This document shows, one piece after another, positions 1 to 64,000 of a DNA stretch of 64,000 nucleotides. How positions within the stretch are numbered: the first letter of the stretch is position 1; the number at the start of each line of letters is the position of its first letter. A model generated the notes under the pieces. It ran no database searches and was not told the DNA's origin. It saw nothing but the letters and a program-made list of their open reading frames with translations. A program made the translations under genes and the position numbers. Origin of the DNA: a phage; sequence record PX092659.1. One strand, written 5' to 3'.

Positions 1-1279
1 CGTTGTTACGATATACTGCCATACGTCCAGAAGCCTGTCTTAGTCCAGTGCCACCTTTCATAATTAGATCTACAACAATAGGGTCGAGTTTACCCTCGAC
101 AATACGTTGAACACGGCCTGCAAGCTGTTCAATGAGAGATTCATTATTAATGAGGCTTCCCATTATTAAACAAGATAGCTCATTAAGGGAAATACCTTCA
201 GAGAAGATACTTTGAGCTGCTGCAAGTACACAAGGGCCACCTTTTGCTATATCTTCCTGAATTTTTAACCGATCATCAAGTGGGGTTGCGCCAATAATCT
301 CATAGGTTGTGACGCCTCGCTGAGATAGTGCTTCTAGTACTGTTTGGATTAACTCTGTTCTATCACTTACAATGAGTACTTTATGTCCCATATTCACATA
401 TAAATGTGCTAGGTTTATAATAGTCTCTCGATATTCATGGTGATTATATACATCGTTAGCACGTAATGCCCATGGTACGTTTTGGTTCCCTGATAACTCA
501 ACAGGTACGGAGTATCTATGGATTGTAGGTGCAACAGTATTATTAACCGGTGGGCTAAAGATCTTATATCCAAAGAAATCTTTGAACATAACTTGTAGAC
601 CATCTTTACGTTTTAATGTTCCAGATAGCCCAATCTTATAGCGAGCACATGATATTTCTAGGAAGTTAGTGAAAGTTGTAGCCACACAATGGTGAACTTC
701 ATCAACTATAACAGTACCGAATACTTTAGAAAGATTATTCGCATGTTTATTCACTGTTTGAATATTACTGACCACAATTGGTGGATCAATATTGTATTTT
801 CCAGAACCTATGATACCAGGTTCAAACCCAAACCATTTACGAACTTCTGCTGCCCACATTTCACGAATGGATGTATTCGTACAGATTACCAAAGTTTTCT
901 GGCCAAATTTATACGCAAGTGCAAGGGCTAGGATAGTTTTACCAAATCCAGGCTTACCATTAATAATACAGGTATCATCACACTCTTCATATATTGGGAG
1001 CTGGTCTTCTTCACGCAGTTTGAACTTAGGTTTTGGTATATCTACCGGAGCTAATGTGCGTTTATCTACTAATTCGTATTTTACTCCTTTAGCATCTAAT
1101 AAATCTAGACGCGTGATAGGAATCCACTTAATCTCTTTGGCAACAACACCACTATTCTTATACATAATAGGGTATTTACTAGTCATTGTCTCAATGTGAT
1201 AAGTGGTTTGCTTACTACAATAATCCCAAAGTTCATCATCGGGCTTGAAATAGGCTTTATTAGATATAACAACCTTCAT
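1..1279 (-). CDS. SF2 DEAD/DEAH-box helicase, partial (C-terminus lies beyond window start)
   Basis: Absent from ORF track because it runs off the edge. Minus-strand translation from ATG at 1279 shows Walker A GKPGFGKT, motif II DEVHH and motif VI-like QLAGRVQR. Start overlaps upstream stop (ATGA). Confidence 0.75.
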   Translation of the reverse strand, partial: MKVVISNKAYFKPDDELWDYCSKQTTYHIETMTSKYPIMYKNSGVVAKEIKWIPITRLDLLDAKGVKYELVDKRTLAPVDIPKPKFKLREEDQLPIYEECDDTCIINGKPGFGKTILALALAYKFGQKTLVICTNTSIREMWAAEVRKWFGFEPGIIGSGKYNIDPPIVVSNIQTVNKHANNLSKVFGTVIVDEVHHCVATTFTNFLEISCARYKIGLSGTLKRKDGLQVMFKDFFGYKIFSPPVNNTVAPTIHRYSVPVELSGNQNVPWALRANDVYNHHEYRETIINLAHLYVNMGHKVLIVSDRTELIQTVLEALSQRGVTTYEIIGATPLDDRLKIQEDIAKGGPCVLAAAQSIFSEGISLNELSCLIMGSLINNESLIEQLAGRVQRIVEGKLDPIVVDLIMKGGTGLRQASGRMAVYRNN

Positions 1280-1773
1280 AATTTTATTCTAAGTCTAGGA
1301 ATTTCAGGCTCCTCTTGATGGACTTGATAAATAACAGGGCTATTATTTACCAGAATATAGCTTATATAAGCTGGAACATAGGATAATACAAATGGATATG
1401 GAACTTTAGCTACATAGCATTGGTATTTTCCGTTATAAATTCTAGCTGAATGCAAAACTTTAGAGGTGACAACATCATAGAACGTAGTTTTCTTCCAGTT
1501 AATAAGATTTCCATCAGAATCTATAAATTGGCTACGCTTTGACCCAACTAATTGAGACAACATTGATATTCTACCTCTAATAGGATAGAGCTTGTATGGT
1601 AATTCTTTCCGTTTCTCAAATAGAATAAGTCTACGTTGAGAAAAAGTGCCAGGCAACTTCCTGTTATCTAGCACATATTTATTATACCTTGTTATAATTA
1701 CGGAATAATCACCTTCTTGCTCAATTGATACAAACGCCCGTAAAGCATATACGGGCAATTTGAAATCAAGCAC
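1276..1773 (-). CDS. hypothetical protein
   Basis: 165-aa track ORF, co-oriented and overlapping stop/start with helicase and polymerase genes. Confidence 0.55.
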   Translation of the reverse strand: MLDFKLPVYALRAFVSIEQEGDYSVIITRYNKYVLDNRKLPGTFSQRRLILFEKRKELPYKLYPIRGRISMLSQLVGSKRSQFIDSDGNLINWKKTTFYDVVTSKVLHSARIYNGKYQCYVAKVPYPFVLSYVPAYISYILVNNSPVIYQVHQEEPEIPRLRIKL

Positions 1774-4333
1774 CGAGAATCCTTCTCACGTTATCCAAAT
1801 CTTTACATACAGCAATAAACTTATCATCCTTGTATTTGCTATGATCTGGATGCTCTTTATCCATTGCAGCTAGTTTCTTATACTCGAATTCTGCATCAAG
1901 TAATACACCCTTGACATAACGAGTATATTCATCATCATCAATACAAGCGATTGATGGATGCTGCTTCTTCATCTTACCACAAGAGTAGTCACGAGAACCT
2001 CCAGCTTCAGAATCAGAATCAATACCAATCGGACAACCAGGAATACTGATACCGCGGTCTTTCTGAATATTACGAATCAGGATTTCATTGTATTGGTCGA
2101 TCAAATCCTCACGAACAATAGCAACTACGGAGTCGTGAACCAGCATAACAATCTTCATCTCTTGTTCTAGGCCAAGAGAAATGATCTCATTATCTGCATC
2201 TACAGCACCTAAAAGGAGGCTATCAGAGGAAGCAGACTGAATGATTGCGTTAAATCCAGAACGAATTTCTTCACCCTGAACACCACGGTCTTCGGAGTGG
2301 ATATTGTGCAGACGACGCTTACGACCAAAGTGACTATAGATAAATCCATGATTCTTGATCTGATCGTGGCACTTATCAATCCAACGCTTAAGCTGCGGGA
2401 ACTGACCGAAGTAAGTTTCGATATACTCTTTAGCATCTGCAACCGTACATTCTACAAACGGTTCGCCTGTCTTAGCAGCCTGTTCCAGAAGAGCTTCGTT
2501 AACAGAATGAGCTACTTTAGCTGGGCCAGAACCATACAAAATACCGAAGGTAATTGCCTTAGCAGCCTGACGCAGAGCTGGGAATAACTTTTTAACATCA
2601 CGAGGTTCACATTGCAATTTAAATACCATGTGGGCGATGTTAGAGTGGAAGTCGGGGTATTTATCAGGTTCATTTCTCATGTTGATAAATACCTGTTGCA
2701 TATTTCTATCACCAGATAGAACAGCAGCATAATAAACTTCCGCAGTTGTTAAGTCCCATGCGATTACACGATACCCGGGAGGAGCTACTACACAACCCTT
2801 GATAATAGATTCATCACGAGGTAACTGTTGCAGGTTCAGTTTACCAGAAGAACTCAGACGACCAGAAGTAGTCATATGTTCATGGAAACCAGTACGAATG
2901 CAACCATCAGCATCAATGCTCAGAAGAATCTTCTCAACGTAAGTAGAGATTAGCTTAGTCAGCTTACGAATCTCTAGTAGAGTCTTAGCAATTGGATGCT
3001 GTGTAGACAGTTCGTTCAGAGCTTCTGCATCTGTAGAGTCTGCTCCAGTATCCGTCAATTTACCTGTTGGAGTTAAGCCAACATAATCAAACAGAAGAAC
3101 ACGTAGCTGCTTAACAGAGTTTGGGTTAAACGCTTCGTTCTGATCTTTCTCTAGCTGAACGACTTCTGGATAAGTATACAGCTTTTCACGAGCTTTATTC
3201 AGATTATGAGTTAACTGGTACTGAGCTTCTTTTAAACGATCAATAGAAATAGGTACACCACGATCCTCAACACGCTGGAGAAATACACAACCAGGCATTA
3301 GAACATCATAATACAGACTGCAAAGTTTTTCATTCTTCTCAATTTTTGGTAAGAAGAAATTGTGCAAACGTATGGTGGCATCGGTATCTTTTGCAGCGTA
3401 AGGCCACATAATATCAAACGGAATTAAATCATATGTGAAATCTTCTTTCTTGATTTTATGTGCTTTGCAGTAATCATCTTTGAACTTATCTAGTTCAAAG
3501 TCATAGTCACCCATATCTGTATACTTCATTGCTAGAGATTTCAAGCCATGAGTACCACGACGCTCATCTAGAACATAATGCTGCAACATAGTATCATGGA
3601 GCCTGCGTTCTTTATGTGCTTTATCAAAAGTAAGTCCCAGATGGTACTTATAAAAGTGCATATCAAACTTCAAGTTGTGAAAAACAATAGTGTGGTTTTC
3701 ACTATCCAGAATTTTCTGGAGATAATATACTGCAACCTCTGTGAGACAATCAGAATCGATATATACACCCTGGTACTCTTGGTGAGATATAGAAACACCA
3801 AGCAGATAACCATCTCGACAGTATAGTGCTGAGGTTTCGGAGTCGAATGCGACAGGTCCGATAACCATATTATACACCATCTTGATATATTCTTCCGCCT
3901 CGTCAGGGTCAGTAATAGGACGGTAATCACCAGCTTTTGCAATCTTCTCACGACCATTGATAATATCGTGGATATTCTCTACTGTTGCATCGAAAACTGG
4001 TTTCATTTCAGGCTTAAAGTGTAACTGGGCTGGGCTGATACTCGCAATCCAGTTAGCATATCCATTATACTCTACACGTTTACCAGTATAGTCACCAATG
4101 CCTTTCTTACCTGCGAAATACAGGAAAGGTTCAGCACCTACTAGTATAACAAAATCATAATCATTCGGGTCAAATGGGTTTTCCGGGGTCCCGATAGTAA
4201 TATGTTTTTTGAGCAAACGACCGGACAACTTCTCGTTACACATATGGAATACATCAACTTCCTCGCCGTATAGCTGGAAATGTTTATCGTAACGAGTGTT
4301 GTTTAGAGCTTTATCAACTACTGCGATTTTCAA
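1766..4333 (-). CDS. DNA polymerase, family A (Pol I-like) with 3'-5' exonuclease domain
   Basis: 855 aa; exo motifs FDSETSALY and YAAKDTD; polymerase motif B RQAAKAITFGILYG; motif C MLVHDS. Confidence 0.9.
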   Translation of the reverse strand: MKIAVVDKALNNTRYDKHFQLYGEEVDVFHMCNEKLSGRLLKKHITIGTPENPFDPNDYDFVILVGAEPFLYFAGKKGIGDYTGKRVEYNGYANWIASISPAQLHFKPEMKPVFDATVENIHDIINGREKIAKAGDYRPITDPDEAEEYIKMVYNMVIGPVAFDSETSALYCRDGYLLGVSISHQEYQGVYIDSDCLTEVAVYYLQKILDSENHTIVFHNLKFDMHFYKYHLGLTFDKAHKERRLHDTMLQHYVLDERRGTHGLKSLAMKYTDMGDYDFELDKFKDDYCKAHKIKKEDFTYDLIPFDIMWPYAAKDTDATIRLHNFFLPKIEKNEKLCSLYYDVLMPGCVFLQRVEDRGVPISIDRLKEAQYQLTHNLNKAREKLYTYPEVVQLEKDQNEAFNPNSVKQLRVLLFDYVGLTPTGKLTDTGADSTDAEALNELSTQHPIAKTLLEIRKLTKLISTYVEKILLSIDADGCIRTGFHEHMTTSGRLSSSGKLNLQQLPRDESIIKGCVVAPPGYRVIAWDLTTAEVYYAAVLSGDRNMQQVFINMRNEPDKYPDFHSNIAHMVFKLQCEPRDVKKLFPALRQAAKAITFGILYGSGPAKVAHSVNEALLEQAAKTGEPFVECTVADAKEYIETYFGQFPQLKRWIDKCHDQIKNHGFIYSHFGRKRRLHNIHSEDRGVQGEEIRSGFNAIIQSASSDSLLLGAVDADNEIISLGLEQEMKIVMLVHDSVVAIVREDLIDQYNEILIRNIQKDRGISIPGCPIGIDSDSEAGGSRDYSCGKMKKQHPSIACIDDDEYTRYVKGVLLDAEFEYKKLAAMDKEHPDHSKYKDDKFIAVCKDLDNVRRILGA

Positions 4334-4395
4334 ATTTAATCTCCTCTTGGTAAGTAAGTATAACTTCAGTGTTTCTTCTCTAACTTACCAATATA

Positions 4396-5286
4396 TTATA
4401 CCAAATCTTTGAGCGATTCAGCAACTAAAATTTCAATACGTTTTGCTAACATATCAATTTCATCTTTGTTTAAATCACCTGGGTCTTTACCTTCAGGCAG
4501 AAGAAAGTTAGCCACTACAGGCGTTAAACGCGTTTTTGTACGAATTAGCTTGGCCAACGCTTGTGCAGCTTTATTACCAGAAGCATCATTATCTAGTAAG
4601 ATAACAACAACTTTTACACCAGCAATAATATAAGGACTGAACTTATCTGCAATGTTATCCGAGGTAAACTGATGTGTACCAAAGCAGCAAGAAGCATAGT
4701 CTATACCATTATCCTCTAGGTTCAGCATATCAAAGATACCTTCAACTAGAATAAGAACTGGAGTATTATATCGTACAGGGAAAATCGGTGGTGAAACTTG
4801 TTTTGGTTTTACTAAGTATTTAGGAGGGGCAGAACTGTTTATAGAACGACCCAAAAATAGGATATTGCGTCCAACAGCATCTGTGATTGGGAATACAATT
4901 CTGCCTTCCCAATTTTCTTGGTGTTGGAAAGCAAAATATTTCTTCAAGGTCTTAGAACTTATACCTCGGAAATCACCTTCGAAAAGAAAGGCAGATTCTG
5001 GGATTGCAAGATTCGTAGATCCATTTCTAATTTCAGAAATTTTTTTACGTACTTGGGATAGTCTTGGAGATTGTCTATATTGAGTTTCATTAAAATAATG
5101 ATAAATACTAGGTATACCTTTGCCAAAACCGCAACTCAAACAGTGCATAATCCCGGTTTCAGGATCAATACGCAAACTTGGGTGTTTATCGTCATGATCT
5201 GGATTCAGGCAGCATATAAGAATATCTCCTCCAGTATCTTTATACTCAATTCCTTTCAGATCAAGTAGTTCTGTTATTCTACTCAT
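4396..5286 (-). CDS. DNA primase (zinc-binding plus TOPRIM)
   Basis: 296 aa; N-terminal Cys-rich zinc motif (CCLNPDH...HCLSCG); TOPRIM-like acidic motifs EGIFDM and LLDND. Confidence 0.7.
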   Translation of the reverse strand: MSRITELLDLKGIEYKDTGGDILICCLNPDHDDKHPSLRIDPETGIMHCLSCGFGKGIPSIYHYFNETQYRQSPRLSQVRKKISEIRNGSTNLAIPESAFLFEGDFRGISSKTLKKYFAFQHQENWEGRIVFPITDAVGRNILFLGRSINSSAPPKYLVKPKQVSPPIFPVRYNTPVLILVEGIFDMLNLEDNGIDYASCCFGTHQFTSDNIADKFSPYIIAGVKVVVILLDNDASGNKAAQALAKLIRTKTRLTPVVANFLLPEGKDPGDLNKDEIDMLAKRIEILVAESLKDLV

Positions 5287-5816
5287 GCGTTTAGCTCCTC
5301 TAATGCAGGATAATTAGACGGGTCGAATATTTCTTGAATAGCGTTTTCCCCATGGAACTGTAGTCGTAGCTTATTAATCTTATCTATTGCTGATTCTAAA
5401 TTCTGGTACTCAAAATATCCACCGAATACTTTCTTTTTATTGGTATCTCTTAGTTGAACTTGCCATTTTTGCCTTTGTTTATTCCAACTAACTCCTATAT
5501 ACCCTGATTTACTTTTAGCTGCTTTATTCCTACTATTCTCTTGGTGAGAAGAATCTTTAAGATTAACCCAACGATTATCACTTCGTATACGGTTTATATG
5601 GTCTACCTCTTCAGGTAAATAACCTTCCATATAGAGAAAAGCTAGTTGATGAGCATAGTAAGGCTTTCCATCTACCCATATACATATATAATCATCTTTT
5701 CTTAAAGAACCAGCTATACTACCAGCTCTTTGATTGCCTCTAGATACTTTTCTAGTAAACTCCCCAGTTCCTGGGGAGTAATCAAATAACTCTTTTAGCC
5801 TTTCCTGTGTTATCAT
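5283..5816 (-). CDS. HNH homing endonuclease (paralog family)
   Basis: 177 aa; N-terminus MITQERLKELFDY shared with other copies; HNH-like region AHQLAFLYMEG...VDHINRIRSDNRWVNL. Confidence 0.7.
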   Translation of the reverse strand: MITQERLKELFDYSPGTGEFTRKVSRGNQRAGSIAGSLRKDDYICIWVDGKPYYAHQLAFLYMEGYLPEEVDHINRIRSDNRWVNLKDSSHQENSRNKAAKSKSGYIGVSWNKQRQKWQVQLRDTNKKKVFGGYFEYQNLESAIDKINKLRLQFHGENAIQEIFDPSNYPALEELNA

Positions 5817-7279
5817 ATATCGCTGGCCTGTTCACCTGTTGAATTTTCAGCTTTGTCTTTCTTAGCACGTTTAGGTTGAGCCGGCTTATCCTTCTCAATA
5901 GGGATAACGAACTCAGCTTCCATTTGAGATATATCTTCCATTGCTAGGTTGGTAGTGTTATCCATTCGCAGAGTTTCCCAGTTCATTTTAGGCATAAACT
6001 TCACGCTATCAGAAGAACGAGTCTTAACGAAGTCAAACATAATAGCACCTTGACCATTATCAGCTTTTGCAGCATTAAGATTAGCAGCCATGTCTGCGGA
6101 ATCAAGAATCCCCTTTGACATACGTGTTCTACCATCCTGATCGATCTGGTAAGGAGCTACACCAGCCACGTTATGTTTCTGGCAGATAGATTTGAAAGAC
6201 GAGCTAACAACCATCTGTTCTTTCCAGTCATACATATCAATGGTTTTAGAATCTGGAAGTCGGGTTTGGTTAATATAGTCCAGTAAAGCTACTGTAACTT
6301 TATCACCATATCTAGCAACTAATTTATTTAACTCTACATCAACTGTTGTAATGGACAGTTCAGGGTCATAAACGATAATCATAGGAGTATGTAGTTCATA
6401 CCCCTCTATTAGTTTACTCTCCATATCGTAGAAATCACTCATCTTAGCCATTGTGTACTGTTTAACAAAGTTATCGAAAAGCTCTTCACCACCATTAAAC
6501 ATTCTAGCTCTAGTTCTGGCTAATCTCAACAGAGCTGCACCTTCTAGAGTATTATTACGCATTGCTAGTGCTGATACACCAGCTAACATGGCTAGATTAC
6601 GTCTAAATACTTCATGTTCTTTCATCTCAATTGAGAAGTATGGAGCAATATCTCCATTCAAATATTGCTGAACCTGTATGTTTGAACAGATAATGGATTT
6701 ACCAGTACCACGCCAACCACCAAGCAGTAACGTTTCTGTGCGAGCTAAACCAATTTGAGCGTCGAACTCATTACAAATACCAAGAGCGATTAAGTTCAGT
6801 TTGGTATCTTCTTCTCTCTGGAAAATACGCATGTTATCTGCGTTGAATACTTTTCCAGTATTCGTTACTTTCTCTTCTAATTTTAAGTGAAGGGAGGCAA
6901 CTCGGTTGAGAATTTCTCCCTGATCCAGCATTGTTAAATCTTGAAGCACGTCTGTTTCTAGAAGCTTCAGGAATAAATCCTGTGTATATTCGGCCTCTAG
7001 GACTTCAAGTGCCTGTTCCATGCTCACTTCTGGAATTTGAGTGTTAGCTAAGACGACTAGAGCTTGAGAAAGGCGGGCGTTCCTATTAGCTTCAAGCATA
7101 AGTGCGTCAATGGACGGCATTGTGTTATATTTTTTATAATAATTCTGGACGGCTTGGTAAATTGAGGAGAAAGCGTCATTAAAATGATCTTTATGCAGTT
7201 TTGAGAATGTTTCCAATGCTATTTGCTTCTGTTCGGAAGCTAGAAGCATCTTCAACACTACAGCTTGCACGTTAAACAT
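5813..7279 (-). CDS. P-loop NTPase, probable replicative helicase-like protein
   Basis: 488 aa; Walker A-like GGWRGTGKS; sits between primase and ligase genes; start ATGA-overlaps upstream HNH stop. Confidence 0.5.
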   Translation of the reverse strand: MFNVQAVVLKMLLASEQKQIALETFSKLHKDHFNDAFSSIYQAVQNYYKKYNTMPSIDALMLEANRNARLSQALVVLANTQIPEVSMEQALEVLEAEYTQDLFLKLLETDVLQDLTMLDQGEILNRVASLHLKLEEKVTNTGKVFNADNMRIFQREEDTKLNLIALGICNEFDAQIGLARTETLLLGGWRGTGKSIICSNIQVQQYLNGDIAPYFSIEMKEHEVFRRNLAMLAGVSALAMRNNTLEGAALLRLARTRARMFNGGEELFDNFVKQYTMAKMSDFYDMESKLIEGYELHTPMIIVYDPELSITTVDVELNKLVARYGDKVTVALLDYINQTRLPDSKTIDMYDWKEQMVVSSSFKSICQKHNVAGVAPYQIDQDGRTRMSKGILDSADMAANLNAAKADNGQGAIMFDFVKTRSSDSVKFMPKMNWETLRMDNTTNLAMEDISQMEAEFVIPIEKDKPAQPKRAKKDKAENSTGEQASDI

Positions 7280-7853
7280 TATCTAGCAGCTCCTCTGTAA
7301 AGTTATCCGCTATATTCTGCGGTTTAACCCTCTCTATATCTAGAGCATCTAGAGCTGCGAAATCTCCATACAGGGCTAAAAGCAGCTTATCTCTATACCA
7401 CAGAGCTTCTCCTAGAGTTTTTAGGGTTTTTCTAAATACTTTGGAGTTTTTAGATATGGTTACTTTAAATGTGTTATTTTTTGTTACTTCTATATTACGA
7501 ATGCCTAGCTTGTTACCTATAAAGCTATTAGCGGAATTTTGAGAGGAAGTAACTTCACGTAAGTTATTCCAAGTATTATCAGTTTTAATTCTATTTTTAT
7601 GATCTACCTTGTCAGGAATTTCTCCTTCCATGTATAGAAAGGCCCACCTATGCGCTCCCATAGATTTTTGTATACCTGACTCTAAGGTTATCTTTATATA
7701 AATGTAGCCCGATGAATGCATATAGCCTGCAGGTTTGTTAGCGTGCTTAGCATTGAACGCAGGATTATTTTCTCTAGGTAGCCAGTAAAAATTTCCAGTA
7801 TCAGGCTCATATCTTAATAATGTTTTAAGATACTGCTGGGTAATCTCCCCCAT
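7272..7853 (-). CDS. HNH homing endonuclease (paralog family)
   Basis: 193 aa; HNH-like region AHRWAFLYMEGEIPDKVDHKNRIKTDNTWNNL. Confidence 0.65.
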   Translation of the reverse strand: MGEITQQYLKTLLRYEPDTGNFYWLPRENNPAFNAKHANKPAGYMHSSGYIYIKITLESGIQKSMGAHRWAFLYMEGEIPDKVDHKNRIKTDNTWNNLREVTSSQNSANSFIGNKLGIRNIEVTKNNTFKVTISKNSKVFRKTLKTLGEALWYRDKLLLALYGDFAALDALDIERVKPQNIADNFTEELLDNV

Positions 7854-7869
7854 TATGTAGCCTTCTAAT

Positions 7870-7897
7870 ATACAAGAAAGGAGAACCGAAGTTCTCC
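7870..7897 (-). terminator. rho-independent terminator (minus strand)
   Basis: Stem GGAGAAC / GTTCTCC with 4-nt loop, followed on the minus strand by TTTCTTGT; lies downstream of CDS 7913-8680. Confidence 0.6.
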
Positions 7898-7912
7898 TTA
7901 TCTGCCTTCTAA

Positions 7913-8680
7913 TTATTCAGCAGCCGCAGCTTTTGCATCCAGTTTAGCACGCTTAGCGGCACCATCATAGTCCTTAGCAACCAGACCACGACGGGACAGC
8001 ATAGATTTAACACCACGCTCAGACTTACCAGTTTTCTCAGCGATCTCAGCAACAGTCATGTTAACCAGATCCAGACCTTCTAACAGATCTTCACGAGTTT
8101 TAGCACTTGAAGTTTCCTGTACCGGCATAGCCGCAATACGACCTTCACGGAGCAGGCTCAGAGCTTTACCACGGATCTGCTTAATATTGCGACCGAAGTG
8201 AGCAGCGATAGCTTCAATAGTAGCACCAGCAACAACCTGATTAACAAAGTCAGTTTCTTCATCCGGAGTGAAGGAACGAACAGCAGCAGCTTTTTCAGTT
8301 GGTTTAACAGAAGCGGTCATTTCCAGACTCAGGATCTTACCCTGTACCTGTTTAGCACCAAACTGACCACCAGCTACAGCAGCAGCGATTTCAGCATAAG
8401 TATACTGACCAGCATGAGCGTTCAGGAAATCAACCAGTTCAGCTTCCTGCTCAGGAGTCCACGGGGATTTCTGTACTTCGTTAGCTTTCTGTACTTCGAA
8501 ACCTTCTTTACGCAGCTTAGAGCCAACAGAGCGAGCGGTAACGTCTTTGCCAGTTTCAGCAGCCAGTTCAGCAGCGATAGCCGCTACTTGTTCTTGAGAG
8601 ATTACAGCAACACCCAGAGCAGTGGCTTTTGCTTTCAGAGACTCGGTTACACCTTCTACGTTCCAGTTCAGTTTAGACAT
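7913..8680 (-). CDS. hypothetical Ala/Lys-rich protein with internal repeats (possible DNA-binding early protein)
   Basis: 255 aa; three internal repeats of the form AEIA...G...K; position next to the ligase resembles the D5-type gene of T5-like phages. Confidence 0.45.
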   Translation of the reverse strand: MSKLNWNVEGVTESLKAKATALGVAVISQEQVAAIAAELAAETGKDVTARSVGSKLRKEGFEVQKANEVQKSPWTPEQEAELVDFLNAHAGQYTYAEIAAAVAGGQFGAKQVQGKILSLEMTASVKPTEKAAAVRSFTPDEETDFVNQVVAGATIEAIAAHFGRNIKQIRGKALSLLREGRIAAMPVQETSSAKTREDLLEGLDLVNMTVAEIAEKTGKSERGVKSMLSRRGLVAKDYDGAAKRAKLDAKAAAAE

Positions 8681-9455
8681 TATTATTTTTCTCCAATAGT
8701 TCTTTAATCGACAGGATTTCTATCCCATTCGTTTCGGCTTTCTTATAAGATGAGGAAGAACGCTTCGATTCATCCTCACAGATTAGGTATTTGACGTCTT
8801 TGGTAACGGATTTCTTAACCGTATATCCTAGACCTTCTAAATAGTTTGTTGCATCCGTTCTATTTGCAAAATCTTGCAAAGATCCGGTAATACATACCGT
8901 TATTCCGTTTGGTTGGGCTACTAGACCATCAGTGATGATGACCTCAGCTTTAGCACCTTTAATACCGGTTGTGAATTTCCATGGTAATTCGATAACATCC
9001 TTGCCTTGTGGGGAATTTAGCCAGGCTTTATAATTTTCTCCAGCTTTGCCATCAGCTCTCACATCATGGAAGCTAGTGCAATTTTGGGATAATTTCTTTG
9101 CTGCAACCTCTCCAATTAGAGGGATTCCTAAAGAACCGAGAACTGAACCAAAGTCAATGTCTCCGCGAACTTTAGTATTTAATTCGCTAATTAACTTAGC
9201 GGCAACCTTGCTACCCACGGCTCTAACCAAATCTTCTTCGGTTAGGTAAAATAGTTCTGAAATCTTCGTCAGCTCCAGCTTCTCAATAGTTTTTGGGCCA
9301 AAGCCCTTTAACTTCATTTTTGTACAGAAGTTCTCAATTAACTTACTTGACTGCGCTGGACAGTTGGACTTATTCCTACAGAATAATTGTCCGTTGACAA
9401 GATCTAGCTTAGAACCACAAGAGGGACATTGTGTTGGAATTTCGATTTTCATCAA
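8673..9455 (-). CDS. ligB: NAD-dependent DNA ligase, C-terminal subunit (zinc finger / HhH / BRCT)
   Basis: 260 aa; Cys4 zinc finger CPSCGS...CRNKSNC; HhH-like and BRCT-like C-terminus (VCITGSL); complements the adenylation-domain ORF at 9655-10626. Confidence 0.75.
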   Translation of the reverse strand: MMKIEIPTQCPSCGSKLDLVNGQLFCRNKSNCPAQSSKLIENFCTKMKLKGFGPKTIEKLELTKISELFYLTEEDLVRAVGSKVAAKLISELNTKVRGDIDFGSVLGSLGIPLIGEVAAKKLSQNCTSFHDVRADGKAGENYKAWLNSPQGKDVIELPWKFTTGIKGAKAEVIITDGLVAQPNGITVCITGSLQDFANRTDATNYLEGLGYTVKKSVTKDVKYLICEDESKRSSSSYKKAETNGIEILSIKELLEKNNNV

Positions 9456-9482
9456 ATTTCTTCCTTATCAATTTATATAAAT

Positions 9483-9511
9483 ATTATAGCAAGTATTTAA
9501 GCATTTAGCAA
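9483..9511 (-). promoter_or_regulatory. sigma70-type early promoter (minus): TTGCTA-N17-TATAAT
   Basis: Reverse complement reads TTGCTA, 17-nt spacer, TATAAT; member of the repeated cassette. Confidence 0.65.
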
Positions 9512-9575
9512 CTACAATTTTAACTAACTTTGCTCACCCTCGCCATAACTTTCTATCCCTCAACTGAATGATAAT

Positions 9576-9604
9576 AGTATATACCTAAGCGGCGAAAATG
9601 TCAA
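9576..9604 (-). promoter_or_regulatory. second promoter class (minus): TTGACATTTTCGC-type
   Basis: Reverse complement reads TTGACA ttttcgccgcttaggta TATACT; shares a 13-nt identity TTGACATTTTCGC with the promoter at 39953-39981. Confidence 0.55.
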
Positions 9605-9654
9605 TAACCACTTTATAATTCCGATATGGTAGATGGGTAGCAAAGGGTTATGTA

Positions 9655-10626
9655 TTAATCATATACTCGCTCTACTATGCACGGGATTACACCACCAGCA
9701 CGAATCACTCGAATCTGGCAACCGATCTCTAGATCGAGAGAGTTAATATAATCAACGTTATTAAGAGTCGCTTTAACAATTGTAGCATCATCAATAATTA
9801 CCGGTTCGAAATAACCAACTGGAGTTACTTTACCAGAAGCCCCTACCTGCCACTCAACTTTAGTAAGAGTTGTAATCTCGCCTTCTTCATCCTCTTTAAC
9901 AGCAAATGCTCCACGAGGGAATTTATTAGTCCAGCCTTCACGGAAGAATTTGTTGTTGTCATTAATACGAACAACTTTACCGTCCGTCGGAATCCATTTA
10001 AAGAAGGAACGCACATTAACAACTGTTAAGAAGTTCTCATTCTCTAGCCAAAGCATATCTTTTAAGTATGCTTCTGTAATACCTACAGATTCAGCAGAAC
10101 ACTGGATACCATAAGCAACAAAGATTAAACCACCTTCCCCGATACGTTGTACGAAATCATCACTATCTTTGAGGTTAATAGCACCAGAGGCAAAGTTACG
10201 TTTATTTTCTACTTCTTTTGTAATTAGAACTTCACCAGTGATTTGAGTTGGTACTTTTTGGGAAATCTTTTTAGGGATATTCAGCAGTCTTACGTTGCTT
10301 GTGACATCATTCCCTAGAATACCATTACCACGAGTTAGTGCTTGAACAAATTCGCCATTAATATATAGTAGAGAAATCGCACAACCATCTAACTTGTCAG
10401 TTTCTACCTGACCTAATGGGTTAAATGGGGGTTTATCTCCACGATTATAATAAACTTTCTGTAAAGAATACATACGATACAGATGTGGAATATCGCCCTT
10501 AGGCCCGATCTCTTCTTCTAACGGAAATCTTTTAATCAGACGATCATATTCTTCGTCAGAGATTAAAGACATTCCCTGGTAATATGCTTCTTGACAGCGT
10601 TTAATAAATTCTTTTACATTGGTCAT
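9655..10626 (-). CDS. ligA: NAD-dependent DNA ligase, N-terminal adenylation/OB subunit
   Basis: 323 aa; adenylation lysine motif KLDG (ETDKLDGCAISL); separated from the C-terminal half by a 199-bp promoter-containing spacer. Confidence 0.75.
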   Translation of the reverse strand: MTNVKEFIKRCQEAYYQGMSLISDEEYDRLIKRFPLEEEIGPKGDIPHLYRMYSLQKVYYNRGDKPPFNPLGQVETDKLDGCAISLLYINGEFVQALTRGNGILGNDVTSNVRLLNIPKKISQKVPTQITGEVLITKEVENKRNFASGAINLKDSDDFVQRIGEGGLIFVAYGIQCSAESVGITEAYLKDMLWLENENFLTVVNVRSFFKWIPTDGKVVRINDNNKFFREGWTNKFPRGAFAVKEDEEGEITTLTKVEWQVGASGKVTPVGYFEPVIIDDATIVKATLNNVDYINSLDLEIGCQIRVIRAGGVIPCIVERVYD

Positions 10627-10657
10627 TTATTTATATCTCTCATTAATTTATATAAAT

Positions 10658-10686
10658 ATTATATAACAAAACTGAGTTGAAAGCAA
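10658..10686 (-). promoter_or_regulatory. sigma70-type early promoter (minus): TTGCTT-N17-TATAAT
   Basis: Reverse complement gives TTGCTT, 17 nt, TATAAT upstream of ligA. Confidence 0.65.
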
Positions 10687-10692
10687 ATACAT

Positions 10693-11004
10693 TTATTCTT
10701 TTTCCGCCAGGCGTTTAGCTTCTTTTTCTACTTCTAATAAAACCTCACTATTAGATAATATTTTAGTAAATGCCTTAAATAAATGAGATGTTGTTTCTAG
10801 AGTGTATGGCATACTGAATCCACTTTTTGTTGGAAACCATTCACCTTCTATATCTTGGAGCCAGTACCTAATTCCTAAGTATAGATTCCCCCTAAACTCA
10901 GATACAGTTAGCCTAACCTGTTGGCCATCTTCTCTTTCCCAGATAACTATGGACTGATCATCTACATGTCCAACATAATCCTGATTTACATTATCTCCCG
11001 ACAT
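10693..11004 (-). CDS. hypothetical protein
   Basis: 103-aa track ORF, co-oriented; overlaps downstream gene start. Confidence 0.5.
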   Translation of the reverse strand: MSGDNVNQDYVGHVDDQSIVIWEREDGQQVRLTVSEFRGNLYLGIRYWLQDIEGEWFPTKSGFSMPYTLETTSHLFKAFTKILSNSEVLLEVEKEAKRLAEKE

Positions 11005-11651
11005 TTTATTGCTCCCTGACTTAGGAGATATTCCTCTGCCTCCTCTGGTTGAATATTAAAAAACTCAGTAGAACCATCAAATATTGATTCTGTAAATATC
11101 TGTGTAGTACTAAAAAATCTATGAGCTTTATTTTCTAGATTATACGCTGACTCATCATAAGAGTATACTCCATATATACTCAAGTCCTCCAGATTAGAAT
11201 CTTTTTTGATCTCTAAAAGTCTTCTATCTGGACTTTTAGATGTTCCTATTTTTGTGCCTAGTTGTGGGCTATAAAATACGTATAAATAGCTAGTAGATTT
11301 ACACATAGGGCATGATCTACCAGCATTTTTAACTTTATCTACACTACTAGTCCACGTGTGTCCGTGGGTGCACTCAAATATTGCCGGACTTTGGGAATTT
11401 ATATAGGAGGATATAAGTTTTATACCTTTAGTACTTAACTGTTGATTTATGACCTCTACAGTTAGTTTAGCTTTGCCACTACAATAAGGGCAGCCACTAC
11501 CTTTCCGTATATTACTTAAATATCCCTTCCATTGATGACCTTTTGAACACTCAAATATAGCGGGTGTTCTTATATTAGCCCATTCACTCACTATATGAAA
11601 ACCTAGTGGCTCTAACTCTTTATTTATTTGCTCTTCTGTTAATTTTTTCAC
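10986..11651 (-). CDS. Zn-ribbon repeat protein with C-terminal T5orf172-like (GIY-YIG superfamily) domain
   Basis: 221 aa; repeated CxxC zinc-ribbon units (GSGCPYCSGK, GRSCPMCKS) then YVFYSPQLGTKIGTSKSPDRRLLEIK; paralog of 22845-23708. Confidence 0.55.
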   Translation of the reverse strand: MKKLTEEQINKELEPLGFHIVSEWANIRTPAIFECSKGHQWKGYLSNIRKGSGCPYCSGKAKLTVEVINQQLSTKGIKLISSYINSQSPAIFECTHGHTWTSSVDKVKNAGRSCPMCKSTSYLYVFYSPQLGTKIGTSKSPDRRLLEIKKDSNLEDLSIYGVYSYDESAYNLENKAHRFFSTTQIFTESIFDGSTEFFNIQPEEAEEYLLSQGAIKCREIM

Positions 11652-11663
11652 TATAATTTACAT

Positions 11664-11689
11664 ATGACAAAGGAGAGCCGAAGCTCTCC
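11664..11689 (-). terminator. rho-independent terminator (minus strand, possibly bidirectional)
   Basis: Stem GGAGAGC / GCTCTCC with CGAA loop; T-run on both sides. Confidence 0.6.
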
Positions 11690-11698
11690 TTTTCTTTA

Positions 11699-11989
11699 TT
11701 ATTTTTTGCCTACTGGCGTAGCTCTATCAAGTTCACTAGACAATGAAGTGACACGTTTCACCTTATTTACAGGAATAAATCGGAAGCTATCATTAGTGCG
11801 ACTAAACACTAGAATTTCGTCATCTTTTGGTTGACGGATACGCTCCTGAGCAAAACGTTTACTTAGGTACTTATCAGTAAAATCCATAGTGCCCTGTAAA
11901 TAGGTAGTGCCCTTTTGACGGAGCTTTTCGTAATGAAGATAAAATTCATTATGAGCTTCACATGCGGAGATAATTTCTTGCTTAGTCAT
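11699..11989 (-). CDS. hypothetical protein
   Basis: 96-aa track ORF, co-oriented. Confidence 0.5.
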   Translation of the reverse strand: MTKQEIISACEAHNEFYLHYEKLRQKGTTYLQGTMDFTDKYLSKRFAQERIRQPKDDEILVFSRTNDSFRFIPVNKVKRVTSLSSELDRATPVGKK

Positions 11990-12004
11990 TTTTAATCCCC
12001 CTTA

Positions 12005-12415
12005 TTACTTAGTGATAGCTCGGATTGCTTCTGCCAGATGAGCAGCCGCTTTACCGGTCAGTTTGTCGATAATTGCATCATCCAGAAAATCTGGTGCTAA
12101 GCCAGCATCAGAGAACGCTGAACGAAGATCAGCATGAGCTTGGGCTTTGGAGGTACGAGAGCCACCGGAAGCTTTTTCTCCAGTAGATGCACTAGATTTA
12201 GAAGTAGAACCAGCAGCTTTCTTGATATACAAACCTGCTTTAGTCAGTTTCATACGAAAACCGTTCGGAGTTACACCATTTTCCTGGGCAATTTCACTAA
12301 CAATTTCCATGCTAACGCCCGGACGTTCATCCTCTGGGAATTGCTCCATACGAGCAACGTATTCGGAAGACATTTTTTCGAACAGTTCATCAGTCCACTG
12401 AGTTGGAGTAGTCAT
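12005..12415 (-). CDS. hypothetical protein
   Basis: 136-aa track ORF; promoter cassette at 12473-12501 just upstream. Confidence 0.5.
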   Translation of the reverse strand: MTTPTQWTDELFEKMSSEYVARMEQFPEDERPGVSMEIVSEIAQENGVTPNGFRMKLTKAGLYIKKAAGSTSKSSASTGEKASGGSRTSKAQAHADLRSAFSDAGLAPDFLDDAIIDKLTGKAAAHLAEAIRAITK

Positions 12416-12472
12416 ATTTTATATTTCCTTAATTAAGAATTAAACAGAATAGTTCTTTCAAACTATGAGAAT

Positions 12473-12501
12473 ATTATATCAAGAATTATAGGATTAAGCA
12501 A
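12473..12501 (-). promoter_or_regulatory. sigma70-type early promoter (minus): TTGCTT-N17-TATAAT
   Basis: Reverse complement gives TTGCTT, 17 nt, TATAAT. Confidence 0.6.
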
Positions 12502-12518
12502 CTGAAATTTTTAAGTAG

Positions 12519-12794
12519 TTACTCCACTAGGCCAACAGCGAGCATATCATCAATGCTGGCAACCTCCCAATCGTCCGCAATAGCTTCGCATACTGTTAAT
12601 GAAACAACCTCGCTATATGGATAGTTACCGGCTACCCAGGTATGCTGAGTAGCTACATCCGAGTCAGCATCTAAAGTTAGTAACACTAAGCCGTTATTAT
12701 CGTTATCCCAGCTTCTGCGATATAGTGTTTTTACTTCCCCATCTTTAAGTAAATCAGTTAGTTTACTCACGGCGTTTTCCTTTTTCTTTATCAA
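12519..12794 (-). CDS. hypothetical protein
   Basis: 91-aa track ORF, co-oriented. Confidence 0.45.
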   Translation of the reverse strand: MIKKKENAVSKLTDLLKDGEVKTLYRRSWDNDNNGLVLLTLDADSDVATQHTWVAGNYPYSEVVSLTVCEAIADDWEVASIDDMLAVGLVE

Positions 12795-13467
12795 GTTTCA
12801 AGGCAGCCTTAACAGCTTCGTTAATCAGTGTGATAACTTCTTCCCGGGACCATTTGTACCCCAGAGACTTTACATCAACCCCTAACTTTTCCAGATGTTT
12901 AACAGAAGCCAGCTCGTAATTCATATAATGAACGTTCTGTTGTTTGCCTTCCGATAGTAACCAGACTCGATAACAACCAACAGGATTATCCATTGCTTTT
13001 TTGATTTCACCGATACACTGGTATCCAGGAACCCAAACTAGTTCTCCAACTTCAAATTCTTCTGCTACAGCATCATCAGGAATAATTGGAGGATTCAATG
13101 GATCTACAATATCGTTCAAACGAAGTAGAGCACCATATCGTTCCAGAACAGATTTAACCATTGCTACAGAGCGATAATTACGATCGGCAATCTCTTCAAA
13201 AGAATCGCCAGATAGATACTGTTCAATAACGTTGGCCAACTCAATACCTTCAATGAGTGTACCACGTTTCTTTTTCTTCATCTCAGCAACTTGAATCTGG
13301 CGGTCTTGCCATTCTTCAATCATCCTTTCCATAGTTGGGTTGGATGATACACCGAGCATTTCACATGCTGCTTTCTTAGTACCACCGTTCTCCAGATGCT
13401 CTATAACTTTTTTAAAGACTTCATCCGGGATTTCATGGATATGTTTTTTTCTGCGAGAACCAGCCAT
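12763..13467 (-). CDS. hypothetical protein, possible HTH DNA-binding protein
   Basis: 234 aa; basic N-terminus followed by a helix-turn-helix-like segment (TKKAACEMLGVSSNPTMERM); promoter cassette immediately upstream. Confidence 0.5.
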   Translation of the reverse strand: MAGSRRKKHIHEIPDEVFKKVIEHLENGGTKKAACEMLGVSSNPTMERMIEEWQDRQIQVAEMKKKKRGTLIEGIELANVIEQYLSGDSFEEIADRNYRSVAMVKSVLERYGALLRLNDIVDPLNPPIIPDDAVAEEFEVGELVWVPGYQCIGEIKKAMDNPVGCYRVWLLSEGKQQNVHYMNYELASVKHLEKLGVDVKSLGYKWSREEVITLINEAVKAALKLDKEKGKRRE

Positions 13468-13498
13468 ATTTAAACTCCTCTCTCAAATTTATGAATCT

Positions 13499-13527
13499 AT
13501 TATACAGAAAATTTTTCCTGAAAGCAA
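13499..13527 (-). promoter_or_regulatory. sigma70-type early promoter (minus): TTGCTT-N17-TATAAT
   Basis: Reverse complement gives TTGCTT, 17 nt, TATAAT, then cataaatttgagagagg before the ATG. Confidence 0.65.
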
Positions 13528-13535
13528 ATAAATTT

Positions 13536-13877
13536 TTACGATTCCTTGAGTAAAGAAGAAAGTTCAGCATATACTTTATCTAACTCAAACCCTATGCGAA
13601 GAGATACGTTAGTCCTCCGTTGTTTAAGTAACCACTCGGATATGTTAGGGATACCAGCTAATCTATGTGGTACCACCCTACATAGCTTTTCCGAAGTGTC
13701 ATAAACAGGAACTTTACGTTCTTTTACTGGGAACTTCCTTGTTTCCCATTTCTTATTCTTCACTGTCATATCTCTCCGAGGGATTAAATTCACCAAACAG
13801 CTCTTTAACTCCCCTAAGGTATAGCTGATGGGCTTCTTCCGGGGTATCTCGTCTACCAAAAATATGTTGCTTTCCAT
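13536..13877 (-). CDS. hypothetical protein (uncertain; overlaps HNH gene by about 125 nt)
   Basis: 113-aa track ORF in a different frame from the 3' end of 13753-14283; may start later or be spurious. Confidence 0.3.
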   Translation of the reverse strand: MESNIFLVDEIPRKKPISYTLGELKSCLVNLIPRRDMTVKNKKWETRKFPVKERKVPVYDTSEKLCRVVPHRLAGIPNISEWLLKQRRTNVSLRIGFELDKVYAELSSLLKES

Positions 13878-14283
13878 CGCAGTAAGCGTAGGCCATATAC
13901 CTATTACCTCGTTTTACAACTCCAGTGAATCCGGTAGAATTAGTAGAACACTTCTTATTCTTCCCATTTTCGGAATAGGTAGCCTTACGTAAATTATCCC
14001 ACAAGTTGTTTAAACTATCGCCGTCTTTATGGTCAATAGTTTTACCCCCAGGATCTTCACCTGTCTTTATAAACCAGATTATTCTATGGGCTAAGTAAGC
14101 TGTCCGCTCCCCATTTATCGTAAACTCTAGCTGTCTCCCAGTTTTCATTTTGGAGCCCGCTACCTTTCCCTTCCTTGGGCCAGATAACCAAATTAAGTCC
14201 CCAGTACTTTCGTCATACCTAAGCTTTTCTAGGATAAATGCCATAGGAGGCATTGGTTTATGCATTTTCATTAGTTGCTCCAA
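13753..14283 (-). CDS. HNH homing endonuclease (paralog family)
   Basis: 176 aa; AHRIIWFIKTGEDPGGKTIDHKDGDSLNNLWDNL HNH-like motif. Confidence 0.65.
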   Translation of the reverse strand: MEQLMKMHKPMPPMAFILEKLRYDESTGDLIWLSGPRKGKVAGSKMKTGRQLEFTINGERTAYLAHRIIWFIKTGEDPGGKTIDHKDGDSLNNLWDNLRKATYSENGKNKKCSTNSTGFTGVVKRGNRYMAYAYCDGKQHIFGRRDTPEEAHQLYLRGVKELFGEFNPSERYDSEE

Positions 14284-17044
14284 GTTCGGACAGTACTTCT
14301 TCTGCCATAGCCTTCTCTTCCTCTGTCATGAATTTGAAAGGAATTGGCATACACTCGATTTTACAATAGGTTCTGTACCAGTCTACGATATTCTCCGTGT
14401 TCATATCTTTACCAATACCCATCATACCAAGATACATTCTAGCATATTTTGGGTTAGCACTCTGACCTGTTTTAAGGAAGAAGTCCTTCTTCTTACCTTT
14501 CAGAGCCTCTATGAATGGTTTAATGGTCACATTTGAACACTTCTTAATATCTTCCCAGAACATCTCGTGCATCTTATGGAAGAATGCAGCTCGATCATTC
14601 GGTTTATCTTTGATATATTGTTCAACATGCTCAACTGTTACATCTTTAATAGACTCGAGATGATAATAGCGAACAAGAAGTAGCTTAGCTTCATATGCAT
14701 CCGCATGGCGCGGAGCACAATAATCAGGAGTTGAGTGCAGAATAGCTTTGATTCGCTCCTCTGTGTACTCTTTACCAGCACCTTCAATAGTTCCCCAGCT
14801 TTCACTGAAAATATCAATAGTTGCACCCTGATCAAGCAAGTAATAACGTAAAGTACTAGTATAGTTCCTAGATTCTAATTCCCTGCGACGTGCGTATAAT
14901 TGCTGTGCTAACTCCAGCCAACCTTCATCAATATTATATTGTTCAGAACCTGCGGAGAATCCACTCGTAGATTTATCAATAAAATAATAGATATTTTGAG
15001 CACCACGGTCGCGCCTGATTGCTTGGAAACGCATGTTTGGCGCTTGATTACTAGTTCTAGTAATAACGAATACGTTATCAAAATAGTTGAAGTCAACACC
15101 ACTCGTTACGGATGGACTACATAATAAGCAATCAATTTGTTGATCAATTAGCTCATTAGTTGTGTAATCCAGAATACGTCTAATATCTACATCAGACGTA
15201 GAGTTTGAGTGGATTTCCTTAACTAACGCACCCGTATTACGACGCAACGCCATGCCCTTCTCATTCAGTTCATCTGGCCCACAGTCAGATACTAGGATAG
15301 ATTTCTCACCCATCTCCAGGGAAGTCTGAAGTGCAACCCAAATACTAGACTCATCAGGGAACTCATAAGCATGAGCTTTTGATAGCATTTTACGGTGGTG
15401 ATTGTAAAATGCAACCGGTTTATCAAACTCAATCAAAGAACCATATGCTTCAATTGTTTCTGCACTAATATCCCCATCAGATAATATAATGATTTTTGCA
15501 GTTGCAAGAATATCCCGAAGAACCTGAATACATTCACGACGTTGTTTAACAACCGGGGCGAATAATAGGTCATTCATTACAGCGTCACATTCATCGATAA
15601 AGATTGCATCGATTTGACCAATAAAACTCTTGAACTTATGTAAAGAGTGAATAGTTGTGGACATACGGTCAATAGCGCCACGCTTAAAATTAAGCATATC
15701 TACAGACTTATCATATTGTCCTGCACTAAATTTCTTAGCATTTGAAGATACCAGTGCTCGAGTATTGGTAATTGCTAAGAAATTACCTTTAATAACTCCT
15801 GAATCTAACCAACGAACAACAGCCGTTGTTTTACCCGTGCCTAGGCTTGCTTTTACAAAAGTCATATAGCCTTCTGGTGGTACAGTATTTAATTTCAAGA
15901 AGTTGTCGGTCTCTAGTGAGTTAGTCTCTAGTTTTTTAAGTGGAATACCTTTTAAAACATCAGGTATATCACGTTTAGAATTATTCACAAAGGCTTTTAA
16001 CGCCTGCTTACGACCGTTATTAAAGTAATCTTGAATATTACGACTATTATCTTTAGTTGCAATATACTCAGATAAAGCTGGGCGGATCTCCTTCTCTAGC
16101 CAGCCAAAATCTACACCATCCTCTAGTGCTCGGTGATAGAGTTTAGGAATAATACGTAGATATACACCATCCTCAGCTTCTTCTAACTCGCTGATGGTTT
16201 CTTCTACTTTATCAGAGGCAGCTTTTTTACCCTTAATTTGGTCTAGTAAAGAGTAGAACTCTTCCTTAAACTCACCTCTAGTTGTTTCATAGTCAACTAG
16301 ATTATTAGGTAAATTTACTTTTGAGCCTTTAACAAATACCAGACGTGAAGCACCCTCCGCTTTAAACGGATCTACTATACCATCAGTGAATAAAGGATCT
16401 GCAAAGTAATGGAGCTGTACGGAAGAGTAATAAGCTAAGTCGGCAATATCAAAGCCATACTTTTGTCTACTACTTTCGTTGATAGATGTAAATAAGAATT
16501 TGATTTGACCCTGAGTTACTTTAACATTAGATTCTAGTATTAAGTGCATTCGGATACCTGGTTTTAGCCCAGCCGAAGACGATGCATGAGCGATAAACCC
16601 TGCATCAAGAGGAAACATATCCTCACTAATACTATTTAACATTCTAATAATATGTCGAGCCATGCCAACAAGATCAAACTTGTTACAACCACCTGTATCT
16701 ACAATACCATCCACGTCCATTGCAATTATATGACTTGGGTTAGATACATTAAAGTTGCCCTTCTTACGTCGCACATTATTTTTAGGTGCAAGACATCGAC
16801 CTCGTACCGCAACGATATGAGGGTCAGACGTTAAACGTCTCATAAGAGGAAGCATTTCTACTAGGGTTTGAGGATCAACTTCATCAATTACATCAAACTT
16901 GAAGGGCATTGAAGCTGGTTTACCTTCAGGATGCTTTGAGGAAAATCTTTTAGCAAAAAGATAGTCTTCTGCTTTAACTTCTCGCCAATTGCCTGTGGCT
17001 AAATCGCGATGAAATCCTGCATGACCTTGTAGGATTGAAAACAC
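14258..17044 (-). CDS. large P-loop NTPase, replication-associated (origin-binding / helicase-like)
   Basis: Track ORF starts at TTG 17122; GTG at 17044 preceded by AGGAG is the more likely start. Walker A KASLGTGKTT and Walker B-like IFIDECD. Confidence 0.55.
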   Translation of the reverse strand: MFSILQGHAGFHRDLATGNWREVKAEDYLFAKRFSSKHPEGKPASMPFKFDVIDEVDPQTLVEMLPLMRRLTSDPHIVAVRGRCLAPKNNVRRKKGNFNVSNPSHIIAMDVDGIVDTGGCNKFDLVGMARHIIRMLNSISEDMFPLDAGFIAHASSSAGLKPGIRMHLILESNVKVTQGQIKFLFTSINESSRQKYGFDIADLAYYSSVQLHYFADPLFTDGIVDPFKAEGASRLVFVKGSKVNLPNNLVDYETTRGEFKEEFYSLLDQIKGKKAASDKVEETISELEEAEDGVYLRIIPKLYHRALEDGVDFGWLEKEIRPALSEYIATKDNSRNIQDYFNNGRKQALKAFVNNSKRDIPDVLKGIPLKKLETNSLETDNFLKLNTVPPEGYMTFVKASLGTGKTTAVVRWLDSGVIKGNFLAITNTRALVSSNAKKFSAGQYDKSVDMLNFKRGAIDRMSTTIHSLHKFKSFIGQIDAIFIDECDAVMNDLLFAPVVKQRRECIQVLRDILATAKIIILSDGDISAETIEAYGSLIEFDKPVAFYNHHRKMLSKAHAYEFPDESSIWVALQTSLEMGEKSILVSDCGPDELNEKGMALRRNTGALVKEIHSNSTSDVDIRRILDYTTNELIDQQIDCLLCSPSVTSGVDFNYFDNVFVITRTSNQAPNMRFQAIRRDRGAQNIYYFIDKSTSGFSAGSEQYNIDEGWLELAQQLYARRRELESRNYTSTLRYYLLDQGATIDIFSESWGTIEGAGKEYTEERIKAILHSTPDYCAPRHADAYEAKLLLVRYYHLESIKDVTVEHVEQYIKDKPNDRAAFFHKMHEMFWEDIKKCSNVTIKPFIEALKGKKKDFFLKTGQSANPKYARMYLGMMGIGKDMNTENIVDWYRTYCKIECMPIPFKFMTEEEKAMAEEVLSELGATNENA

Positions 17045-17643
17045 AACAATACTCCTGTGTTGGAAATGGAATAAGTTTTCTTTAGGACTATTCAGAAAGA
17101 ATAGAACAACTGTTACTGTCAATTTCTCAACAAATTAATTGCAAATACTGAAGTGGGGTGGCAACTTCCACTTTCACGCTGCGCTGCTGCCTCATTATAC
17201 CGCACAAATCCTTGAGGATGGCCGCTAAGCCAGATTTGCTCACCTAATGCTTCATATACTAGCTCATACTAGATGCAATATAACTTACAGAATCACGTCT
17301 CGGTAGTTTTTCACTCCTCCCATCTCACTTCACAACCACCTCATACTAGGTTGCTTCGAGGCCTTACCAGGGTTCCTATGGGACGCAGATCGCTAAGTAT
17401 TCTATTAACTATTTGCTTAAAAACTAACACGTAACAGTTAAAACAACCCTTAATGGGGCAGCCTAACTGTTCCGTATCGCGGATTGTAAACAAGAAAAAA
17501 CTTTTTCGTAAAGCTCTAGCAACGTACCTTATGCAGCTATTTACGGGTCATCGATTCCTCTCGCCGTAAATCTCTTGTCAGCTTCACTAAGAAAAATTAG
17601 TAAAAGATCAATTTTTACTAATGTCTCTCAATTCAATATAAAT

Positions 17644-17672
17644 ATTATAGCAAGATTTTGAGCATCATGCAA
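17644..17672 (-). promoter_or_regulatory. sigma70-type early promoter (minus): TTGCAT-N17-TATAAT
   Basis: Reverse complement gives TTGCAT, 17 nt, TATAAT; would start a roughly 600-nt untranslated leader before CDS 14258-17044. Confidence 0.55.
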
Positions 17673-17707
17673 GTAGATTTTTAAAGAGAATGCTATCAGT
17701 GTCTTTG

Positions 17708-17740
17708 AGCACAGAGAAAACCGAGCCAAAATGACTCGGT
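17708..17740 (-). terminator. rho-independent terminator (minus strand)
   Basis: Stem ACCGAG / CTCGGT followed on the minus strand by TTTTCTCTGTG; directly downstream of CDS 17749-17943. Confidence 0.6.
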
Positions 17741-17748
17741 TATACGGA

Positions 17749-17943
17749 TTAATCATAAAAAAGACCACGAATAGTATTAGCAAATTTAAGTATAATAGCG
17801 CGGTTTGAGCTACTTAACTTTTTAATATCGAAAGTGGGATCAGTCAAATATCTCGCCATAAATTTTACTTGTTTAGCTGAAAGTTGACCCTTATTCCACT
17901 TTTTAATTTTACCATAACATACCCAATATTCTTTATTCATCAT
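17749..17943 (-). CDS. hypothetical protein
   Basis: 64-aa track ORF. Confidence 0.4.
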   Translation of the reverse strand: MMNKEYWVCYGKIKKWNKGQLSAKQVKFMARYLTDPTFDIKKLSSSNRAIILKFANTIRGLFYD

Positions 17944-18325
17944 TTAGTCCCGGAACATAGATCCCAACACGATTTAATTGTTCTTTAGCTTCTTTGAGAA
18001 TATCTGGAGTGTACTCCCAAATATCATCTTCCACCTGTAAAAGATGTGGCGAACAACCGTCATCAGGCACACGACATATGGCCAAACCACGTGGATGGAA
18101 CAAAGAGAAATTTAGGGCAACAATCAAGCCCATAGCAGACAATTCATTCCAATCCAATTCCCATTCCCTGGCATATCCAGACAGGAAAATGCCAATGCAT
18201 GGATCATCTATTTGCTGCTCCGGAAAAGTGAAGGAGGCTTGTCTTACCCCCAACCAACGTTGTAGCAGCTTCTCCGCACGCTTCACCAAACTAGGATCAA
18301 TCTGACGCCAGTATACTTGTTCCAT
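17933..18325 (-). CDS. hypothetical protein (paralog of 18335-18763)
   Basis: 130 aa; shares motifs with the neighbour (PCIGI.L, W.ELD.N/EL..MGL..ALN..LF.P, C-terminal GIYVPGL). Confidence 0.5.
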   Translation of the reverse strand: MEQVYWRQIDPSLVKRAEKLLQRWLGVRQASFTFPEQQIDDPCIGIFLSGYAREWELDWNELSAMGLIVALNFSLFHPRGLAICRVPDDGCSPHLLQVEDDIWEYTPDILKEAKEQLNRVGIYVPGLNDE

Positions 18326-18334
18326 TATGCCTCC

Positions 18335-18763
18335 TTAGGCAGTTAAACCCGGAATTTGATAACCAAAACGGCGAAGTTTTTGGATACCATCATTTACTTC
18401 TTCCGGTGAGTAAGACCAACCATAACGTTCATTAACCTGAAAACCAGGAGATTCACTAGTTTTATAGTTAACAACGAGGCGATGCTTAGCAGGCATAAAC
18501 AGCTTATAGTTTAACGCAAAAACTAAGCCCATTTCATCTAACTCTTTCCAGCCGACAATTTCTTCAAGACCATCCTCTACCTGCACAATTAAACCAATAC
18601 AGGGAGCCTCATCAATATCATCTTTAAAAGCAAAGGAGATTTCGTTATTCTCACACCATATTTTCAAAGAGTTAATAGCCTCATTATACAGGCTAGCTGG
18701 GAGAGTACGCCAAAAGTTAACCAAAATTGGGTTAGCTTCTTTAGAGAGTACATTATTGAACAT
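18335..18763 (-). CDS. hypothetical protein (paralog of 17933-18325)
   Basis: 142 aa; APCIGLIVQVEDG, WKELDEMGLVFALNYKLFMP, C-terminal GYQIPGL. Confidence 0.5.
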   Translation of the reverse strand: MFNNVLSKEANPILVNFWRTLPASLYNEAINSLKIWCENNEISFAFKDDIDEAPCIGLIVQVEDGLEEIVGWKELDEMGLVFALNYKLFMPAKHRLVVNYKTSESPGFQVNERYGWSYSPEEVNDGIQKLRRFGYQIPGLTA

Positions 18764-18765
18764 AT

Positions 18766-19272
18766 TTACACCTTAAATTGTTGTAAGGATTTACACATTT
18801 CAAGATCTGGGCTAAATTCTAGCATATAGCTAACAGCTTTTAAATCTTGAAGATTTATCCCAGTCCTACCGTTGACTATAACTGTTGGATACTGATACAT
18901 CATAGCACCCGCATCATCAAGTACACACCAATGTTTGAGCTTATACTTTTCAACGAAACGAAGAACAGAATTACCCCTAGATAATCCACCTCCAGTAAAA
19001 TCCGTTGTACCAAGAAAACGATCGATAAGACCTAATCTGGTCATAATCTGAACGTTCTCCATCTCATTTCTAACAGAGAACCAAGATGATACTCCAACAA
19101 TCATTATCGGAGAAGGACGAATAAAGTCCTGAAAAGCCTTGAGAAGCGGTTTGAAAACCCAGTCACTTCCAAAGAAAATCTTTTCATCATCAGGTGCATG
19201 ATGGTGGGAGATGCTCGAATTGAGCACCCCATCAATGTCTAGAAAAATAATCGGAGTATTACTTATTTCCAC
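18766..19272 (-). CDS. HAD-superfamily hydrolase-like protein
   Basis: 168 aa; N-terminal HAD motif I FLDIDGVLN and later VLDDAG. Confidence 0.5.
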   Translation of the reverse strand: MEISNTPIIFLDIDGVLNSSISHHHAPDDEKIFFGSDWVFKPLLKAFQDFIRPSPIMIVGVSSWFSVRNEMENVQIMTRLGLIDRFLGTTDFTGGGLSRGNSVLRFVEKYKLKHWCVLDDAGAMMYQYPTVIVNGRTGINLQDLKAVSYMLEFSPDLEMCKSLQQFKV

Positions 19273-19441
19273 TTTTGTCCCTTTCTAAGAACGTATCATA
19301 CTCAACCGTATCAACATATATGACACCATAGTCATCGGATTTATAGTCCATTTCCCACAGCTCACAGCGATAGCACCAACTACCGTCCGCCCATACAAAT
19401 ATATCATCAGGGTGTGCATACACAGATTTAATTATGGACAT
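19259..19441 (-). CDS. hypothetical protein
   Basis: 60-aa track ORF. Confidence 0.4.
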   Translation of the reverse strand: MSIIKSVYAHPDDIFVWADGSWCYRCELWEMDYKSDDYGVIYVDTVEYDTFLERDKSGNK

Positions 19442-20255
19442 ATTTGTTCCCCGGCATATAAGGCCTACCCTCTAGATGAGCTTCTACACGAGCAATAAAA
19501 TCAGGGTCACTGAAGGCATCTACAGCCCCTTTACCCCAGTAAGGGATACCGCGTTCTTCCAACTGGTACATCTCACTACGAGTCATGCCTTGATAGCCAG
19601 GTTCCGCTGCTAGGGCATTATCATAGTAGTTAACAACCATTAGCTTGGCAGCAGTAAGGTTAAGAATAGGAAATAATTCCCAGTAGAAGTTAATTACTTG
19701 GTTAGAGCAACCAACCACAATGATCATATCTTGACTGGTAATACCATCAAAAACATTGTACATTTCTGTATATGCTGGAGCATGCTCACCAAAGAAGATG
19801 ACATTAGGTTTAACCCATTTATAGTCATCTGGGTCAATAGAGTTATACCCAACATCAATAATTCGTTTATTACTACTATTGTAGCTATCAGCTACAACAA
19901 CCTCCTTTAAGTATCCATGAATGTGGAGAATATCATTATGGGGAACACCAGCACGCTCAATAAGGTCATCAACGTTAGTAGTCAAATTTACTACTTGACC
20001 TGGGTATTGTTTATACCACTCACCAATACGAAGATGCGCAAGGTTAGGTTCAACAGTTTTTAGCTCTTCACGACGCTTGTTGTAAAACATATGGGTTTTA
20101 TGATAAAAATTACCACGAAAGGCATGAATATTACATACTTCTTCTAGATCATAATCATCCCACAATGCTTTACCACTAGCAGTATCAGTACGAAAGGCTC
20201 GTACACCACTTTCAACGCTCAAACCCGCACCGCTAATAATAATTAATCTACGCAT
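19428..20255 (-). CDS. Sir2-family (sirtuin-like) NAD-dependent protein
   Basis: 275 aa; sirtuin motifs GAGLSVESGVRAFR, TTNVDDLIERAG, catalytic-His region LHIHGYL; no Cys4 zinc module seen. Confidence 0.65.
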   Translation of the reverse strand: MRRLIIISGAGLSVESGVRAFRTDTASGKALWDDYDLEEVCNIHAFRGNFYHKTHMFYNKRREELKTVEPNLAHLRIGEWYKQYPGQVVNLTTNVDDLIERAGVPHNDILHIHGYLKEVVVADSYNSSNKRIIDVGYNSIDPDDYKWVKPNVIFFGEHAPAYTEMYNVFDGITSQDMIIVVGCSNQVINFYWELFPILNLTAAKLMVVNYYDNALAAEPGYQGMTRSEMYQLEERGIPYWGKGAVDAFSDPDFIARVEAHLEGRPYMPGNKYVHN

Positions 20256-20469
20256 TTTTCACCTGTTCTCTGAAGTTTTGCCCAATACTGTCTAATAGCT
20301 CAGCTAATTCTTTATTGCCTTTCTCCATTAAGGTATTAGCAATAACTTCTAGCATAGTAGCGCAGGATTCAACACCATCCTTATAGCCAGTTTCCCAGTG
20401 CTGCATTAATGCGTTTTCCAAAGCGGCGTTTAAACCCTTATCTGGTAGTATCGGCTTCAAGAATGCCAT
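20248..20469 (-). CDS. hypothetical protein
   Basis: 73-aa track ORF. Confidence 0.45.
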   Translation of the reverse strand: MAFLKPILPDKGLNAALENALMQHWETGYKDGVESCATMLEVIANTLMEKGNKELAELLDSIGQNFREQVKNA

Positions 20470-20641
20470 AAAGTTTCTCCTCTAATTCCATAACACGATT
20501 TTCATAAGAGGCACGCAACTTTTCAATTGCCAGTGCACGCACCGTAACCTCATTAGAATTAATAGCTAATTGGGCCAGATCTTCTGTTTCCATACGTCCG
20601 TTGTAAATTAAGCGATATTTAAGATGTTTTACGTTTTTCAT
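20438..20641 (-). CDS. hypothetical protein
   Basis: 67-aa track ORF. Confidence 0.45.
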   Translation of the reverse strand: MKNVKHLKYRLIYNGRMETEDLAQLAINSNEVTVRALAIEKLRASYENRVMELEEKLYGILEADTTR

Positions 20642-20650
20642 TCTTGTTCC

Positions 20651-20932
20651 TTAGTTCTGTACTGTAAATTCATTCTTATCACAGTGAGCATAATAATACC
20701 CATACATACGATAAATCTTCACAGCCTTAGTAGACCCCTTCGATTCTTCGTAATCAATCCAGAGCCACTTGTCTTTACCTACATAATGTACCCGAAACTT
20801 CTTAACTTTCTTATCATTCCATGTTGCAACAACACGACGATAATCAAATCCGCCCAACCAATCCAGAGCTTTACGTTCTTCACTAGGCTCTCCAAGATGG
20901 GAGACATCTACTTTAGGAAGCAACTCGCTCAT
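20651..20932 (-). CDS. hypothetical protein
   Basis: 93-aa track ORF; promoter cassette immediately upstream. Confidence 0.5.
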   Translation of the reverse strand: MSELLPKVDVSHLGEPSEERKALDWLGGFDYRRVVATWNDKKVKKFRVHYVGKDKWLWIDYEESKGSTKAVKIYRMYGYYYAHCDKNEFTVQN

Positions 20933-20960
20933 AACTTTCTCCTCTCAAATTTATAAATCT

Positions 20961-20989
20961 ATTATATATAAATTTTTGGCTGAAAGCAA
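20961..20989 (-). promoter_or_regulatory. sigma70-type early promoter (minus): TTGCTT-N17-TATAAT
   Basis: Reverse complement gives TTGCTT, 17 nt, TATAAT. Confidence 0.65.
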
Positions 20990-21031
20990 ATAAAATAAAA
21001 GCCAGGTCGACTAGCAACCCGGCTGATTAGC

Positions 21032-22858
21032 TTACTTAAGATTTAAGTGTTTTACTCTACCAAGAACTTCTTTTTGTTTCCCAGAATTGAAAGGCCTACT
21101 GCCAGGAGATCCCAGGTACCCGCAAACCCTACGTGTAACCTCTATTTCTTCAGACCCACAACTCGGACATACAAACCCACGTTCAGAGGCAACAGATTCA
21201 CCCATATACCCACAGTTGAAGCACTCATCAATTGGTATATTAACACCAATATAATGGCTACATTCTAGCCCCTTATCCACCACATACTCAAGAGCTTTGT
21301 GGAACTTTTTCATTTGAGGTAGTTCCACAAATGATATATTACCACCATTAGCTATTTTGGTAAAATGAGCCTCGTACTCAAATTTAGTATCTGGAGCTAC
21401 CTTCTCTCTTACGTCCAAATGGTGACTATTAGTAAGATAGCCTTTGTCTGTTAACCAAGAATACTCTGGGAATCTACGTTCTAGTAATTTATTAAAACGA
21501 TTACATAGAGACTCACTAGGAGTAGCATACAAGCTAAACCCAAGATTAGTCTCATTAGCTTTAACTTCGCAACGATTTTTTAGGTGAGTGAGAACTTCCT
21601 CTGTAAATTCAATACAGTCCCTATGGGTCTGTGGTAAACTAAACATTATTTGGCACATCTCATAGACCCCAATATACCCAAGAGATACAGAGGATCTACC
21701 CTCAAAAATAGGCCATACATATTCTTCCCCTTCTAAACGTGCACCAAACCCACCGTGCATATAAAGAATAGGGGCTTGTTTAGCCTTAACTTTCTTCAGT
21801 CTGTTTAAGAAGAAGTCATGCGCTTCAAAAGCCTCATCCACATATTTGTCTAGAATACCCCAGAAATCTTCAAAAACTCCATCTGCCTCAGCAGCAACCA
21901 TAGGTAGATTGATAGACACAACACCTAAATTATTACGTCCTGCAATTTCTCCAGAGGGGATAGCAGATAAAAAACTACGACAACCCATAGGGGCTTTAAA
22001 ATCACCAGTAACAGCTACAACTCTCTCGTAACTTAAATAGTCTGGATACATACGAGTAGCAGAACACTCAAGTGCTAGCTGTTTTATATCATAGTTAGGA
22101 TCACCTGGGTTTTTATTTAACCCTTCTTTAACTGAGAATACTAGTTTAGGGAAGATAGGGGTTGACTCAGCAGCACCTAAACCTTTAATGCGATTTTGGA
22201 GGATGGCTTTCTGAATCATCCTTTCCTCCCACTCCTGCCCTAATCCAAAGCCAAGCGTAACAAAAGGGGTCTGCCCATTAGAGTTAAATAATGAATTAGT
22301 TTCATACTCTAGAGCTTGGAATGCATCATAACACTCTTTTTCAGTAAGCTCAGTAGCATACACAGCAGCTTTTCTTTCATCCTTGAGCCAACGTAGCCCA
22401 CGACCCAGATGTTTATTGTAAGACTTTCTGACATACGGGGCTAGAACCTCGTCGATACGATCAATAGAGGTGCCACCATACTGAGCACCAGATACTTGGG
22501 CAATAATCTGAGCAGTGATTGCACATGCAGTAGTTATGGATTTAGGAGTTTCAATATTTGCATTACCAATTTTAGTACCATTCTTCAGCATGCCACCAAG
22601 GTCTACTAAGCAACAGTTAGTGTACCCCTGCGCCCTGTAATCCATATCATGAATGTGTATCTTACCTAGATTATGTGCGTCTAATAGATGTTTGGGTAAT
22701 TCCTGCGATACTAAATACTTGTTGATTTCTCCGGCTAATAAGTCTCTTTGAGTATGGAACATCTCACTAGGCTTATTAGCATTATTATGTTGTAAGTCCT
22801 TGTCAGCAGTTAGAGTGAGCAGGCCTTTGCAATTCTCAATTAATTCATTCTCTGTCAT
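21032..22858 (-). CDS. nrdD: anaerobic ribonucleoside-triphosphate reductase (class III RNR)
   Basis: 608 aa; C-terminal Cys4 zinc ribbon (CFNCGY...CPSCGS) and glycyl-radical motif RRVCGYLGS. Confidence 0.8.
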   Translation of the reverse strand: MTENELIENCKGLLTLTADKDLQHNNANKPSEMFHTQRDLLAGEINKYLVSQELPKHLLDAHNLGKIHIHDMDYRAQGYTNCCLVDLGGMLKNGTKIGNANIETPKSITTACAITAQIIAQVSGAQYGGTSIDRIDEVLAPYVRKSYNKHLGRGLRWLKDERKAAVYATELTEKECYDAFQALEYETNSLFNSNGQTPFVTLGFGLGQEWEERMIQKAILQNRIKGLGAAESTPIFPKLVFSVKEGLNKNPGDPNYDIKQLALECSATRMYPDYLSYERVVAVTGDFKAPMGCRSFLSAIPSGEIAGRNNLGVVSINLPMVAAEADGVFEDFWGILDKYVDEAFEAHDFFLNRLKKVKAKQAPILYMHGGFGARLEGEEYVWPIFEGRSSVSLGYIGVYEMCQIMFSLPQTHRDCIEFTEEVLTHLKNRCEVKANETNLGFSLYATPSESLCNRFNKLLERRFPEYSWLTDKGYLTNSHHLDVREKVAPDTKFEYEAHFTKIANGGNISFVELPQMKKFHKALEYVVDKGLECSHYIGVNIPIDECFNCGYMGESVASERGFVCPSCGSEEIEVTRRVCGYLGSPGSRPFNSGKQKEVLGRVKHLNLK

Positions 22859-23708
22859 TGATTATTTCCTCGATAAACTTTATAGCTACTTTTGGTTCAA
22901 TATTGAAGAATTCCGTAGCGCCATCAAAATCTTTGTAATGGCAATTCTGTTCTTTAAAGTAGTTATGAGCTAATTTTTCGATTCGAACTGCACTACTATA
23001 TTCGCCAATTTCAAATACTTTAAGTATTTCCAAATCAATAAGGTGGCCACTAGATTTAATATGTAGAAGCCTACGCTCTGGATTGTTAGACCTACCTATT
23101 TTAACTCCATGTGTGGGGCTATGCATAACATATATCTTAGTACTTTCTAAATCTCTATAGCTACAGTAAGGACAACCGTTCCCTCTTAATACAGATCCTG
23201 GAGTAGCTCCCCACCTATGCCCTGCGCCACAGAGAAAGGTAGTCTTAGTATTCGCATTAACATATTCACCTACTATTCTGATATTTCTGGCAGTAAGACG
23301 ATCATTTATAACACTAATACTAAGTTTCTGCTTATTAATAGCACAAGACGGACAGCCACTCCCCCTATTAATTATGCTATTAAGCGTAGTAGTCCACTCA
23401 TGACCACAAATACACCTAAATTTAGTGTTTATATCAACACTATTTTTATATCCCCCCAACAATGTAATACCTCTGTCCTGTAATACAGAACTAATTTTAT
23501 CAATATCTAGTTTACGGCTATTAGTAGAGCAAGTAGGACAATTGGTCTTTCCATTCCTAATAGCGTCAAATTTAGCTGTCCATTGATGGCCATATTCACA
23601 CTGATACGTATGCCTATACCTAGAATTTTGATACGGCTTATCCACCATAGTAAAACCACGCTCGGCTAGGCATTTATCTACTTCTTCTTGGGTTAATTTT
23701 TTCGGCAT
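22845..23708 (-). CDS. Zn-ribbon repeat protein with C-terminal T5orf172-like (GIY-YIG superfamily) domain
   Basis: Track ORF runs to 23765 but overlaps the promoter; ATG at 23708 (MPKKLTQEEV) with GGAGAAGAG upstream is the likelier start. Repeated CxxC units, then IYVMHSPTHGVKIGRSNNPERRLLHIK. Confidence 0.55.
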   Translation of the reverse strand: MPKKLTQEEVDKCLAERGFTMVDKPYQNSRYRHTYQCEYGHQWTAKFDAIRNGKTNCPTCSTNSRKLDIDKISSVLQDRGITLLGGYKNSVDINTKFRCICGHEWTTTLNSIINRGSGCPSCAINKQKLSISVINDRLTARNIRIVGEYVNANTKTTFLCGAGHRWGATPGSVLRGNGCPYCSYRDLESTKIYVMHSPTHGVKIGRSNNPERRLLHIKSSGHLIDLEILKVFEIGEYSSAVRIEKLAHNYFKEQNCHYKDFDGATEFFNIEPKVAIKFIEEIINDRE

Positions 23709-23736
23709 TACTCTTCTCCATAGAATTTTTACATTT

Positions 23737-23765
23737 ATTATACTAAACATTATCCACCATGTCAA
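23737..23765 (-). promoter_or_regulatory. sigma70 promoter (minus): TTGACA-N17-TATAAT, leftward arm of divergent region
   Basis: Reverse complement gives TTGACA tggtggataatgtttag TATAAT. Confidence 0.6.
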
Positions 23766-23902
23766 TTAAAATTTTCTTTCGCCATCTAATACTGTAATAT
23801 TTCGCGTATAAATAGTTGAGTATCTAGTATCACACATCCCACGTTAAAAGCAAGCAAATTTTTTATTTAAATGCAATATCATAGGCTTATTTAAAATTGT
23901 AG

Positions 23903-23931
23903 TTGCTTTTTACTGTATATATTGGTATAAT
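23903..23931 (+). promoter_or_regulatory. sigma70-type early promoter (plus): TTGCTT-N17-TATAAT, rightward arm of divergent region
   Basis: TTGCTT, 17 nt, TATAAT; upstream of phoH. Confidence 0.6.
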
Positions 23932-24004
23932 ATATTTGTAAGTTGATAAACAAGATCTTTTTGTTGATCCTCTGTTAGCGAAGTACACTATAGGAGTGTT
24001 ATTT

Positions 24005-24757
24005 ATGGGAAAAGCACGTCAAAAAAGAGAGAACCGCAACGGTTCAAGAAAGCGTGGCAACAAATATGAGAATAACGTAATTCAGGCGGATTTTTCTAAT
24101 GATTACGCTAACCCAGTTGCTAAATCCCTAGTAGGTAAAAACCGCGAGCAAAAATCATATATCAATATGATCAAGAACAACACAGTGACTGTGGGTATTG
24201 GTGAGCCGGGTACAGGTAAAACCTTTATTCCGTCTGTTCTTGCAGCTCAGGAACTCGTAGACATTCACTCAGATATTGAGCAAGTGATCCTCGTACGTCC
24301 TAATGAACCTCTAGGTAAGTCTCTTGGTATGCTTCCTGGTGATCTAGCGGAAAAGCTAGAGCCTTGGTTGGAGCCAATAGCTGATGGTATGAAATGGGCC
24401 ATCGGCGATCATGCGTATAAAGGATATGTCGAACGTCAGAAAATTAAATTTTTGGCTGTCGAACATGCTCGTGGCAGAACTTTCAACAACTCCTATGTAA
24501 TTGTCGATGAAGCTCAGAATATTTCCGTTGAGGCAATGATTTGTCTCCTAACTCGTGTAGGACAAGACTGCCGTTTAATTATCTGCGGAGATATAGCTCA
24601 GAAAGACATTAAAGGTGACTCAGGTCTAGCACTCCTTATGGAAGTCTATGAGAAATACGAAAATGCCCCATTCTCAATGATCGAATTGATTGATAACGTT
24701 CGTTCTGTCGAGTCTAAAGCATTCTATGATATTTTTAAAGACATGGGGAAGGTGTAA
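24005..24757 (+). CDS. phoH: PhoH-like ATPase
   Basis: Track ORF from GTG 23996; ATG 24005 after TAGGAG is likelier. Walker A GEPGTGKTF, Walker B VIVDEAQN. Confidence 0.8.
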   Translation: MGKARQKRENRNGSRKRGNKYENNVIQADFSNDYANPVAKSLVGKNREQKSYINMIKNNTVTVGIGEPGTGKTFIPSVLAAQELVDIHSDIEQVILVRPNEPLGKSLGMLPGDLAEKLEPWLEPIADGMKWAIGDHAYKGYVERQKIKFLAVEHARGRTFNNSYVIVDEAQNISVEAMICLLTRVGQDCRLIICGDIAQKDIKGDSGLALLMEVYEKYENAPFSMIELIDNVRSVESKAFYDIFKDMGKV

Positions 24758-24758
24758 T

Positions 24759-24980
24759 ATGGGAAACGTCGTTCATCTGAGCCGTAAAACTAAAATACAT
24801 CGTACTTCACTGAGTGCTGCTAATATTATTACACGTAAAGAAGGAGAAGAAAGTCCTAAGACAACCCTAGCGTGGAAAATTGTAACCTCAAACCCAAATA
24901 AACCCTTCAATTATAACGAGCTGAGCACCTCCATAGATATTCTATTAAAAGAAGTAGCTAGAGCTAAAGTAATTGAATAA
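24759..24980 (+). CDS. hypothetical protein
   Basis: ATG 24759 follows the phoH stop directly; the track ORF's N-terminal extension overlaps phoH. Confidence 0.45.
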   Translation: MGNVVHLSRKTKIHRTSLSAANIITRKEGEESPKTTLAWKIVTSNPNKPFNYNELSTSIDILLKEVARAKVIE

Positions 24981-25122
24981 GCTAAAAAGCTAGACTGGTA
25001 ATATACAGGGCCTGGGTATGAAAATACTCGGGCCTTTTCTATCAGAAAATTTTATTTGCCTAATGACCAATAATAATGTAGAATATTCCTTAAATCCTGA
25101 TAACTATAAAAAGGAAAGCCAA

Positions 25123-27453
25123 ATGAGCCATCGCATTGAAAAAGTAATTAAACGTGACGGTACTGTAGAAGACTTTGCTCCTGAAAAACTCAATGGTTGG
25201 GCAGAGTATGGTTGCAAAACAGTTGATGTAAGTTGGTCAGCCATTACTATGGCTGCTCAAAAAACTCTACCTAAAGGGGTTGTAGATTCCGACACTCTGA
25301 TGGACGCATTAATTAAAGCTGCTGAAAGTCTTATCAAAGATAACCCAGCATACGATGTGCCAGCAAAGGAATTACGTCTTGCGCAAATGCGTAAGCGCCT
25401 TTATGACTCTTTCGAACCACCTTCTCTACGTTTCTTCCATGACCATATGGTTAGCGTAGGTGCATGGGAAGACATGAGTGCATGGATTACCGATGAGCAA
25501 TTTGAAGCTCTGAATCAGGTTATCGATCATGATCGTGACCGTCTTTTTACTAGTGGTGGACTGAAACAGTTCTTTGATAAGTATTCCCGTCGTAACATAG
25601 CCACTGGTGAAATTTATGAAACCCCGCAGTTTGCCTACATGGGTATGGCAATGGCGATGTTATCTCAACCTAACTGGACAATTCTAGATGCAATCGACCT
25701 CTACAACGCAATGTCGCTCCACAAAATCAACGTTCCTACGCCGCCACTGGTTGGTCTGCGCTCTAGTGACCGTGGATTTGCTAGTTGCTGCCTCGTGGAT
25801 TCCACTGACACGTTGGATTCAATCGACACCGCCGAGCACATCGTCTTCAAAATGGTCGCAGCCAGAGCGGGAATCGGGTATCATCTTGAAAGCCGATCAA
25901 TTGCTGATCCGGTGCGAAATGGGGCATTCCCGCATTCCGGAAAACTGCCATATTATAGACACATTGACCGCTCAGTAAAGGCCAATACTCAGCAAACTCG
26001 TGGGGGTTCTGCCACAGTGTCTTATCCATACTTCGACCCTGAAATCATTCAATTGATGCAGGTTAAGCAACAACGTGCTACAGATGAGAATAAAATCGAT
26101 AAGATGGATTATTCTCTGAGCTTCAACAATCTTTTGTTAAAACGTTATCTGAAAAATGAAGATATTACGCTAATGTCATACTTCTATGCTCCAGAAGTTC
26201 ATGAAGCGTTTTATAGTGATGACGAGGCTAAATTTGAAGAAATCTACGTGGCAGCGGAGAAACGTGTGGCATCTCTTACAAAGATCGACCACGAAGGAAA
26301 AACAGTTCCTGCAGCTCCTAAAGTCTCTGCAAAAGAAATCCTAGATACTTGGCTACGTATCCGAATGGAAACAGGACGTATGTATGCTCATCACATCGGG
26401 GAATCTAATCGTCACGGTAACTTCCTTGATCCGATCCGTATGACAAACCTTTGTGTTGAGATTACTCAGCCTACGCGCCCGTTCCATCATATCACAGAAC
26501 TGTATAAGACAAAAGAGCAGCTTGATCAAATGAAGCCGGAGGATATTGGTGAAGTATCTCTGTGTAACTTAGGTGGTGTTGTACTTGGGCGCATGGAATC
26601 TCTGGCTGAGTGGGAAAAAACTTGCTACATCCTTCTGAAATTCGTTGATACAATTATCGAAATTCAGGATTATCCGTTCCCAACTATGGAATATACGGCT
26701 AAGAAACGTCGTAATGTTGGTATTGGTCTAATGAACGCAGCAGGTGCAATGGCAGCAGAAGGTCTGGCTTATGAAGGTATTGAAGCCCGTAACTGGATTC
26801 ACCGTGAGGCTGAAAAACTGTCTTACTTCCTGCATAAAGCCTCTGTACGCCTAGCTAGAGAACAGGGCGCATGTGAGTGGTTTGATCGTACTAAACCATC
26901 TAAAGGAATTCTGGTAATCGACACGTACAAGAAAACTGTTGATGAACTGGTATCCGTAGGTCTAGAAATGGATTGGGAGTCTCTGCGTGCAGATATTCTG
27001 AAATACGGTATGCGTAACTCTGTTCTGACTGCTCAGATGCCGGGGGAAAGTTCCTCTGTTCTGTTAGGTGTTACTAACTCTATCGAACCGCCTCGTAAGA
27101 TTGTATCTATCAAGGGTAGTGCAGTAAATAAAGTAATTGCAATTGCTCCAGGTGCAACCGATTGGGAAACGTTAATGAGCTATAAATTGGCTTATGATGT
27201 AGATCGTATCGAGTGGATCAAATGGGTAGCAACTATGCAGAAATTCTTCAGTCAGTCTATCAGTACGAATATGTACTATGACTACACTAAGTTTGAGAAT
27301 GAAATCATTCCTGGCCCAGTAGTAGTTCGTGATTTCATGACTGCTGTTAAGTATGGGTGGAAAACTTGGTATTATGCTAACTTCAATACCGCAAATGGTG
27401 GAGGTGCTGGAGAAGAAGCAGCCGGTTGTGCATCAGGTGGTTGTACTATTTAA
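25123..27453 (+). CDS. nrdA: ribonucleoside-diphosphate reductase alpha subunit (class Ia)
   Basis: Track ORF from 25018; ATG 25123 (MSHRIEKVIKRDGTVEDF = ATP-cone) after AAAGGAAAG is likelier. Catalytic motifs NLCVEI and C-terminal Cys pair GCASGGC. Confidence 0.85.
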   Translation: MSHRIEKVIKRDGTVEDFAPEKLNGWAEYGCKTVDVSWSAITMAAQKTLPKGVVDSDTLMDALIKAAESLIKDNPAYDVPAKELRLAQMRKRLYDSFEPPSLRFFHDHMVSVGAWEDMSAWITDEQFEALNQVIDHDRDRLFTSGGLKQFFDKYSRRNIATGEIYETPQFAYMGMAMAMLSQPNWTILDAIDLYNAMSLHKINVPTPPLVGLRSSDRGFASCCLVDSTDTLDSIDTAEHIVFKMVAARAGIGYHLESRSIADPVRNGAFPHSGKLPYYRHIDRSVKANTQQTRGGSATVSYPYFDPEIIQLMQVKQQRATDENKIDKMDYSLSFNNLLLKRYLKNEDITLMSYFYAPEVHEAFYSDDEAKFEEIYVAAEKRVASLTKIDHEGKTVPAAPKVSAKEILDTWLRIRMETGRMYAHHIGESNRHGNFLDPIRMTNLCVEITQPTRPFHHITELYKTKEQLDQMKPEDIGEVSLCNLGGVVLGRMESLAEWEKTCYILLKFVDTIIEIQDYPFPTMEYTAKKRRNVGIGLMNAAGAMAAEGLAYEGIEARNWIHREAEKLSYFLHKASVRLAREQGACEWFDRTKPSKGILVIDTYKKTVDELVSVGLEMDWESLRADILKYGMRNSVLTAQMPGESSSVLLGVTNSIEPPRKIVSIKGSAVNKVIAIAPGATDWETLMSYKLAYDVDRIEWIKWVATMQKFFSQSISTNMYYDYTKFENEIIPGPVVVRDFMTAVKYGWKTWYYANFNTANGGGAGEEAAGCASGGCTI

Positions 27454-27462
27454 TAAAAACAA

Positions 27463-27489
27463 GGAGATCTTCGGGTCTCCTTTTTCTTT
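27463..27489 (+). terminator. rho-independent terminator
   Basis: GGAGATC ttcg GGTCTCC followed by TTTTTCTTT, downstream of nrdA. Confidence 0.65.
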
Positions 27490-27499
27490 GAAATTTTAC

Positions 27500-27528
27500 T
27501 TGCTAATCGCTACCAGATTTGCTATAAT
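27500..27528 (+). promoter_or_regulatory. sigma70-type early promoter: TTGCTA-N17-TATAAT
   Basis: Cassette match upstream of the HNH gene at 27555. Confidence 0.6.
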
Positions 27529-27554
27529 ATCTCCATTAGTTAAGGAGATTAGTT

Positions 27555-28070
27555 TTGATAACACAAGATGAATTAAAAAGGATTCTGGAGTATAATCCAG
27601 ATGAAGGAACATTTACTTGGTTAAATAACCAAGAAGTACACAATAAAGTAAGAGGATTACCTGCTGGCTGTTTAAAACCACACTCAGTAGACCCTAACCG
27701 AAAAGACTTAGTGATACAAATCAAGGGCAAGAAGTACCCTGCACAAAATATTGCCTTCCTGTACATGACAGGAAACTTACCTAAAGTTATGGTTGACCAT
27801 ATAGATGGAGATTCACTAAACTATAAGTGGACTAATCTAAGAGAAGCAGACTGGCAATTAAATAGTCAAAATAGAAAAACCAGTAAAAACAATATATTGG
27901 GTACTAAGAATATTCGGAAGAAAGGGTCTGGATTTCAAGTTAGAAAATCCATTAACGGAAAAGAATATGTGAAAACTCTTCCAACTCTAGAAGAGGCAAT
28001 AGAGTATCGAGATTCTTTAATCCTCTCTATAACCAAAGATCCAACACTACTTAGAAACACAGATAAATAG
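27555..28070 (+). CDS. HNH homing endonuclease (paralog family), free-standing between nrdA and nrdB
   Basis: 171 aa; TTG start after AAGGAG; MITQDELKRILEYNPDEGTF N-terminus and IAFLYMTGNLPKVMVDHIDGDSLNYKWTNL HNH region. Confidence 0.65.
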   Translation: MITQDELKRILEYNPDEGTFTWLNNQEVHNKVRGLPAGCLKPHSVDPNRKDLVIQIKGKKYPAQNIAFLYMTGNLPKVMVDHIDGDSLNYKWTNLREADWQLNSQNRKTSKNNILGTKNIRKKGSGFQVRKSINGKEYVKTLPTLEEAIEYRDSLILSITKDPTLLRNTDK

Positions 28071-28078
28071 GAGAACTA

Positions 28079-29224
28079 ATGACAACTTTACTTAACTTAA
28101 ACTGGGATCATACCAATAAAGATCTATTTCTCGGTGATTCTCTTGGTATTGCAGATTATGTACGAGTAGCCCATCCAGAGCTGGAAAGGCTGGCGTTATT
28201 AGCTCGCTCTCAATTTTGGACTGAAACTGAAATCAGTCTGGAAGCAGATAAGAAACAATGGCCTAATCTCCCACGAGAAATTCAGGAAATTACACTCCTG
28301 AACTTAGCATGGCAGACTCAAACTGATTCCTTTATCAGTCGTGCCCCTGAAGCAGCTATTATGCCACTTGTAAGTCGTCCAGAATTGGAAGGTATGCTCA
28401 AACAGTGGAGCTATTTTGAAGACTTGCATAGTCGTGCTTATAGCAATATTATTCGTAATGTGCTGACTGATCCAGCAGAATTTATTGATTCTGTAACCAA
28501 AAACCAAGAAGCATTCGCGCGCATCGCTGATTCTGTTGAACTATTCGATGAACTGTACCAGTTAGGTCAGTATTTCATCGCAGTACGCGATCATCGTGGC
28601 GACAATACATACCCAGAAACGGAGTTTCCTGAAGTTAAACGTGAAACTCAGGCTAAACTATTAGATGCTTACTTTGCTATCTATGGTCTGGAAGCAATGC
28701 AGTTTTACGCATCCTTTGCATGTACCTTTGCATTAGCAGAGAACGATATTCTGCAAGGTATTGCTAAAAATCTGCAATTAATCGCTAAAGATGAAGCTCT
28801 GCACACTCAGATGTCCAAAGCAATCATCCAGATTATGTTCCAGCAGTTTGACAAAGACCTAGTAGATGAAGCAGTGGCTAAAGCACCAGCACAGCTCCTG
28901 AAAACCCTGAAAACTGAAATTGAATGGGGTCATTTCATTTTCAAAGGTCGTAGTCTGATTGGCTTGAATGCAGAACTTCTAGAAGAATATCTGTACTTTG
29001 TGGGGCGTAATGCATTTATGCACATCGGTGTAGAATGGCCTAGTCATTTACCAGTAATCACCAAAAACCCTATTCCGTGGATTATGAACTGGTTGGATAC
29101 TACTTCTCTACAGCCTGCTCCACAAGAAATTCAGATTGGTGCAGCCTACCGTGTAGGTCAGGTAACTGAGACCTCTACTGATACTCTGAAAGATCTGGGT
29201 AATGAATTTGGAGATTTCTTATGA
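28079..29224 (+). CDS. nrdB: ribonucleoside-diphosphate reductase beta subunit
   Basis: 381 aa; ferritin-like diiron/radical regions (FYASFACTFALAEN, KDEALHTQ). Confidence 0.8.
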   Translation: MTTLLNLNWDHTNKDLFLGDSLGIADYVRVAHPELERLALLARSQFWTETEISLEADKKQWPNLPREIQEITLLNLAWQTQTDSFISRAPEAAIMPLVSRPELEGMLKQWSYFEDLHSRAYSNIIRNVLTDPAEFIDSVTKNQEAFARIADSVELFDELYQLGQYFIAVRDHRGDNTYPETEFPEVKRETQAKLLDAYFAIYGLEAMQFYASFACTFALAENDILQGIAKNLQLIAKDEALHTQMSKAIIQIMFQQFDKDLVDEAVAKAPAQLLKTLKTEIEWGHFIFKGRSLIGLNAELLEEYLYFVGRNAFMHIGVEWPSHLPVITKNPIPWIMNWLDTTSLQPAPQEIQIGAAYRVGQVTETSTDTLKDLGNEFGDFL

Positions 29225-29754
29225 TTACAGCAATGTATGCAGTTGGGCCGAATGGGGAGTTCGGCCTCCGAGGTAAACTTCCCTGGGGTTCCTTCAAAGA
29301 AGAACTAGATGCTTTCTATTCTCAACTGGACGTGTTGAATCCAGATAACATCATCATTGGTGCGGGTACTTATTTAGCTCTTCCATACGCCGTTAGAGAA
29401 CGTATGATTGGAGCTTCTGACCTATTTATTCGTGCTGATCGTCCACTGCCAGACGATATTACACATGATATTTACACTCCAATTTCTAAGATTGGGGATG
29501 CTTTACCTACATTTCTGAAAGATCAGCAGACAGTAGTTCTAGGTGGGGCTAACCTTCTTCTAGAAATGTATATTCATGGACATATTGAAAGTGCTTTTGT
29601 ATCTACAATCTTTAGTGATCAAAAACTAGAGGCAGATACACACCTAGATAGTATGATACTGGATTATAACTATGAATCCACTCGATTAGTCTATGCAGTT
29701 GGCGCAAACAGTGATAACAGCCTGCGATTTGTACAGGAATTGGTTACTTATTAA
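29221..29754 (+). CDS. frd: dihydrofolate reductase
   Basis: 177 aa; N-terminal DHFR signature MYAVGPNGEFGLRGKLPW; overlaps nrdB stop and abuts thyA. Confidence 0.7.
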   Translation: MITAMYAVGPNGEFGLRGKLPWGSFKEELDAFYSQLDVLNPDNIIIGAGTYLALPYAVRERMIGASDLFIRADRPLPDDITHDIYTPISKIGDALPTFLKDQQTVVLGGANLLLEMYIHGHIESAFVSTIFSDQKLEADTHLDSMILDYNYESTRLVYAVGANSDNSLRFVQELVTY

Positions 29755-30593
29755 TGCAACAATACTTAAAAATTTTGACAGATGTAATTTTACTAGGTGA
29801 ACCCCGTAATGACCGTACAGGAACAGGCACAGTTTCAATTTTTGATTCTTACGCTAAATTCGATCTACGTGACGGGTTTCCTGCTGTCACTACCAAACGT
29901 CTAGCTTGGAAATCAGTAGTAGGAGAACTTTTATGGTTCTTGTCTGGTTCTACAAATCTTCATGATCTACGTGTATTCACATTTGGTCGTGACGAAGGAC
30001 AGTGGACCATCTGGACTCCAAATTATGAAGACCAAGCTATAAGTATGGGTTATGATAAGGGTAATCTAGGACCAGTATATGGTAAACAGTGGCGTAACTT
30101 TGGTGGGCGAGATCAGATTCTAGAACTCATTGAGGGACTCAAAAATAACCCGCATGGCCGTAGACACCTAGTATCTGCATGGAACGTAGCTGAACTGGAC
30201 AAGATGGCATTACCACCATGTCACTATGGTTTCCAATGTTACATAAGTAATGATGGATACTTAGATCTTAAATGGACACAACGCTCTGTGGATTGTTTCC
30301 TCGGTTTACCTTTCAATATTGCTAGTTATGCTTTATTAACGCATATATTAGCAAAACTGACAGGATTAAAACCTCGTTATCTTATCTTTAGTGGCGGTGA
30401 TACTCATATCTATAATGACCACATGGAACAGGTAGAAGAACAGGTAAAACGTAAACCTCGTCCTTTACCGACTCTAGTAATGCCAGAATTTGTAGATCTT
30501 TACGACTTACTAGAAAATAATACGGCAGCTTGGTCATTCCATTTAGAGGGGTACGATCCTCATCCAGCTCTTAAAGCTAAAATGTCCTCTTAA
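29754..30593 (+). CDS. thyA: thymidylate synthase
   Basis: 279 aa; active-site LPPCHYGFQ; folate-binding region KRLAWKSVVGELLWFLSGST. Confidence 0.9.
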   Translation: MQQYLKILTDVILLGEPRNDRTGTGTVSIFDSYAKFDLRDGFPAVTTKRLAWKSVVGELLWFLSGSTNLHDLRVFTFGRDEGQWTIWTPNYEDQAISMGYDKGNLGPVYGKQWRNFGGRDQILELIEGLKNNPHGRRHLVSAWNVAELDKMALPPCHYGFQCYISNDGYLDLKWTQRSVDCFLGLPFNIASYALLTHILAKLTGLKPRYLIFSGGDTHIYNDHMEQVEEQVKRKPRPLPTLVMPEFVDLYDLLENNTAAWSFHLEGYDPHPALKAKMSS

Positions 30594-30598
30594 ATTAA

Positions 30599-30622
30599 AT
30601 AGCCCTTCGGGGCTATTATATT
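30599..30622 (+). terminator. rho-independent terminator
   Basis: AGCCC ttcg GGGCT followed by an A/T-rich run (attatattt), after thyA. Confidence 0.5.
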
Positions 30623-30632
30623 TAAATTTCAT

Positions 30633-30661
30633 TTGCTTATTTAGTGAAATTTAAATATAAT
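30633..30661 (+). promoter_or_regulatory. sigma70-type early promoter: TTGCTT-N17-TATAAT
   Basis: Cassette match. Confidence 0.6.
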
Positions 30662-30686
30662 ATATTTTATAAATTGGAGGTATACA

Positions 30687-30968
30687 ATGATTTCAGCCAA
30701 AGAAGCCCAAGAACTTGCAGGATTAACAGAAGTACCCGCATTTCTAAAGTTTATAGAAGAAAAGATTGTAGAAGCTGCTAAGTCTGGAAATACAGAAGTA
30801 ATTATTCGAGATAATCCTTACGCTAGGTGGCTATATAATCCTAGAGAAATGCCAGGAGCCGCTAAATCGGTACTAAAAACCTTATCGGATAAGGGGTATC
30901 ATCACTCACAATACTACCGAGAAGCCGCCTTTGTAGACATGGGTCTTAAAATTAGTTGGGGGGTATAA
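30687..30968 (+). CDS. hypothetical protein
   Basis: 93-aa track ORF; GGAGG RBS upstream. Confidence 0.5.
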   Translation: MISAKEAQELAGLTEVPAFLKFIEEKIVEAAKSGNTEVIIRDNPYARWLYNPREMPGAAKSVLKTLSDKGYHHSQYYREAAFVDMGLKISWGV

Positions 30969-31444
30969 TGTCGGTTTTCCACATTTACACAGATGGTGCT
31001 TGTAAGTCTAATCCGGGTCCAGGTGCTTGGGGTTTTATTGTCTATGATGATAACGACGATCGTTTAGGTTCTAAATCTGGTTATAATCCTAAAACTACAA
31101 ATAATGAGATGGAACTCACAGCTATTGTAGAAGCTCTACGTTGGTCTGTTAAAAAAGATAATAGACCAATTGCTATCTATACTGACTCTGCTTATTGCAA
31201 AAATGGTATGGAAAGTTGGATGTTTTCTTGGCAAAGGAAAGGCTGGAAGAAAGCAGATGGTGAAGTTCCTCTTAATCTAGAACTTTGGCAGGAAGCATTT
31301 AAATTAACACAGCAGTATATCAACTTTCATAATACTAACCCTACTTTTATTAAGGTTAAAGGACATTCTGGTATTAGTGGTAATGAAGCTGTAGACGCCT
31401 TATGTAACACAGTTATTACTGAAGCTGAAATGGCTGAGATGTAA
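30968..31444 (+). CDS. rnhA: ribonuclease H
   Basis: ATG 30968 overlaps upstream stop (TAATG); RNase HI catalytic regions IYTDGACK, NNEMELTAI, IYTDSAY, GHSGISGNEAVD. Confidence 0.8.
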   Translation: MSVFHIYTDGACKSNPGPGAWGFIVYDDNDDRLGSKSGYNPKTTNNEMELTAIVEALRWSVKKDNRPIAIYTDSAYCKNGMESWMFSWQRKGWKKADGEVPLNLELWQEAFKLTQQYINFHNTNPTFIKVKGHSGISGNEAVDALCNTVITEAEMAEM

Positions 31445-31464
31445 TAAATAAATTAAAAATTCTC

Positions 31465-31493
31465 TTGCTTAAAGCCCTCTAATTTAGTATAAT
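31465..31493 (+). promoter_or_regulatory. sigma70-type early promoter: TTGCTT-N17-TATAAT
   Basis: Cassette match. Confidence 0.6.
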
Positions 31494-31520
31494 ATTCGTA
31501 TTGAAAGTGAGGAGGGCTTT

Positions 31521-31799
31521 ATGCGGATTTATAACTTAAATTCATTAGGATTTAAACCATTGAGAAAACGTGCACAATCACCTCGTCAAATAAGAAAGGC
31601 TAATATTGGTGAGCCAGAAACACGTCTTCCACCTCCTCCAGAACAACGTTTAGTTTATCTGGATGAAGAATTAGCCGAACGCGAAAGAAAAGCTCAAGAA
31701 GAGATTGAGCGTAAGAAAATGTGTACTGCTCCAGCATATAATAAAGGAGCGTATCAATATGTTTCCGATGCAGAACAAGCCAAGATGGTTGGTAGATAA
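31521..31799 (+). CDS. hypothetical protein
   Basis: 92-aa track ORF after GAGGAGGG RBS. Confidence 0.5.
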   Translation: MRIYNLNSLGFKPLRKRAQSPRQIRKANIGEPETRLPPPPEQRLVYLDEELAERERKAQEEIERKKMCTAPAYNKGAYQYVSDAEQAKMVGR

Positions 31800-31815
31800 T
31801 TTTTAAAAAATTCAT

Positions 31816-31844
31816 TTGCTAAACGCTTCAAATTCTTGTATAAT
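31816..31844 (+). promoter_or_regulatory. sigma70-type early promoter: TTGCTA-N17-TATAAT
   Basis: Consensus-like cassette copy (aaaaattcaTTTGCTAaacgcttcaaattcttgTATAATatacttcataaattga). Confidence 0.7.
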
Positions 31845-31882
31845 ATACTTCATAAATTGATAAACAAAAAGGAAAACAAATA

Positions 31883-32398
31883 ATGGCTAAGCAGAAAAAC
31901 GCAAAAACTCAAGCAGCTACTACAGTTAAAACTTTCCCGCAGACTGAGGCTAACCGCAAAGCTCGTCTGGAACGCCACCTGCGCAAGCACCCTACTGATG
32001 CTCAAGCTGCACAGGCACTGAATCGTCCGGCTCCGATTCGTCAAAAGCCGAAGGCTAAGAACGCTACTCGTTCTGTAGCCCGCCTTGTGACCTATGTACA
32101 AGGTTATGGTCACAAATCTGTCCCAGTAACACTGAGTTTCAATGCTGGAGCAGAATTGTTCCCTCGTAATGGCATGGCCATGAAAGATTACGAGAAAGCA
32201 GTTAACCAGAAACGCAAACCAACGGCAGATGTACTGCGTGATGCTCGTGGACAGTTTGGTTCTGTTAAGCCAAATATCTTCGGTGTAGAGTATAGCAAAG
32301 ATAACGTTCGTGCTCTGTGTTACGGTGTAGGCATTAAGTTCACGGGTGATTCTGCTCGTAAATCTGCTAAACCAGCTCGTAAACGTAAAGCGAAGTAA
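31883..32398 (+). CDS. hypothetical basic (Lys/Arg/Ala-rich) protein
   Basis: 171 aa; promoter and AAAGGAAAACAAATAATG RBS upstream; antisense track ORF 31850-32425 rejected. Confidence 0.55.
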   Translation: MAKQKNAKTQAATTVKTFPQTEANRKARLERHLRKHPTDAQAAQALNRPAPIRQKPKAKNATRSVARLVTYVQGYGHKSVPVTLSFNAGAELFPRNGMAMKDYEKAVNQKRKPTADVLRDARGQFGSVKPNIFGVEYSKDNVRALCYGVGIKFTGDSARKSAKPARKRKAK

Positions 32399-32405
32399 TA
32401 GATAA

Positions 32406-32430
32406 GAGGGGCTTTCGCCCCTCATATTTT
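32406..32430 (+). terminator. rho-independent terminator
   Basis: GAGGGGC tttc GCCCCTC followed by ATATTTT. Confidence 0.65.
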
Positions 32431-32439
32431 GGAGAAACT

Positions 32440-32676
32440 ATGCGTAATTTTGTAGCAAAGAATGATTTTAACCGTGCTAGCACCCATAAGTCAGCTAGGG
32501 ATTATACACGACTTTCTAGTCATGAGGTAATGGATGCCTGTTATGAAGAGCTGGAAGGTAGCTGGAATGAATGGCCCGACTTCTCTATGGAAGAAAACTG
32601 GGATGTCAGTGAGGATATGCTTCCTGGTTTTAAAGACCCCAAGAAGTGGGAGTCTATTAAAGAGACAGCTCTTTAA
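32440..32676 (+). CDS. hypothetical protein
   Basis: 78-aa track ORF after GGAGAAACT RBS. Confidence 0.5.
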   Translation: MRNFVAKNDFNRASTHKSARDYTRLSSHEVMDACYEELEGSWNEWPDFSMEENWDVSEDMLPGFKDPKKWESIKETAL

Positions 32677-32704
32677 TAGTTTTCTACACAATAAAGGATA
32701 AGTT

Positions 32705-33406
32705 ATGAAAGTAAAACCATTTGGTATGCTAGATATTGAATCTCTAGGAACTCCAGGAGATTGTGGTACTACTCATATCGCAATGCCTTCTTTCGCTTTT
32801 GTGGCTATGCATGGGATTGACAAAGACCCTGACTTAGTATTTGTTACTTTGGATGTGCAGGATCAGCTTAATTCTGGTGCCAAAGTTACAGCATCTACTC
32901 TAGCATTCTGGATGGATCAAGCTAAAAATAGCCCGTCTGCTATTCACATTATGGAAGCTATGAAGGAACGTAATCCAAAACTGATTGCCTTCCAGAATGG
33001 TAAACATCATTGCACTAATAAATTAGGCTCAAACTATGCTGCCTTCTCTATGGCACAAAATATTATGGAGTTGGCTCTAGGCGAAAATGCTTTGTATTAT
33101 GGCAATGGCCCAGAGTTTGATATGACTATCTACTCTGCAAACACGTTCCATGCTGGAACCAATGAAGAGGTAGTTCCGTGGAAATTCTGGAATTTGGGTA
33201 ATGTTCGATCTCTTCGTAATCTCTGGATGCAAGCTGGATACAGTTATAAGGCTCTAGAGACCGAAGCTATTAGCTGGGCAATAGCTAAAATGGAGAAGAT
33301 GGACACCATTCGTTATGGGATCTATCCGGTTAAGCACGACCCAGCATTCGATGCCCTAGTTGAGAGCTATTGTGTTGCAGCTATGATCGAAAAAATGAAA
33401 ATTTGA
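32705..33406 (+). CDS. DnaQ-like 3'-5' exonuclease (DEDDh), DexA-like
   Basis: 233 aa; exo motif I LDIESLG; C-terminal H-x4-D motif (KHDPAFDAL). Confidence 0.5.
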   Translation: MKVKPFGMLDIESLGTPGDCGTTHIAMPSFAFVAMHGIDKDPDLVFVTLDVQDQLNSGAKVTASTLAFWMDQAKNSPSAIHIMEAMKERNPKLIAFQNGKHHCTNKLGSNYAAFSMAQNIMELALGENALYYGNGPEFDMTIYSANTFHAGTNEEVVPWKFWNLGNVRSLRNLWMQAGYSYKALETEAISWAIAKMEKMDTIRYGIYPVKHDPAFDALVESYCVAAMIEKMKI

Positions 33407-33407
33407 T

Positions 33408-33436
33408 TTGCTTCCGGCTCCAAAATTCTGTATAAT
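33408..33436 (+). promoter_or_regulatory. sigma70-type early promoter: TTGCTT-N17-TATAAT
   Basis: Cassette match. Confidence 0.6.
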
Positions 33437-33476
33437 ATATTCATAAATTTGAGAAAACAATAAAAGGAAAACAAAT

Positions 33477-33659
33477 ATGCCAGTATCTAAAAATGTTCGT
33501 AAAAACGGTAAGAAAGCTACTCGTAATCTGGGTATCCGTCGTATGGCTGAACGTCAATCAGGTATCCAGAAAATCTTTGATCTGCTAAATCGTGCTAATC
33601 CTAAAATTGGTAACAGTAATGATACTGTTCTGCGCACTCTGCTGGCAATTGGTCTGTAA
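33477..33659 (+). CDS. hypothetical small basic protein
   Basis: 60-aa track ORF after AAAAGGAAAACAAAT RBS. Confidence 0.45.
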   Translation: MPVSKNVRKNGKKATRNLGIRRMAERQSGIQKIFDLLNRANPKIGNSNDTVLRTLLAIGL

Positions 33660-33712
33660 TAGACCAAATTTAAACAAATTCAAATCTCAAACTTCATATA
33701 AGGAAGCAAATA

Positions 33713-34351
33713 ATGACTACTCGTATCTCTAAAACTCGCGCTCTGGCAACTATCAAATCTCTGGAAGCTAAAATCCGTAAAGCTACTGAACAACAGCTTC
33801 TGATCGCTGTTGGTGAAGGTAAGGATAAAAATAAGGTTGTAGTTGGCGCTGCAATCGAAGTAGACGATCTGTCTGCTCGTATTAAGGCAGATTTCCAATC
33901 TCTCCTGGATATGATGTCCCAGCGTGATCGTATCAAAGCTGCTCTTATTAAGAGCAATGCGGAAACAGTGGTTGAGATTGGTTCTCGTAAGATGACTGTT
34001 GCGGAAGCAATTGAAGCTAAGCGTTCTATGGAGCTTAAAGCCCAACTGCTGGCTAACATGCGTAAGCAGTTCCATGCCGCTACGGTTAAGTTTAATACGC
34101 AGAAAGCACAGTTTGATGCTAAATATGAGCGTTTGCAGGATAGCATGGCTACCCGCGATAAGAAAACTTCCGAAGATGAAGTTAAAATGCAGCTCAACCT
34201 GCTGGAACTCAAGAATACTCCATTCTTGATTGATCCGCTGGAACTGGAAAAGCTGATTAAGCAGCACGACGAGGAATATCAGGACTTTGCAACAAATGTT
34301 GACTTTGTTCTGTCCGAGTCTAACGCCTCTACCTTCATTGAAGTAGAGTAA
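33713..34351 (+). CDS. hypothetical protein (coiled-coil-rich)
   Basis: 212 aa; AAGGAAGCAAATAATG RBS; co-oriented; two antisense track ORFs rejected. Confidence 0.5.
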   Translation: MTTRISKTRALATIKSLEAKIRKATEQQLLIAVGEGKDKNKVVVGAAIEVDDLSARIKADFQSLLDMMSQRDRIKAALIKSNAETVVEIGSRKMTVAEAIEAKRSMELKAQLLANMRKQFHAATVKFNTQKAQFDAKYERLQDSMATRDKKTSEDEVKMQLNLLELKNTPFLIDPLELEKLIKQHDEEYQDFATNVDFVLSESNASTFIEVE

Positions 34352-34734
34352 TAATTTAAAAGCTAGTAAATCGGTAGACGAAAGCCCAAGCATCTTACCT
34401 CGCAGCAGCGGTTGAAATACGAGGTTAAATAAGACCGCTGACCATACTATAAAGTATAATCTATTGGAGATTATGTTTATTACACCAGCCTCTTAAGCTG
34501 ACACGTAAGAACAAAGCGTCGTTGATATTACCGACACAACTTCAAAGATCAACATTTAAGTATGAAAGCTGAAAAGTTTAAAGAACTCAAACTTCTAAAC
34601 TTCTAAAGCTAAAAGATGCAAAGTATTCGTTGATGATTCAAACCCTAGATCAAAGGTACATGGCTCGTAAGATATGGCCTGTGGCGCCTCTAGGCTGTTT
34701 ATCGGTTTACTAGTTTCACAATTTAAAAATGTAT

Positions 34735-34763
34735 TTGCTAATTTACTAAGTTATCTGTATAAT
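34735..34763 (+). promoter_or_regulatory. sigma70-type early promoter: TTGCTA-N17-TATAAT
   Basis: Cassette match. Confidence 0.6.
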
Positions 34764-34793
34764 ATATTTTTAAATTGATGAAACGAGGCTATT

Positions 34794-35111
34794 ATGACTT
34801 TTCATATTTTGATTGATGATGTGCGTAATCTTCACGGAATGGACATTATCATTCGAACCCCAGAAGCCGCTGTAGAGTTTCTGAATAAAACTGATACCAC
34901 AGGCCATTTCGTTTATATGGATAATGACTTGGCTGTAGATGGTATGGAAGGTTATCAAATTCTCCGTTTACTCTTAGAATTTGGGCAGAGACCAAAGAAA
35001 GTGGTACTAGTAACCTCGAACCCAGTAGCTAAGCAAAATATGCGCAATGATTTGCTTGACTTAGGGTATAAAGAAAATCCCAATCGTGTTGAATATGATT
35101 GGCAGGAGTAA
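34794..35111 (+). CDS. hypothetical protein
   Basis: 105-aa track ORF. Confidence 0.5.
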   Translation: MTFHILIDDVRNLHGMDIIIRTPEAAVEFLNKTDTTGHFVYMDNDLAVDGMEGYQILRLLLEFGQRPKKVVLVTSNPVAKQNMRNDLLDLGYKENPNRVEYDWQE

Positions 35112-35116
35112 AAAGA

Positions 35117-35566
35117 ATGAAGGCAGCTTTGCTTTTAGTAGCTGCCCTTACCTTCAGCTTTAGTAGTCAGGCATCGCACGATGCAAAAGAAATAGATTGC
35201 ATTGCTAAAAATATCTATTTCGAAAGTCGTGGTGAGGGCATAAAGGGAATGACGGCGATTGCACATGTTACTAAAAACCGTGTAAACTCCGGTAAATTCC
35301 CAGATTCCTACTGTAAAGTAGTATATCAGTCTAACCAGTTCTCTTGGGTATCTAAGAAACCAAAAGTTGATAAAACTGATGAGGCTTGGCAAACCGCTAA
35401 GAATTTAGCTAGAGTGATATACTACGTTGATTTACCACAAGATCCTACATATGGAGCACTATACTTCCATAGTGGTAAAGATAAACCTTACTGGACAAAG
35501 AAGTTTAAGAAAACAACTAAGATTAAGGGACATACGTTTTATAAACCTGTTGTCACTAAAACTTAA
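35117..35566 (+). CDS. secreted cell-wall hydrolase (SleB-like)
   Basis: Start moved to ATG 35117 so that the signal peptide MKAALLLVAALTFSFSSQA is N-terminal; hydrolase-like region NIYFESRGEGIKGMTAIAHVTKNR. Confidence 0.55.
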   Translation: MKAALLLVAALTFSFSSQASHDAKEIDCIAKNIYFESRGEGIKGMTAIAHVTKNRVNSGKFPDSYCKVVYQSNQFSWVSKKPKVDKTDEAWQTAKNLARVIYYVDLPQDPTYGALYFHSGKDKPYWTKKFKKTTKIKGHTFYKPVVTKT

Positions 35567-35576
35567 AAAAATTTAC

Positions 35577-35605
35577 TTGCTTAGCTACTTAAATTTCTGT
35601 ATAAT
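35577..35605 (+). promoter_or_regulatory. sigma70-type early promoter: TTGCTT-N17-TATAAT
   Basis: Cassette match. Confidence 0.6.
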
Positions 35606-35636
35606 ACTTTCATAAATTAATGAGAGGAAGCGAAAT

Positions 35637-35807
35637 ATGAAATCAGTTGTAATTATTGGTGTTAACACTCGCGGTATTCGTACTACGAAAACTGTTAAAA
35701 CTTCTAACATTGCTGAAATCACTACGAACCCTAAAAAGTTTGATTTCGCCAAAGTCTCAGCAGTTATGACAGAACAATCTTTTAACCAAGCATTGGGGAT
35801 GAAATAA
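35637..35807 (+). CDS. hypothetical small protein (56 aa, below track cutoff)
   Basis: ATG after GAGAGGAAGCGAAAT RBS; stop overlaps next start (TAATG). Confidence 0.4.
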   Translation: MKSVVIIGVNTRGIRTTKTVKTSNIAEITTNPKKFDFAKVSAVMTEQSFNQALGMK

Positions 35808-36265
35808 TGGGTGAAAATATTCTAATGACCCTTCGTGGACTGCTTAGTCTAGCACGTACTCACGGTGATAAGGAACGGGCACTTAATCTTCAGACCATGA
35901 TTGGTGATCTGCAACGTATTGATAAAGACATTGTTACTCGAACCGAGTTCGTAGCCTATCTGAAAGCTCAGATTAAGGCTCTAGAAAATGCAAAACAACG
36001 CGCTATTAAAGTTGGTACGGAAGTTCCTACCGATGTAGACTATGAGCAACTGCTTTATTCCATGCTGCAAGAGTATCAGCCAAGTCAACTTACTGAAACT
36101 GAAATTCGTGAGTATTTTGCAGAACTGGTTAAATTAAACCCAGGTATTACCAAAGCTCTATTAATGAAAACCATTAAGGCAGAATTTCCTGGACGTTATG
36201 ACGGTAAAACAACTGCTTTGATTGCTAGTGAATTTTTTAAAAATTCATTTGCTAAATGCTTATAA
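35807..36265 (+). CDS. hypothetical protein
   Basis: 152-aa track ORF. Confidence 0.5.
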   Translation: MGENILMTLRGLLSLARTHGDKERALNLQTMIGDLQRIDKDIVTRTEFVAYLKAQIKALENAKQRAIKVGTEVPTDVDYEQLLYSMLQEYQPSQLTETEIREYFAELVKLNPGITKALLMKTIKAEFPGRYDGKTTALIASEFFKNSFAKCL

Positions 36266-36277
36266 ATTCTGTATAAT
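36249..36277 (+). promoter_or_regulatory. sigma70-type early promoter: TTGCTA-N17-TATAAT, reads into an 810-nt ORF-free region
   Basis: Cassette match; no ORF of 60 aa or more and no convincing RBS-led small ORF until tRNA-Arg at 37090. Confidence 0.6.
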
Positions 36278-37046
36278 ATATTCATAAATTAGGGAACAGC
36301 GAGCCGATTACGCTGAACTTGTCTTAATGTAAGATGCGTCGAGCACTAAGATTCGTTGAATAGAGTCGGTGGGTTAGTTGTAAAACTAGTACACAGGGGG
36401 CGGCAATCCCGGTTAGTGGCTAGAACGTGTAAAATGAGGCGTCTGAAACCTCTCCCCTAAACTCTTCTCTAATTTATAAATAGTGGGGTGTGGAAATCAC
36501 TTATGTAGTAGCACTGCCGTCCTAGTATAATTGGTATTATCAAGCCGTAACTGGTGGAAGATGTAGGTTCGAATCTTACGGTCGGTAAGAACTGGATAAC
36601 TGATGCTTTTAACGTAAAAGCTTCCGAGGTTAGTTGCGCACTGCCTAAACCACGCGGTAGTTGGTTCCAGGCTAACCAACCAGTCTGCTGAATAGTTTTA
36701 TTACGATTTAACTATGTCCAGACTAAAGAAGAACTTTAGAAGGTATTCTAGGATAGTGAAGTTCTTTCTCCATATCGGAGTAGTTTTTCAAGCTATCCAC
36801 AAAGTGGGAAATGCTGACATGAGAGATGTCACTAATGGTGCACAATAGCACAGGTAATTCGCGATAACTCCTGTTGAGTAGCAGCAAAAGGCGGGAAGTC
36901 ATGACCCCAAGCCTAACCGAGTCCTCAATATACCGCAGGACATAACCACTAAGTCACCCTGACTTAAACTGGAAAATAATAGACGTTACTGTATTTTGTC
37001 TTGAAATACTTAATGAGTGAGACTTATGACTCTCCCGGTATCGTCT

Positions 37047-37084
37047 GTATTTTTAAGAGTTTTTACGAGAGTTCTTAAAAATAC
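37047..37084 (+). repeat. perfect 12-bp inverted repeat (GTATTTTTAAGA ... TCTTAAAAATAC) with 14-nt loop
   Basis: Read directly from sequence; sits 5 nt upstream of tRNA-Arg. Confidence 0.7.
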
Positions 37085-37089
37085 TTAAA

Positions 37090-37164
37090 CGGGGTGTAGT
37101 CTAAGGGAGAGGCAGGAGTCTTCTAAATTCCTTTATGCAGGTTCGAATCCTGTCACCTCGGCCA
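37090..37164 (+). tRNA. tRNA-Arg (anticodon TCT)
   Basis: Manual cloverleaf: acceptor CGGGGTG/CACCTCG, anticodon loop CTTCTAA, T-arm GCAGG-TTCGAAT-CCTGT, CCA encoded. Confidence 0.7.
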
Positions 37165-37198
37165 ATTTTATTAACTGTAACTAAAACAAAGGAAATAT

Positions 37199-38146
37199 AT
37201 GTTTAATACTAAAAATATGAAAGAACTGACTTCTGAGCAGAAAGTAATTCGTACTATTAAACGTTGGGGTATTGGTGCTGTAGTTGGTTTAGCAGGCTTG
37301 ATTCTAGCCTTTAATTCATATACTATTGTTTCTGATGGTACGGTTAAAACTCAAACATTTCTGGGTAAAGTAGATCCTAACCCAGTATTACCAGGTTTCC
37401 ATCTTGTAAACCCCTTTGCATCTTTCGACACTTTTAGTACAAAAGATATTGCTGTAAAATTAGATAAACTTCAAGTTCCTAGTCAGGATAAATTTAAATC
37501 CACTGTTGACCTGACTGTTATGTTGCAGTTTGATGGTTCTAAGGCACCGATTAACCGTATTAATGCGGGTACTCAGGATCAAGCGTTAGACAAATATGTA
37601 ACTGAAAAATTACTGTCTACTATTCGTGAGTTTGGTAAGTCTGTACCTAAAGCACAAGATTTGTTTGATGCTAAAATTCAGGCTCAATTGCAAACTGCAA
37701 TTCAACAGGAAGTTGAAGAGTATGCACGCCCATATGGTTATACAGTTAAGCAGGTATTCCTTCAGGATATTACTTTGCCACCGGTAATCATGGAACAGGT
37801 ACAGAATACCAAAGTTCGTGAAGAACAGGTTAATGCTGCTAAAGCTGAATTAGCTCGTGTTGAACAGGAAGCACAGCAAAAAGTTAAACAAGCAGAAGCA
37901 GATCGCGAAGCTCGTAATAACCAAGCTATTGCCAATGAGCGTGACGCAGATGCCAAACTGTACGCAGCTAAGAAAGAAGCTGAAGCTAACGCCGCGTTGC
38001 AACGTACCATTACTCCTGAGATGATTCGCTGGAAGCAACTGGAAGTTGAAATGATTCGTGCTCAGAAATACCAAGGTGGTGTACCGCAGACTGTGGTTGG
38101 CACTGGCTATGATGGCCAAATGATTATGGATATGCGTAATAAATAA
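37199..38146 (+). CDS. SPFH/band-7 (prohibitin/HflC-like) membrane protein
   Basis: 315 aa; N-terminal TM helix (IGAVVGLAGLILAF), SPFH-like core, C-terminal Ala/Glu/Gln-rich coiled coil. Confidence 0.7.
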   Translation: MFNTKNMKELTSEQKVIRTIKRWGIGAVVGLAGLILAFNSYTIVSDGTVKTQTFLGKVDPNPVLPGFHLVNPFASFDTFSTKDIAVKLDKLQVPSQDKFKSTVDLTVMLQFDGSKAPINRINAGTQDQALDKYVTEKLLSTIREFGKSVPKAQDLFDAKIQAQLQTAIQQEVEEYARPYGYTVKQVFLQDITLPPVIMEQVQNTKVREEQVNAAKAELARVEQEAQQKVKQAEADREARNNQAIANERDADAKLYAAKKEAEANAALQRTITPEMIRWKQLEVEMIRAQKYQGGVPQTVVGTGYDGQMIMDMRNK

Positions 38147-38170
38147 TACCCGCATGTAACATCTGAAATA

Positions 38171-38205
38171 AGCCCTGCGTTTCCTGGAGAGCGCAGGGCT
38201 TTTCT
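38171..38205 (+). terminator. rho-independent terminator
   Basis: AGCCCTGCG ... CGCAGGGCT stem followed by TTTTCTG. Confidence 0.75.
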
Positions 38206-38221
38206 GTATTTAAGATAAAAG

Positions 38222-38256
38222 AAAAGCCCCTAAGTCTTTCGACTAGGGGCTTTATT
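38222..38256. terminator. bidirectional rho-independent terminator
   Basis: GCCCCTAAGTC tttc GACTAGGGGC with T-runs on both strands; ends the plus-strand SPFH unit and the minus-strand pair 38471-39901. Confidence 0.7.
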
Positions 38257-38470
38257 GTTTGGTTCTTTAGAACCATATACTCTTGTTACAGCAACCACCC
38301 ATACGGGAGGCCAATCTTGACTGAAAATCTACTCTAGGGGGCAGGATAAGAGTAGGCTTAAAGGCAAACGGATTGAACGCCGGTATTTGTGTAAACATTG
38401 CTGGAGAGCAACAACGTGCTACAGGCATTGGGCAGCACGAAATAGATTTTCTGCAACACATAATTTCTCC

Positions 38471-38887
38471 TTAGGAGTTATTACCACCATTTTGAGCTTT
38501 TGCAACTTGGCTTTGGCAGAAGCTATTAAACTTACCCATAAGTGATACAAGCTGTTTCCCATCCTCTGTCTTTGCGAAGTCTTCGAAAAGGGCTAGTACT
38601 GCCTGTCCTTCCGCAGAAACCTGCGGTTGTTGGGTTTGTTGCTGAACTTGCTGCTGAGGCACCTGTTGCTGCATTTGTTGAGGCATTTGCGACTGCCCGC
38701 TCATTTGCTGCATCATTTGCATAGGACTCACACTTCCAGGGTTTTGCTGGAGTTGTTGCTGCATCTGTTGCGCTTCTGCTAAACGCTGTTGCAATTGTTG
38801 TAAGTAGGGGTTATCCAGACCCGGAATGGGCTGCTGGGAGCCCATACTTTGATTAAGTCCGTTATTTACAAAACCATATTTACTCAT
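38471..38887 (-). CDS. hypothetical Gln-rich low-complexity protein
   Basis: 138 aa; about 35 percent Gln (QQLQQRLAEAQQMQQQLQQ...); part of the inverted two-gene module. Confidence 0.5.
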   Translation of the reverse strand: MSKYGFVNNGLNQSMGSQQPIPGLDNPYLQQLQQRLAEAQQMQQQLQQNPGSVSPMQMMQQMSGQSQMPQQMQQQVPQQQVQQQTQQPQVSAEGQAVLALFEDFAKTEDGKQLVSLMGKFNSFCQSQVAKAQNGGNNS

Positions 38888-38908
38888 AATGGGCTCCTCC
38901 CCTTAATA

Positions 38909-39901
38909 TTAAGCCGGCAGTTTAGCCTGCAGACCAGCCAGAGTCTGAGTGATAGCACCAAGACTTACAGCGATTTGATTAATTACCTGACCGTTAGCAC
39001 CGTTACCCGCAGCGATTGCTTCACGTAGGCGACATGCATCTAACTCATCCTGAATACGAGCAGTAGTTACACCAGCGATAGCAGTCTGAAGTTCACAGCA
39101 ACATTCAGCGATCTGACGTTCCAGAGAGTTCTGGTTAGCACACATCTGAGCCTGAACAGCGGCAAACTGGTTATTAGTTTGTAAAGTCTGCTGGAAAGCG
39201 ATCTGTGCAGAATCAAACTTATCTTGTGCACGAGCTATCTGATTAGCTGCGAAAGATTGATCAATCTGGCGAGAAAGATCGAACTGACCCTGAATAACGT
39301 TGCGAGTTTCCTGACAGATCTGATTAGACAGATTAGCACCTGTACCATAGATCGTAGTTAGTACAGACTGAGTATCACGGCTCTGGTTTTGGGATGTCTG
39401 GCTAAACCCATTGTTAACTGCGCTTAAAACAGCTCCAGTACCCTGGTTAGCTTCTGTACGAGTAGTGTTAATAGCTGCTAGAATACTAGCGGTATCTTGG
39501 TTCTGAAGTACTGCATCAACTGCGGTACCATCACCAACTACACCACGTCCACCGAATCCACCGAAACCACCGAATCCGCCTGTTAATAGAGCACCGATTA
39601 GGATAGCTCCGAATAGTCCCATACCTTCACCACCGAAAGCACCTGCGTTTGCTGGGTAACCACCCAGTAGGCCAGGGAAGCCACTAGTAAATACGTTTAC
39701 TGGTTCTTGCATTTTATGTTTTCCATATTTATGACAATGTTCATCGTCATCTTCTTCATCATCGTGTTCACGATGTTTTTCTTCGTAGGCTCTGACCTTC
39801 TCCCACTTTTTCTTATCTGATTCCTCGTGACGGTGCAGTTCTGCTGCAACGCTAGCGACGGTCTCAGGACTCTTAGCTACTTCTTCTGTCATTTTTGACA
39901 C
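38909..39901 (-). CDS. hypothetical membrane protein with glycine-zipper TM segment and Gln/Asn/Cys-rich C-terminal domain
   Basis: 330 aa; acidic/His-rich N-terminus, Gly-zipper TM (GLFGAILIGALLTGGFGGFGGFGG), Q/N/T-rich C-terminal half with Cys clusters (AECCCELQ); AGGAGGTG RBS. Confidence 0.55.
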   Translation of the reverse strand: MSKMTEEVAKSPETVASVAAELHRHEESDKKKWEKVRAYEEKHREHDDEEDDDEHCHKYGKHKMQEPVNVFTSGFPGLLGGYPANAGAFGGEGMGLFGAILIGALLTGGFGGFGGFGGRGVVGDGTAVDAVLQNQDTASILAAINTTRTEANQGTGAVLSAVNNGFSQTSQNQSRDTQSVLTTIYGTGANLSNQICQETRNVIQGQFDLSRQIDQSFAANQIARAQDKFDSAQIAFQQTLQTNNQFAAVQAQMCANQNSLERQIAECCCELQTAIAGVTTARIQDELDACRLREAIAAGNGANGQVINQIAVSLGAITQTLAGLQAKLPA

Positions 39902-39952
39902 CTCCTAGTATATAGAAAATGTGTGTCTCTTTGATCACTCATCCATAACATA

Positions 39953-39981
39953 TACTTTACACTACCCCAGCGAAAATGTCA
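39953..39981 (-). promoter_or_regulatory. second promoter class (minus): TTGACATTTTCGC-type
   Basis: Reverse complement reads TTGACA ttttcgctggggtagtg TAAAGT; shares the 13-nt TTGACATTTTCGC with 9576-9604. Confidence 0.55.
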
Positions 39982-40098
39982 AGGGGTCTTTAAAAATTGC
40001 CCCTGAATTTTTAGTGGGGTCACAAATTTTGGTCCTCACCATTTATCTGCTATCCTTAAGTGCCCTATGATTTTCCTCTAAAAAGTTAAAAAATTTGA

Positions 40099-40127
40099 TT
40101 GCTTGAATGCTAAATTCTCTGTATAAT
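40099..40127 (+). promoter_or_regulatory. sigma70-type early promoter: TTGCTT-N17-TATAAT
   Basis: Cassette match. Confidence 0.6.
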
Positions 40128-40157
40128 ATATCTATAAATTTGAAAGAGGAACCAAAT

Positions 40158-40676
40158 ATGAATGTTGATGAGCTAACACAGCACCTCTTATCTAGAGGAT
40201 TTGATACAGATAAATATCATTGCTGGTTAAGTCCGGAAGGATGGCTAACAGTCCCGTTGTATGACTTCTCTGGGATGTTGAGGGGCTATCAAACTTATAA
40301 TCCTTCTGCTCCAAAAGGTCATGGTAAGTGCCCCTTTGAAGCTAAATACTTTACTTATTCTACTACCCAGTGTGTATGGGGACTAGAAACTCTCAATGGA
40401 GATGAAAAAGTAGTATTGATTGCTGAATCTGTATTTAAGGCAGTTGCGTTACATAATGCTGGTTATCCAGCCCTAGCAATGTTGGGTTCTTCTCCAGGAA
40501 AAGCGTTATTAAAGCAACTGAAATTACTACCTTTTAAATTGGTAGCTGTCGGAGATAATGATCCTGCGGGTGAAAAATTTGCTAGAAAATTAAACGGCTT
40601 TGTTTCTCCCGTAGATGTGGATGAGATGTCTACCGAAAACTTGAAAAATTTTCTTGCTATGAAGCTAAATTTCTAA
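40158..40676 (+). CDS. small TOPRIM-domain-like protein
   Basis: ATG 40158 after GAAAGAGGAAC RBS (track ORF extends to 40107); TOPRIM-like Glu (LIAESVFK) and DxD (AVGDNDPAG). Confidence 0.45.
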   Translation: MNVDELTQHLLSRGFDTDKYHCWLSPEGWLTVPLYDFSGMLRGYQTYNPSAPKGHGKCPFEAKYFTYSTTQCVWGLETLNGDEKVVLIAESVFKAVALHNAGYPALAMLGSSPGKALLKQLKLLPFKLVAVGDNDPAGEKFARKLNGFVSPVDVDEMSTENLKNFLAMKLNF

Positions 40677-40682
40677 TATAAT
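40654..40682 (+). promoter_or_regulatory. sigma70-type early promoter: TTGCTA-N17-TATAAT (inside 3' end of previous ORF)
   Basis: Cassette match; would drive the tRNA-Ser/tRNA-Met pair. Confidence 0.55.
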
Positions 40683-40697
40683 ATATCTTATAAATTC

Positions 40698-40786
40698 GGA
40701 AGAATAGCATAACGGTATTGCAGCAGATTGCTAATCTGTCGGCTTGAAATATAGCCTTGTGGGTTCGATTCCCACTTCTTCCGCCA
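40698..40786 (+). tRNA. tRNA-Ser (anticodon GCT), class II
   Basis: Acceptor GGAAGAA/TTCTTCC, anticodon loop TTGCTAA, long variable arm, T-arm GTGGG-TTCGATT-CCCAC, G73-CCA. Confidence 0.75.
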
Positions 40787-40792
40787 AACATA

Positions 40793-40867
40793 GGGTCGGT
40801 AGCTTAAAGTTAAAGCGGTGGCCTCATAAGCTAACGAGTAGGAGTTAGATTCTCCTCCGACCCACCA
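40793..40867 (+). tRNA. tRNA with CAT anticodon (Met, fMet or Ile2 type)
   Basis: Perfect acceptor GGGTCGG/CCGACCC, D-stem GCTT/AAGC, anticodon loop CTCATAA, T-arm AGGAG-TTAGATT-CTCCT. Confidence 0.7.
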
Positions 40868-40881
40868 ATTAGGTACTGCGT

Positions 40882-41283
40882 ATGGAAAAGGTTGAATTTG
40901 AGTACTTTGGAGTTATTTTAATTGTACACTTAAATGGTACAATAGAAACTAAAGATAGAATAATAACACAACGAAATCAATATGGCGAGTATACTAGAAC
41001 TATAAAAGGAAAGGTACTGTCTCCACGTTGCAATGGTAAATCTGGGTATTTTCAGGTGAAGATTTGCAATAAGGGATTAGGTAAAAATGAGTATGTGCAC
41101 AGACTCGTATGGATGGCTTTCAACGGTGAAATACCGGAAGGCTATGAAATAGAGCACAAAGATGATGATAAGTCTAATAATGCTTTACCTAACCTAGAAT
41201 TATTCACAAGAAAGCAGAATATGGACAAAGTCTTAAATAAGATGACTAGAGATTCTCTAGGTCGTTTTGAAAAACTTAACTAG
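40882..41283 (+). CDS. HNH homing endonuclease (divergent copy) inside tRNA cluster
   Basis: 133 aa; HRLVWMAFNGEIPEGYEIEHKDDDKSNNALPNLELFTRKQN. Confidence 0.6.
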   Translation: MEKVEFEYFGVILIVHLNGTIETKDRIITQRNQYGEYTRTIKGKVLSPRCNGKSGYFQVKICNKGLGKNEYVHRLVWMAFNGEIPEGYEIEHKDDDKSNNALPNLELFTRKQNMDKVLNKMTRDSLGRFEKLN

Positions 41284-41291
41284 GAGACTAT

Positions 41292-41477
41292 ATGTCTAAG
41301 TTTCAAGAACTCAAGCAAGAGCTAGAAGAATGTGCCTGCCCTGAGTGTAGAGGAATTGGTGAAAGTTCTGATGCAGAAGCAGGAGATACTTTTTGCAATA
41401 TCTGGGTTTGCCCAACTTGCAATGGTACAGGTATTAATCCTAACTGCGGTATTTCCCTAGATATTGAGCGAGGATAA
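41292..41477 (+). CDS. hypothetical small Cys-rich protein (two CxxC pairs)
   Basis: 61 aa; CACPECRG ... CPTCNG. Confidence 0.45.
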   Translation: MSKFQELKQELEECACPECRGIGESSDAEAGDTFCNIWVCPTCNGTGINPNCGISLDIERG

Positions 41478-41578
41478 TACCTGTGAAACTAAAAGATTAT
41501 TATATTGGTTGGTTTGTGGGACTAGTAGTAGTATTTTCACTAGGCTATAATATGTATCAACTAATAAACTGATTACAT

Positions 41579-41655
41579 GGGGGTGTAATCGAATTGGCAT
41601 AGGTACTGGACTTAAAATTCAGGTTTTGTGGGTTCGAATCCCACCACCCCTACCA
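41579..41655 (+). tRNA. tRNA with TAA anticodon (Leu-type anticodon) but short variable arm
   Basis: Acceptor GGGGGTG/CACCCCT, anticodon stem CTGGA/TTCAG with loop CTTAAAA, 5-nt variable region, T-arm GTGGG-TTCGAAT-CCCAC, A73-CCA. Confidence 0.6.
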
Positions 41656-41830
41656 AATTAAGGAAATAAGATGTATAGACATCCACCTCCGCCAACACGT
41701 CGTTCCAGAGAAGTTATCCTCATGGAGTTGACTAAAAACTTCAAGGCAACTCTTGAAGATAGAGATTTAGGCACGGATGAAGACATTGATTTTATTTGTA
41801 GACTATTAAAGATGAAACTGGAGAAACAAC

Positions 41831-42037
41831 ATGGCTAATCCTGAAATTACCGCACAACGTTTCATGCTTAAAGGCATGATTGCTGAAGCAGGTATGACTC
41901 AAGAGGTTGCAGACTTTCATAAGCAATTTCTTGATATTATAACTCTAGCTAAAGAGACTGGAGAAAAAGAACACGGAGCAGCAATTATGGCTATATCTCT
42001 TATTAGTCTAGACTTGGCTGAAGAATCTGGAGTTTAG
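41831..42037 (+). CDS. hypothetical protein
   Basis: 68-aa track ORF; a 56-aa ORF at about 41671-41841 precedes it. Confidence 0.45.
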   Translation: MANPEITAQRFMLKGMIAEAGMTQEVADFHKQFLDIITLAKETGEKEHGAAIMAISLISLDLAEESGV

Positions 42038-42067
42038 CTCCTCCAAACAGAATTTTTAAAAATGTAC

Positions 42068-42097
42068 TTGCCTTTTGCTTTAAATTTCTGATATAAT
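42068..42097 (+). promoter_or_regulatory. sigma70-type promoter (TTGCCT-N18-TATAAT)
   Basis: Cassette-like with 18-nt spacer. Confidence 0.45.
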
Positions 42098-42127
42098 AGT
42101 TATATAAATTGATGAAGGAGTTAACGA

Positions 42128-42403
42128 ATGCAAAATCGTGTTATAGCAGCTGGTATTGAAAGTGCAATCTGTAAATCCTGGGAAGGCTGGGAAGGTGAGA
42201 TTGAATGGCTTTATTTCTATGATGTAGAACTTCTGCCGGAAGTTAAAGCTAAATGTGTTGAAGCTGGCATGGCTCCAGATGCAAAAGCTGATATTGATAT
42301 TTCAATGTCTGAACTTAAAGGTCGTGTAATTACTGTTAGTGATGAGGGCGAAGAAGTCTTCGAACTTCCATTCTCCTTAATTGTCACTCCTAAGTTCGAC
42401 TAA
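42128..42403 (+). CDS. hypothetical protein
   Basis: 91-aa track ORF after GAAGGAG RBS. Confidence 0.5.
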   Translation: MQNRVIAAGIESAICKSWEGWEGEIEWLYFYDVELLPEVKAKCVEAGMAPDAKADIDISMSELKGRVITVSDEGEEVFELPFSLIVTPKFD

Positions 42404-42439
42404 CTAATACAGCACTGAGCAAGTTCTTTAAAATTTGAC

Positions 42440-42468
42440 TTGCTCAGTGCTATAAAACTTGATATAAT
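42440..42468 (+). promoter_or_regulatory. sigma70-type early promoter: TTGCTC-N17-TATAAT
   Basis: Cassette match; drives the RNA-only unit 42496-42938. Confidence 0.55.
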
Positions 42469-42495
42469 AGTTATCTAATTTGGAAAGTTCTTTTT

Positions 42496-42589
42496 AAGGT
42501 AGTTCCTACTTTAGTAGAGTAAATTTTTGGCAGATGGCCCCACCATTTTACCGATAACTCCTAGTCAGTGCGGCAACACTGGCTACCTT
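42496..42589 (+). ncRNA. candidate tRNA-sized structured RNA (non-canonical, no consensus T-loop)
   Basis: Terminal 7-bp helix AAGGTAG/CTACCTT encloses three hairpins (CTAC-ttta-GTAG; ATGG-cccca-CCAT; CAGTG-cggcaa-CACTG); lies between promoter and tRNA-Tyr. Confidence 0.3.
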
Positions 42590-42600
42590 AAAGAGAATTT

Positions 42601-42687
42601 GGGCGTTTATTCCGTAAGTGGTAGCGGAGGGGATTGTAAATCCCTGGTCATTGCGACTCGAGTGGTTCGACTCCATTAACGCCCACC
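42601..42687 (+). tRNA. tRNA-Tyr (anticodon GTA), class II
   Basis: Acceptor GGGCGTT/AACGCCC, anticodon loop TTGTAAA, long variable arm, A73-CCA. Confidence 0.75.
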
Positions 42688-42695
42688 AAATTTAA

Positions 42696-42772
42696 GTCCT
42701 GTTAGACAAACGGGTAAAGTCACTACCCTTTCAAGGTAGGATTTGCGGGTTCGATCCCCGCACAGGACGCCA
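42696..42772 (+). tRNA. tRNA-Glu (anticodon TTC)
   Basis: Acceptor GTCCTGT/ACAGGAC, anticodon stem CTACC/GGTAG with loop CTTTCAA, T-arm GCGGG-TTCGATC-CCCGC. Confidence 0.8.
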
Positions 42773-42780
42773 ATTTCTGC

Positions 42781-42857
42781 ATTCCTAGAGTGTTACTGGA
42801 CAGCATGTCGGTCTCCAAAACCGTACGGTCTAGGTTCGAGTCCTAGTAGGTTTGCCA
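42781..42857 (+). tRNA. tRNA-Trp (anticodon CCA), two U-U mismatches in acceptor stem
   Basis: Anticodon loop CTCCAAA on stem CGGT/ACCG; T-arm CTAGG-TTCGAGT-CCTAG; acceptor ATTCCTA/TAGGTTT pairs at 5 of 7 positions. Confidence 0.55.
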
Positions 42858-42863
42858 AAATTT

Positions 42864-42938
42864 GCACCTTTAGCTGAGATGGATTAGCGCTTGCCTGAAG
42901 AGCTTGAGAGGTTCGTTCGATACGAACAGGGTGCACCA
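42864..42938 (+). tRNA. tRNA-Phe (anticodon GAA)
   Basis: Acceptor GCACCTT/AGGGTGC, D-stem GCTG/TAGC, anticodon loop CTGAAGA, T-arm GTTCG-TTCGATA-CGAAC. Confidence 0.65.
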
Positions 42939-42955
42939 AATTGAAGGAGCTGCTG

Positions 42956-43228
42956 ATGCATCCTGAAAACTTCTTTATTTACTGCGCGGATAAGTCGCTG
43001 AAACGTAGAATTAACAAAGTCTATCATTATCGTGCTAGTCAACAGCCTTATGTATATGCTTTTGACGGTGATCACATTCCACTAGAACAATTATCTTGTG
43101 ATTACATGATATTGAAGAACTTTGACGAGACGAAGATCTCAAGCGTTCATAATCGACAGAATCCCTTAACGTGGAAATATAAGAAGAAAAAGAAAGGCAT
43201 CAAATTCTTAAAAAATGTAGTTGCTTAG
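42956..43228 (+). CDS. hypothetical protein
   Basis: ATG 42956 after GAAGGAG (track ORF starts at TTG 42941). Confidence 0.45.
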   Translation: MHPENFFIYCADKSLKRRINKVYHYRASQQPYVYAFDGDHIPLEQLSCDYMILKNFDETKISSVHNRQNPLTWKYKKKKKGIKFLKNVVA

Positions 43229-43249
43229 TTTCTAAAAGTTCTGTATAAT
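43221..43249 (+). promoter_or_regulatory. sigma70-type early promoter: TTGCTT-N17-TATAAT (within 3' end of previous ORF)
   Basis: Cassette match. Confidence 0.55.
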
Positions 43250-43297
43250 AATTACATAAATTGAACTGGAGAAGCAACATGACAGAACAAGATAAAC

Positions 43298-43373
43298 CGA
43301 CCGTTGGCTGAATGGCTTAGGCGAAGGATTGCAAATCCTTTTTATGTGAGTTCAAATCTCATGCGGTCGTCCA
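43298..43373 (+). tRNA. tRNA-Cys (anticodon GCA)
   Basis: Acceptor CGACCGT/GCGGTCG, anticodon stem AAGGA/TCCTT with loop TTGCAAA, T-arm GTGAG-TTCAAAT-CTCAT. Confidence 0.7.
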
Positions 43374-43380
43374 AATTTTA

Positions 43381-43463
43381 GGGTCGTTAGCCAAGCGGTT
43401 TGGCGGCGGATTGTTAATCCGTGTCGAAAGACAACGTAGGTTCGAATCCTACACGGCCCGCCA
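43381..43463 (+). tRNA. class II-shaped tRNA with GTT (Asn-type) anticodon and G73
   Basis: Acceptor GGGTCGT/ACGGCCC, D-stem GCCA/TGGC, anticodon stem GCGGA/TCCGT with loop TTGTTAA, 13-nt variable arm with GTC/GAC stem, T-arm GTAGG-TTCGAAT-CCTAC. Confidence 0.55.
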
Positions 43464-43565
43464 AATTCTGTGTAGAGTTAAGTAAACCGGTAGCCAACCA
43501 GCTATCATTGCTGACATCGAATTCAGCCACAGATACCATTTTCATTAATAACTGAGGAAACAAGC

Positions 43566-43751
43566 ATGTCCAAGAATGTAATTGCGCAGCTAGAAGTTCA
43601 TCGTGATAGCACTATTAACAATATTGAAGTTGAAAAGAAATACATCGAAGAACTTAAACACGATATACTAGTAAGTCTCAATCGTCTTAATGTACGAAAA
43701 GAGTTTCTTAAAGAACTTAATGCAGCTATTGAAAAACTCAAAGCTGAGTAA
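43566..43751 (+). CDS. hypothetical protein
   Basis: 61-aa track ORF after GAGGAAACAAGC RBS. Confidence 0.45.
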   Translation: MSKNVIAQLEVHRDSTINNIEVEKKYIEELKHDILVSLNRLNVRKEFLKELNAAIEKLKAE

Positions 43752-43760
43752 ATGAATTAT

Positions 43761-43837
43761 GCGACCGGGGCTGGCTTGGTAATGGTACTCCCCTGTCACG
43801 GGAGAGAATGTGGGTTCGAATCCCATCGGTCGCGCCA
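43761..43837 (+). tRNA. tRNA-Asp (anticodon GTC)
   Basis: Acceptor GCGACCG/CGGTCGC, anticodon stem CTCCC/GGGAG with loop CTGTCAC, T-arm TGGG-TTCGAAT-CCCA. Confidence 0.8.
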
Positions 43838-44013
43838 AATAAGGTAGGTTAGCTATGGAATGTAGGGAGTTTACTCCAGAAGAGATAGAGCAGATAAAAG
43901 AATCTGCTATGAAAAATGCTAGAATATCTCTGTCACTGGAAGGTATCATTATTAGTGATGTAAACTTTGAAAAAATCAAAGCCATAGCTGATGAACTGGA
44001 AAAGTAATTTAAT

Positions 44014-44089
44014 ACATCCATAGCTCAATGGTTAGAGCTACCGCCTCTTAAGCGGAGGGTTCTAGGTTCAAGTCCTAGTGGGTGTACCA
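44014..44089 (+). tRNA. tRNA-Lys (anticodon CTT)
   Basis: Acceptor ACATCCA/TGGGTGT, D-arm GCTCAATGGTTAGAGC, anticodon loop CTCTTAA, T-arm CTAGG-TTCAAGT-CCTAG. Confidence 0.65.
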
Positions 44090-44114
44090 AATTAATTTAG
44101 TATGAGAATATACT

Positions 44115-44462
44115 ATGCGTAATGCTAAAGAAGAGCTGTTACTCGCCTTAAAAAATACCAATTCTAAAGTTAAGTGTATTAAAATAGAATTTGGGTATTA
44201 TGGGGACAAAAAAGTCTGGGTATTACCTTTAGGTTATACAGAAGAAGACATTGAGGGGTTTCTTAATAACCTAGACTTTGAATATGATTCTGGATACGGT
44301 GGACAATTACTTTATGGTAATGTATGGTTTGCCGATGGAACTTGGCTAGAACGTGGGGAATATGATGGTGCTGAGTGGTGGGAATACAAGGCTACACCAG
44401 CAATCCCAGAGGAATGCCGAACAATTAATGGTGAAGTAGATAATACTTTACGGTTAAACTAA
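44115..44462 (+). CDS. hypothetical protein
   Basis: 115-aa track ORF. Confidence 0.5.
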   Translation: MRNAKEELLLALKNTNSKVKCIKIEFGYYGDKKVWVLPLGYTEEDIEGFLNNLDFEYDSGYGGQLLYGNVWFADGTWLERGEYDGAEWWEYKATPAIPEECRTINGEVDNTLRLN

Positions 44463-44855
44463 TAAAATTTCAGTGCAGAACACGGAGCTAGCAATTCGGA
44501 AGTGCTGACTCATGATAAGCTGCCTATGTACTTGCAAAGCGGTCGTGTCCAAGACTCGGACTCTTGCACTGAAAACAATCAAACATTCTAGCGTGGTTGA
44601 TGGGGAAACCAGCTTGGCTAGGGCAGAAGCTCGTTCGATTCGAGTGAAAGAATGGTTCTCGTAAGTCCGCACAAGTGATAGCAGGTTCGAGTCCTGTCTA
44701 GAATGATACTATAAAGTTTACTTATTGAGTAGGTTCCGATAGATCGGCGGGTCTATTCTGGCAGTTAAGAGAGGTCTCGCAAACTTCTTTGTCAGCCGTG
44801 GGGTTGGTAGCCTCCAGGTGGCCTACACAATAAGTAAATTTATTAAAAATTCATT

Positions 44856-44884
44856 TGCTATTTCGCTTAATTCTCGGTATAATA
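44856..44884 (+). promoter_or_regulatory. sigma70-type early promoter: TTGCTA-N17-TATAAT
   Basis: Cassette match (coordinates here may be off by 1 nt). Confidence 0.55.
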
Positions 44885-44915
44885 TATCTTATAAAGTGTT
44901 GAGAAGGAAAGCAAA

Positions 44916-45113
44916 ATGAAAAAAGTTTTACTGCTGTCTGTATTCCTACTTACTGGTTGTTTTAAACTTGACTCAACCATTAATAAAGAGTATGAATTTG
45001 CTAAAAATTTCTGTGGCGGAGAGAGTAATATAAAGAATTTCTACATATATAGTACAATTCCTAGTACCGTTTATTGTGTAGACGGACGAATTATTAATAT
45101 TCCTCCACAATAA
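44916..45113 (+). CDS. small lipoprotein (signal peptide with lipobox LLTGC)
   Basis: 65 aa; MKKVLLLSVFLLTGC then mature Cys; AAGGAAAGC RBS. Confidence 0.55.
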   Translation: MKKVLLLSVFLLTGCFKLDSTINKEYEFAKNFCGGESNIKNFYIYSTIPSTVYCVDGRIINIPPQ

Positions 45114-45122
45114 AAGAATTAA

Positions 45123-45198
45123 CAGTGCGTAGCGCAGTTGGTAGCGTGGGAGCCTTGGATGCTTCGGGTCGCAGGTTCGAGTCCTGCCGCACTGACCA
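45123..45198 (+). tRNA. tRNA-Pro (anticodon TGG)
   Basis: Acceptor CAGTGCG/CGCACTG, D-arm GCGCAGTTGGTAGCGT, anticodon stem GGAGC/GCTTC with loop CTTGGAT, T-arm GCAGG-TTCGAGT-CCTGC. Confidence 0.75.
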
Positions 45199-45204
45199 AA
45201 CAAT

Positions 45205-45282
45205 TGCGGGTTAGATCTCTGGTAGAGATCGCTAGTCTCATAAGCTAGAAAGAGGTAGGTTCGATTCCTGCACCCGCTTCCA
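45205..45282 (+). tRNA. tRNA with CAT anticodon (Met/Ile2 type), 1-72 mismatch
   Basis: Anticodon stem CTAGT/GCTAG with loop CTCATAA; T-arm GTAGG-TTCGATT-CCTGC; acceptor TGCGGGT/ACCCGCT has a U-U at position 1-72. Confidence 0.6.
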
Positions 45283-45471
45283 TTTTAATAGAGGGTTTCG
45301 AAATGAAAGTATTTCGATTAGTAGTAAGTGACAAACGTTTAGGTAAGAATACCTCAAAATCCTTACTTGCTCATTATGGAAAAGATGAGAAAGAAGTAAT
45401 GGCGGAGTTTGGGATTAATCACCCTTACTTGAAAGTTCACTCTATTAAAGAAGTATATAATGGTTACTAAT

Positions 45472-45550
45472 AGATCGCTAGCTCAATAGGTTTAGTAGCA
45501 TCCGACTTTTAATCGGAAGGTTCTGGGTTCGAGTCCCAGGCGATCTACCA
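45472..45550 (+). tRNA. tRNA-Lys (anticodon TTT)
   Basis: Perfect acceptor AGATCGC/GCGATCT, anticodon stem TCCGA/TCGGA with loop CTTTTAA, T-arm CTGGG-TTCGAGT-CCCAG. Confidence 0.8.
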
Positions 45551-45568
45551 ATTTCAAGAAAAACGCAG

Positions 45569-45597
45569 TTGCTTAATGCGTAATTTCTTGTTACAAT
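45569..45597 (+). promoter_or_regulatory. sigma70-type early promoter: TTGCTT-N17-TACAAT
   Basis: Cassette variant; followed by about 235 nt of ORF-free leader before tRNA-Ala. Confidence 0.55.
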
Positions 45598-45835
45598 ATT
45601 TATATAAATTGATGAGGAGAAATCCTCGTCATAGTTCACTAAGGTATTAGCTCGACCTAGGACTGGCTGCCAAAAAGCACGATCCCTACGATTCGGGAGA
45701 AGTTCTAGATTAGTCCACTAGATTCAGCGGCAACTGAATAGTGTATCGGGTTTGCGAGATGACGCGGTTCCTTCCGCTCGAAGCGAAGGTGCTGTAGTTA
45801 CGCCGAGCTAATAGCCTTAGTAAACTAAAGAATTT

Positions 45836-45910
45836 GGGCGAATAGTGTCAGCGGGAGCACACCAGACTTGCAATCTGGTAGGGAGGGTTCGAGTCCCTCT
45901 TTGTCCACCA
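45836..45910 (+). tRNA. tRNA-Ala (anticodon TGC)
   Basis: Acceptor GGGCGAA/TTTGTCC with G3-U70 wobble (Ala identity pair), anticodon stem CCAGA/TCTGG with loop CTTGCAA, T-arm GAGGG-TTCGAGT-CCCTC. Confidence 0.8.
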
Positions 45911-45915
45911 AATAC

Positions 45916-45992
45916 GCGTGATTGATGGAATTGGCATACATACCGTCCTTAGAAGTCGGGTTTTGAGGGTTCGAATCCCTTGTCACGCACCA
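45916..45992 (+). tRNA. tRNA with TAG anticodon (Leu-type anticodon) but short variable arm
   Basis: Acceptor GCGTGAT/GTCACGC, anticodon loop CTTAGAA on stem CCGTC/GTCGG (one mismatch), 5-nt variable region, T-arm GAGGG-TTCGAAT-CCCTT, A73. Confidence 0.55.
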
Positions 45993-46104
45993 AATTTGAT
46001 GGTCAGAGTAAATTAAACCTACTATCTCGGTTGAGCTGTTTTAATGGGTTCGAATCCCAGCGAGGCGTAACTGCCTGGCGTGATAGAGGCATCATCTTAT
46101 TACT

Positions 46105-46195
46105 GGAAGAGCAAATCGAATTGGCGACGAAAACCGCTTGGAAAGTGGCTGACTGGTAAAACGGCTTGAGAGTTCAAATCTCTCCTCTTCCGCCA
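46105..46195 (+). tRNA. tRNA-Ser (anticodon GGA), class II
   Basis: Acceptor GGAAGAG/CTCTTCC, anticodon loop TTGGAAA on 4-bp stem, long variable arm, T-arm GAGAG-TTCAAAT-CTCTC, G73-CCA. Confidence 0.6.
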
Positions 46196-46214
46196 AACAC
46201 TTGAGGTAATAATA

Positions 46215-46562
46215 ATGTTAGCAAAAGATAAAGCTCTAGAGTTTTTAGCATCTTTAGATGAAGATAAGATTATAGATGCTGCTGAAAAAGCTGGAATGCC
46301 CGATTTAACATATCTGGAACGTGCTATTATTGCTCGTGATAAACTACAGAAAGAGTTTGCTATTGCCCAGGAGGAGTTTTATACTCGCTATAACGCTCTT
46401 ACTAAGCAAATTGAAAATGAGTGTTCCCATACTTGGGGAGTAACAGAAAACCTAGGTAATGATCACGATGGCTGGTCTAAAGTAAAAATTACCTACTATC
46501 ATCGTAGGACTTGTAAAATTTGTGGAAAAGTAGAAGATTTCACTAGTACGAGTGACTATTAG
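46215..46562 (+). CDS. hypothetical protein
   Basis: 115-aa track ORF after GAGGTAATAATA RBS. Confidence 0.5.
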   Translation: MLAKDKALEFLASLDEDKIIDAAEKAGMPDLTYLERAIIARDKLQKEFAIAQEEFYTRYNALTKQIENECSHTWGVTENLGNDHDGWSKVKITYYHRRTCKICGKVEDFTSTSDY

Positions 46563-46575
46563 TATAATAAATACT

Positions 46576-46665
46576 AGAAGATAGGACGTAGTGGTACGTA
46601 ACTGGTCTTGAAAACCAGCCCGCTGTAGCGATACGGTGATGGTTCGACTCCATTATCTTCTGCCA
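46576..46665 (+). tRNA. tRNA-Ser (anticodon TGA), class II
   Basis: Acceptor AGAAGAT/ATCTTCT, anticodon stem CTGGT/ACCAG with loop CTTGAAA, long variable arm, T-arm GATGG-TTCGACT-CCATT, G73-CCA. Confidence 0.75.
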
Positions 46666-47228
46666 ATTAACTATAAGGAAGTCTTATGAGCAAAACAGTT
46701 ACTGTAACAATGAAGGACGGTAAAAAATTTAAAGCATGTCTTCATGAAACAGATAAGGGGTGGATGGCTTATTTGCCACACCTAGATTCCACCGGGTACG
46801 GAATGACCCAACGTGAAGCTATTGTTGATGCTTTAAATGAGGCTTCTGCTGGTTTATAAAAAATTCTTGAAGTATGCCGGAATCGGTAGACGGGGCTGCC
46901 TAAAAGGTTTATAGGGAACATCCACTCCCTGCAACATACCTCATAAAGCGGCTGAGATAAATGGTCTATCTCGTGAAGGTTCAAGTCCTTCTGCTTCTTG
47001 ATACATCTATGGCTCAAAGTGTAACGGTGCTATTTGATGCTCTTGGTAAGACTTCCCCGACATGCGTTCGGGAGTAAGCTGCTAAGACTAGAGTAGAAGA
47101 GTTTCTGAGAGCCGCCACAATTGAAAATTCGTACTCGTCTTGAGCTGCGTGCAATAGGAGATAACTTGATTAGTATTCTAGAACATGCTAATTGAGGATG
47201 GTTTCGCTAACCCTGCGAGTTTTCAATT

Positions 47229-47305
47229 GTGGCTATATCATAATTGGTTAATGATCCTGATTGTGAATCAGGCCTATGTGGATTCGAATTCCACTAGCCA
47301 CCCCA
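47229..47305 (+). tRNA. tRNA-His (anticodon GTG)
   Basis: Acceptor GTGGCTA/TAGCCAC, C73, anticodon stem CCTGA/TCAGG with loop TTGTGAA, T-arm GTGGA-TTCGAAT-TCCAC. Confidence 0.8.
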
Positions 47306-47330
47306 AATTAACTTAAATAGGAAATAAAAT

Positions 47331-47528
47331 ATGGCTGATTTCTGCAAACAATGCTCCATTGATATGTGGGGCAGAGATACTGGTGATCTTTCTGGTTTGA
47401 TTACAGAAGCTGAGGTCAAAGAAGGTTATGGTGCAGTTGTGATTTGCGAAGGATGCGGAGTTATTCGAGTAGATCATGAAGGCAAACGTTTAAAAGAACC
47501 GGAAAACTTAGGAGAAACAAATGAGTAA
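47331..47528 (+). CDS. hypothetical small Cys-containing protein
   Basis: 65-aa track ORF; CKQC ... CEGCG. Confidence 0.45.
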   Translation: MADFCKQCSIDMWGRDTGDLSGLITEAEVKEGYGAVVICEGCGVIRVDHEGKRLKEPENLGETNE

Positions 47529-47757
47529 TGCTTTAATTAGTGAAATTATGTTAACACGTCTTGCAGAACTGCAAACTCTTCGAGATGAATCTCAGAATAA
47601 CTTAGCCTATCATAAACAGATGGTAGATACTCTTACTACTCGTATTGAAACTTACGAGCGTGATATTGCAGCATTACAGGCTCTTTTCTCAGTATCAGCA
47701 CCAGATACTTTAGAGCAGCCTGTTGTATCTCAGCCAGTAGAAACAGCATCTAGTTAA
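47521..47757 (+). CDS. hypothetical protein
   Basis: 78-aa track ORF, start overlaps upstream stop. Confidence 0.45.
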   Translation: MSNALISEIMLTRLAELQTLRDESQNNLAYHKQMVDTLTTRIETYERDIAALQALFSVSAPDTLEQPVVSQPVETASS

Positions 47758-47766
47758 TAGCATTTT

Positions 47767-47842
47767 TGGAGTGTAGATCAATTGGCAGATCGTCGGCCTC
47801 TGACTCCGAAGGTTCCTGGTTCGATCCCAGGCACTCCAGCCA
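47767..47842 (+). tRNA. tRNA-Gln (anticodon CTG)
   Basis: Acceptor TGGAGTG/CACTCCA, D-stem GATC/GATC, anticodon loop CTCTGAC, T-arm CCTGG-TTCGATC-CCAGG. Confidence 0.75.
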
Positions 47843-47848
47843 AATAAT

Positions 47849-47924
47849 TGGAGAGTAGTGTAACGGTTAGCACAACGGCCTTTGACTCCGTTAATGGTAG
47901 GTTCGATTCCTCCTTCTCCAGCCA
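47849..47924 (+). tRNA. tRNA-Gln (anticodon TTG)
   Basis: Acceptor TGGAGAG/TTCTCCA, anticodon loop CTTTGAC; near-duplicate of the adjacent Gln(CTG) gene. Confidence 0.7.
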
Positions 47925-47932
47925 AGTAATAA

Positions 47933-48008
47933 GCGGTTAAGCACACGGGTTGTGTCGCAGGCCTTCCAAGCCTCGCTGAGTAGGGTTCGATTCCCTCTAG
48001 CCGCTCCA
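47933..48008 (+). tRNA. tRNA-Gly (anticodon TCC)
   Basis: Acceptor GCGGTTA/TAGCCGC, anticodon stem AGGC/GCCT with loop CTTCCAA, T-arm AGGG-TTCGATT-CCCT. Confidence 0.65.
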
Positions 48009-48024
48009 ACTTTAAGGAAACGTT

Positions 48025-48276
48025 ATGCACGTTTTTGAGTTTCGTAATAAAAGTACCGATAAACGAGTTATTGTTATTGGAGAAACATACCGAGCATACG
48101 AACAAACTGACGGCTCTGTCATCCTGAATGATGAGAAAGGAGGTTTTAGCTTTTATCCAGAAGAACCTTATGAAGAGTTTCGAAAACAATTTAACCTAGA
48201 CTGGAGAAAGCATTTAAACACTGTTGCTTCATCTGTAGTATTGCCAACTACCAGTACTGTACTATCTAATGGCTGA
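48025..48276 (+). CDS. hypothetical protein
   Basis: 83-aa track ORF; a 52-aa ORF follows at about 48271-48432. Confidence 0.45.
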   Translation: MHVFEFRNKSTDKRVIVIGETYRAYEQTDGSVILNDEKGGFSFYPEEPYEEFRKQFNLDWRKHLNTVASSVVLPTTSTVLSNG

Positions 48277-48443
48277 TAACCTAAAAGTCAAGATCGACAA
48301 ACAAAAGAAACGTGTAGAAGTAGAGATTGGTGAAGAACGTGTAGCCTTCACCTTTGAATTCCTACAACAAATGGCAATGGTAGTTATGACTGATAAGTCT
48401 CCTGTTATTGAAAAAGAAATCCCGTTGAAATAACGGGATCATC

Positions 48444-48518
48444 GCTCCTAAAGCATTGCTGGCGATGCAGTTGCCTTGTAAGCATCTGAACCGGGTTCGA
48501 TTCCTGGTGGGAGCACCA
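48444..48518 (+). tRNA. tRNA-Thr (anticodon TGT)
   Basis: Acceptor GCTCCTA/TGGGAGC, D-arm GCATTGCTGGCGATGC, anticodon loop CTTGTAA, T-arm CCGGG-TTCGATT-CCTGG. Confidence 0.75.
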
Positions 48519-48533
48519 AATTTAAAAATTCAT

Positions 48534-48562
48534 TTGCTTTCTCTCTTATTTATTGTTATAAT
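48534..48562 (+). promoter_or_regulatory. sigma70-type early promoter: TTGCTT-N17-TATAAT
   Basis: Cassette match. Confidence 0.6.
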
Positions 48563-48592
48563 ATTTATATAAATTAATGAGAGGGAAACCAA

Positions 48593-48883
48593 ATGAAACG
48601 TTATCTTTCTGTTGTGTTCCAAACTGGTGGTCAACGCTATACCTATGAATTTCCTAGCTCTTGGAAGATCAAAGAAGGTGATCAAGTAGTAGTGTTAACA
48701 CCGCGAGATGGATATAAAGTAGTAACGGTTAAACAAGTATTCCCAAAAGATCATGAACCAGCTAAAGGCATTCGCTATAAGATGATTCATGGTGTGGTTC
48801 GTCAAGTACCACGAACTGAGGTAGAAGTAGATAAGACTGGAGAAGCTAAATTCCGTTATACTTCTTACCTAGATAGTGTGTGA
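48593..48883 (+). CDS. hypothetical protein
   Basis: 96-aa track ORF after GAGAGGGAAACC RBS. Confidence 0.5.
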   Translation: MKRYLSVVFQTGGQRYTYEFPSSWKIKEGDQVVVLTPRDGYKVVTVKQVFPKDHEPAKGIRYKMIHGVVRQVPRTEVEVDKTGEAKFRYTSYLDSV

Positions 48884-48898
48884 TGTAAATATTTTAAT

Positions 48899-48975
48899 GC
48901 TTCGGTAGCTTAGCGATCTAAAGCACTCGGCTGATAACCGAGAGATCGGGGGTTTAAATCCCTCCCGGAGTACCA
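48899..48975 (+). tRNA. tRNA-Ile (anticodon GAT)
   Basis: Acceptor GCTTCGG/CCGGAGT, D-stem GCTT/AAGC, perfect anticodon stem CTCGG/CCGAG with loop CTGATAA, T-arm GGGGG-TTTAAAT-CCCTC. Confidence 0.75.
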
Positions 48976-49071
48976 AATTTAGGAATTAAGACTATGCGTC
49001 CAGGAAAGTTTAAAAAAGCTAGTTGGTCTAAAGAGTATAAAGAATACTTACTTAGTCTAATAAAACATAAT

Positions 49072-49147
49072 AGTTAGTTGGCAGAGTGGTTATGCACCTC
49101 CTTCATACGGAGCGACTACAGTGGTTCAAATCCACTACTAACTACCA
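49072..49147 (+). tRNA. tRNA with CAT anticodon (Met/fMet/Ile2 type)
   Basis: Perfect acceptor AGTTAGT/ACTAACT, anticodon stem CTCC/GGAG with loop TTCATAC, T-arm AGTGG-TTCAAAT-CCACT. Confidence 0.7.
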
Positions 49148-49170
49148 AATTCTAACATCGGGGAGATCTA

Positions 49171-49539
49171 ATGAAAGCATATCAAAACCTTAAATCTGGC
49201 GTAATTAACCTTGTTCATGAAAATCAGATTATTCAGCTATACTCCGACAACGGTGAACTTAAACAGAAAGTTCTAGTTGAAGATCTAGAAGGTATCACAC
49301 CACAATTCGATCCTGAATCCTTCCGTGAAGTTAAGGTGGAAGTCGCCCCTCAAATCGAAGGTGGTCAGCACCTAAATGTCAATGTATTAAGCCGTGATCA
49401 GCTTTTGGATGCACAGAAACATCCTGAAAAATATCCTCAGTTGACCATCCGTGTCTCTGGCTACGCTGTTCGATTTAATGCACTGACTCGTGAACAACAG
49501 AACGACGTTATTAGTCGTACATTTACTCAGGCGATGTAA
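49171..49539 (+). CDS. autonomous glycyl-radical cofactor-like protein (GrcA/YfiD-like)
   Basis: 122 aa; C-terminal glycyl-radical signature [19 protein letters not shown], the PFL/GrcA-type motif rather than the NrdD-type. Confidence 0.65.
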
Positions 49540-49620
49540 TGGGGTTTGGGTACGATTTCTCCGAACTACGTGGGGTAGTCGAGCAAACTCCATTTATCTC
49601 CCAAGTTTTAGGAGAAATGT

Positions 49621-49935
49621 GTGGATCGAGCATTAAGACGCCATCACCGGCAACGTGTGAAGAACAACCGCAGGAAGTATTGGACAGTCTTCCCACATGA
49701 AGAAAGCCCTAAGCGGTTAGGTATTATCACTACTACTCCTTGCATCTGTTCTTGTTGGATGTGTGGGAACCCTCGCAAATACTATAAGAATAGTAAAGCA
49801 GGCATGAAAATTTCGGAGATTAGGAAAATGGAAGCAATGATTATGGGCATCTCAAATGATGAATTTGATGACTTTGTAGGATTCGGAGAAGGAATCAGCT
49901 CAGGCTGTTTCGAAGATGAGCGCCCCGATCTGTAA
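49621..49935 (+). CDS. hypothetical basic Cys-rich protein (GTG start, uncertain)
   Basis: 104 aa; CICSCWMCGNPRKY; no cassette promoter directly upstream; terminator downstream. Confidence 0.35.
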   Translation: MDRALRRHHRQRVKNNRRKYWTVFPHEESPKRLGIITTTPCICSCWMCGNPRKYYKNSKAGMKISEIRKMEAMIMGISNDEFDDFVGFGEGISSGCFEDERPDL

Positions 49936-49944
49936 TTAATAATA

Positions 49945-49980
49945 AACCCCAGCTATTGAATAAGTAGTCTGGGGTTTTTC
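49945..49980 (+). terminator. rho-independent terminator
   Basis: ACCCCAG ... CTGGGGT stem followed by TTTTC. Confidence 0.7.
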
Positions 49981-50056
49981 TGTATAAAGGTACATAATAT
50001 ATGTATAACAAAATTCATCCACATTAGGTTAATTTAAAAGACTTAATGGAGGTAAT

Positions 50057-50404
50057 ATGAGCCGTACTTATCGTAAACAATCTGGTGATCAGTGGTGGAA
50101 GTCTAAAGAACAATTCTCTCAAGAATATTCTTTCTTCAAAGAAAATGGCTACTGGATTCGTGTTATTTATGCTAAATCCTGGGATGATATAAAACAGGAA
50201 ATGAAGGAAGCAACCATTCGTAATGAGAAAAAGGATGGTTATAACTGGAATTCTATTAGTAAGAATGTTAAGTGGCATTCTAATAAAATGGTTCGTCAAG
50301 GGAATCGTCAAGAACTCCACCGCGTGATGAAAGATCCAGAAAATTACGACTATAATCGCGATCATGACATGCGTAAGCGTGGATTATGGTGGTGCTATGA
50401 CTAA
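50057..50404 (+). CDS. hypothetical Trp-rich protein
   Basis: 115-aa track ORF after GGAGGTAATATG; antisense track ORF 50024-50365 rejected. Confidence 0.5.
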   Translation: MSRTYRKQSGDQWWKSKEQFSQEYSFFKENGYWIRVIYAKSWDDIKQEMKEATIRNEKKDGYNWNSISKNVKWHSNKMVRQGNRQELHRVMKDPENYDYNRDHDMRKRGLWWCYD

Positions 50405-50421
50405 ATTCTGAAATAATTCAT

Positions 50422-50450
50422 TTGCTAAACCTCTCTTTTCTTGCTATAAT
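50422..50450 (+). promoter_or_regulatory. sigma70-type early promoter: TTGCTA-N17-TATAAT
   Basis: Cassette match. Confidence 0.6.
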
Positions 50451-50480
50451 ATATTTATAAATTGATGAGAGAGGTTTGAA

Positions 50481-50762
50481 ATGAAAACTCGTCTAGACTG
50501 TGCTGTTCATGTTCTTGAACACGATGTTGTGGGAACCTGTATGTCTTACCATGAAGCAGGTCGTTTAATTAAAGAACGTGTGGCAGATGTGTGCGGATTG
50601 AAGATTGCTGCTGAGGAAGCTGATGATCTTTTAGGTCAAGCACTAGAGAAAACCGAAATGTTTCTCTGCGATTCTTGTTCTTGGTGGTGTGAAGCTCACG
50701 AACGTTCTTTCAACGATTATGATGTATGTCGTGATTGTAGTGGGGAGGATGAAGATGAATAA
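50481..50762 (+). CDS. hypothetical Cys-rich protein with acidic C-terminal tail
   Basis: 93 aa; CDSCSWWCEAHE ... CRDCSGEDEDE. Confidence 0.5.
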   Translation: MKTRLDCAVHVLEHDVVGTCMSYHEAGRLIKERVADVCGLKIAAEEADDLLGQALEKTEMFLCDSCSWWCEAHERSFNDYDVCRDCSGEDEDE

Positions 50763-51054
50763 GTTTATTATTGCACTGATGATCTCCGCAGTTAGTTTCG
50801 GTTCTTTGGCATCTACCAAAGTTTCTATGAAAAATGGTAATGTTAAAGTCCAACAGAACGGCATTATTACCGAGTATGGTAAAGTTCGTGATGTTAGGGA
50901 ACGTAATGGTAAAGTAGAAATATATACTAATAAAAACTTCTCTACTCCAGCCGTTACTATTAGCAAACGCGGTGAAATAACCACTCAACGTACTAATAGC
51001 TCCAGTTCTTTTACTTGTCGTTATGATTGCGACTTTGAAGGTGAAGATGAATAA
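50755..51054 (+). CDS. hypothetical secreted protein (signal peptide)
   Basis: ATG 50755 gives MNKFIIALMISAVSFGSLAST signal peptide; ends CDFEGEDE. Confidence 0.5.
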   Translation: MNKFIIALMISAVSFGSLASTKVSMKNGNVKVQQNGIITEYGKVRDVRERNGKVEIYTNKNFSTPAVTISKRGEITTQRTNSSSSFTCRYDCDFEGEDE

Positions 51055-51466
51055 TTTAGACCCTAGAATTAAATTTGCAATTACAGAAATCCAAGATCAA
51101 ATTGACGAGGACTTCACCGTTTGGTCAAGGTCTGGTAATGGGGAATACTGCCAGCTTTACAGCATGAAAATGGGTATCTCAATTGAGCTTAATATCAACT
51201 CTGAAGGTAGAGTAGAAGCCCAACCCATGTTCAGTGTTCCAGGCTTCTCTGGGTTTGTTGCGGGTATGAAATTATGCCTACCAAATAACCATCTTCATCG
51301 AGTTATTTGTCAGCTAGAGACTATTAAGCATTTCTTGCCAGAAGATAATATCAATGACTACTACCATGAAGTCGTAGCAGCTCATATGATGAGAGAATGT
51401 AAACGTCGGAGAGAAGAACGTGAAAAGACTAAACATCAACAGCACAGTGCAGATTCCAGCAACTAA
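51047..51466 (+). CDS. hypothetical protein
   Basis: ATG 51047 (MNNLDPRIKF) overlapping previous stop. Confidence 0.45.
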   Translation: MNNLDPRIKFAITEIQDQIDEDFTVWSRSGNGEYCQLYSMKMGISIELNINSEGRVEAQPMFSVPGFSGFVAGMKLCLPNNHLHRVICQLETIKHFLPEDNINDYYHEVVAAHMMRECKRRREEREKTKHQQHSADSSN

Positions 51467-51716
51467 GGATGTTTTAACATTCCTACGTAGTGAGAATACC
51501 CAGTTTTGGCATGACTATATTCAGGAAAATAAAAATAATCCAGACATAGTTGCTTTTGCCAAAAAACGTATTGGGGAATATAAAGATCCAGAGATTAAAG
51601 ATGGGATGATTACTATGCAGTTATGGATAGCTATGAAAACCTTTGGACCTACTATGAGTTTAGGATTTACTCCACTGTTTACTGATATTCTAATTAATGA
51701 AAGGGATCTGAAATGA
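51420..51716 (+). CDS. hypothetical protein (start uncertain)
   Basis: 98-aa track ORF overlapping the previous ORF by 47 nt. Confidence 0.4.
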   Translation: MKRLNINSTVQIPATKDVLTFLRSENTQFWHDYIQENKNNPDIVAFAKKRIGEYKDPEIKDGMITMQLWIAMKTFGPTMSLGFTPLFTDILINERDLK

Positions 51717-51997
51717 TTATCTCCCCATTTGCTCTTTGGTTCGTCATTGGATCTATAGTTGCTATTTATAGCCTGGTTGATGATCTGTATATTTCTAAGA
51801 ATAAAGATGTAATATTATACGTTATACATAAAACACGTCCACTAGATCTAGCACCTCTTGATGATACAACACTATTAAGATGTGGTATGTCTGTGATATT
51901 TATTATGGATATTCTGCTAGGACCAGCATCTGTATTTTTCTATTACCGAAAAACTCGTAATATGAAAAAATTTAAAGCAGAAATGCAGAATAATTAA
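51713..51997 (+). CDS. hypothetical membrane protein
   Basis: 94 aa; two hydrophobic helices (ALWFVIGSIVAIYSLV; MSVIFIMDILLGPASVFFYY). Confidence 0.45.
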   Translation: MIISPFALWFVIGSIVAIYSLVDDLYISKNKDVILYVIHKTRPLDLAPLDDTTLLRCGMSVIFIMDILLGPASVFFYYRKTRNMKKFKAEMQNN

Positions 51998-52107
51998 AGA
52001 ACTCGCGTAGGACCGAGTTGCGTCACCTGCAACTGTTACGGATAAGGGAGTCGTGCCCCTTAGTGCGGTAAGTGGTGAGTTGGTCGCTGACCTTAACTGG
52101 AGATTAT

Positions 52108-52452
52108 ATGACTATAGTACTAATTCTTGTTACCACTTGGTTTTTAATCGGCGCTGGGTATGCAGTAGCTATACTTAGACACTTAGATGAATATTCTGCT
52201 GAATGGTTCATTAAACACCTTCGTATAGACAACAAGGAGCACGAGTTTGAAAACGAAAAACAAAGAAAAGCAGTTGAAGAAATGACAGGCGAAGAATGCT
52301 TATTCTATATGCGTGCAATAGGATTCTTAGGATTATTTAGTGCTGGCCCACTAGGTTTTACCATAGCTCCTTATAAAGAAACAGTAGACGATATTAAGTT
52401 ATGGAGAAATGCAGGGGTACTGCACAAAGCTAGAAAAACTAATATTACATAA
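52108..52452 (+). CDS. hypothetical membrane protein
   Basis: ATG 52108 (MTIVLILVTTWFLIGAGYAVAIL) after CTGGAGAT; track ORF extends to 52072. Confidence 0.45.
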   Translation: MTIVLILVTTWFLIGAGYAVAILRHLDEYSAEWFIKHLRIDNKEHEFENEKQRKAVEEMTGEECLFYMRAIGFLGLFSAGPLGFTIAPYKETVDDIKLWRNAGVLHKARKTNIT

Positions 52453-52496
52453 GATTGACACTAAGTCAGCTTACTAGCAAAAGCAAATAATGACAA

Positions 52497-52531
52497 AGCC
52501 CAGCCTGCAAAGTTGCGACTGGGCTATTTTT
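52497..52531 (+). terminator. rho-independent terminator
   Basis: AGCCCAG ... CTGGGCT stem with 15-nt loop, followed by ATTTTT. Confidence 0.6.
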
Positions 52532-52546
52532 ATAATAAAATTTTAG

Positions 52547-52575
52547 TTGCTTAGATGCCCAAACTTTTGTATAAT
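52547..52575 (+). promoter_or_regulatory. sigma70-type early promoter: TTGCTT-N17-TATAAT
   Basis: Cassette match. Confidence 0.6.
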
Positions 52576-52606
52576 ATGTTTATAGATTGAGGCAAGAGGA
52601 TTAAAT

Positions 52607-53305
52607 ATGAGGATTATTTCTAAGTTCGCCGATGTTTATGATTTGCAGAACAGTTTGTTCGACCCAGATCGTGTTTGGGAACGTAAAACTGAAGAGTTGC
52701 TGGTTAAAGTAACCGATGATGCAGAAAAGAACATTGTGCATACTCGCCAGGTATTTCGTGATGGCTCGCTATCTTTTCGTGGTGATTTCGAATATTTTGT
52801 AAACCCACTATTTGTTGCAGGTGAAGTTTACTGGTTGCACGAGCTGTACTGCTGGCATCCGGCATTTAGCTTCAAAACGTTCAACCTCGACACTATGTTC
52901 GATAAAATGGAAGAGATGGGATTGCATGCCCGCTCTTACTTAATGGATAAGAGTCGTGGAGATGTTCGTGAAACAATGCGTGATTTGCTCATTGAAGCAA
53001 AACCTAAAGCAGAACGTATCTTGTCCGAACTGCGTGTACCGATTGCATATGTGAAAGGTATTAAAAAGAACGATAATGATGATGTTCGTAACTTCGTGAT
53101 TCAGACTAACATTCGTTTCCATCAGTCAGGTATTCCGTGGCAGGAAATTGAAAGTAACTTATATCGTTTACACCAGATGATCGAGCAATATATCTGGGGC
53201 GTGTTAGGAACCGGTGAGCCTGATATGATTACCACTTCCGATAAGGATCGCTTAACCGCACATGGATTTGATACTGTTACTTCTTTTAGGAATATGAAAA
53301 GATGA
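52607..53305 (+). CDS. hypothetical protein
   Basis: 232-aa track ORF after CAAGAGGATTAAAT RBS. Confidence 0.5.
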   Translation: MRIISKFADVYDLQNSLFDPDRVWERKTEELLVKVTDDAEKNIVHTRQVFRDGSLSFRGDFEYFVNPLFVAGEVYWLHELYCWHPAFSFKTFNLDTMFDKMEEMGLHARSYLMDKSRGDVRETMRDLLIEAKPKAERILSELRVPIAYVKGIKKNDNDDVRNFVIQTNIRFHQSGIPWQEIESNLYRLHQMIEQYIWGVLGTGEPDMITTSDKDRLTAHGFDTVTSFRNMKR

Positions 53306-53799
53306 TCAGTAAGGAAGAGCTAAGAAGAATGTTCGATTACCAAGAAGATGGTAATCTTATCTGGAAACCCAGGGAAGGGGACGAACATTTTAATAAGATA
53401 TTCGCCGGAACAGTAGCAGGATCTAGACAAAGTACAGGGCATAGAGTAGTTGAACTATATAATGGTTCCATAGCTATAGGGGCACATAGATTAATCTATG
53501 CATGGCATACTGGAGAATGGCCTGAAATAGTTGATCACAAGGATAAAGACCCAACTAATGATAGATTTGAGAATCTAAGACCTGCTACAAGATCTGATAA
53601 TGCTTGTAACCAAAAAGTAAGAAGCGATAACCATTTAGGCGTTAAAAATATCCATAGAAAAACAAATGGGACTTACCAAGTAAGAATTACCAAACACGGT
53701 AAGCAAGTTTCGAAAACACTTAAGAGTTTGGAAGAGGCTATAAAATGGCGGGATACCAAACTCAAAGAACTCCACGGTGAGTTTGCGAGTACAGGCTAA
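53302..53799 (+). CDS. HNH homing endonuclease (paralog family)
   Basis: 165 aa; MISKEELRRMFDYQEDGNLIWKP and AHRLIYAWHTGEWPEIVDHKDKDPTNDRFENL. Confidence 0.65.
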   Translation: MISKEELRRMFDYQEDGNLIWKPREGDEHFNKIFAGTVAGSRQSTGHRVVELYNGSIAIGAHRLIYAWHTGEWPEIVDHKDKDPTNDRFENLRPATRSDNACNQKVRSDNHLGVKNIHRKTNGTYQVRITKHGKQVSKTLKSLEEAIKWRDTKLKELHGEFASTG

Positions 53800-54242
53800 T
53801 GCGGAAATGGTTTGTAGACTTAGTTTGGAATAACAAGATATACATCCTGGGAGCAGGTCTAGCGATAGGCATCGGGTTCGGTGCTTATCACTTAGTAGAT
53901 AAAGTGGAGACTTTAGCAGGAGATCTTGCGGTAGCTACTAAAAAGATTTCTTCTCTAGAAACCTCCCTTAATAAGGTGAAAGCTGAAAGCGAACTTCGTG
54001 AGACTAGAATGAATCAGTATTTCACGATGAATAATATTTCTCAAGCAGACTTAGATAAGAAAATTGGTCAGCTTGATAAGGCACTTAGCCGCCAAGATAT
54101 TATAGCTGCAAAGCCCGGATTGGTAACATTAATTGCTAAAAAGCAGAGTAAAGAGTTCGAGGAAAGATTAGCGTGTTTAACTGGAAACTTGGAATACTGC
54201 TCGCAGCCGCAATCACAATCACAGGCTGTGCACAAGAAATAG
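53799..54242 (+). CDS. TM plus coiled-coil protein (i-spanin-like candidate)
   Basis: 147 aa; N-terminal TM helix (IYILGAGLAIGIGFGAY) then coiled-coil-like periplasmic region; 3' end overlapped out of frame by a lipoprotein ORF. Confidence 0.4.
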   Translation: MRKWFVDLVWNNKIYILGAGLAIGIGFGAYHLVDKVETLAGDLAVATKKISSLETSLNKVKAESELRETRMNQYFTMNNISQADLDKKIGQLDKALSRQDIIAAKPGLVTLIAKKQSKEFEERLACLTGNLEYCSQPQSQSQAVHKK

Positions 54243-54526
54243 AGTCAGAACCCACACACGAGCTACCAACAGCTCATGTAGACTGGCCTAAAGGACTTCA
54301 ACCTTGTAGCTTTGACTTTAAGTTTGAAAAGAAATTAGCTACAAATGGAGAAGATGGCGTAGTAGTTGTTGTACCATATAAAGATTGGAATGCAAAAGCA
54401 AAATGTGAGGAAGCAGTTTACTCTTACATTTCACGACTGACTGGTATGGTTTGCTTCTATCGTCAAGATTTACAAGAAAAACGTTGCTTAGTTTACTATC
54501 CACCCATTACAAATAGGAAAGATTAA
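54173..54526 (+). CDS. lipoprotein (lipobox ITGC); possible o-spanin-like partner, atypically long
   Basis: 117 aa; MFNWKLGILLAAAITITGC signal/lipobox; start embedded in the 3' end of the preceding ORF. Confidence 0.45.
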   Translation: MFNWKLGILLAAAITITGCAQEIESEPTHELPTAHVDWPKGLQPCSFDFKFEKKLATNGEDGVVVVVPYKDWNAKAKCEEAVYSYISRLTGMVCFYRQDLQEKRCLVYYPPITNRKD

Positions 54527-55278
54527 TGTCAGTATTAGTCGGTTTACATGGTGAAGCTGGTTCGGGAAAAGATACCGTTGCAAAATTAATTATCGATTGG
54601 TGTAATGACACGTATCCAACGTGTTTATCCCGTCGTTACCGTTTTGCTAAGCCCGTTTATGAACTTGCATCCGTAATCCTCGGTGTAACTCCAGAGTTTC
54701 TAGGAGAGCGCAGAGGAAAAGAGATTGACCAATGGTTTACGGTCACACAATCTCAATTGGAGCGAGCCAGAGATGTGTGGTTTAAGTACGGTATCGATAA
54801 GTTTGAAGACTTCTCGTACGTTTGGCCTATTTTTGAGGAAAAATATCTTAATCCTCAACAACTTATCTCAGAGAATAAAGAAGACGGACTTTATAGTTTA
54901 TTTATTTCTCCGAGAAAAATGTTACAGCTCATAGGGACAGAGCTAGGAAGGCAGCTGGTGCATGAACGCATTTGGCTCATAATTCTGGAGCAATCCATCG
55001 CTAAAGACGACCCAGATGTCGCCGTAATAACAGATGTTAGATTCCCCAATGAAGGAGAGTTACTCAGAGAAACAAACCATTTAGATATGGATTCTTTGAT
55101 AGTAAATGTAGTACCCGCTGAGCAGAAGTTCACTATTAAATCAGATCATCCATCTGAAAGTGGTATTCCTGCAAAATATATTACTCACGAATTAGTTAAT
55201 AAATTCGATGGTATCAATAACCTTAAACTAGAAGTTTATAACTTCTGTGACTTAGAGCTAGAACCACTAGTTGGATAA
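54526..55278 (+). CDS. deoxynucleoside monophosphate kinase-like P-loop kinase
   Basis: 250 aa; N-terminal P-loop LVGLHGEAGSGKDT. Confidence 0.6.
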   Translation: MSVLVGLHGEAGSGKDTVAKLIIDWCNDTYPTCLSRRYRFAKPVYELASVILGVTPEFLGERRGKEIDQWFTVTQSQLERARDVWFKYGIDKFEDFSYVWPIFEEKYLNPQQLISENKEDGLYSLFISPRKMLQLIGTELGRQLVHERIWLIILEQSIAKDDPDVAVITDVRFPNEGELLRETNHLDMDSLIVNVVPAEQKFTIKSDHPSESGIPAKYITHELVNKFDGINNLKLEVYNFCDLELEPLVG

Positions 55279-55290
55279 TCAAGGATCGCT

Positions 55291-55890
55291 ATGACTAATA
55301 AAAAAGAAGAAAAGACTAACCTGTTTCACTCCATTCGCCAATCTAATGAGTATACCTTTTTCTTTGATGAAGAATTAGGCCCGCCGGATGAATACCGTGA
55401 TTTATCAATGGTACTTATGCAGGCAAATGAGGACGACGAAATTAATCTGATGATTAATGGCCCTGGTGGTTATGTTGATACTGCTGCACAGTTATCTAAC
55501 TTAATTGCTAATTGCCGTGGAACAGTTATAGGACACCTGATTGGTCCTAGTGCTTCTGCTTACTGCACAATTTTCCTATCCTGTCATGGATGGGTAGTAC
55601 ATCCACATGCTACGCTAATGGGACACACGTTCTCTGGCGGATTCTGTGAGAAGGGTCAAGAAATCAAGAAAGCCTATGAATCTTACAACAAGTTCGTAGA
55701 AGATATGATGCTAGATGTCTACTATCCGTTCTTCTCAATAGACGAAATCGACGAGATGGTAAAAGACAACAAAAATATCTATCTAGATAGCAAAGAAATC
55801 CATAAGCGTATTGAAATCTTGGCAAAATATCGATCTGAGCAATATAATAAAGCCCAGTTACCTCAATCCGAGGAGCATAACGAAGAGTAA
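55291..55890 (+). CDS. ClpP-like serine protease (S14-like)
   Basis: 199 aa; ClpP-like regions INLMINGPGGYV, GPSASAYCTIFL and conserved His (HPHATLMGH). Confidence 0.5.
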   Translation: MTNKKEEKTNLFHSIRQSNEYTFFFDEELGPPDEYRDLSMVLMQANEDDEINLMINGPGGYVDTAAQLSNLIANCRGTVIGHLIGPSASAYCTIFLSCHGWVVHPHATLMGHTFSGGFCEKGQEIKKAYESYNKFVEDMMLDVYYPFFSIDEIDEMVKDNKNIYLDSKEIHKRIEILAKYRSEQYNKAQLPQSEEHNEE

Positions 55891-55900
55891 GTAATTTTAA

Positions 55901-55930
55901 GCCAGGGTTTAACGACCCTGGCTTTTCTTT
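55901..55930 (+). terminator. rho-independent terminator
   Basis: GCCAGGG tttaacga CCCTGGC followed by TTTTCTTTT. Confidence 0.7.
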
Positions 55931-56046
55931 TATCTAAAATTCTTCTTGACAACGACAAAATTTTATGCTCCAGAAGTGATCTTTAAAAACACATTGTAAT
56001 TTTCCTCCAAAATTAGTATAATGGTACTGGTTAGAGGAGGTTACAA

Positions 56047-56703
56047 TTGGAAAAGTTCTTACAATTATTAACGGTACTGCTCCAAGAAGCGAAAGATCCA
56101 GCATCGCTTCTTAAACGTCTGCTAACTATCTTAGTTGCTGTCATTATTTTCTTATTTGTTAGTAATACTAGTGAGGTGATGTCGTTCTTAAAGACTTTCT
56201 CCACGTCTGCGGTTCTACAGGATGTTCAAACTCAAAGGATAAGTAATTTTCCTAACGTAGCTAGAGAAAAGAGCATGGTGCTTTTTTCCCAAACGGGTGC
56301 GGATGCTGTTTTTGTAGTCAAGTATAAACCCGATGCCATTAATGATTATTCTAACATTATTGCATGGGAAAGCAATGCGCAATTAGATAGGGCTGACTTG
56401 GCCGATAAAGCGGTAAATAAGACGTCTGAGCTATATAGACGTCACTTAGACGGCTTTAACTACGCATCGGATTTAAGTGTAAAAGTAAATAAATACATGG
56501 GGTTAAATATACCTGCGTTTAAGAACGTTACTTTTAATTACATATACACTTGTCCGTACTTCAATCTAAACAATATCTATGCTGGATATATTGGTATTGC
56601 TTGGAAAGATAATCCTGTAGATGCAGCCGATTCTGAGAAATTTAACGAGTATTTAACAAAGCTCTGTTCCCCACAACAGAGATCTTTAGGTAGATCAATA
56701 TGA
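56047..56703 (+). CDS. holin-like membrane protein (TTG start)
   Basis: 218 aa; TTG start 6 nt after GAGGAGG; N-terminal TM helix LLTILVAVIIFLFV; immediately upstream of and overlapping the endolysin. Confidence 0.55.
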   Translation: MEKFLQLLTVLLQEAKDPASLLKRLLTILVAVIIFLFVSNTSEVMSFLKTFSTSAVLQDVQTQRISNFPNVAREKSMVLFSQTGADAVFVVKYKPDAINDYSNIIAWESNAQLDRADLADKAVNKTSELYRRHLDGFNYASDLSVKVNKYMGLNIPAFKNVTFNYIYTCPYFNLNNIYAGYIGIAWKDNPVDAADSEKFNEYLTKLCSPQQRSLGRSI

Positions 56704-57113
56704 GTTTTAAATTTGGTAAAAATAGCGAAAAACAATTAGCTACCGTTAAGCCAGAGCTACAAAAAGTAGCTCGTAGAGCTTTAGAATTATCTCCTTATGA
56801 TTTCACGATCGTACAGGGTATTCGTACAGTAGCACAAAGTGCCCAGAATATTGCTAATGGTACTTCATTCTTAAAAGATCCTAGTAAAAGCAAGCATATT
56901 ACTGGGGATGCTCTTGATTTTGCTCCATACATTAATGGTAAGATTGATTGGAATGATTTAGAAGCATTTTGGGCAGTTAAAAAGGCTTTTGAACAAGCAG
57001 GTAAAGAACTAGGCATTAAACTTCGTTTTGGTGCTGATTGGAATGCTTCTGGAGACTATCACGATGAAATAAAACGTGGTACCTATGATGGCGGTCATGT
57101 CGAACTAGTTTAA
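56700..57113 (+). CDS. endolysin, L-alanyl-D-glutamate peptidase type (M15/LAS-like)
   Basis: 137 aa; zinc-binding motifs HITGDALDF and DGGHVEL; ATGA overlap with holin stop. Confidence 0.75.
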   Translation: MSFKFGKNSEKQLATVKPELQKVARRALELSPYDFTIVQGIRTVAQSAQNIANGTSFLKDPSKSKHITGDALDFAPYINGKIDWNDLEAFWAVKKAFEQAGKELGIKLRFGADWNASGDYHDEIKRGTYDGGHVELV

Positions 57114-57124
57114 TTAATAACTTA

Positions 57125-57147
57125 GGCGGGAGTATTCCCGCCTTTTT
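57125..57147 (+). terminator. rho-independent terminator
   Basis: GGCGGGA gtat TCCCGCC followed by TTTTT. Confidence 0.75.
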
Positions 57148-57190
57148 AGGCAAAGGGGGCTTTAATAATTTTTGAAGATAGGAGAAAGCC

Positions 57191-57607
57191 ATGTTTGCAG
57201 AACTATTCACTATGATGCTGCTAGGTATCTGGAAAATAAGTCTAGTAGTATTCGTTTTAATGATAGTCTTTACTATCATTGCATTAACTACCAGAAATAG
57301 CTTATTAATAAAGGTTATTCACGGACTAGAGTATATAATTATGGGTTCATTCGGCGTTTGTAAATGCAATTGCCATAGAGATACGAAATATTGTTGGTTA
57401 TGGATGGAACTAGAGAATCCCATATCCATAGCTTTGGCTGTTTCATTCGGTATGATTCTTATGGCCCTTACTCTAGCATTAATACCTTTGATGTTAGCTG
57501 GGGGAGTTACAGCGTATTTCACCCTTTTCTCCCCGATACTTATGTACTCAATTTACCCAATAACTATGTATCTAGTTAGGAAAAGATTTATACATGTAGT
57601 AGATTAA
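57191..57607 (+). CDS. hypothetical polytopic membrane protein
   Basis: 138 aa; several hydrophobic helices; GGAG RBS. Confidence 0.45.
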   Translation: MFAELFTMMLLGIWKISLVVFVLMIVFTIIALTTRNSLLIKVIHGLEYIIMGSFGVCKCNCHRDTKYCWLWMELENPISIALAVSFGMILMALTLALIPLMLAGGVTAYFTLFSPILMYSIYPITMYLVRKRFIHVVD

Positions 57608-57620
57608 GATAAAAAAGTAG

Positions 57621-57649
57621 TTGACTTTTAGCCCTAGTTATTATATAAT
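57621..57649 (+). promoter_or_regulatory. sigma70-type promoter: TTGACT-N17-TATAAT
   Basis: TTGACT, 17 nt, TATAAT then catAAATTagt cassette tail. Confidence 0.6.
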
Positions 57650-57682
57650 ATATACATAAATTAGTTAAGAGAGGTATATATT

Positions 57683-58114
57683 ATGTCTGATCGTTTCTAT
57701 ACTCAAATGGCGGAACATTTTCGTATACCACATTACGAGCTAAACATTGCACTCCGTGATCATGACTCTCCTGAGTACAAAAAGCTCGAAAAGAAAGCGG
57801 AAAAATCTATTGATACAAAGGTAGGTGCATCTATGTCTAAGGGCAAAAAGTTAACTCGTCTTGATCTTAATAAAATTTTAACTGAACTTTTGGGTACTGA
57901 TATTGAAGGTGCTAAATTACCACTTCTTGTACTAGAGACTATGATTAAAAAGGTCAAAAATAAAGAATATAAGAAGGTAGAAGTCCCGGAAGGCAGATTA
58001 AAGGCTCCTTATCAGGAAGCATTAACTGAGTGTTTGGGTGTAAATCTTGATCTGAGCACCGCAACCGTAAAAACTATGAAAAACTTCTTAGAGGCCATTA
58101 ATAACTATGAGTAA
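57683..58114 (+). CDS. hypothetical protein
   Basis: 143-aa track ORF after GAGAGGTATAT RBS. Confidence 0.5.
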   Translation: MSDRFYTQMAEHFRIPHYELNIALRDHDSPEYKKLEKKAEKSIDTKVGASMSKGKKLTRLDLNKILTELLGTDIEGAKLPLLVLETMIKKVKNKEYKKVEVPEGRLKAPYQEALTECLGVNLDLSTATVKTMKNFLEAINNYE

Positions 58115-58397
58115 ATTAGTATATCTATTAAAAGGTTCCACCTGTAACCCGTGTAAACTTTTCGAGCCAGTATTTGATAAAGTAGTCAATGACTATAATT
58201 TGGAAGTCCATAAAGAGACTGATAATACAGAATTAATGCAGAAATTTGGTGTACGCCAAGTTCCTGTAGTAGTTCTAGCGGATCGCTTACCTAATGGTCG
58301 AGTAGAAGCTAATCATATTTTGATTGGACGTCAGCTTCGTAAAGAAACTATGCACGAAGCTATTAAAAACTTCCTGGAGGATAATCCAGAAGATTAA
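58107..58397 (+). CDS. thioredoxin/glutaredoxin-like redox protein
   Basis: 96 aa; CxxC motif (STCNPCKLFEP) in a thioredoxin-fold-sized protein; follows the lysis genes, while nrdA/nrdB lie 30 kb upstream. Confidence 0.55.
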   Translation: MSKLVYLLKGSTCNPCKLFEPVFDKVVNDYNLEVHKETDNTELMQKFGVRQVPVVVLADRLPNGRVEANHILIGRQLRKETMHEAIKNFLEDNPED

Positions 58398-58403
58398 TAA
58401 ACC

Positions 58404-58436
58404 AAGCCTGATCTTAGCGGATCAGGCTTTTATTTT
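58404..58436 (+). terminator. rho-independent terminator
   Basis: AGCCTGATC ttagcg GATCAGGCT followed by TTTATTTT. Confidence 0.75.
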
Positions 58437-58438
58437 AC

Positions 58439-58467
58439 TTGCTTTTTGCTAAAAATTTTGGTATAAT
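58439..58467 (+). promoter_or_regulatory. sigma70-type early promoter: TTGCTT-N17-TATAAT
   Basis: Cassette match directly after the terminator. Confidence 0.6.
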
Positions 58468-58557
58468 ACTTATATAAATTGATGAGAAGGCTATCTTCGT
58501 ATGGGTTCTAGTCATACTAAGGGCTATCTACGCACTACAAGAAATAGGAGTATTCCA

Positions 58558-58935
58558 ATGAACTATGCATATCTTATTATTAATAATAACGTAGTTTGTG
58601 GTACTCGCGCTGTTGAGATGGGTATTACAGAAGAAAAGTATAAGTCACTTCCAGAAAAGGAACAACAATATTATGTTGAAGAAGCTGCTTGGGAGTATGC
58701 TGAGGTTTATCCCGAAGAACGTGAAGATCGTCTTACTCTTGTTGTGTCTCTGGGTTTGGTTGGCTGTGATACCGAAGTTGATACAGACCTAGAGACTTTA
58801 GAGGAGTGGGAAGAGTTAGATATTTCAGCTAAAAACTCCTTAATCCGTGAAGCCTTTTGGGAAGCTGTAGATTGCCATGTAGTATTTGAGCCTAATGATG
58901 AAGAGGCTGAAAAACATACTAACCATTGGAGATAA
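58558..58935 (+). CDS. hypothetical acidic protein
   Basis: ATG 58558 (MNYAYLIINN) after AGGAG; track ORF extends to 58501. Confidence 0.45.
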   Translation: MNYAYLIINNNVVCGTRAVEMGITEEKYKSLPEKEQQYYVEEAAWEYAEVYPEEREDRLTLVVSLGLVGCDTEVDTDLETLEEWEELDISAKNSLIREAFWEAVDCHVVFEPNDEEAEKHTNHWR

Positions 58936-58939
58936 TTAA

Positions 58940-59185
58940 ATGTTAGCGGAACAAGCAAAACGTTTAGCTAGAATAAATAGAGCCGCGTCCCTTAAGAGCC
59001 GAAAGAAAACGTATAGATGGGTTAAGCGAAGGATAGTATCTTCTGTCGAGATTGGAGGTTCTTTTGTACAGCTTAATCGTGACGAAATTAGTTATGAAGC
59101 TATAAAAGCCCTCTATAAAGATGGTTATACTCTAAAACTATCAAATAATTATGGTACAACTATTTTAAATGTTATTTGGGAATAA
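58940..59185 (+). CDS. hypothetical protein
   Basis: 81-aa track ORF. Confidence 0.45.
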   Translation: MLAEQAKRLARINRAASLKSRKKTYRWVKRRIVSSVEIGGSFVQLNRDEISYEAIKALYKDGYTLKLSNNYGTTILNVIWE

Positions 59186-59187
59186 TT

Positions 59188-60051
59188 ATGAAAAAAGAAT
59201 TTAATGTGCATAAAACACTAGTAGTACCTGATGATGTTAACTTATTCTTTGTTGGTGATATTCATGGATGCAACGATTTACTAGAAGATGCATTACAATT
59301 AGCTGGCTATAACGGCAAGAAAGACTGCGTTGTATGCGTTGGGGATTTAATTGATCGAGGCACGCAGAACCTACAAGTTTTAGCCAAATTCCTGTATAAT
59401 CCACGCTTTATCAGTGTCCGTGGTAATCATGACCAATTTATGATTGTGGGAGATTGGGCTAACTGGATGTATAACGGTGGTATGTGGGCCATGAATGAAC
59501 TAGATGCAGATACCATTAAAAATATTGCTGAAGACATGGCTGAAAAAATGCCAGTATTTCTGACTGTATTGCATCGTGGTAAAAAGTATGGTGTTGTTCA
59601 TGGTGGTGTACCTTTTACGTACAAAGAATGCGGTAACGAAGTAGAAACCCCAGTATGGGATAGCCTTATTGCACAAGTAGAAGCAGCTAAGGAAGATCCA
59701 CATGACCATCCTGGATACCATGTTGAGCCATACTTATGGGATCGAGATGTAATCCAAGAAATAGGTTTTCACTTAGCTAAAAATGGTGAAGAACACTCAC
59801 ATTTCCAGCGTTATGCAGGGTTTAAAGAGAAATACATGGTAGAAGTACCTCCGGTTAATGGAGTAGACTTTGTATTTCATGGGCATACCGGAGTACCTTA
59901 CCCGATTTTATACCAGAACCGTGTTTACCTAGATACCGGCGGTGTTTTCAACGGGCAGTTGACGGTTGCGCAGGTTAACGATGAAACTGGCAAAATCACC
60001 ACATTTACCACAGACAAAAATGATAGCTGCGGTGTACAGAGGATCCTTTAA
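59188..60051 (+). CDS. Ser/Thr protein phosphatase-like metallophosphoesterase
   Basis: ATG 59188 (MKKEFNVHK); calcineurin-like motifs GDIHGC, GDLIDRG, GNHD, HGG. Confidence 0.7.
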   Translation: MKKEFNVHKTLVVPDDVNLFFVGDIHGCNDLLEDALQLAGYNGKKDCVVCVGDLIDRGTQNLQVLAKFLYNPRFISVRGNHDQFMIVGDWANWMYNGGMWAMNELDADTIKNIAEDMAEKMPVFLTVLHRGKKYGVVHGGVPFTYKECGNEVETPVWDSLIAQVEAAKEDPHDHPGYHVEPYLWDRDVIQEIGFHLAKNGEEHSHFQRYAGFKEKYMVEVPPVNGVDFVFHGHTGVPYPILYQNRVYLDTGGVFNGQLTVAQVNDETGKITTFTTDKNDSCGVQRIL

Positions 60052-60338
60052 TGAATGATAGAATGAAAGAAGTACAAGAAGAATTACGAGCAATGCGTAT
60101 TGATGCCCTTCGTTGGAGGGCATTAGTTAATGCTTTCGTCAAAGGAGACACCGGAGTAATATATTCTGGAATAGCAGTCAATTTTTGTTTTAATTCTCCT
60201 GCTGAAATAGAGATAGAAACAAGGCTTACTACCTACCTTAATGAGGTAGACCTTAAGGAAGGAGAGACTCCCGAGGAGTTTAAAACTAGAGTATTAACTA
60301 CCTGGGTTGATAACTTAATACAAAAAAGGAGTAAGTGA
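60051..60338 (+). CDS. hypothetical protein
   Basis: 95-aa track ORF, start overlapping previous stop. Confidence 0.45.
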   Translation: MNDRMKEVQEELRAMRIDALRWRALVNAFVKGDTGVIYSGIAVNFCFNSPAEIEIETRLTTYLNEVDLKEGETPEEFKTRVLTTWVDNLIQKRSK

Positions 60339-60928
60339 TGAAGGTTAAATTCTGGTCAGACTTGCACTTAGACCACCCTGGAGCACTACGTTTCCGTCCG
60401 TGGTTTAAGAACATGAAAGAGCACGATGAGTATATTCTAGATACTTTGTCCAAGCATATTGGTAAACGAACAAAACTTATTTTGCTAGGAGATATTGCAG
60501 TAGGTCGTGAAGGTCTGGACAAATTAAAGTCGGTTATCCACAATGTCCCTAATCAACTCATTATGGGTAATCATGATGCGGAGCGTCAAGGACTGAGTAT
60601 TAGGGACTTAGCGGAAGTTTATGATGATATTCAGGCTCTAGGTAAACAGACTGGAGGTGGCAAAAAGTTTTGGCTATCTCACTGCCCTTTGCATCCCAAT
60701 GAACTTCGTGGTAAACTAAATATTCACGGACACGTACATACTACTTCTTTACGTGATCCACGTTATATTAATGTCTCATTTGAAATGAGTAAAATTCCAA
60801 TTCCGCTAGAGGATATTGTATCTGGTAAGTTTACTAGCTATGATAGGGTAGTTAATTGTACTACCGGCGAGGTATTACAAATAGGAGAAGACGTAGCTGC
60901 TGTATTACGTGGTGATATAAATGTCTAA
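60335..60928 (+). CDS. metallophosphoesterase (calcineurin-like), second copy
   Basis: 197 aa; LLGDIAVGR, GNHD and HGHVH motifs. Confidence 0.65.
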   Translation: MMKVKFWSDLHLDHPGALRFRPWFKNMKEHDEYILDTLSKHIGKRTKLILLGDIAVGREGLDKLKSVIHNVPNQLIMGNHDAERQGLSIRDLAEVYDDIQALGKQTGGGKKFWLSHCPLHPNELRGKLNIHGHVHTTSLRDPRYINVSFEMSKIPIPLEDIVSGKFTSYDRVVNCTTGEVLQIGEDVAAVLRGDINV

Positions 60929-61036
60929 GTATATAGCTGAGGCTATTATTAAACGAATCATACAAGCGATAGCAATACTTATAATTATTTGTATTGCTAT
61001 TGGCACAGGATTAGGCATTTTAACTAAAAGTTTTAT

Positions 61037-61065
61037 TTGCTAAAATGCTTAAGTTTCTGTATAAT
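61037..61065 (+). promoter_or_regulatory. sigma70-type early promoter: TTGCTA-N17-TATAAT
   Basis: Cassette match. Confidence 0.6.
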
Positions 61066-61095
61066 TACTTTATAAATTGATGAGAAGGAATCAAA

Positions 61096-61527
61096 ATGAA
61101 CAAAGTTGATAAAGCTCTAGTTTTCGCAGCAGCAGATAAGTTTGAACAAGTTAAGGCAACTTTCCGAACCTTGTTCCAGTCTTACGTTCAGGATAAGTCT
61201 AATCCTATTTCTGAACGCTTGATGGTTTGGGAGTGTCATGCTTGCAATGCCCTGCTAATTGCTGATTACCGTAGTGATATAGATAAAGATCTTTGTGAAA
61301 TCCTTATCCCCGAGGAAGCAGAACGTTATCAGTTAATCTCTTTCCAAGATTTGGCGGAGCATATCATTCCTGATGATCTTTGGGACAAATATTACGGTGA
61401 TCCTGAAGATGAAGGAATGACTCCAGAAGCCTGTATTGAGCTGATCTGCAAAGATCATCCTGAAATTGCAGAGAAATTTGAAAAAGTTTTTGCTTCTGAG
61501 TTCTCCGGCGTTGTTAACGATTGGTAA
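61096..61527 (+). CDS. hypothetical protein
   Basis: 143-aa track ORF after GAGAAGGAATCAAA RBS. Confidence 0.5.
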   Translation: MNKVDKALVFAAADKFEQVKATFRTLFQSYVQDKSNPISERLMVWECHACNALLIADYRSDIDKDLCEILIPEEAERYQLISFQDLAEHIIPDDLWDKYYGDPEDEGMTPEACIELICKDHPEIAEKFEKVFASEFSGVVNDW

Positions 61528-61544
61528 GTAATTAAAAAATTCAG

Positions 61545-61573
61545 TTGCTTTAAGCCTTAAAATTCTGTATAAT
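61545..61573 (+). promoter_or_regulatory. sigma70-type early promoter: TTGCTT-N17-TATAAT
   Basis: Cassette match. Confidence 0.6.
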
Positions 61574-61605
61574 AAGTTCATAAATTAATGAGAGAGGAAA
61601 TTCTA

Positions 61606-61884
61606 ATGGAAAACATGACTAAAGACTTCGACGCCTCTAACCTTACCAAGACTGAAATGGCCAATGTATTAGCAATTCTCCTCGACATGCAAGGATTTGA
61701 GGGGCAACTGATGAAAATGTCTATTCCGGCGATGAAGAAGATGTATGATTCTCTTAACAAGAACGCTATGGCCTTTAACTTAGCAAAACAAGAGGCACGC
61801 TTTGCTAAGGAGCATCAAGCAGTGGCAGAACGCCGAGCAGCTAGCTTTGAGCGTGAAGTCAAGCAATTAAAGAAAAAATGCTAA
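61606..61884 (+). CDS. hypothetical protein
   Basis: ATG 61606 (MENMTKDF) after GAGAGG; track ORF extends to 61588. Confidence 0.4.
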   Translation: MENMTKDFDASNLTKTEMANVLAILLDMQGFEGQLMKMSIPAMKKMYDSLNKNAMAFNLAKQEARFAKEHQAVAERRAASFEREVKQLKKKC

Positions 61885-62414
61885 CACAAGAAAGATTAAA
61901 AGAGTTATTTGAATACCGCCCGGAAACGGGCGAGTTTATAAGGAAAGTCAGTAGAGGACGAGGTAAAGCAGGTAGTATTGCTGGTAGTCCTGATAAGGAT
62001 GGTTATATATTTATTGGGATAAATAGAAGAAGATATGCAGCCCATAGGTTAGCCTTTTTGTACATGGAGGGGTATATTCCAAATCTAGTACACCACTTAA
62101 ATAATATAAGAAAAGATAATAGATGGTGTAATTTAAAAGATTGTACGTCCCAAGAAAATAATCGTAGCAAAATCGCTCAATCTAATTCGGGGTACTTAGG
62201 AGTTACCTGGAAAAAAGATCGACAACAATGGAGAGTCCAGGCCAGAAGCGCCGAAAGCATTACAGTACACGGAGGCTACTTTAGGTATCTAGATTTAGAG
62301 TTGGCAGTTCAAAGAGCTAATGAACTACGTTTAGAACTACATGGGCCTAATGCTGTTATAGAAACTTTTGATCATACAAAACCCTTACCTACTTTAGAGG
62401 ACTTAAATAAATGA
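61878..62414 (+). CDS. HNH homing endonuclease (paralog family)
   Basis: 178 aa; MLTQERLKELFEYRPETGEFIRKV and AHRLAFLYMEGYIPNLVHHLNNIRKDNRWCNL; closest paralog of 5283-5816. Confidence 0.7.
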   Translation: MLTQERLKELFEYRPETGEFIRKVSRGRGKAGSIAGSPDKDGYIFIGINRRRYAAHRLAFLYMEGYIPNLVHHLNNIRKDNRWCNLKDCTSQENNRSKIAQSNSGYLGVTWKKDRQQWRVQARSAESITVHGGYFRYLDLELAVQRANELRLELHGPNAVIETFDHTKPLPTLEDLNK

Positions 62415-62692
62415 TTACAGAAATTCTCATTGGATTGCTAGTGCTTATGACACTAGCAGCGATTGGTGGGATTATTGGTATTGTAAGCATACGAAAAAAT
62501 ATGGAGGGTATGATTATTACTAATAGTGGACTTCACTGTCGTTTGATAGAACAAGAACAAGATATTGAACTAGCACAGAGACGCTCAGATATTCTAAAAG
62601 AAAAACTAAACAATATTGAAGCAATAGCTGGAAATACCAAATTACCTGCCAAAGTAATGCGTGCACAGATAATCACGGAGATTAAAAAATGA
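62411..62692 (+). CDS. hypothetical membrane protein
   Basis: 93 aa; N-terminal TM helix (ILIGLLVLMTLAAIGGIIGIV). Confidence 0.45.
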   Translation: MITEILIGLLVLMTLAAIGGIIGIVSIRKNMEGMIITNSGLHCRLIEQEQDIELAQRRSDILKEKLNNIEAIAGNTKLPAKVMRAQIITEIKK

Positions 62693-62934
62693 TGATGTTT
62701 ATTCTAGCATTTTATTTGATTGTGGTAGGGGTTCTAGTTACTAAGTACCATACATGGGCACCAAAGAATGTAGGTAAGGTAGCACTGTTTGTTATCCCAG
62801 TTCCACTTATTATACTTTCTATGCTACTGGTGATGTTAATAGGTAAAGTAACAAAAACAGATGTTAAGCGCATTGCTGACGAATTGCAACAGTCCTGTGA
62901 TATGGTTGAGGATATTCTTAAAGATGAAGCTTAA
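62689..62934 (+). CDS. hypothetical membrane protein
   Basis: 81 aa; two TM helices. Confidence 0.45.
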   Translation: MMMFILAFYLIVVGVLVTKYHTWAPKNVGKVALFVIPVPLIILSMLLVMLIGKVTKTDVKRIADELQQSCDMVEDILKDEA

Positions 62935-63250
62935 TTTTAATGAATTAAATACCTTACATGAGATATTACAGTTTGTGAATAATAATATTAGTATTCCAGA
63001 TGATACACTAGAAGTTCTCAGGGTAATCGAGAAAAAGGTAGGAATTGAAATTGAGGACTCTTGGAAACCACTTTCTGTATTAACACCTCTTAATATGAAA
63101 GTGATAGTTAAAAATATCGATACTGGTGAAGAATGTAAGATGATTCGTAAAGAACTAGCTGATAGTTATTCACCAAAGTCTGTAGTAATGTATCATGATG
63201 ACACACCTAAGATCCTACAGACAGCTAATTACGTATGGCGTCTCCCATGA
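62924..63250 (+). CDS. hypothetical protein
   Basis: ATG 62924 (MKLNFNELNT) overlapping previous stop; track ORF extends to 62861. Confidence 0.45.
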   Translation: MKLNFNELNTLHEILQFVNNNISIPDDTLEVLRVIEKKVGIEIEDSWKPLSVLTPLNMKVIVKNIDTGEECKMIRKELADSYSPKSVVMYHDDTPKILQTANYVWRLP

Positions 63251-63349
63251 TTGATTTAGTACCAATTACTGCGGGGCTACTGGCACTATTAGTGCTCGCA
63301 GTTTTTATTATTGTGGAGCAGGCCAAAGTAATAAGGAGACTTAAAAACA

Positions 63350-63550
63350 ATGATAAAACGTCTTGTTTATCAGGCACCAAAGATTGTAACTGAGTATTTT
63401 GTATTACTGCCTCAGATTGTATTTCTAACAGCATTATTTAATATACTTTTTCGACATCTAGGAATAACGGAAAATATTTTCTACACTTCTGAACTACTTC
63501 CTTTTATGTACGAAGGCATCCTCGTGGCAATTAACGGAGTTCGTAAATGA
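63350..63550 (+). CDS. hypothetical small membrane protein
   Basis: 66-aa track ORF; a 47-aa TM ORF at about 63247-63390 overlaps it, so the gene model is unresolved. Confidence 0.35.
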   Translation: MIKRLVYQAPKIVTEYFVLLPQIVFLTALFNILFRHLGITENIFYTSELLPFMYEGILVAINGVRK

Positions 63551-64000
63551 CAGCACTACAACAACTACAGAATTACTGGTTTGATAACCAATTTAACGAT
63601 CTCTTTATCCAGTTATTTGTCGAAACGAACGGACGCTTCAACTACCGATTCTTTAATAAGTTTCACGAAACAAAATTCTCGCATACAGAAATTAATGCAG
63701 CGATCCAAGACCTAACTGGTTCTAAAGTAATTCAGTATCGTGAAGTAGACTTCACACCGGATTGCTTTGGGTTTAAATTGTTTAAGAAAGCGTATAAATT
63801 TGGTAAGTTTGAAGATGCTCGTCAATGGGTTTACGATTTCTGGTACAACACTGATATTGTTCCTAGTCGTGTACTGATTCTTAACTGGATTGCTAAACAA
63901 CATCCACCTAAAGCTCAATCGTCCTTCTTACCAACAGACACAGGAAACCTTTACCATGACAGAAAAGAAAAATCCATTGCTGGAGCAGATGAAGGAATGG
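63547..64000 (+). CDS. hypothetical protein, partial (continues beyond window end)
   Basis: Open frame from ATG 63547 (MTALQQLQNYWFDNQF...) with no stop before 64000; not in track because it runs off the edge. Confidence 0.45.
   Translation, partial: MTALQQLQNYWFDNQFNDLFIQLFVETNGRFNYRFFNKFHETKFSHTEINAAIQDLTGSKVIQYREVDFTPDCFGFKLFKKAYKFGKFEDARQWVYDFWYNTDIVPSRVLILNWIAKQHPPKAQSSFLPTDTGNLYHDRKEKSIAGADEGM

What the first reader, a model, noticed from the sequence alone, without database searches (positions are those of the whole stretch)
41579..41655. Short-arm tRNA with Leu-type UAA anticodon
The anticodon loop CTTAAAA gives UAA (decoding UUA), but the variable region is only 5 nt whereas bacterial tRNA-Leu is class II. 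A73 is present, so LeuRS charging is plausible; the phage may supply a compact decoder for AT-rich Leu codons rare in the host.
Basis: partly seen in the sequence, partly recalled or inferred. Interest (0 to 1): 0.4.

Follow-up and report, generated by a model that had tools for sequence, protein, structure and literature searches.

The report
Short-arm leucine tRNA in T5-like phage
This is a real, working-looking leucine tRNA gene of a T5-like phage that lacks the long extra arm bacterial leucine tRNAs normally carry, and it belongs to a large, little-discussed family of such short leucine tRNAs found in the tRNA gene clusters of phages and mobile elements.

Summary
Observation confirmed. Window 41579-41655 (+) is a 77-nt tRNA with anticodon UAA, a 5-nt variable loop (GUUUU), A73 and encoded CCA (ARAGORN; Rfam 57.4 bits). 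The window is a T5-like phage with 24 tRNA genes. A second short Leu gene (UAG) lies at 45916-45992.

The gene keeps every element E. coli LeuRS is reported to need: A73, A15-U48, G18G19 in the leuZ register, A20a and the D/T-loop pairs. It lacks only the arm, which is reported to be dispensable.

A scaffold pattern with the anticodon, position 48 and position 73 left free returned 187 distinct well-folded sequences from viral contigs and bacterial assemblies. All have Leu anticodons, A73 and U48, and all stems covary. They sit in dense tRNA arrays where Ser and Tyr keep their long arms.

Phage ORFs use UUA at 25.1/1000 and CUA at 18.6/1000, against 11.1 and 2.6 in an E. coli sample.

Phage OSYSP has only two Leu genes, identical to the window's two. 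An anticodon-swapped OSYSP tRNA-Leu inserts leucine in recoded E. coli (PMC13596443). Which of the two was used is undetermined.

Verdict: an ordinary functional phage tRNA-Leu with an under-described class I architecture. The gene is already annotated in hundreds of records.

The parts
41579..41655 (+). Whole tRNA-Leu(UAA) gene, 77 nt, class I (short variable loop), CCA encoded
   Evidence: ARAGORN; Rfam RF00005 57.4 bits; sequence
41579..41585 (+). Acceptor stem, 5' strand (GGGGGUG); pairs with 41645-41651, starting with a G1.U72 wobble
   Evidence: Sequence; pairs covary in relatives
41588..41604 (+). D arm: 3-bp stem (A10-U25, U11.G24, C12-G23), G13.A22 mismatch, 9-nt loop AAUUGGCAU with A14, A15, G18G19 and A20a in the same register as E. 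coli leuZ
   Evidence: Alignment A1 with leuZ, T5 and LAh_6 class II Leu; identity elements from PMC9976931
41606..41622 (+). Anticodon arm: 5-bp stem and loop CUUAAAA
   Evidence: Sequence; ARAGORN
41613..41615 (+). Anticodon UAA (reads UUA and, with the usual U34 modification, UUG); followed by A37 A38
   Evidence: ARAGORN; sequence
41623..41627 (+). Variable loop GUUUU, 5 nt, ending in U48 (partner of A15)
   Evidence: Sequence; U48 invariant in 187/187 family members although unconstrained by the search pattern
41628..41644 (+). T arm: stem GUGGG/CCCAC and loop UUCGAAU (U54, U55, C56, A58 present)
   Evidence: Sequence; Rfam alignment
41645..41651 (+). Acceptor stem, 3' strand (CACCCCU)
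   Evidence: Sequence
41652..41652 (+). Discriminator A73, the major Leu determinant for E. coli LeuRS
   Evidence: Sequence; A73 in 187/187 family members, unconstrained; PMC9976931
41653..41655 (+). Genomically encoded CCA end
   Evidence: Sequence; all 24 window tRNAs encode CCA
45916..45992 (+). Sibling class I tRNA-Leu(UAG), 77 nt: same D loop, V loop GUUUU, T loop and A73, but different stems; anticodon at 45950-45952
   Evidence: ARAGORN; Rfam 47.5 bits; alignments A1 and A2

Best explanation
It is a functional phage tRNA-Leu(UAA). It is transcribed with the surrounding + strand block of small ORFs and tRNAs and cut out by host RNase P and 3' processing, with the CCA already encoded. 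Host LeuRS then charges it with leucine. LeuRS in E. coli-type bacteria reads A73 and the shape of the D/T-loop corner (A15-U48, G18G19 position, A20a, G18:U55, G19:C56, U54:A58), not the anticodon and not the long arm. A Leu tRNA that keeps a class II-style D arm but has only a 5-nt variable loop is therefore still a substrate. On the ribosome it reads UUA (and UUG if U34 is modified as in host tRNA-Leu(UAA)). UUA is the commonest Leu codon in the phage but uncommon in highly expressed host genes. Its sibling Leu(UAG) at 45916-45992 does the same for CUA. The arm was most likely lost because it is dispensable for LeuRS. In the same arrays Ser and Tyr tRNAs, whose synthetases use the arm, keep it. 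Shown: the gene, its fold, family-wide conservation and covariation, exclusive association with Leu anticodons, the codon-usage match, and leucine insertion by one of the two identical OSYSP scaffolds in E. coli (literature). Inferred: charging of this particular scaffold, its modifications, its processing route, and the reason for arm loss.
For: Gene calls: ARAGORN; Rfam 57.4 bits. All 24 window tRNAs encode CCA and carry the discriminator expected under E. coli identity rules (U73 Cys, C73 His, G73 Ser/Gln/Asp/Glu/Asn/Trp, A73 for both Leu). D-arm architecture matches E. coli leuZ and the class II Leu tRNAs of T5 and LAh_6 (leuZ sequence verified). E. coli LeuRS rules come from PMC9976931: A73, A15-U48, G18G19, A20a and D/T pairs are required; the anticodon and long arm are not; variants lacking the arm stay active. 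Covariation in 9 homologues from 5 phage genera: 97.8% of cells paired, 16/20 pairs with compensatory changes, 0/500 shuffles reach the observed values, slid controls 34-48% paired. Scaffold scans with the anticodon free gave 187 distinct well-folded sequences: 100% Leu anticodons (UAG 86, CAA 47, CAG 17, UAA 16, AAG 12, GAG 9), 100% A35, 100% U48, 100% A73, and stems 94-100% paired with 3-6 pair types each. Codon usage: UUA 25.1/1000 and CUA 18.6/1000 in window ORFs against 11.1 and 2.6 in 64 E. coli CDS. Experimental link: an anticodon-swapped tRNA-Leu(CGA) from GenBank MF402939.1 makes E. coli read TCG as leucine (PMC13596443). MF402939.1 is phage OSYSP, whose whole genome has only two Leu genes, both 77 nt and 100% identical to the window's two. 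The identical gene is annotated tRNA-Leu in many records.
Against: No aminoacylation or expression data exist for this exact scaffold in the text I could read; the OSYSP tRNA used experimentally could be the UAG sibling. E. coli LeuRS did not charge the only studied bacterial type I tRNA-Leu, S. coelicolor CAA (PMC6614811), so a short arm is not automatically tolerated. That tRNA is reported with C48, whereas this family has invariant U48. The MFE fold is not a cloverleaf. The acceptor stem begins with a G.U pair and the D stem has only 3 pairs including a U.G. UUA is not a rare codon in average E. coli genes (15.5/1000 in non-ribosomal genes), so codon supply may not be the only selective reason. 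The scaffold scans were capped at 120 loci each, and the pattern fixes the D and T loops, so the family statistics describe this scaffold, not all phage Leu tRNAs.
Confidence: 0.88

Rival explanations
1. Same functional Leu tRNA, but the short arm is itself adaptive. Losing the arm lets the phage tRNA escape a host factor that recognises class II Leu tRNAs (a tRNA-cleaving defence nuclease, toxin or colicin-type enzyme), so Leu decoding continues when host tRNA-Leu is attacked. This is compatible with the best explanation for function and differs only in why the arm is missing.
For: Literature summarised in PMC13596443 and PMC12803027 says phage and array tRNAs are thought to act as anti-defence and to evolve to avoid host tRNA nucleases. 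Class I and class II Leu(UAG) genes alternate at the same slot after tRNA-Ala in closely related phages (164 versus 54 records), suggesting turnover under selection. The short form is found across many phage groups and in mobile-element arrays.
Against: No nuclease or toxin that targets tRNA-Leu through its variable arm was identified here or in the papers read. The known evasion examples cited act through the anticodon loop. Simple dispensability explains why only Leu, and not Ser or Tyr, loses the arm. T5 itself does well with a class II Leu(UAG).
Confidence: 0.15
2. It is a decayed or non-functional tRNA gene: a class II Leu gene that suffered deletion of its arm and persists as a pseudogene or as a processing signal in the transcript.
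For: T5-like tRNA regions do contain degenerate tRNA-like elements (T5 annotation of tRNA-like stable RNAs; weak Rfam hit at 36516-36587). The MFE fold is not a cloverleaf. T5 itself lacks this gene.
Against: The sequence is 100% identical in about 290 records. Compensatory changes are maintained in all four stems across genera and across 187 distinct family members. A73, U48, A35, U8, U33, the T loop and CCA are all preserved. The Rfam score is in the middle of the window's bona fide tRNAs. One of the two identical scaffolds works in translation in E. coli.
Confidence: 0.03
3. It is charged by a synthetase other than LeuRS (for example a Phe- or Ile-type tRNA whose anticodon drifted), so the phage recodes or mistranslates UUA/UUG.
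For: It has the class I shape of non-Leu tRNAs. A35-A36, A73, A26 and G44-U45 superficially resemble features of tRNA-Phe. E. coli LeuRS failed on another type I Leu tRNA.
Against: With the anticodon fully free, 155/155 viral scaffold matches and all 187 distinct family members carry one of the six Leu anticodons spanning both Leu codon boxes, and none carries GAA, GAU, CAU or NAC. Only a synthetase blind to the anticodon, i.e. LeuRS, fits that pattern. There is no G3.U70 (Ala) and no long arm (Ser, Tyr). The D loop is Leu-specific within the window. The OSYSP scaffold inserts leucine.
Confidence: 0.02

Closest known systems
E. coli tRNA-Leu(UAA), gene leuZ (class II, 87 nt)
   Same: Anticodon UAA with A37 A38; A73; G1.U72; 3-bp D stem with G13.A22; 9-nt D loop with A14, A15, G18G19 and A20a in the same register; U48; canonical T loop.
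   Different: leuZ has a variable arm of about 15 nt where the phage tRNA has 5 nt. The stems are unrelated in sequence. No BLAST similarity to any of 5,426 complete E. coli genomes, so this is not a recent host capture.
Phage T5 tRNA-Leu(UAG) (T5t10, 85 nt, class II)
   Same: Same phage family, same tRNA cluster, Leu-type D loop, A73, CCA encoded. It occupies the slot after tRNA-Ala that holds the window's short Leu(UAG).
   Different: It has a variable region of about 13 nt and unrelated stems. T5 has no Leu(UAA) gene in the Ile2-Tyr interval and carries the hegA HNH endonuclease there.
Streptomyces coelicolor type I tRNA-Leu(CAA) (PMC6614811)
   Same: A bacterial-system Leu tRNA with a short 5-nt variable loop that coexists with class II Leu tRNAs and a single LeuRS.
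   Different: It is reported as not charged by E. coli LeuRS, with A73 not acting as identity element and with C48. The phage family has invariant A73 and U48 and lives in E. coli and Salmonella phages. Whether the two are related was not tested.
Human mitochondrial tRNA-Leu(UUR)
   Same: Class I shape, UAA anticodon, identity resting on A73 and A14 without a long arm (PMC9976931).
   Different: It is a structurally fragile organellar tRNA with a dedicated mitochondrial LeuRS. The phage tRNA has a full canonical D/T-loop corner and GC-rich stems.
Engineered E. coli tRNA-Leu variants lacking the variable arm (Larkin et al. 2002, as summarised in PMC9976931)
   Same: They show that E. coli LeuRS still charges tRNA-Leu without the long arm, provided A73 and the D/T-loop tertiary pairs are intact. 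That is the configuration seen here.
   Different: Laboratory constructs rather than natural genes. I could not read the primary paper.
OSYSP-derived vtRNA-Leu(CGA) used in genetic-firewall E. coli (PMC13596443; Nyerges et al. 2023)
   Same: It derives from one of two OSYSP Leu genes that are 100% identical to the window's two short Leu genes, and it inserts leucine in E. coli.
   Different: The anticodon was changed to CGA. Which of the two scaffolds was used is not stated in the text I could read.
[quoted passage not shown]
   Same: Dense tRNA clusters associated with homing endonucleases and horizontal transfer. The short Leu family sits in such arrays.
   Different: Those papers, in the passages searched, do not mention that the Leu tRNAs in arrays lack the long arm.

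Membership tests
tRNA (Rfam RF00005) | Cloverleaf with conserved U8, A14, G18G19, U33, T loop GTTCRANYC, scored by covariance model above the gathering threshold | tested here: met
   57.4 bits against gathering score 29, full-length model match 1-71; ARAGORN call
tRNA (Rfam RF00005) | Stems maintained by compensatory substitution in homologues | tested here: met
   16/20 pairs compensatory, 97.8% paired, 0/500 shuffles; 94-100% paired across 187 distinct sequences
Bacterial class II tRNA-Leu | Long variable arm (10 or more nt, stem-loop) | tested here: not met
   Variable loop is GUUUU, 5 nt; total length 77 nt against 84-87 nt for leuZ, T5 and LAh_6 class II Leu
Bacterial class II tRNA-Leu | Leu-type D arm: 3-bp stem, G13.A22, 9-nt loop with G18G19 after A14 A15 Y16 Y17, and A20a | tested here: met
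   Column-by-column match with leuZ, T5 Leu and LAh_6 Leu in alignment A1
Substrate of E. coli-type LeuRS (identity set in PMC9976931) | Discriminator A73 | tested here: met
   A at 41652; 187/187 in the family
Substrate of E. coli-type LeuRS (identity set in PMC9976931) | A15-U48 trans-Levitt pair | tested here: met
   A15 at 41593 and U48 at 41627; U48 187/187 although unconstrained. Pair formation itself is inferred.
Substrate of E. coli-type LeuRS (identity set in PMC9976931) | G18G19 and A20a in the D loop; G18:U55, G19:C56, U54:A58, U8:A14 partners present | tested here: met
   All nucleotides present; the tertiary fold is not testable with these tools
Substrate of E. coli-type LeuRS (identity set in PMC9976931) | Actually leucylated by host LeuRS | not testable with these tools
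   Indirect only: one of two identical OSYSP scaffolds inserts Leu in E. coli; exclusive Leu anticodons in the family
Type I (class I) tRNA-Leu, as in animal mitochondria and S. coelicolor CAA | Leu anticodon on a tRNA with a 4-5-nt variable loop | tested here: met
   UAA anticodon and 5-nt loop
Type I (class I) tRNA-Leu, as in animal mitochondria and S. coelicolor CAA | Common descent with, or same recognition mode as, the S. coelicolor or mitochondrial examples | not tested
   S. coelicolor sequence not available in held text; reported differences (C48, A73 not used, not charged by EcLeuRS) argue for a different recognition mode
Phage / mobile-element tRNA array | Member of a dense co-oriented cluster of many tRNA genes, with homing endonuclease genes interspersed | tested here: met
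   24 tRNAs on the + strand between 37090 and 49147; HNH_3 ORF at 40882-41283; family members lie in arrays with a median of 9-12 tRNAs per locus

The most novel reading that the evidence does not exclude
Short-arm (class I) tRNA-Leu is not a curiosity of one phage. It is the prevailing, anciently maintained form of tRNA-Leu in the tRNA arrays of phages and mobile elements across many bacterial phyla. It would be a distinct lineage defined by the D loop AAYUGGCAUA, G13.A22, U48 and A73, and its arm loss would be selected (for example to escape host factors that recognise class II tRNAs) rather than merely tolerated. That would contradict the textbook statement that tRNA-Leu keeps its long arm everywhere except animal mitochondria, and would give a structural marker that separates mobile from cellular Leu tRNAs.
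Probability: 0.2. Interest if true: 0.65.

Novelty: new member of a known kind. Interest (0 to 1): 0.4.

Why it matters
For this window it matters little. The gene is an ordinary phage tRNA that tops up decoding of the phage's favourite Leu codon, and it is already annotated in hundreds of genomes.

The wider point is more useful. Current reviews state that tRNA-Leu carries a long arm in all organisms except animal mitochondria, and a 2019 study presented one Streptomyces type I tRNA-Leu as a rare exception. Here a simple pattern recovers at least 187 distinct short-arm Leu tRNAs from viral contigs and bacterial assemblies, with perfect retention of the E. coli-type LeuRS determinants.

That is a natural experiment confirming that bacterial LeuRS does not need the arm. 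It explains why phage Leu tRNAs were convenient chassis for codon reassignment. It gives annotators a reason not to flag such genes as pseudogenes. It also raises a testable question: does arm loss help mobile tRNAs evade host tRNA-targeting defences?

Tried and rejected
1. Thermodynamic folding of the single sequence gave a non-cloverleaf MFE with z = -1.2. I rejected it as uninformative for tRNAs, given the covariance-model and covariation evidence.

2. Alternative anticodon or alternative fold: ARAGORN and Rfam give one consistent register, so none was found.

3. Pseudogene: rejected on conservation and covariation.

4. Origin as a drifted Phe or Ile tRNA: I considered this because of A35-A36, A73, A26 and G44-U45. 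I rejected it because the scaffold is never found with GAA, GAU, CAU or NAC anticodons.

5. Recent capture from the host: no similarity in 5,426 E. coli genomes.

6. Promoter and terminator scan around the gene: counts were no higher than in shuffles and nothing was specific to the tRNA.

7. Literature: ten full-text searches found no paper describing short-arm Leu tRNAs in phages (one search was an input error). Larkin 2002 (PMC115294), Nyerges 2023 (PMC10151025) and its preprint are not held. The 2026 preprint has no held supplements, so I could not determine which OSYSP scaffold was engineered.

8. Loci L002-L008 were not available to the script machine, so their tRNAs were handled through the alignment tool instead.

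9. No covariance model was built. The fixed-spacing pattern plus Python analysis was sufficient.

Full report
**What is there.** ARAGORN finds 24 tRNA genes on the + strand of the window between 37090 and 49147. One is tRNA-Leu(taa) at exactly 41579-41655. Rfam's tRNA model matches 41579-41652 over its full length at 57.4 bits, against a gathering score of 29.

Read directly, the 77-nt sequence is GGGGGUG UA AUCG AAUUGGCAU A GGU A CUGGA CUUAAAA UUCAG GUUUU GUGGG UUCGAAU CCCAC CACCCCU A CCA. It has:
- a 7-bp acceptor stem that opens with G1.U72;
- a 3-bp D stem plus a G13.A22 mismatch;
- a 9-nt D loop;
- anticodon UAA at 41613-41615, followed by A37 A38;
- a 5-nt variable loop ending in U48;
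- a canonical T arm, A73, and an encoded CCA.

Single-sequence energy folding does not give the cloverleaf. That is common for tRNA and carries little weight against the other evidence.

**Where it comes from.** The surrounding 1.6 kb matches 433 phage records at 80-99% identity. All are T5-like phages (Demerecviridae) of Salmonella, Escherichia and relatives, and most annotate a tRNA-Leu here. The 77-mer itself is at least 99% identical in 293 records. It has no similarity to any of 5,426 complete E. coli genomes.

The gene lies in a co-directional block: an HNH_3 homing endonuclease ORF at 40882-41283 (Pfam 70.4 bits), a 61-aa CxxC zinc-finger ORF, a 29-aa hydrophobic ORF, the tRNA, and then more small ORFs. 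No promoter or terminator signal specific to the tRNA stands out.

**A second short Leu gene, and a contrast with T5.** The window's other Leu gene, Leu(UAG) at 45916-45992, is also 77 nt. It has the same D loop (GAAUUGGCAUA), the same variable loop (GUUUU), the same T loop and A73, but different stems. Among the 24 tRNAs, that D loop occurs only in these two.

T5 itself differs. In the same slot after tRNA-Ala it has an unrelated 85-nt class II Leu(UAG) with a variable region of about 13 nt. It has no Leu(UAA) between Ile2 and Tyr, where it carries the hegA HNH endonuclease instead.

Distribution among sequenced phages:

| Gene | Phage records | Source |
|---|---|---|
| Class I Leu(UAG), window type | 164 | |
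| Class II Leu(UAG), T5 type | 54 | |
| Class I Leu(UAA), this finding | about 341 | |

Some phages combine the class I UAA gene with the class II UAG gene.

**Is it a maintained, folded tRNA?** Homologues occur in other Demerecviridae genera and beyond:
- Vibrio phages JSF12 and PG07;
- Aeromonas phage AhP_Mru1, with three 77-nt Leu genes (UAG, CAA, UAA);
- Obesumbacterium phage Ob_P;
- the unrelated Aeromonas phage LAh_6, where a 77-nt Leu(UAG) sits next to an 84-nt class II Leu(UAA);
- Streptomyces phage Teutsch, with Leu genes of 75 and 76 nt.

On the ungapped alignment of nine of these, 97.8% of cells form standard pairs. Sixteen of 20 pairs show changes on both sides, no shuffle out of 500 reaches the observed values, and sliding the partners drops pairing to 34-48%. 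This rules out a pseudogene.

**Does it look like a LeuRS substrate?** The tRNA identity review (PMC9976931) summarises the E. coli rules. A73 is crucial, while the anticodon and the long arm are not. In vitro selection showed A15-U48, G18G19 and A20a to be essential. G18:U55, G19:C56 and U54:A58 matter. [quoted passage not shown]

All of these nucleotides are present here. The D arm aligns column for column with E. coli leuZ (sequence verified) and with the class II Leu tRNAs of T5 and LAh_6, including G13.A22 and the G18G19 register. The gene is in effect a class II Leu tRNA without its arm.

The discriminators of all other window tRNAs also follow E. coli identity rules, so this phage's tRNAs are tuned to the host synthetases.

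One caution comes from PMC6614811. E. coli LeuRS could not charge the type I tRNA-Leu(CAA) of S. coelicolor. That tRNA is described with C48, and A73 does not act as its identity element, so it lacks what this family keeps.

**Family-wide test.** I scanned public collections for the scaffold: D loop AAYTGGCATA, class I spacing, U33 and T loop GGTTCGANTC. The first pattern left positions 34, 36, 48 and 73 free. A second left the whole anticodon and position 37 free. Each scan hit its 120-locus limit, both in viral contigs and in bacterial and archaeal assemblies.

Of 155 matches in viral loci under the fully relaxed pattern, all have Leu anticodons and A73. Pooling viral and genome loci gives 187 distinct well-folded sequences:

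| Feature (not constrained by the pattern) | Result in 187 sequences |
|---|---|
| Anticodons | UAG 86, CAA 47, CAG 17, UAA 16, AAG 12, GAG 9; none non-Leu |
| A35 | 100% |
| U48 | 100% |
| A73 | 100% |
| G13.A22 | 94% |
| Stem positions | 94-100% paired, 3-6 pair types each |

A scaffold that is free to take any anticodon, yet is found only with anticodons from both Leu boxes, is what one expects of a tRNA charged by an anticodon-blind synthetase, namely LeuRS. This disposes of the idea that it is a drifted Phe, Ile or Val tRNA.

**Context of the family.** Local ARAGORN on the fetched loci shows these genes sit in dense tRNA arrays, with a median of 12 tRNAs per viral locus and 9 per genome locus. 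In those arrays Ser and Tyr tRNAs are almost all 81-97 nt, while Leu is mostly 74-78 nt. Only the class II tRNA whose synthetase is reported not to need the arm has lost it. The sample is biased, because every locus was chosen for containing a short Leu.

Papers on such arrays do not mention the Leu arm in the passages I searched. The only paper in the library that uses the phrase "type I tRNALeu" is the Streptomyces study.

**Codon usage.** In 67 non-overlapping ORFs of the window (15,124 codons, 39% G+C) and 64 annotated E. coli K-12 genes:

| Codon | Phage, per 1000 (% of Leu) | E. coli sample, per 1000 (% of Leu) | E. coli ribosomal/EF genes, per 1000 |
|---|---|---|---|
| UUA | 25.1 (27.6%) | 11.1 (10.7%) | 3.3 |
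| CUA | 18.6 (20.5%) | 2.6 (2.6%) | 0.4 |

UUA and CUA are the two commonest Leu codons in the phage, and they are the cognate codons of the two short tRNAs. The nuance is that CUA, not UUA, is the truly rare host codon.

**Experimental link.** A 2026 preprint (PMC13596443) describes E. coli strains in which a "bacteriophage-derived (GenBank ID MF402939.1) tRNALeu(CGA)" makes TCG codons read as leucine. It builds on Nyerges et al. 2023, which I could not read.

MF402939.1 is Escherichia phage OSYSP, a Tequintavirus. ARAGORN over its whole genome finds only two Leu genes, both 77 nt. They are 100% identical to the window's Leu(UAA) and Leu(UAG). So one of these two short-arm scaffolds is leucylated and used on the ribosome in E. 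coli, whatever its anticodon. Which of the two was used is not stated in the text I could access.

**Mechanism and rivals.** The best-supported account, at about 0.88, is a functional tRNA-Leu(UAA) charged by host LeuRS through A73 and the D/T-loop corner. It decodes UUA, and UUG if U34 is modified as in the host isoacceptor. The A36-A37-A38 motif predicts i6A37-type modification; that rests on general knowledge of MiaA and was not tested here. Arm loss is most simply explained by dispensability.

A variant of this account holds that arm loss is selected, to evade a host factor recognising class II tRNAs. It is possible but has no direct support (about 0.15). A pseudogene (0.03) and charging by a non-Leu synthetase (0.02) are essentially excluded.

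**Novelty.** The gene is already annotated in hundreds of records and, in effect, already used experimentally. Type I tRNA-Leu is a known kind (animal mitochondria, one Streptomyces case), and this is another member. What seems under-appreciated is the size and coherence of the phage and mobile-array family, and how exactly it retains the E. coli-type LeuRS determinants. That sits awkwardly with review statements that tRNA-Leu keeps its long arm outside animal mitochondria. Interest is moderate.

Noticed in passing
window 45916-45992 (+): A second class I tRNA-Leu (anticodon UAG, 77 nt) with the same D, V and T loops and A73 as the finding. T5 has an unrelated 85-nt class II Leu(UAG) in the same slot after tRNA-Ala.
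   Followed up: yes
window 43381-43463 (+): tRNA-Asn(GUU) is 83 nt with a variable region of about 13 nt, GUCGAAAGACAAC (GUC/GAC stem, GAAA loop). That is a long arm on a normally class I tRNA, the mirror image of the short Leu. The same 83-nt gene is in OSYSP (L250 7180-7262), whereas T5's Asn is 78 nt.
   Followed up: no
window 36516-36587 (+): A weak Rfam tRNA match (30.7 bits, gathering 29) that ARAGORN does not call; the anticodon arm looks degenerate. T5 annotates several tRNA-like stable RNAs of unknown function in its tRNA region.
   Followed up: partly
window 40882-41283 (+): An HNH_3 homing endonuclease ORF (Pfam 70.4 bits) lies just upstream of the Leu(UAA) block. T5 has a different HNH gene (hegA) and no Leu(UAA) in the same Ile2-Tyr interval, which suggests endonuclease-linked swapping of tRNA cassettes.
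   Followed up: partly
window 41292-41477 (+): A 61-aa ORF with two CxxC pairs gives a weak DnaJ central-domain hit (16.9 bits, below cut-off). Relatives annotate it variously as 'antitermination protein Q' or 'DnaJ-like chaperone', which looks like unreliable annotation.
   Followed up: partly
window 42601-42688 and 46576-46665 (+): tRNA-Tyr (88 nt) and tRNA-Ser(UGA) (90 nt) are called by ARAGORN but do not appear among the Rfam matches at gathering threshold, although Ser(GCU) does.
   Followed up: no
L003 800-873; L004 4257-4328; L143: tRNAs with UCA anticodons (opal-suppressor-like) occur in Aeromonas phage AhP_Mru1 and Obesumbacterium phage Ob_P, and a CUA-anticodon tRNA occurs in a Phocaeicola MAG tRNA array.
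   Followed up: no
L131, L134, L148, L152, L154 (gammaproteobacterial and betaproteobacterial tRNA arrays): Recurrent tRNA-Ile(UAU) calls of 91-95 nt, far longer than a normal Ile tRNA. These may hold an intron or a long arm.
   Followed up: no
Scaffold family (L010-L280), and window 45953: Most CUN-reading members (UAG, CAG, GAG, AAG) have A37 rather than the G37 (m1G) usual for such Leu tRNAs. Only 30 of 187 have G37.
   Followed up: no
window 41579/41651; family; E. coli leuZ: [quoted passage not shown]
   Followed up: no

What the first reader, a model, noticed from the sequence alone, without database searches (positions are those of the whole stretch)
43381..43463. Long-variable-arm (class II-like) tRNA carrying an Asn-type GUU anticodon
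Manual folding gives a clean cloverleaf (acceptor GGGTCGT/ACGGCCC, D-stem GCCA/TGGC, anticodon stem GCGGA/TCCGT, loop TTGTTAA) with a 13-nt variable arm (GTC/GAC stem) and G73. In bacteria long arms are restricted to Leu, Ser and Tyr tRNAs. A Ser/Tyr-like body with GUU could be a recoding or mis-acylated tRNA, or a Tyr-derived (GUA to GUU) duplicate.
Basis: partly seen in the sequence, partly recalled or inferred. Interest (0 to 1): 0.55.

Follow-up and report, generated by a model that had tools for sequence, protein, structure and literature searches.

The report
Phage asparagine tRNA with extra arm
This T5-like phage carries a real asparagine tRNA built on the long-extra-arm body plan that bacteria normally use only for leucine, serine and tyrosine tRNAs; the same odd design recurs in many unrelated phages but almost never in bacterial genomes, and I found no paper that describes it.

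Summary
ARAGORN, Rfam and RNAfold all give an 83-nt tRNA at 43381-43463 (+) with anticodon GUU, G73, encoded CCA and a 13-nt variable arm (GUC/GAC stem, GAAA loop, AAC tail).

It is not a one-off. Long-arm tRNA-Asn(GUU) genes occur in Demerecviridae, Straboviridae, Marfavirus, Phapecoctavirus and Phikzvirus, and in at least 120 IMG/VR contigs. That is about 12% of phage tRNA-Asn copies with this anticodon arm, and 23% of those inside tRNA arrays. In 185,579 bacterial and archaeal species genomes the same pattern hits only 38 places, mostly in large tRNA arrays.

The arm's stem covaries strongly. The family keeps the asparagine identity set: GUU, G73 in 97%, U1-A72 in 64%. The arm geometry is tyrosine-like, not serine-like. 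Recoding or mischarging is therefore unlikely.

T5 itself carries a different, short-arm tRNA-Asn at the same locus, next to a homing endonuclease.

Best reading: a working Asn tRNA of a phage-borne class II lineage. The arm is probably kept because it changes the tRNA's shape for host tRNA-cutting defence nucleases while AsnRS is indifferent to it. That last step is inferred, not shown.

The parts
43381..43463 (+). Whole tRNA-Asn(GUU) gene, 83 nt, class II-like, with CCA encoded
   Evidence: ARAGORN; Rfam tRNA 58.4 bits; the minimum-energy fold is a cloverleaf
43381..43387 (+). Acceptor stem 5' strand GGGTCGT (G1-C72, G2-C71, one T4-G69 wobble)
43390..43404 (+). D arm: 4-bp stem GCCA/TGGC with 7-nt loop AGCGGTT
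43406..43422 (+). Anticodon arm GCGGA-TTGTTAA-TCCGT. It matches E. coli asnT except C32->U and keeps the paired CNG motif (C28-G42)
   Evidence: motif as defined in PMC12445682
43413..43415 (+). Anticodon GTT (reads AAC/AAU)
   Evidence: ARAGORN places the anticodon at tRNA position 33
43423..43435 (+). Variable arm: stem GTC/GAC (43423-25 / 43430-32), GAAA tetraloop (43426-29), unpaired 3' tail AAC (43433-35)
   Evidence: Fold. In the family the equivalent stem pairs are 97-100% paired, with 3-5 pair types each
43436..43452 (+). T arm GTAGG-TTCGAAT-CCTAC
43453..43459 (+). Acceptor stem 3' strand ACGGCCC
43460..43460 (+). Discriminator G73, an AsnRS determinant and a TyrRS/LeuRS antideterminant
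   Evidence: G73 in 111 of 114 family members; identity rules from PMC9976931
43461..43463 (+). Encoded 3' CCA
43298..43373 (+). Context: tRNA-Cys(GCA), 7 nt upstream, probably co-transcribed (inferred). The Cys-Asn spacer is where T5 carries a homing-endonuclease ORF

Best explanation
The feature is a functional phage tRNA that inserts asparagine at AAC/AAU codons. It has class II architecture: a helical variable arm of 3 bp plus a GAAA loop and a 3-nt tail.

It belongs to a large lineage of long-arm tRNA-Asn(GUU) genes carried by phages and mobile elements.

How charging works: bacterial AsnRS reads only the three anticodon bases and G73, so the extra arm does not affect aminoacylation. In hosts without AsnRS, the route is the non-discriminating AspRS plus GatCAB, which needs U1-A72. 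EF-Tu and the ribosome already handle class II tRNAs.

The arm is maintained by selection. The reason I think most likely is that it changes the tRNA's shape right at the top of the anticodon stem. Host immune tRNases that cut the anticodon stem of host tRNA-Asn would then fail to dock or cut. Known examples are PARIS AriB at 40|41 and P2-OLD at the paired CNG motif.

T5 and BF23 solve the same problem differently. They carry a class I tRNA-Asn with a scrambled anticodon stem, brought in together with a homing endonuclease.

What is shown and what is inferred:
- Shown: the structure, its distribution, the covariation, the identity elements and the allelic replacement.
- Inferred: expression, charging with Asn, and the anti-nuclease role of the arm.

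My probability for each step: real tRNA 0.97; Asn identity 0.8; arm under selection 0.85; anti-nuclease role about 0.35.
For: Structure.

Distribution:
- 526 phage records hold a match covering at least 80% of the tRNA. They span Demerecviridae, Straboviridae (Jiaodavirus), Marfavirus, Phapecoctavirus and Phikzvirus.
- The same pattern hits 38 stretches in 185,579 species genomes. Seventeen of these are called as long tRNA-Asn, and 11 of the 17 lie inside arrays of 7-36 tRNAs.
- In a sample not biased by arm length, 14 of 120 matches are long. Within arrays of 5 or more tRNAs it is 11 of 48.

Selection on the arm:
- The three core stem pairs are 100%, 100% and 97% paired, with 21, 20 and 8 double-sided changes. 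No shuffle out of 500 reaches the observed score. Shifting the pairing register drops pairing to 31-42%.
- The loop is GNRA in 72 of 114 members.
- The same phages readily lose the arm from tRNA-Leu, so keeping it on Asn is not forced.

Asn identity:
- The anticodon arm matches E. coli asnT at 16 of 17 positions.
- The family has G73 in 97% and U1-A72 in 64%, like short phage tRNA-Asn (93% and 75%). Tyr has A73 in 100% and G1-C72 in 88%. Ser has U1-A72 in under 1%.
- Identity rules are taken from PMC9976931.

Defence context:
- E. coli tRNA-Asn(GUU) is cut by AriB (PMC12409363) and by P2-OLD (PMC12445682).
- The two Tequintavirus long alleles differ only at C28U/G42A and at position 32. The first is exactly the change in OLD's CNG motif.
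- T5 has a different class I allele at the same locus, within identical flanks, next to a GIY-YIG ORF.
Against: - There is no direct evidence that the long-arm tRNA is expressed, charged with Asn, or nuclease-resistant.
- The published PARIS rescue used T5's short allele, not this type.
- Long-arm tRNA-Asn from SP15 did not rescue phages from PrrC170.
- In the PARIS study Bas34's own tRNA-Asn did not suffice. I could not determine which allele Bas34 carries.
- The window's allele keeps the host cleavage-site sequence (U36AAUC|C41, C28-G42). If the arm does not protect it, it should be cleavable.
- C28-G42 is equally common in long and short phage copies, 80% against 76%.
- The G1-C72, G2-C71, G73 and long-arm combination in the T5-type copy overlaps nominal SerRS features.
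- The literature check covers only open-access full text.
Confidence: 0.45

Rival explanations
1. The tRNA works as in the best explanation (an Asn-inserting tRNA), but the variable arm has no function of its own. It is baggage inherited from a class II ancestor, a Tyr- or Ser-type tRNA whose anticodon and discriminator switched to Asn identity. The arm is kept only because the class II core needs it to fold.
For: - Asn identity needs only GUU and G73 and can be transplanted into another tRNA (PMC9976931). GUA->GUU or GCU->GUU is a single base change.
- Long-Asn D arms resemble class II tRNAs. Their nearest neighbours are long-arm tRNAs in 43% of cases, against 5% for short Asn.
- The arm geometry is Tyr-like.
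- The window copy is marginally closest to tRNA-Tyr, at 67% identity.
- Pairing in the arm would be conserved by folding constraints alone.
Against: - The arm has persisted across at least 6 very different body types and several phage families, with a conserved GNRA loop.
- About a third of phage tRNA-Leu in the same loci have lost the arm while keeping a class II D arm, so loss is feasible.
- The design is strongly enriched in phages over cellular genomes.
- The acceptor ends are Asn-type, so any conversion is old and has since been refined.
Confidence: 0.3
2. The arm is a handle or a shield for some other tRNA-binding factor rather than for immune nucleases. For example, it could remove the class I loop where G46 sits, steer processing of the tRNA-Cys/tRNA-Asn dimer, or bind a phage-encoded protein.
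For: - The GNRA loop is conserved in 63% of long-arm tRNA-Asn, against 6% of phage tRNA-Tyr, which could mark a contact site.
- A class II arm removes the 5-nt loop where host tRNA-Asn has G46 (asnT ATGTC).
- T5-like genomes encode a small protein annotated 'tRNA amidotransferase', with a sub-threshold YqeY match.
Against: - No partner protein is shared by the unrelated phage families that carry the tRNA.
- GNRA loops are also common in phage Ser (51%) and Leu (42%) arms, so the loop may only stabilise a short stem.
- The YqeY match is below the Pfam cut-off.
Confidence: 0.08
3. Dual identity or recoding: SerRS (or TyrRS) also charges this tRNA, so some AAC/AAU codons are read as Ser (or Tyr) during infection.
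For: - The T5-type copy has G1-C72, G2-C71, G73, C11-G24 and a long arm, all nominal E. coli tRNA-Ser features (PMC9976931).
- From my own recollection of Himeno et al. 1990 (NAR 18:6815, which I could not open), small insertions in the tRNA-Tyr arm plus G73 give serine acceptance.
Against: - The arm is shorter than in Ser (median 15 against 18 nt; 3-4 bp against 5-7 bp). Its 3' tail is 3-4 nt against 1 nt in Ser.
- 64% of the family has U1-A72, and only 39% has G2-C71 against 92% in Ser.
- A73, which TyrRS needs, is never present; G73 is a TyrRS antideterminant.
- Proteome-wide Asn->Ser substitution would be costly, and nothing in the window suggests an altered code.
Confidence: 0.07
4. It is a non-decoding decoy. 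The tRNA displays a tRNA-Tyr-like variable arm (GUC/GAC stem) to soak up nucleases that cut the tRNA-Tyr variable arm (Septu/retron-Eco7 PtuAB). Alternatively it titrates nucleases directed at tRNA-Asn.
For: [quoted passage not shown]
- The window's arm stem has the same sequence as that of E. coli tyrU.
- The PARIS authors raise competition by phage tRNAs as a possibility.
Against: - In most family members the stem sequence differs from Tyr.
- A full set of translation identity elements and an encoded CCA are conserved, which a decoy would not need.
- It is the phage's only tRNA-Asn.
Confidence: 0.05

Closest known systems
Canonical bacterial tRNA-Asn(GUU), e.g. E. coli asnT (class I)
   Same: The anticodon arm matches at 16 of 17 positions. 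Both have G26, G73 and CCA. The AsnRS determinants are the same (PMC9976931).
   Different: asnT has a 5-nt variable loop (ATGTC); this tRNA has a 13-nt helical arm. The acceptor stem differs (G1-C72 here, U1-A72 in asnT), as does the D arm. Overall identity is 62%.
Phage T5 tRNA-Asn (T5t17), the variant shown to help neutralise PARIS
   Same: Same locus, between tRNA-Cys and the same downstream flank. Same anticodon, G73 and CCA.
   Different: The T5 copy is 78 nt and class I, with a mismatched anticodon stem, and a GIY-YIG/T5orf172 ORF directly abuts it. It is found in 152 phage records, against 526 for the long type. The published experiments used this allele, not the long one.
Bacterial class II tRNA-Tyr
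   Same: The variable arm is 13-15 nt with a 3-bp stem and a 3-nt 3' tail. The T5-type copy has the same GUC/GAC stem. Anticodon positions G34 and U35 are shared.
   Different: This tRNA has U36 instead of A36 and G73 instead of A73. The family's 1-72 pair is mostly U-A, against G-C in Tyr. GNRA loops are 63% here against 6% in Tyr.
Bacterial tRNA-Ser
   Same: Both have a long arm, G73 and frequent GNRA loops. Many long-Asn D arms are nearest to Ser D arms.
   Different: The Ser arm is longer (median 18 nt, 5-7 bp) with a 1-nt 3' tail. G1-C72 and G2-C71 are nearly fixed in Ser but not in this family.
[quoted passage not shown]
   Same: These are class II-shaped tRNAs whose anticodons are not Leu, Ser or Tyr. 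Some sit in phage tRNA clusters.
   Different: Those tRNAs are charged according to their body (Leu or Ser), so they mis-translate or suppress. Many also have 8/4 or 9/3 acceptor/T geometry. This tRNA has standard 7/5 geometry and a full Asn identity set, so anticodon and identity agree.

Membership tests
tRNA (Rfam RF00005) | Cloverleaf scoring above the family's gathering threshold | tested here: met
   58.4 bits against a gathering score of 29, with the full model 1-71 matched; ARAGORN call; the minimum-energy fold is a cloverleaf
Bacterial tRNA-Asn (AsnRS substrate) | Anticodon G34-U35-U36 | tested here: met
   GTT at 43413-15; determinant as given in PMC9976931
Bacterial tRNA-Asn (AsnRS substrate) | Discriminator G73 | tested here: met
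   G at 43460; 111 of 114 family members
Bacterial tRNA-Asn (AsnRS substrate) | Class I body with a 4-5-nt variable loop (a textbook regularity, not a known AsnRS determinant) | tested here: not met
   13-nt variable arm with a 3-bp stem
Bacterial tRNA-Asn (AsnRS substrate) | Actual aminoacylation with Asn | not testable with these tools
   Needs in vitro charging or analysis of the amino acid attached to the tRNA
tRNA-Asn for the GatCAB (indirect) pathway | U1-A72 base pair | tested here: not met
   The window copy has G1-C72, which is acceptable because its enterobacterial hosts have AsnRS. 64% of the family has U1-A72; rule from PMC9976931
Class II tRNA architecture | Variable region of at least 10 nt that forms a stem-loop | tested here: met
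   13 nt, GUC/GAC stem plus GAAA loop; covariation across the family
Bacterial tRNA-Tyr | A73 and anticodon GUA | tested here: not met
   G73 and GUU; all 75 Tyr tRNAs in the data set have A73
Bacterial tRNA-Ser | Long arm of Ser type (about 5-7 bp, about 1 unpaired nt on the 3' side) | tested here: not met
   3 bp and a 3-nt tail here. Ser in the same data set has a median arm of 18 nt and a 1-nt tail in 76 of 128
Bacterial tRNA-Ser | G1-C72, G2-C71 and G73 | tested here: met
   All present in the window copy, but not conserved in the family: G2-C71 39%, U1-A72 64%
Phage long-arm tRNA-Asn lineage (defined in this report) | GUU anticodon, G73, 7/5 acceptor/T geometry, and an arm of 3-5 bp with a mostly GNRA tetraloop and a 3-4-nt 3' tail | tested here: met
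   The window copy has all of these features. It is 100% identical to copies in Salmonella phages GEC_vB_N3, VSe12 and HMD-P4
Nuclease-resistant phage tRNA (as T5 tRNA-Lys against AriB) | Demonstrated resistance to a defence tRNase | not testable with these tools
   Published tests used other tRNAs or alleles
allo-tRNA / 8/4 tRNAs | 8/4 or 9/3 acceptor/T-stem geometry | tested here: not met
   7-bp acceptor stem and 5-bp T stem

The most novel reading that the evidence does not exclude
Phages remodel tRNA architecture as an immune-evasion strategy. Adding a GNRA-capped variable arm to tRNA-Asn keeps the synthetase identity elements intact. At the same time the tRNA becomes unrecognisable to host Toprim-type and other tRNases that attack the anticodon stem. 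The same may apply, less often, to Ile(UAU), Cys, Trp and Thr(UGU), and to removing the arm from tRNA-Leu. This would be a second, structural route to nuclease-proof tRNAs, alongside the known anticodon-arm point mutations.
Probability: 0.3. Interest if true: 0.85.

Novelty: new variant of a known kind. Interest (0 to 1): 0.62.

Why it matters
Textbooks and current reviews state that in bacteria only Leu, Ser and Tyr tRNAs (plus Sec) have a long variable arm. Here a fourth isoacceptor, Asn, has that architecture in hundreds of sequenced phages from unrelated families. The arm is clearly maintained by selection, yet the genes are annotated simply as 'tRNA-Asn'.

Host tRNA-Asn is now known to be a target of PARIS AriB and P2-OLD. 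T5-like phages are naturally polymorphic at one locus: a long-arm allele, a long-arm allele with the C28U/G42A change, and a short allele with a scrambled stem. That gives a ready-made experimental system for asking how tRNA shape, rather than anticodon-loop sequence, governs recognition by immune nucleases.

It is also practically useful. A class II tRNA that AsnRS may still charge is a candidate scaffold for engineering orthogonal or nuclease-proof tRNAs. Annotation pipelines should flag these genes as a distinct class.

Tried and rejected
- **blastn against 5,426 E. coli genomes** found nothing. This is uninformative, because an 83-nt query has too little power in 28 Gb. I fetched asnT and tyrU directly instead.
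- **Home-made isotype HMMs** as a stand-in for tRNAscan-SE isotype scoring gave no usable discrimination. Short Asn scored only on the T arm. I discarded the result.
- **Levitt-pair (15-48) tally:** only about 50% canonical, similar to Tyr. Numbering is unreliable in some sequences, so I did not use it.
- **Comparing C28-G42 frequency in long and short copies:** no difference, and both sets were pre-selected by the search motif.
- **Identifying Bas34's tRNA-Asn allele**, to reinterpret the PARIS rescue data, failed. MZ501076 is Bas28 and MZ501073 is an unrelated Bas58. The PARIS paper's supplement is not held.
- **Chromosomal cases:**
  - The Azoarcus locus L165 is a normal tRNA-Asn with an 11-nt tandem duplication.
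  - The Saprospiraceae hits are uncalled repeat fragments next to normal 75-nt genes.
  - These were rejected as family members.
- **'Recent duplicate of the phage's own tRNA-Tyr'** was rejected: identity is 67%.
- **Six full-text literature searches** for a description of class II tRNA-Asn in phages found none. Text searches within PMC10264068, PMC12409363 and PMC5389517 also found no description of it.
- **Himeno 1990** could not be opened.

Full report
**1. Observation**

The window comes from a T5-like phage (Demerecviridae). A 2-kb stretch around the finding matches 479 phage records at 80-99% identity, mostly Salmonella and Escherichia phages. The window carries 24 tRNA genes.

At 43381-43463 (+), ARAGORN calls an 83-nt tRNA-Asn with anticodon GTT. 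Rfam's tRNA model matches from end to end at 58.4 bits, E=9.8e-11. The energy is -33.9 kcal/mol, z=-3.1 against shuffles.

All the listed stems, the TTGTTAA loop, the 13-nt variable region, G73 and an encoded CCA are present. It is the only tRNA-Asn in the window.

**2. It is not a peculiarity of this phage**

A blastn search with the 83 nt alone finds 526 phage records in which the match covers at least 80% of the query. I fetched examples and re-ran ARAGORN. Genes of 83-87 nt with anticodon GUU are present in:
- Novosibvirus PM135, Priunavirus PR1 and Epseptimavirus SuperGirl (all Demerecviridae)
- Jiaodavirus KPV15 (Straboviridae)
- Marfavirus Potts1
- Phapecoctavirus ESCO13
- two Phikzvirus jumbo phages of Pseudomonas

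I then scanned with the pattern GGACTGTTAATCC-N{14,26}-GGTTCRA, whose gap excludes a normal 5-nt variable loop.
- It hit only 38 stretches in one genome each of 185,579 bacterial and archaeal species, 596 Gb in all.
- Of those 38, ARAGORN calls a long tRNA-Asn in 17. Eleven of the 17 sit in arrays of 7-36 tRNA genes, in Micromonospora/Verrucosispora, Agromyces and several metagenome-assembled genomes. Such arrays are typical of mobile elements.
- The Saprospiraceae hits are uncalled fragments beside normal genes. One Azoarcus case is a normal tRNA-Asn with an 11-nt duplication.

Widening the gap to N{5,26} gives a sample that is not biased by arm length. Of the first 120 viral matches, 14 are long (12%). 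Among loci with at least 5 tRNAs, 11 of 48 are long (23%).

Two caveats apply. The pattern fixes the commonest anticodon-arm sequence. IMG/VR also contains host tRNA-Asn genes at prophage ends.

**3. The arm is a conserved structure**

The loci yielded 114 distinct long-arm sequences with very diverse acceptor stems and D arms. I made an ungapped alignment of the 33 sequences that have a 15-nt variable region.
- The three core pairs of the arm stem are 100%, 100% and 97% paired.
- They use 3-5 different pair types each, with 21, 20 and 8 double-sided changes.
- No shuffle out of 500 reaches the observed covariation score.
- Shifting the pairing register drops pairing to 31-42%.

The arm is typically 3-4 bp. 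The loop is GNRA in 72 of 114, mostly GAAA. A tail of 3-4 unpaired nucleotides follows.

**4. Which amino acid?**

Bacterial Asn identity rests on the three anticodon bases and G73, and it can be transplanted into another tRNA. GatCAB additionally needs U1-A72. G73 is an antideterminant for TyrRS and LeuRS. Serine identity relies on the arm together with G1-C72 and G2-C71 (PMC9976931).

The window tRNA has G34, U35, U36 and G73. Its anticodon arm matches E. coli asnT at 16 of 17 positions; the only change is C32->U.

Identity features across the data set:

| tRNA group | Discriminator base 73 | 1-72 pair | Arm, median length | 3' tail |
|---|---|---|---|---|
| Long-arm Asn | G, 97% | U-A, 64% | 15 nt | 3-4 nt |
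| Short phage Asn | G, 93% | U-A, 75% | short loop (≤6 nt) | not applicable |
| Tyr | A, 100% | G-C, 88% | 14 nt | 3 nt |
| Ser | G, 65% | G-C, 87%; U-A <1% | 18 nt (5-7 bp) | 1 nt |
| Leu (long) | A, 98% (all Leu) | G-C 45%, G-U 41% (all Leu) | 13 nt | 2 nt |

G2-C71 occurs in 39% of long-arm Asn, against 92% of Ser.

So the anticodon end and the acceptor end both say Asn, and the arm is not the kind SerRS prefers. Recoding or mischarging is unlikely, though not excluded for the G1-C72/G2-C71 T5-type copy.

I could not run tRNAscan-SE isotype models. A home-made HMM surrogate was uninformative.

**5. Relationship to T5 and origin**

T5 itself (NC_005859) has a different tRNA-Asn at this position:
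- It is 78 nt and class I, with a mismatched anticodon stem.
- Its annotation notes that changing the anticodon does not make it an amber suppressor.

An alignment shows that tRNA-Cys and the downstream flank are nearly identical in the window, T5, Bas32 and Bas33. The interval between them differs:
- the window has a 7-nt spacer and then the long tRNA
- Bas32 and Bas33 have a ~150-nt insert and then long tRNAs of 83 and 86 nt
- T5 has a ~520-nt GIY-YIG/T5orf172 ORF and then the short tRNA

The T5 short allele is in 152 phage records. The long types are in several hundred. This is cassette replacement at a single locus. It fits what is known of homing endonucleases that cut phage tRNA-Asn genes (PMC2330249).

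The window's gene is 67% identical to the window's own tRNA-Tyr and 62% to asnT, against a background of 55-62%. It is therefore not a recent duplicate of anything present here.

Long-Asn D arms are often class II-like. Their nearest neighbour is a long-arm tRNA in 43% of cases, against 5% for short Asn. They fall into several body types, so a single ancient origin and repeated conversion cannot be told apart.

**6. What the arm is for (inference)**

Host tRNA-Asn(GUU) is a recurrent target of defence nucleases that cut the anticodon stem.
- PARIS AriB cuts between positions 40 and 41 (PMC12409363).
- P2-OLD cuts after the C of a paired CNG motif on both strands, and tRNA-Asn is among its substrates (PMC12445682).

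Phage tRNAs are known to escape such nucleases through substitutions in the anticodon arm. For Asn, the anticodon and much of the loop are locked by identity and modification requirements.

The long-arm family keeps a host-like anticodon arm and instead adds a helix that emerges 3-4 nt from those cleavage sites. The two Tequintavirus long alleles differ only at C28U/G42A and at position 32. The first is exactly the OLD-motif change tested in PMC12445682. This shows that the arm-bearing tRNA is also under this kind of pressure.

The same phages have removed the arm from tRNA-Leu. Both Leu genes in the window are 77 nt, and about a third of phage Leu tRNAs are short. Arm loss is therefore feasible, and keeping the arm on Asn is unlikely to be mere inertia.

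I therefore favour a shape-based evasion role, but only at about 0.35. Reasons for caution:
- No experiment has used the long allele in a nuclease assay.
- The PARIS rescue used T5's short allele.
- SP15's long tRNA-Asn did not rescue from PrrC170.
- Bas34's own tRNA-Asn did not suffice against PARIS, and I could not establish which allele it carries.

The main rival is that the arm is inherited scaffold with no function of its own.

**7. Novelty and verdict**

The gene is annotated as tRNA-Asn in hundreds of records, so the gene itself is known. I found no paper that notes its class II architecture or its spread. This covers six full-text searches and text searches within the main phage-tRNA and unusual-tRNA papers. 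Closed-access literature was not searchable.

The nearest known categories are non-canonical tRNAs with long variable arms: nematode nev-tRNAs and bacterial or phage allo-tRNAs. In those, the body dictates an amino acid that conflicts with the anticodon. Here body and anticodon agree on Asn apart from the arm.

I rate it a new variant of a known kind, with interest 0.62.

Noticed in passing
window 41579-41655 and 45916-45992: Both tRNA-Leu genes (UAA and UAG) are 77 nt with 5-nt variable loops, yet keep a class II-type D arm (3-bp stem, 11-nt loop) and A73. They are Leu tRNAs without the long arm, the mirror image of the Asn case. T5's own tRNA-Leu(UAG) still has the arm. About a third of Leu tRNAs in the phage loci are short.
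   Followed up: partly
L020 4406-4492 (T5-like IMG/VR contig); also L110, L187, L270: Some phages, including a T5-like one, carry an 82-87-nt tRNA-Thr(UGU) with a stem-loop variable arm. Thr(UGU) is the prime target of P2-OLD and a major target of AriB. The window's own Thr(UGU) at 48444-48518 is short.
   Followed up: partly
viral loci L026, L029, L030, L054, L116, L179, L190, L230; MAG locus L141: tRNA-Ile(UAU) in phage tRNA arrays often has a 21-27-nt variable region whose loop carries a conserved CAGAT(A/T) motif (9 of 21 by a strict test). This looks like a second recurrent non-canonical long-arm tRNA family.
   Followed up: no
viral loci, e.g. L013, L050-L052 (Cys), L022, L122 (Trp), L191 (His), L025 (Phe); L131 and L141 (Lys-UUU): GNRA-capped variable arms also occur at low frequency in phage tRNA-Cys (10%), Trp (7%), Glu, Gln, His, Phe, Gly and Lys(UUU).
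   Followed up: partly
window 43374-43380, compared with T5 (L275 10007-10525) and with L276/L277: The spacer between tRNA-Cys and tRNA-Asn is 7 nt in the window and ~150 nt in Bas32 and Bas33. In T5 it is a ~520-nt GIY-YIG/T5orf172 homing-endonuclease ORF that overlaps the 5' end of the short tRNA-Asn.
   Followed up: yes
window ~43466-43540: The sequence directly 3' of tRNA-Asn is identical to the T5 region annotated 'rna3, putative tRNA-like RNA'. ARAGORN and Rfam do not call it.
   Followed up: no
window 35807-36265 (+): This 152-aa ORF lies close to tRNA-Arg, much as T5.081 ('tRNA amidotransferase') does in T5. Its homology to T5.081 was not checked. It gives only a sub-threshold YqeY-like match (PF09424, 20.8 bits against a 27-bit cut-off).
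   Followed up: partly
window 36516-36587 (+): Rfam reports a weak extra tRNA-like match (30.7 bits) that ARAGORN does not call. It may correspond to T5's 'rnaX' region, where ARAGORN calls an odd tRNA-Ser(ACT); this correspondence was not checked by alignment.
   Followed up: no
window 45472-45550: The window's tRNA-Lys(UUU) is 79 nt and is a different allele from T5's PARIS-resistant tRNA-Lys. Its anticodon arm is TCCGA-CTTTTAA-TCGGA, so positions 36-41 read UAAUCG. The T5 sequence differs throughout.
   Followed up: no
L132, L133, L137, L162 (Micromonospora / Verrucosispora chromosomes): Arrays of 23-36 tRNA genes packed into 5-6 kb of actinobacterial chromosomes include a 89-90-nt long-arm tRNA-Asn. 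These are probably integrated mobile-element tRNA arrays.
   Followed up: partly
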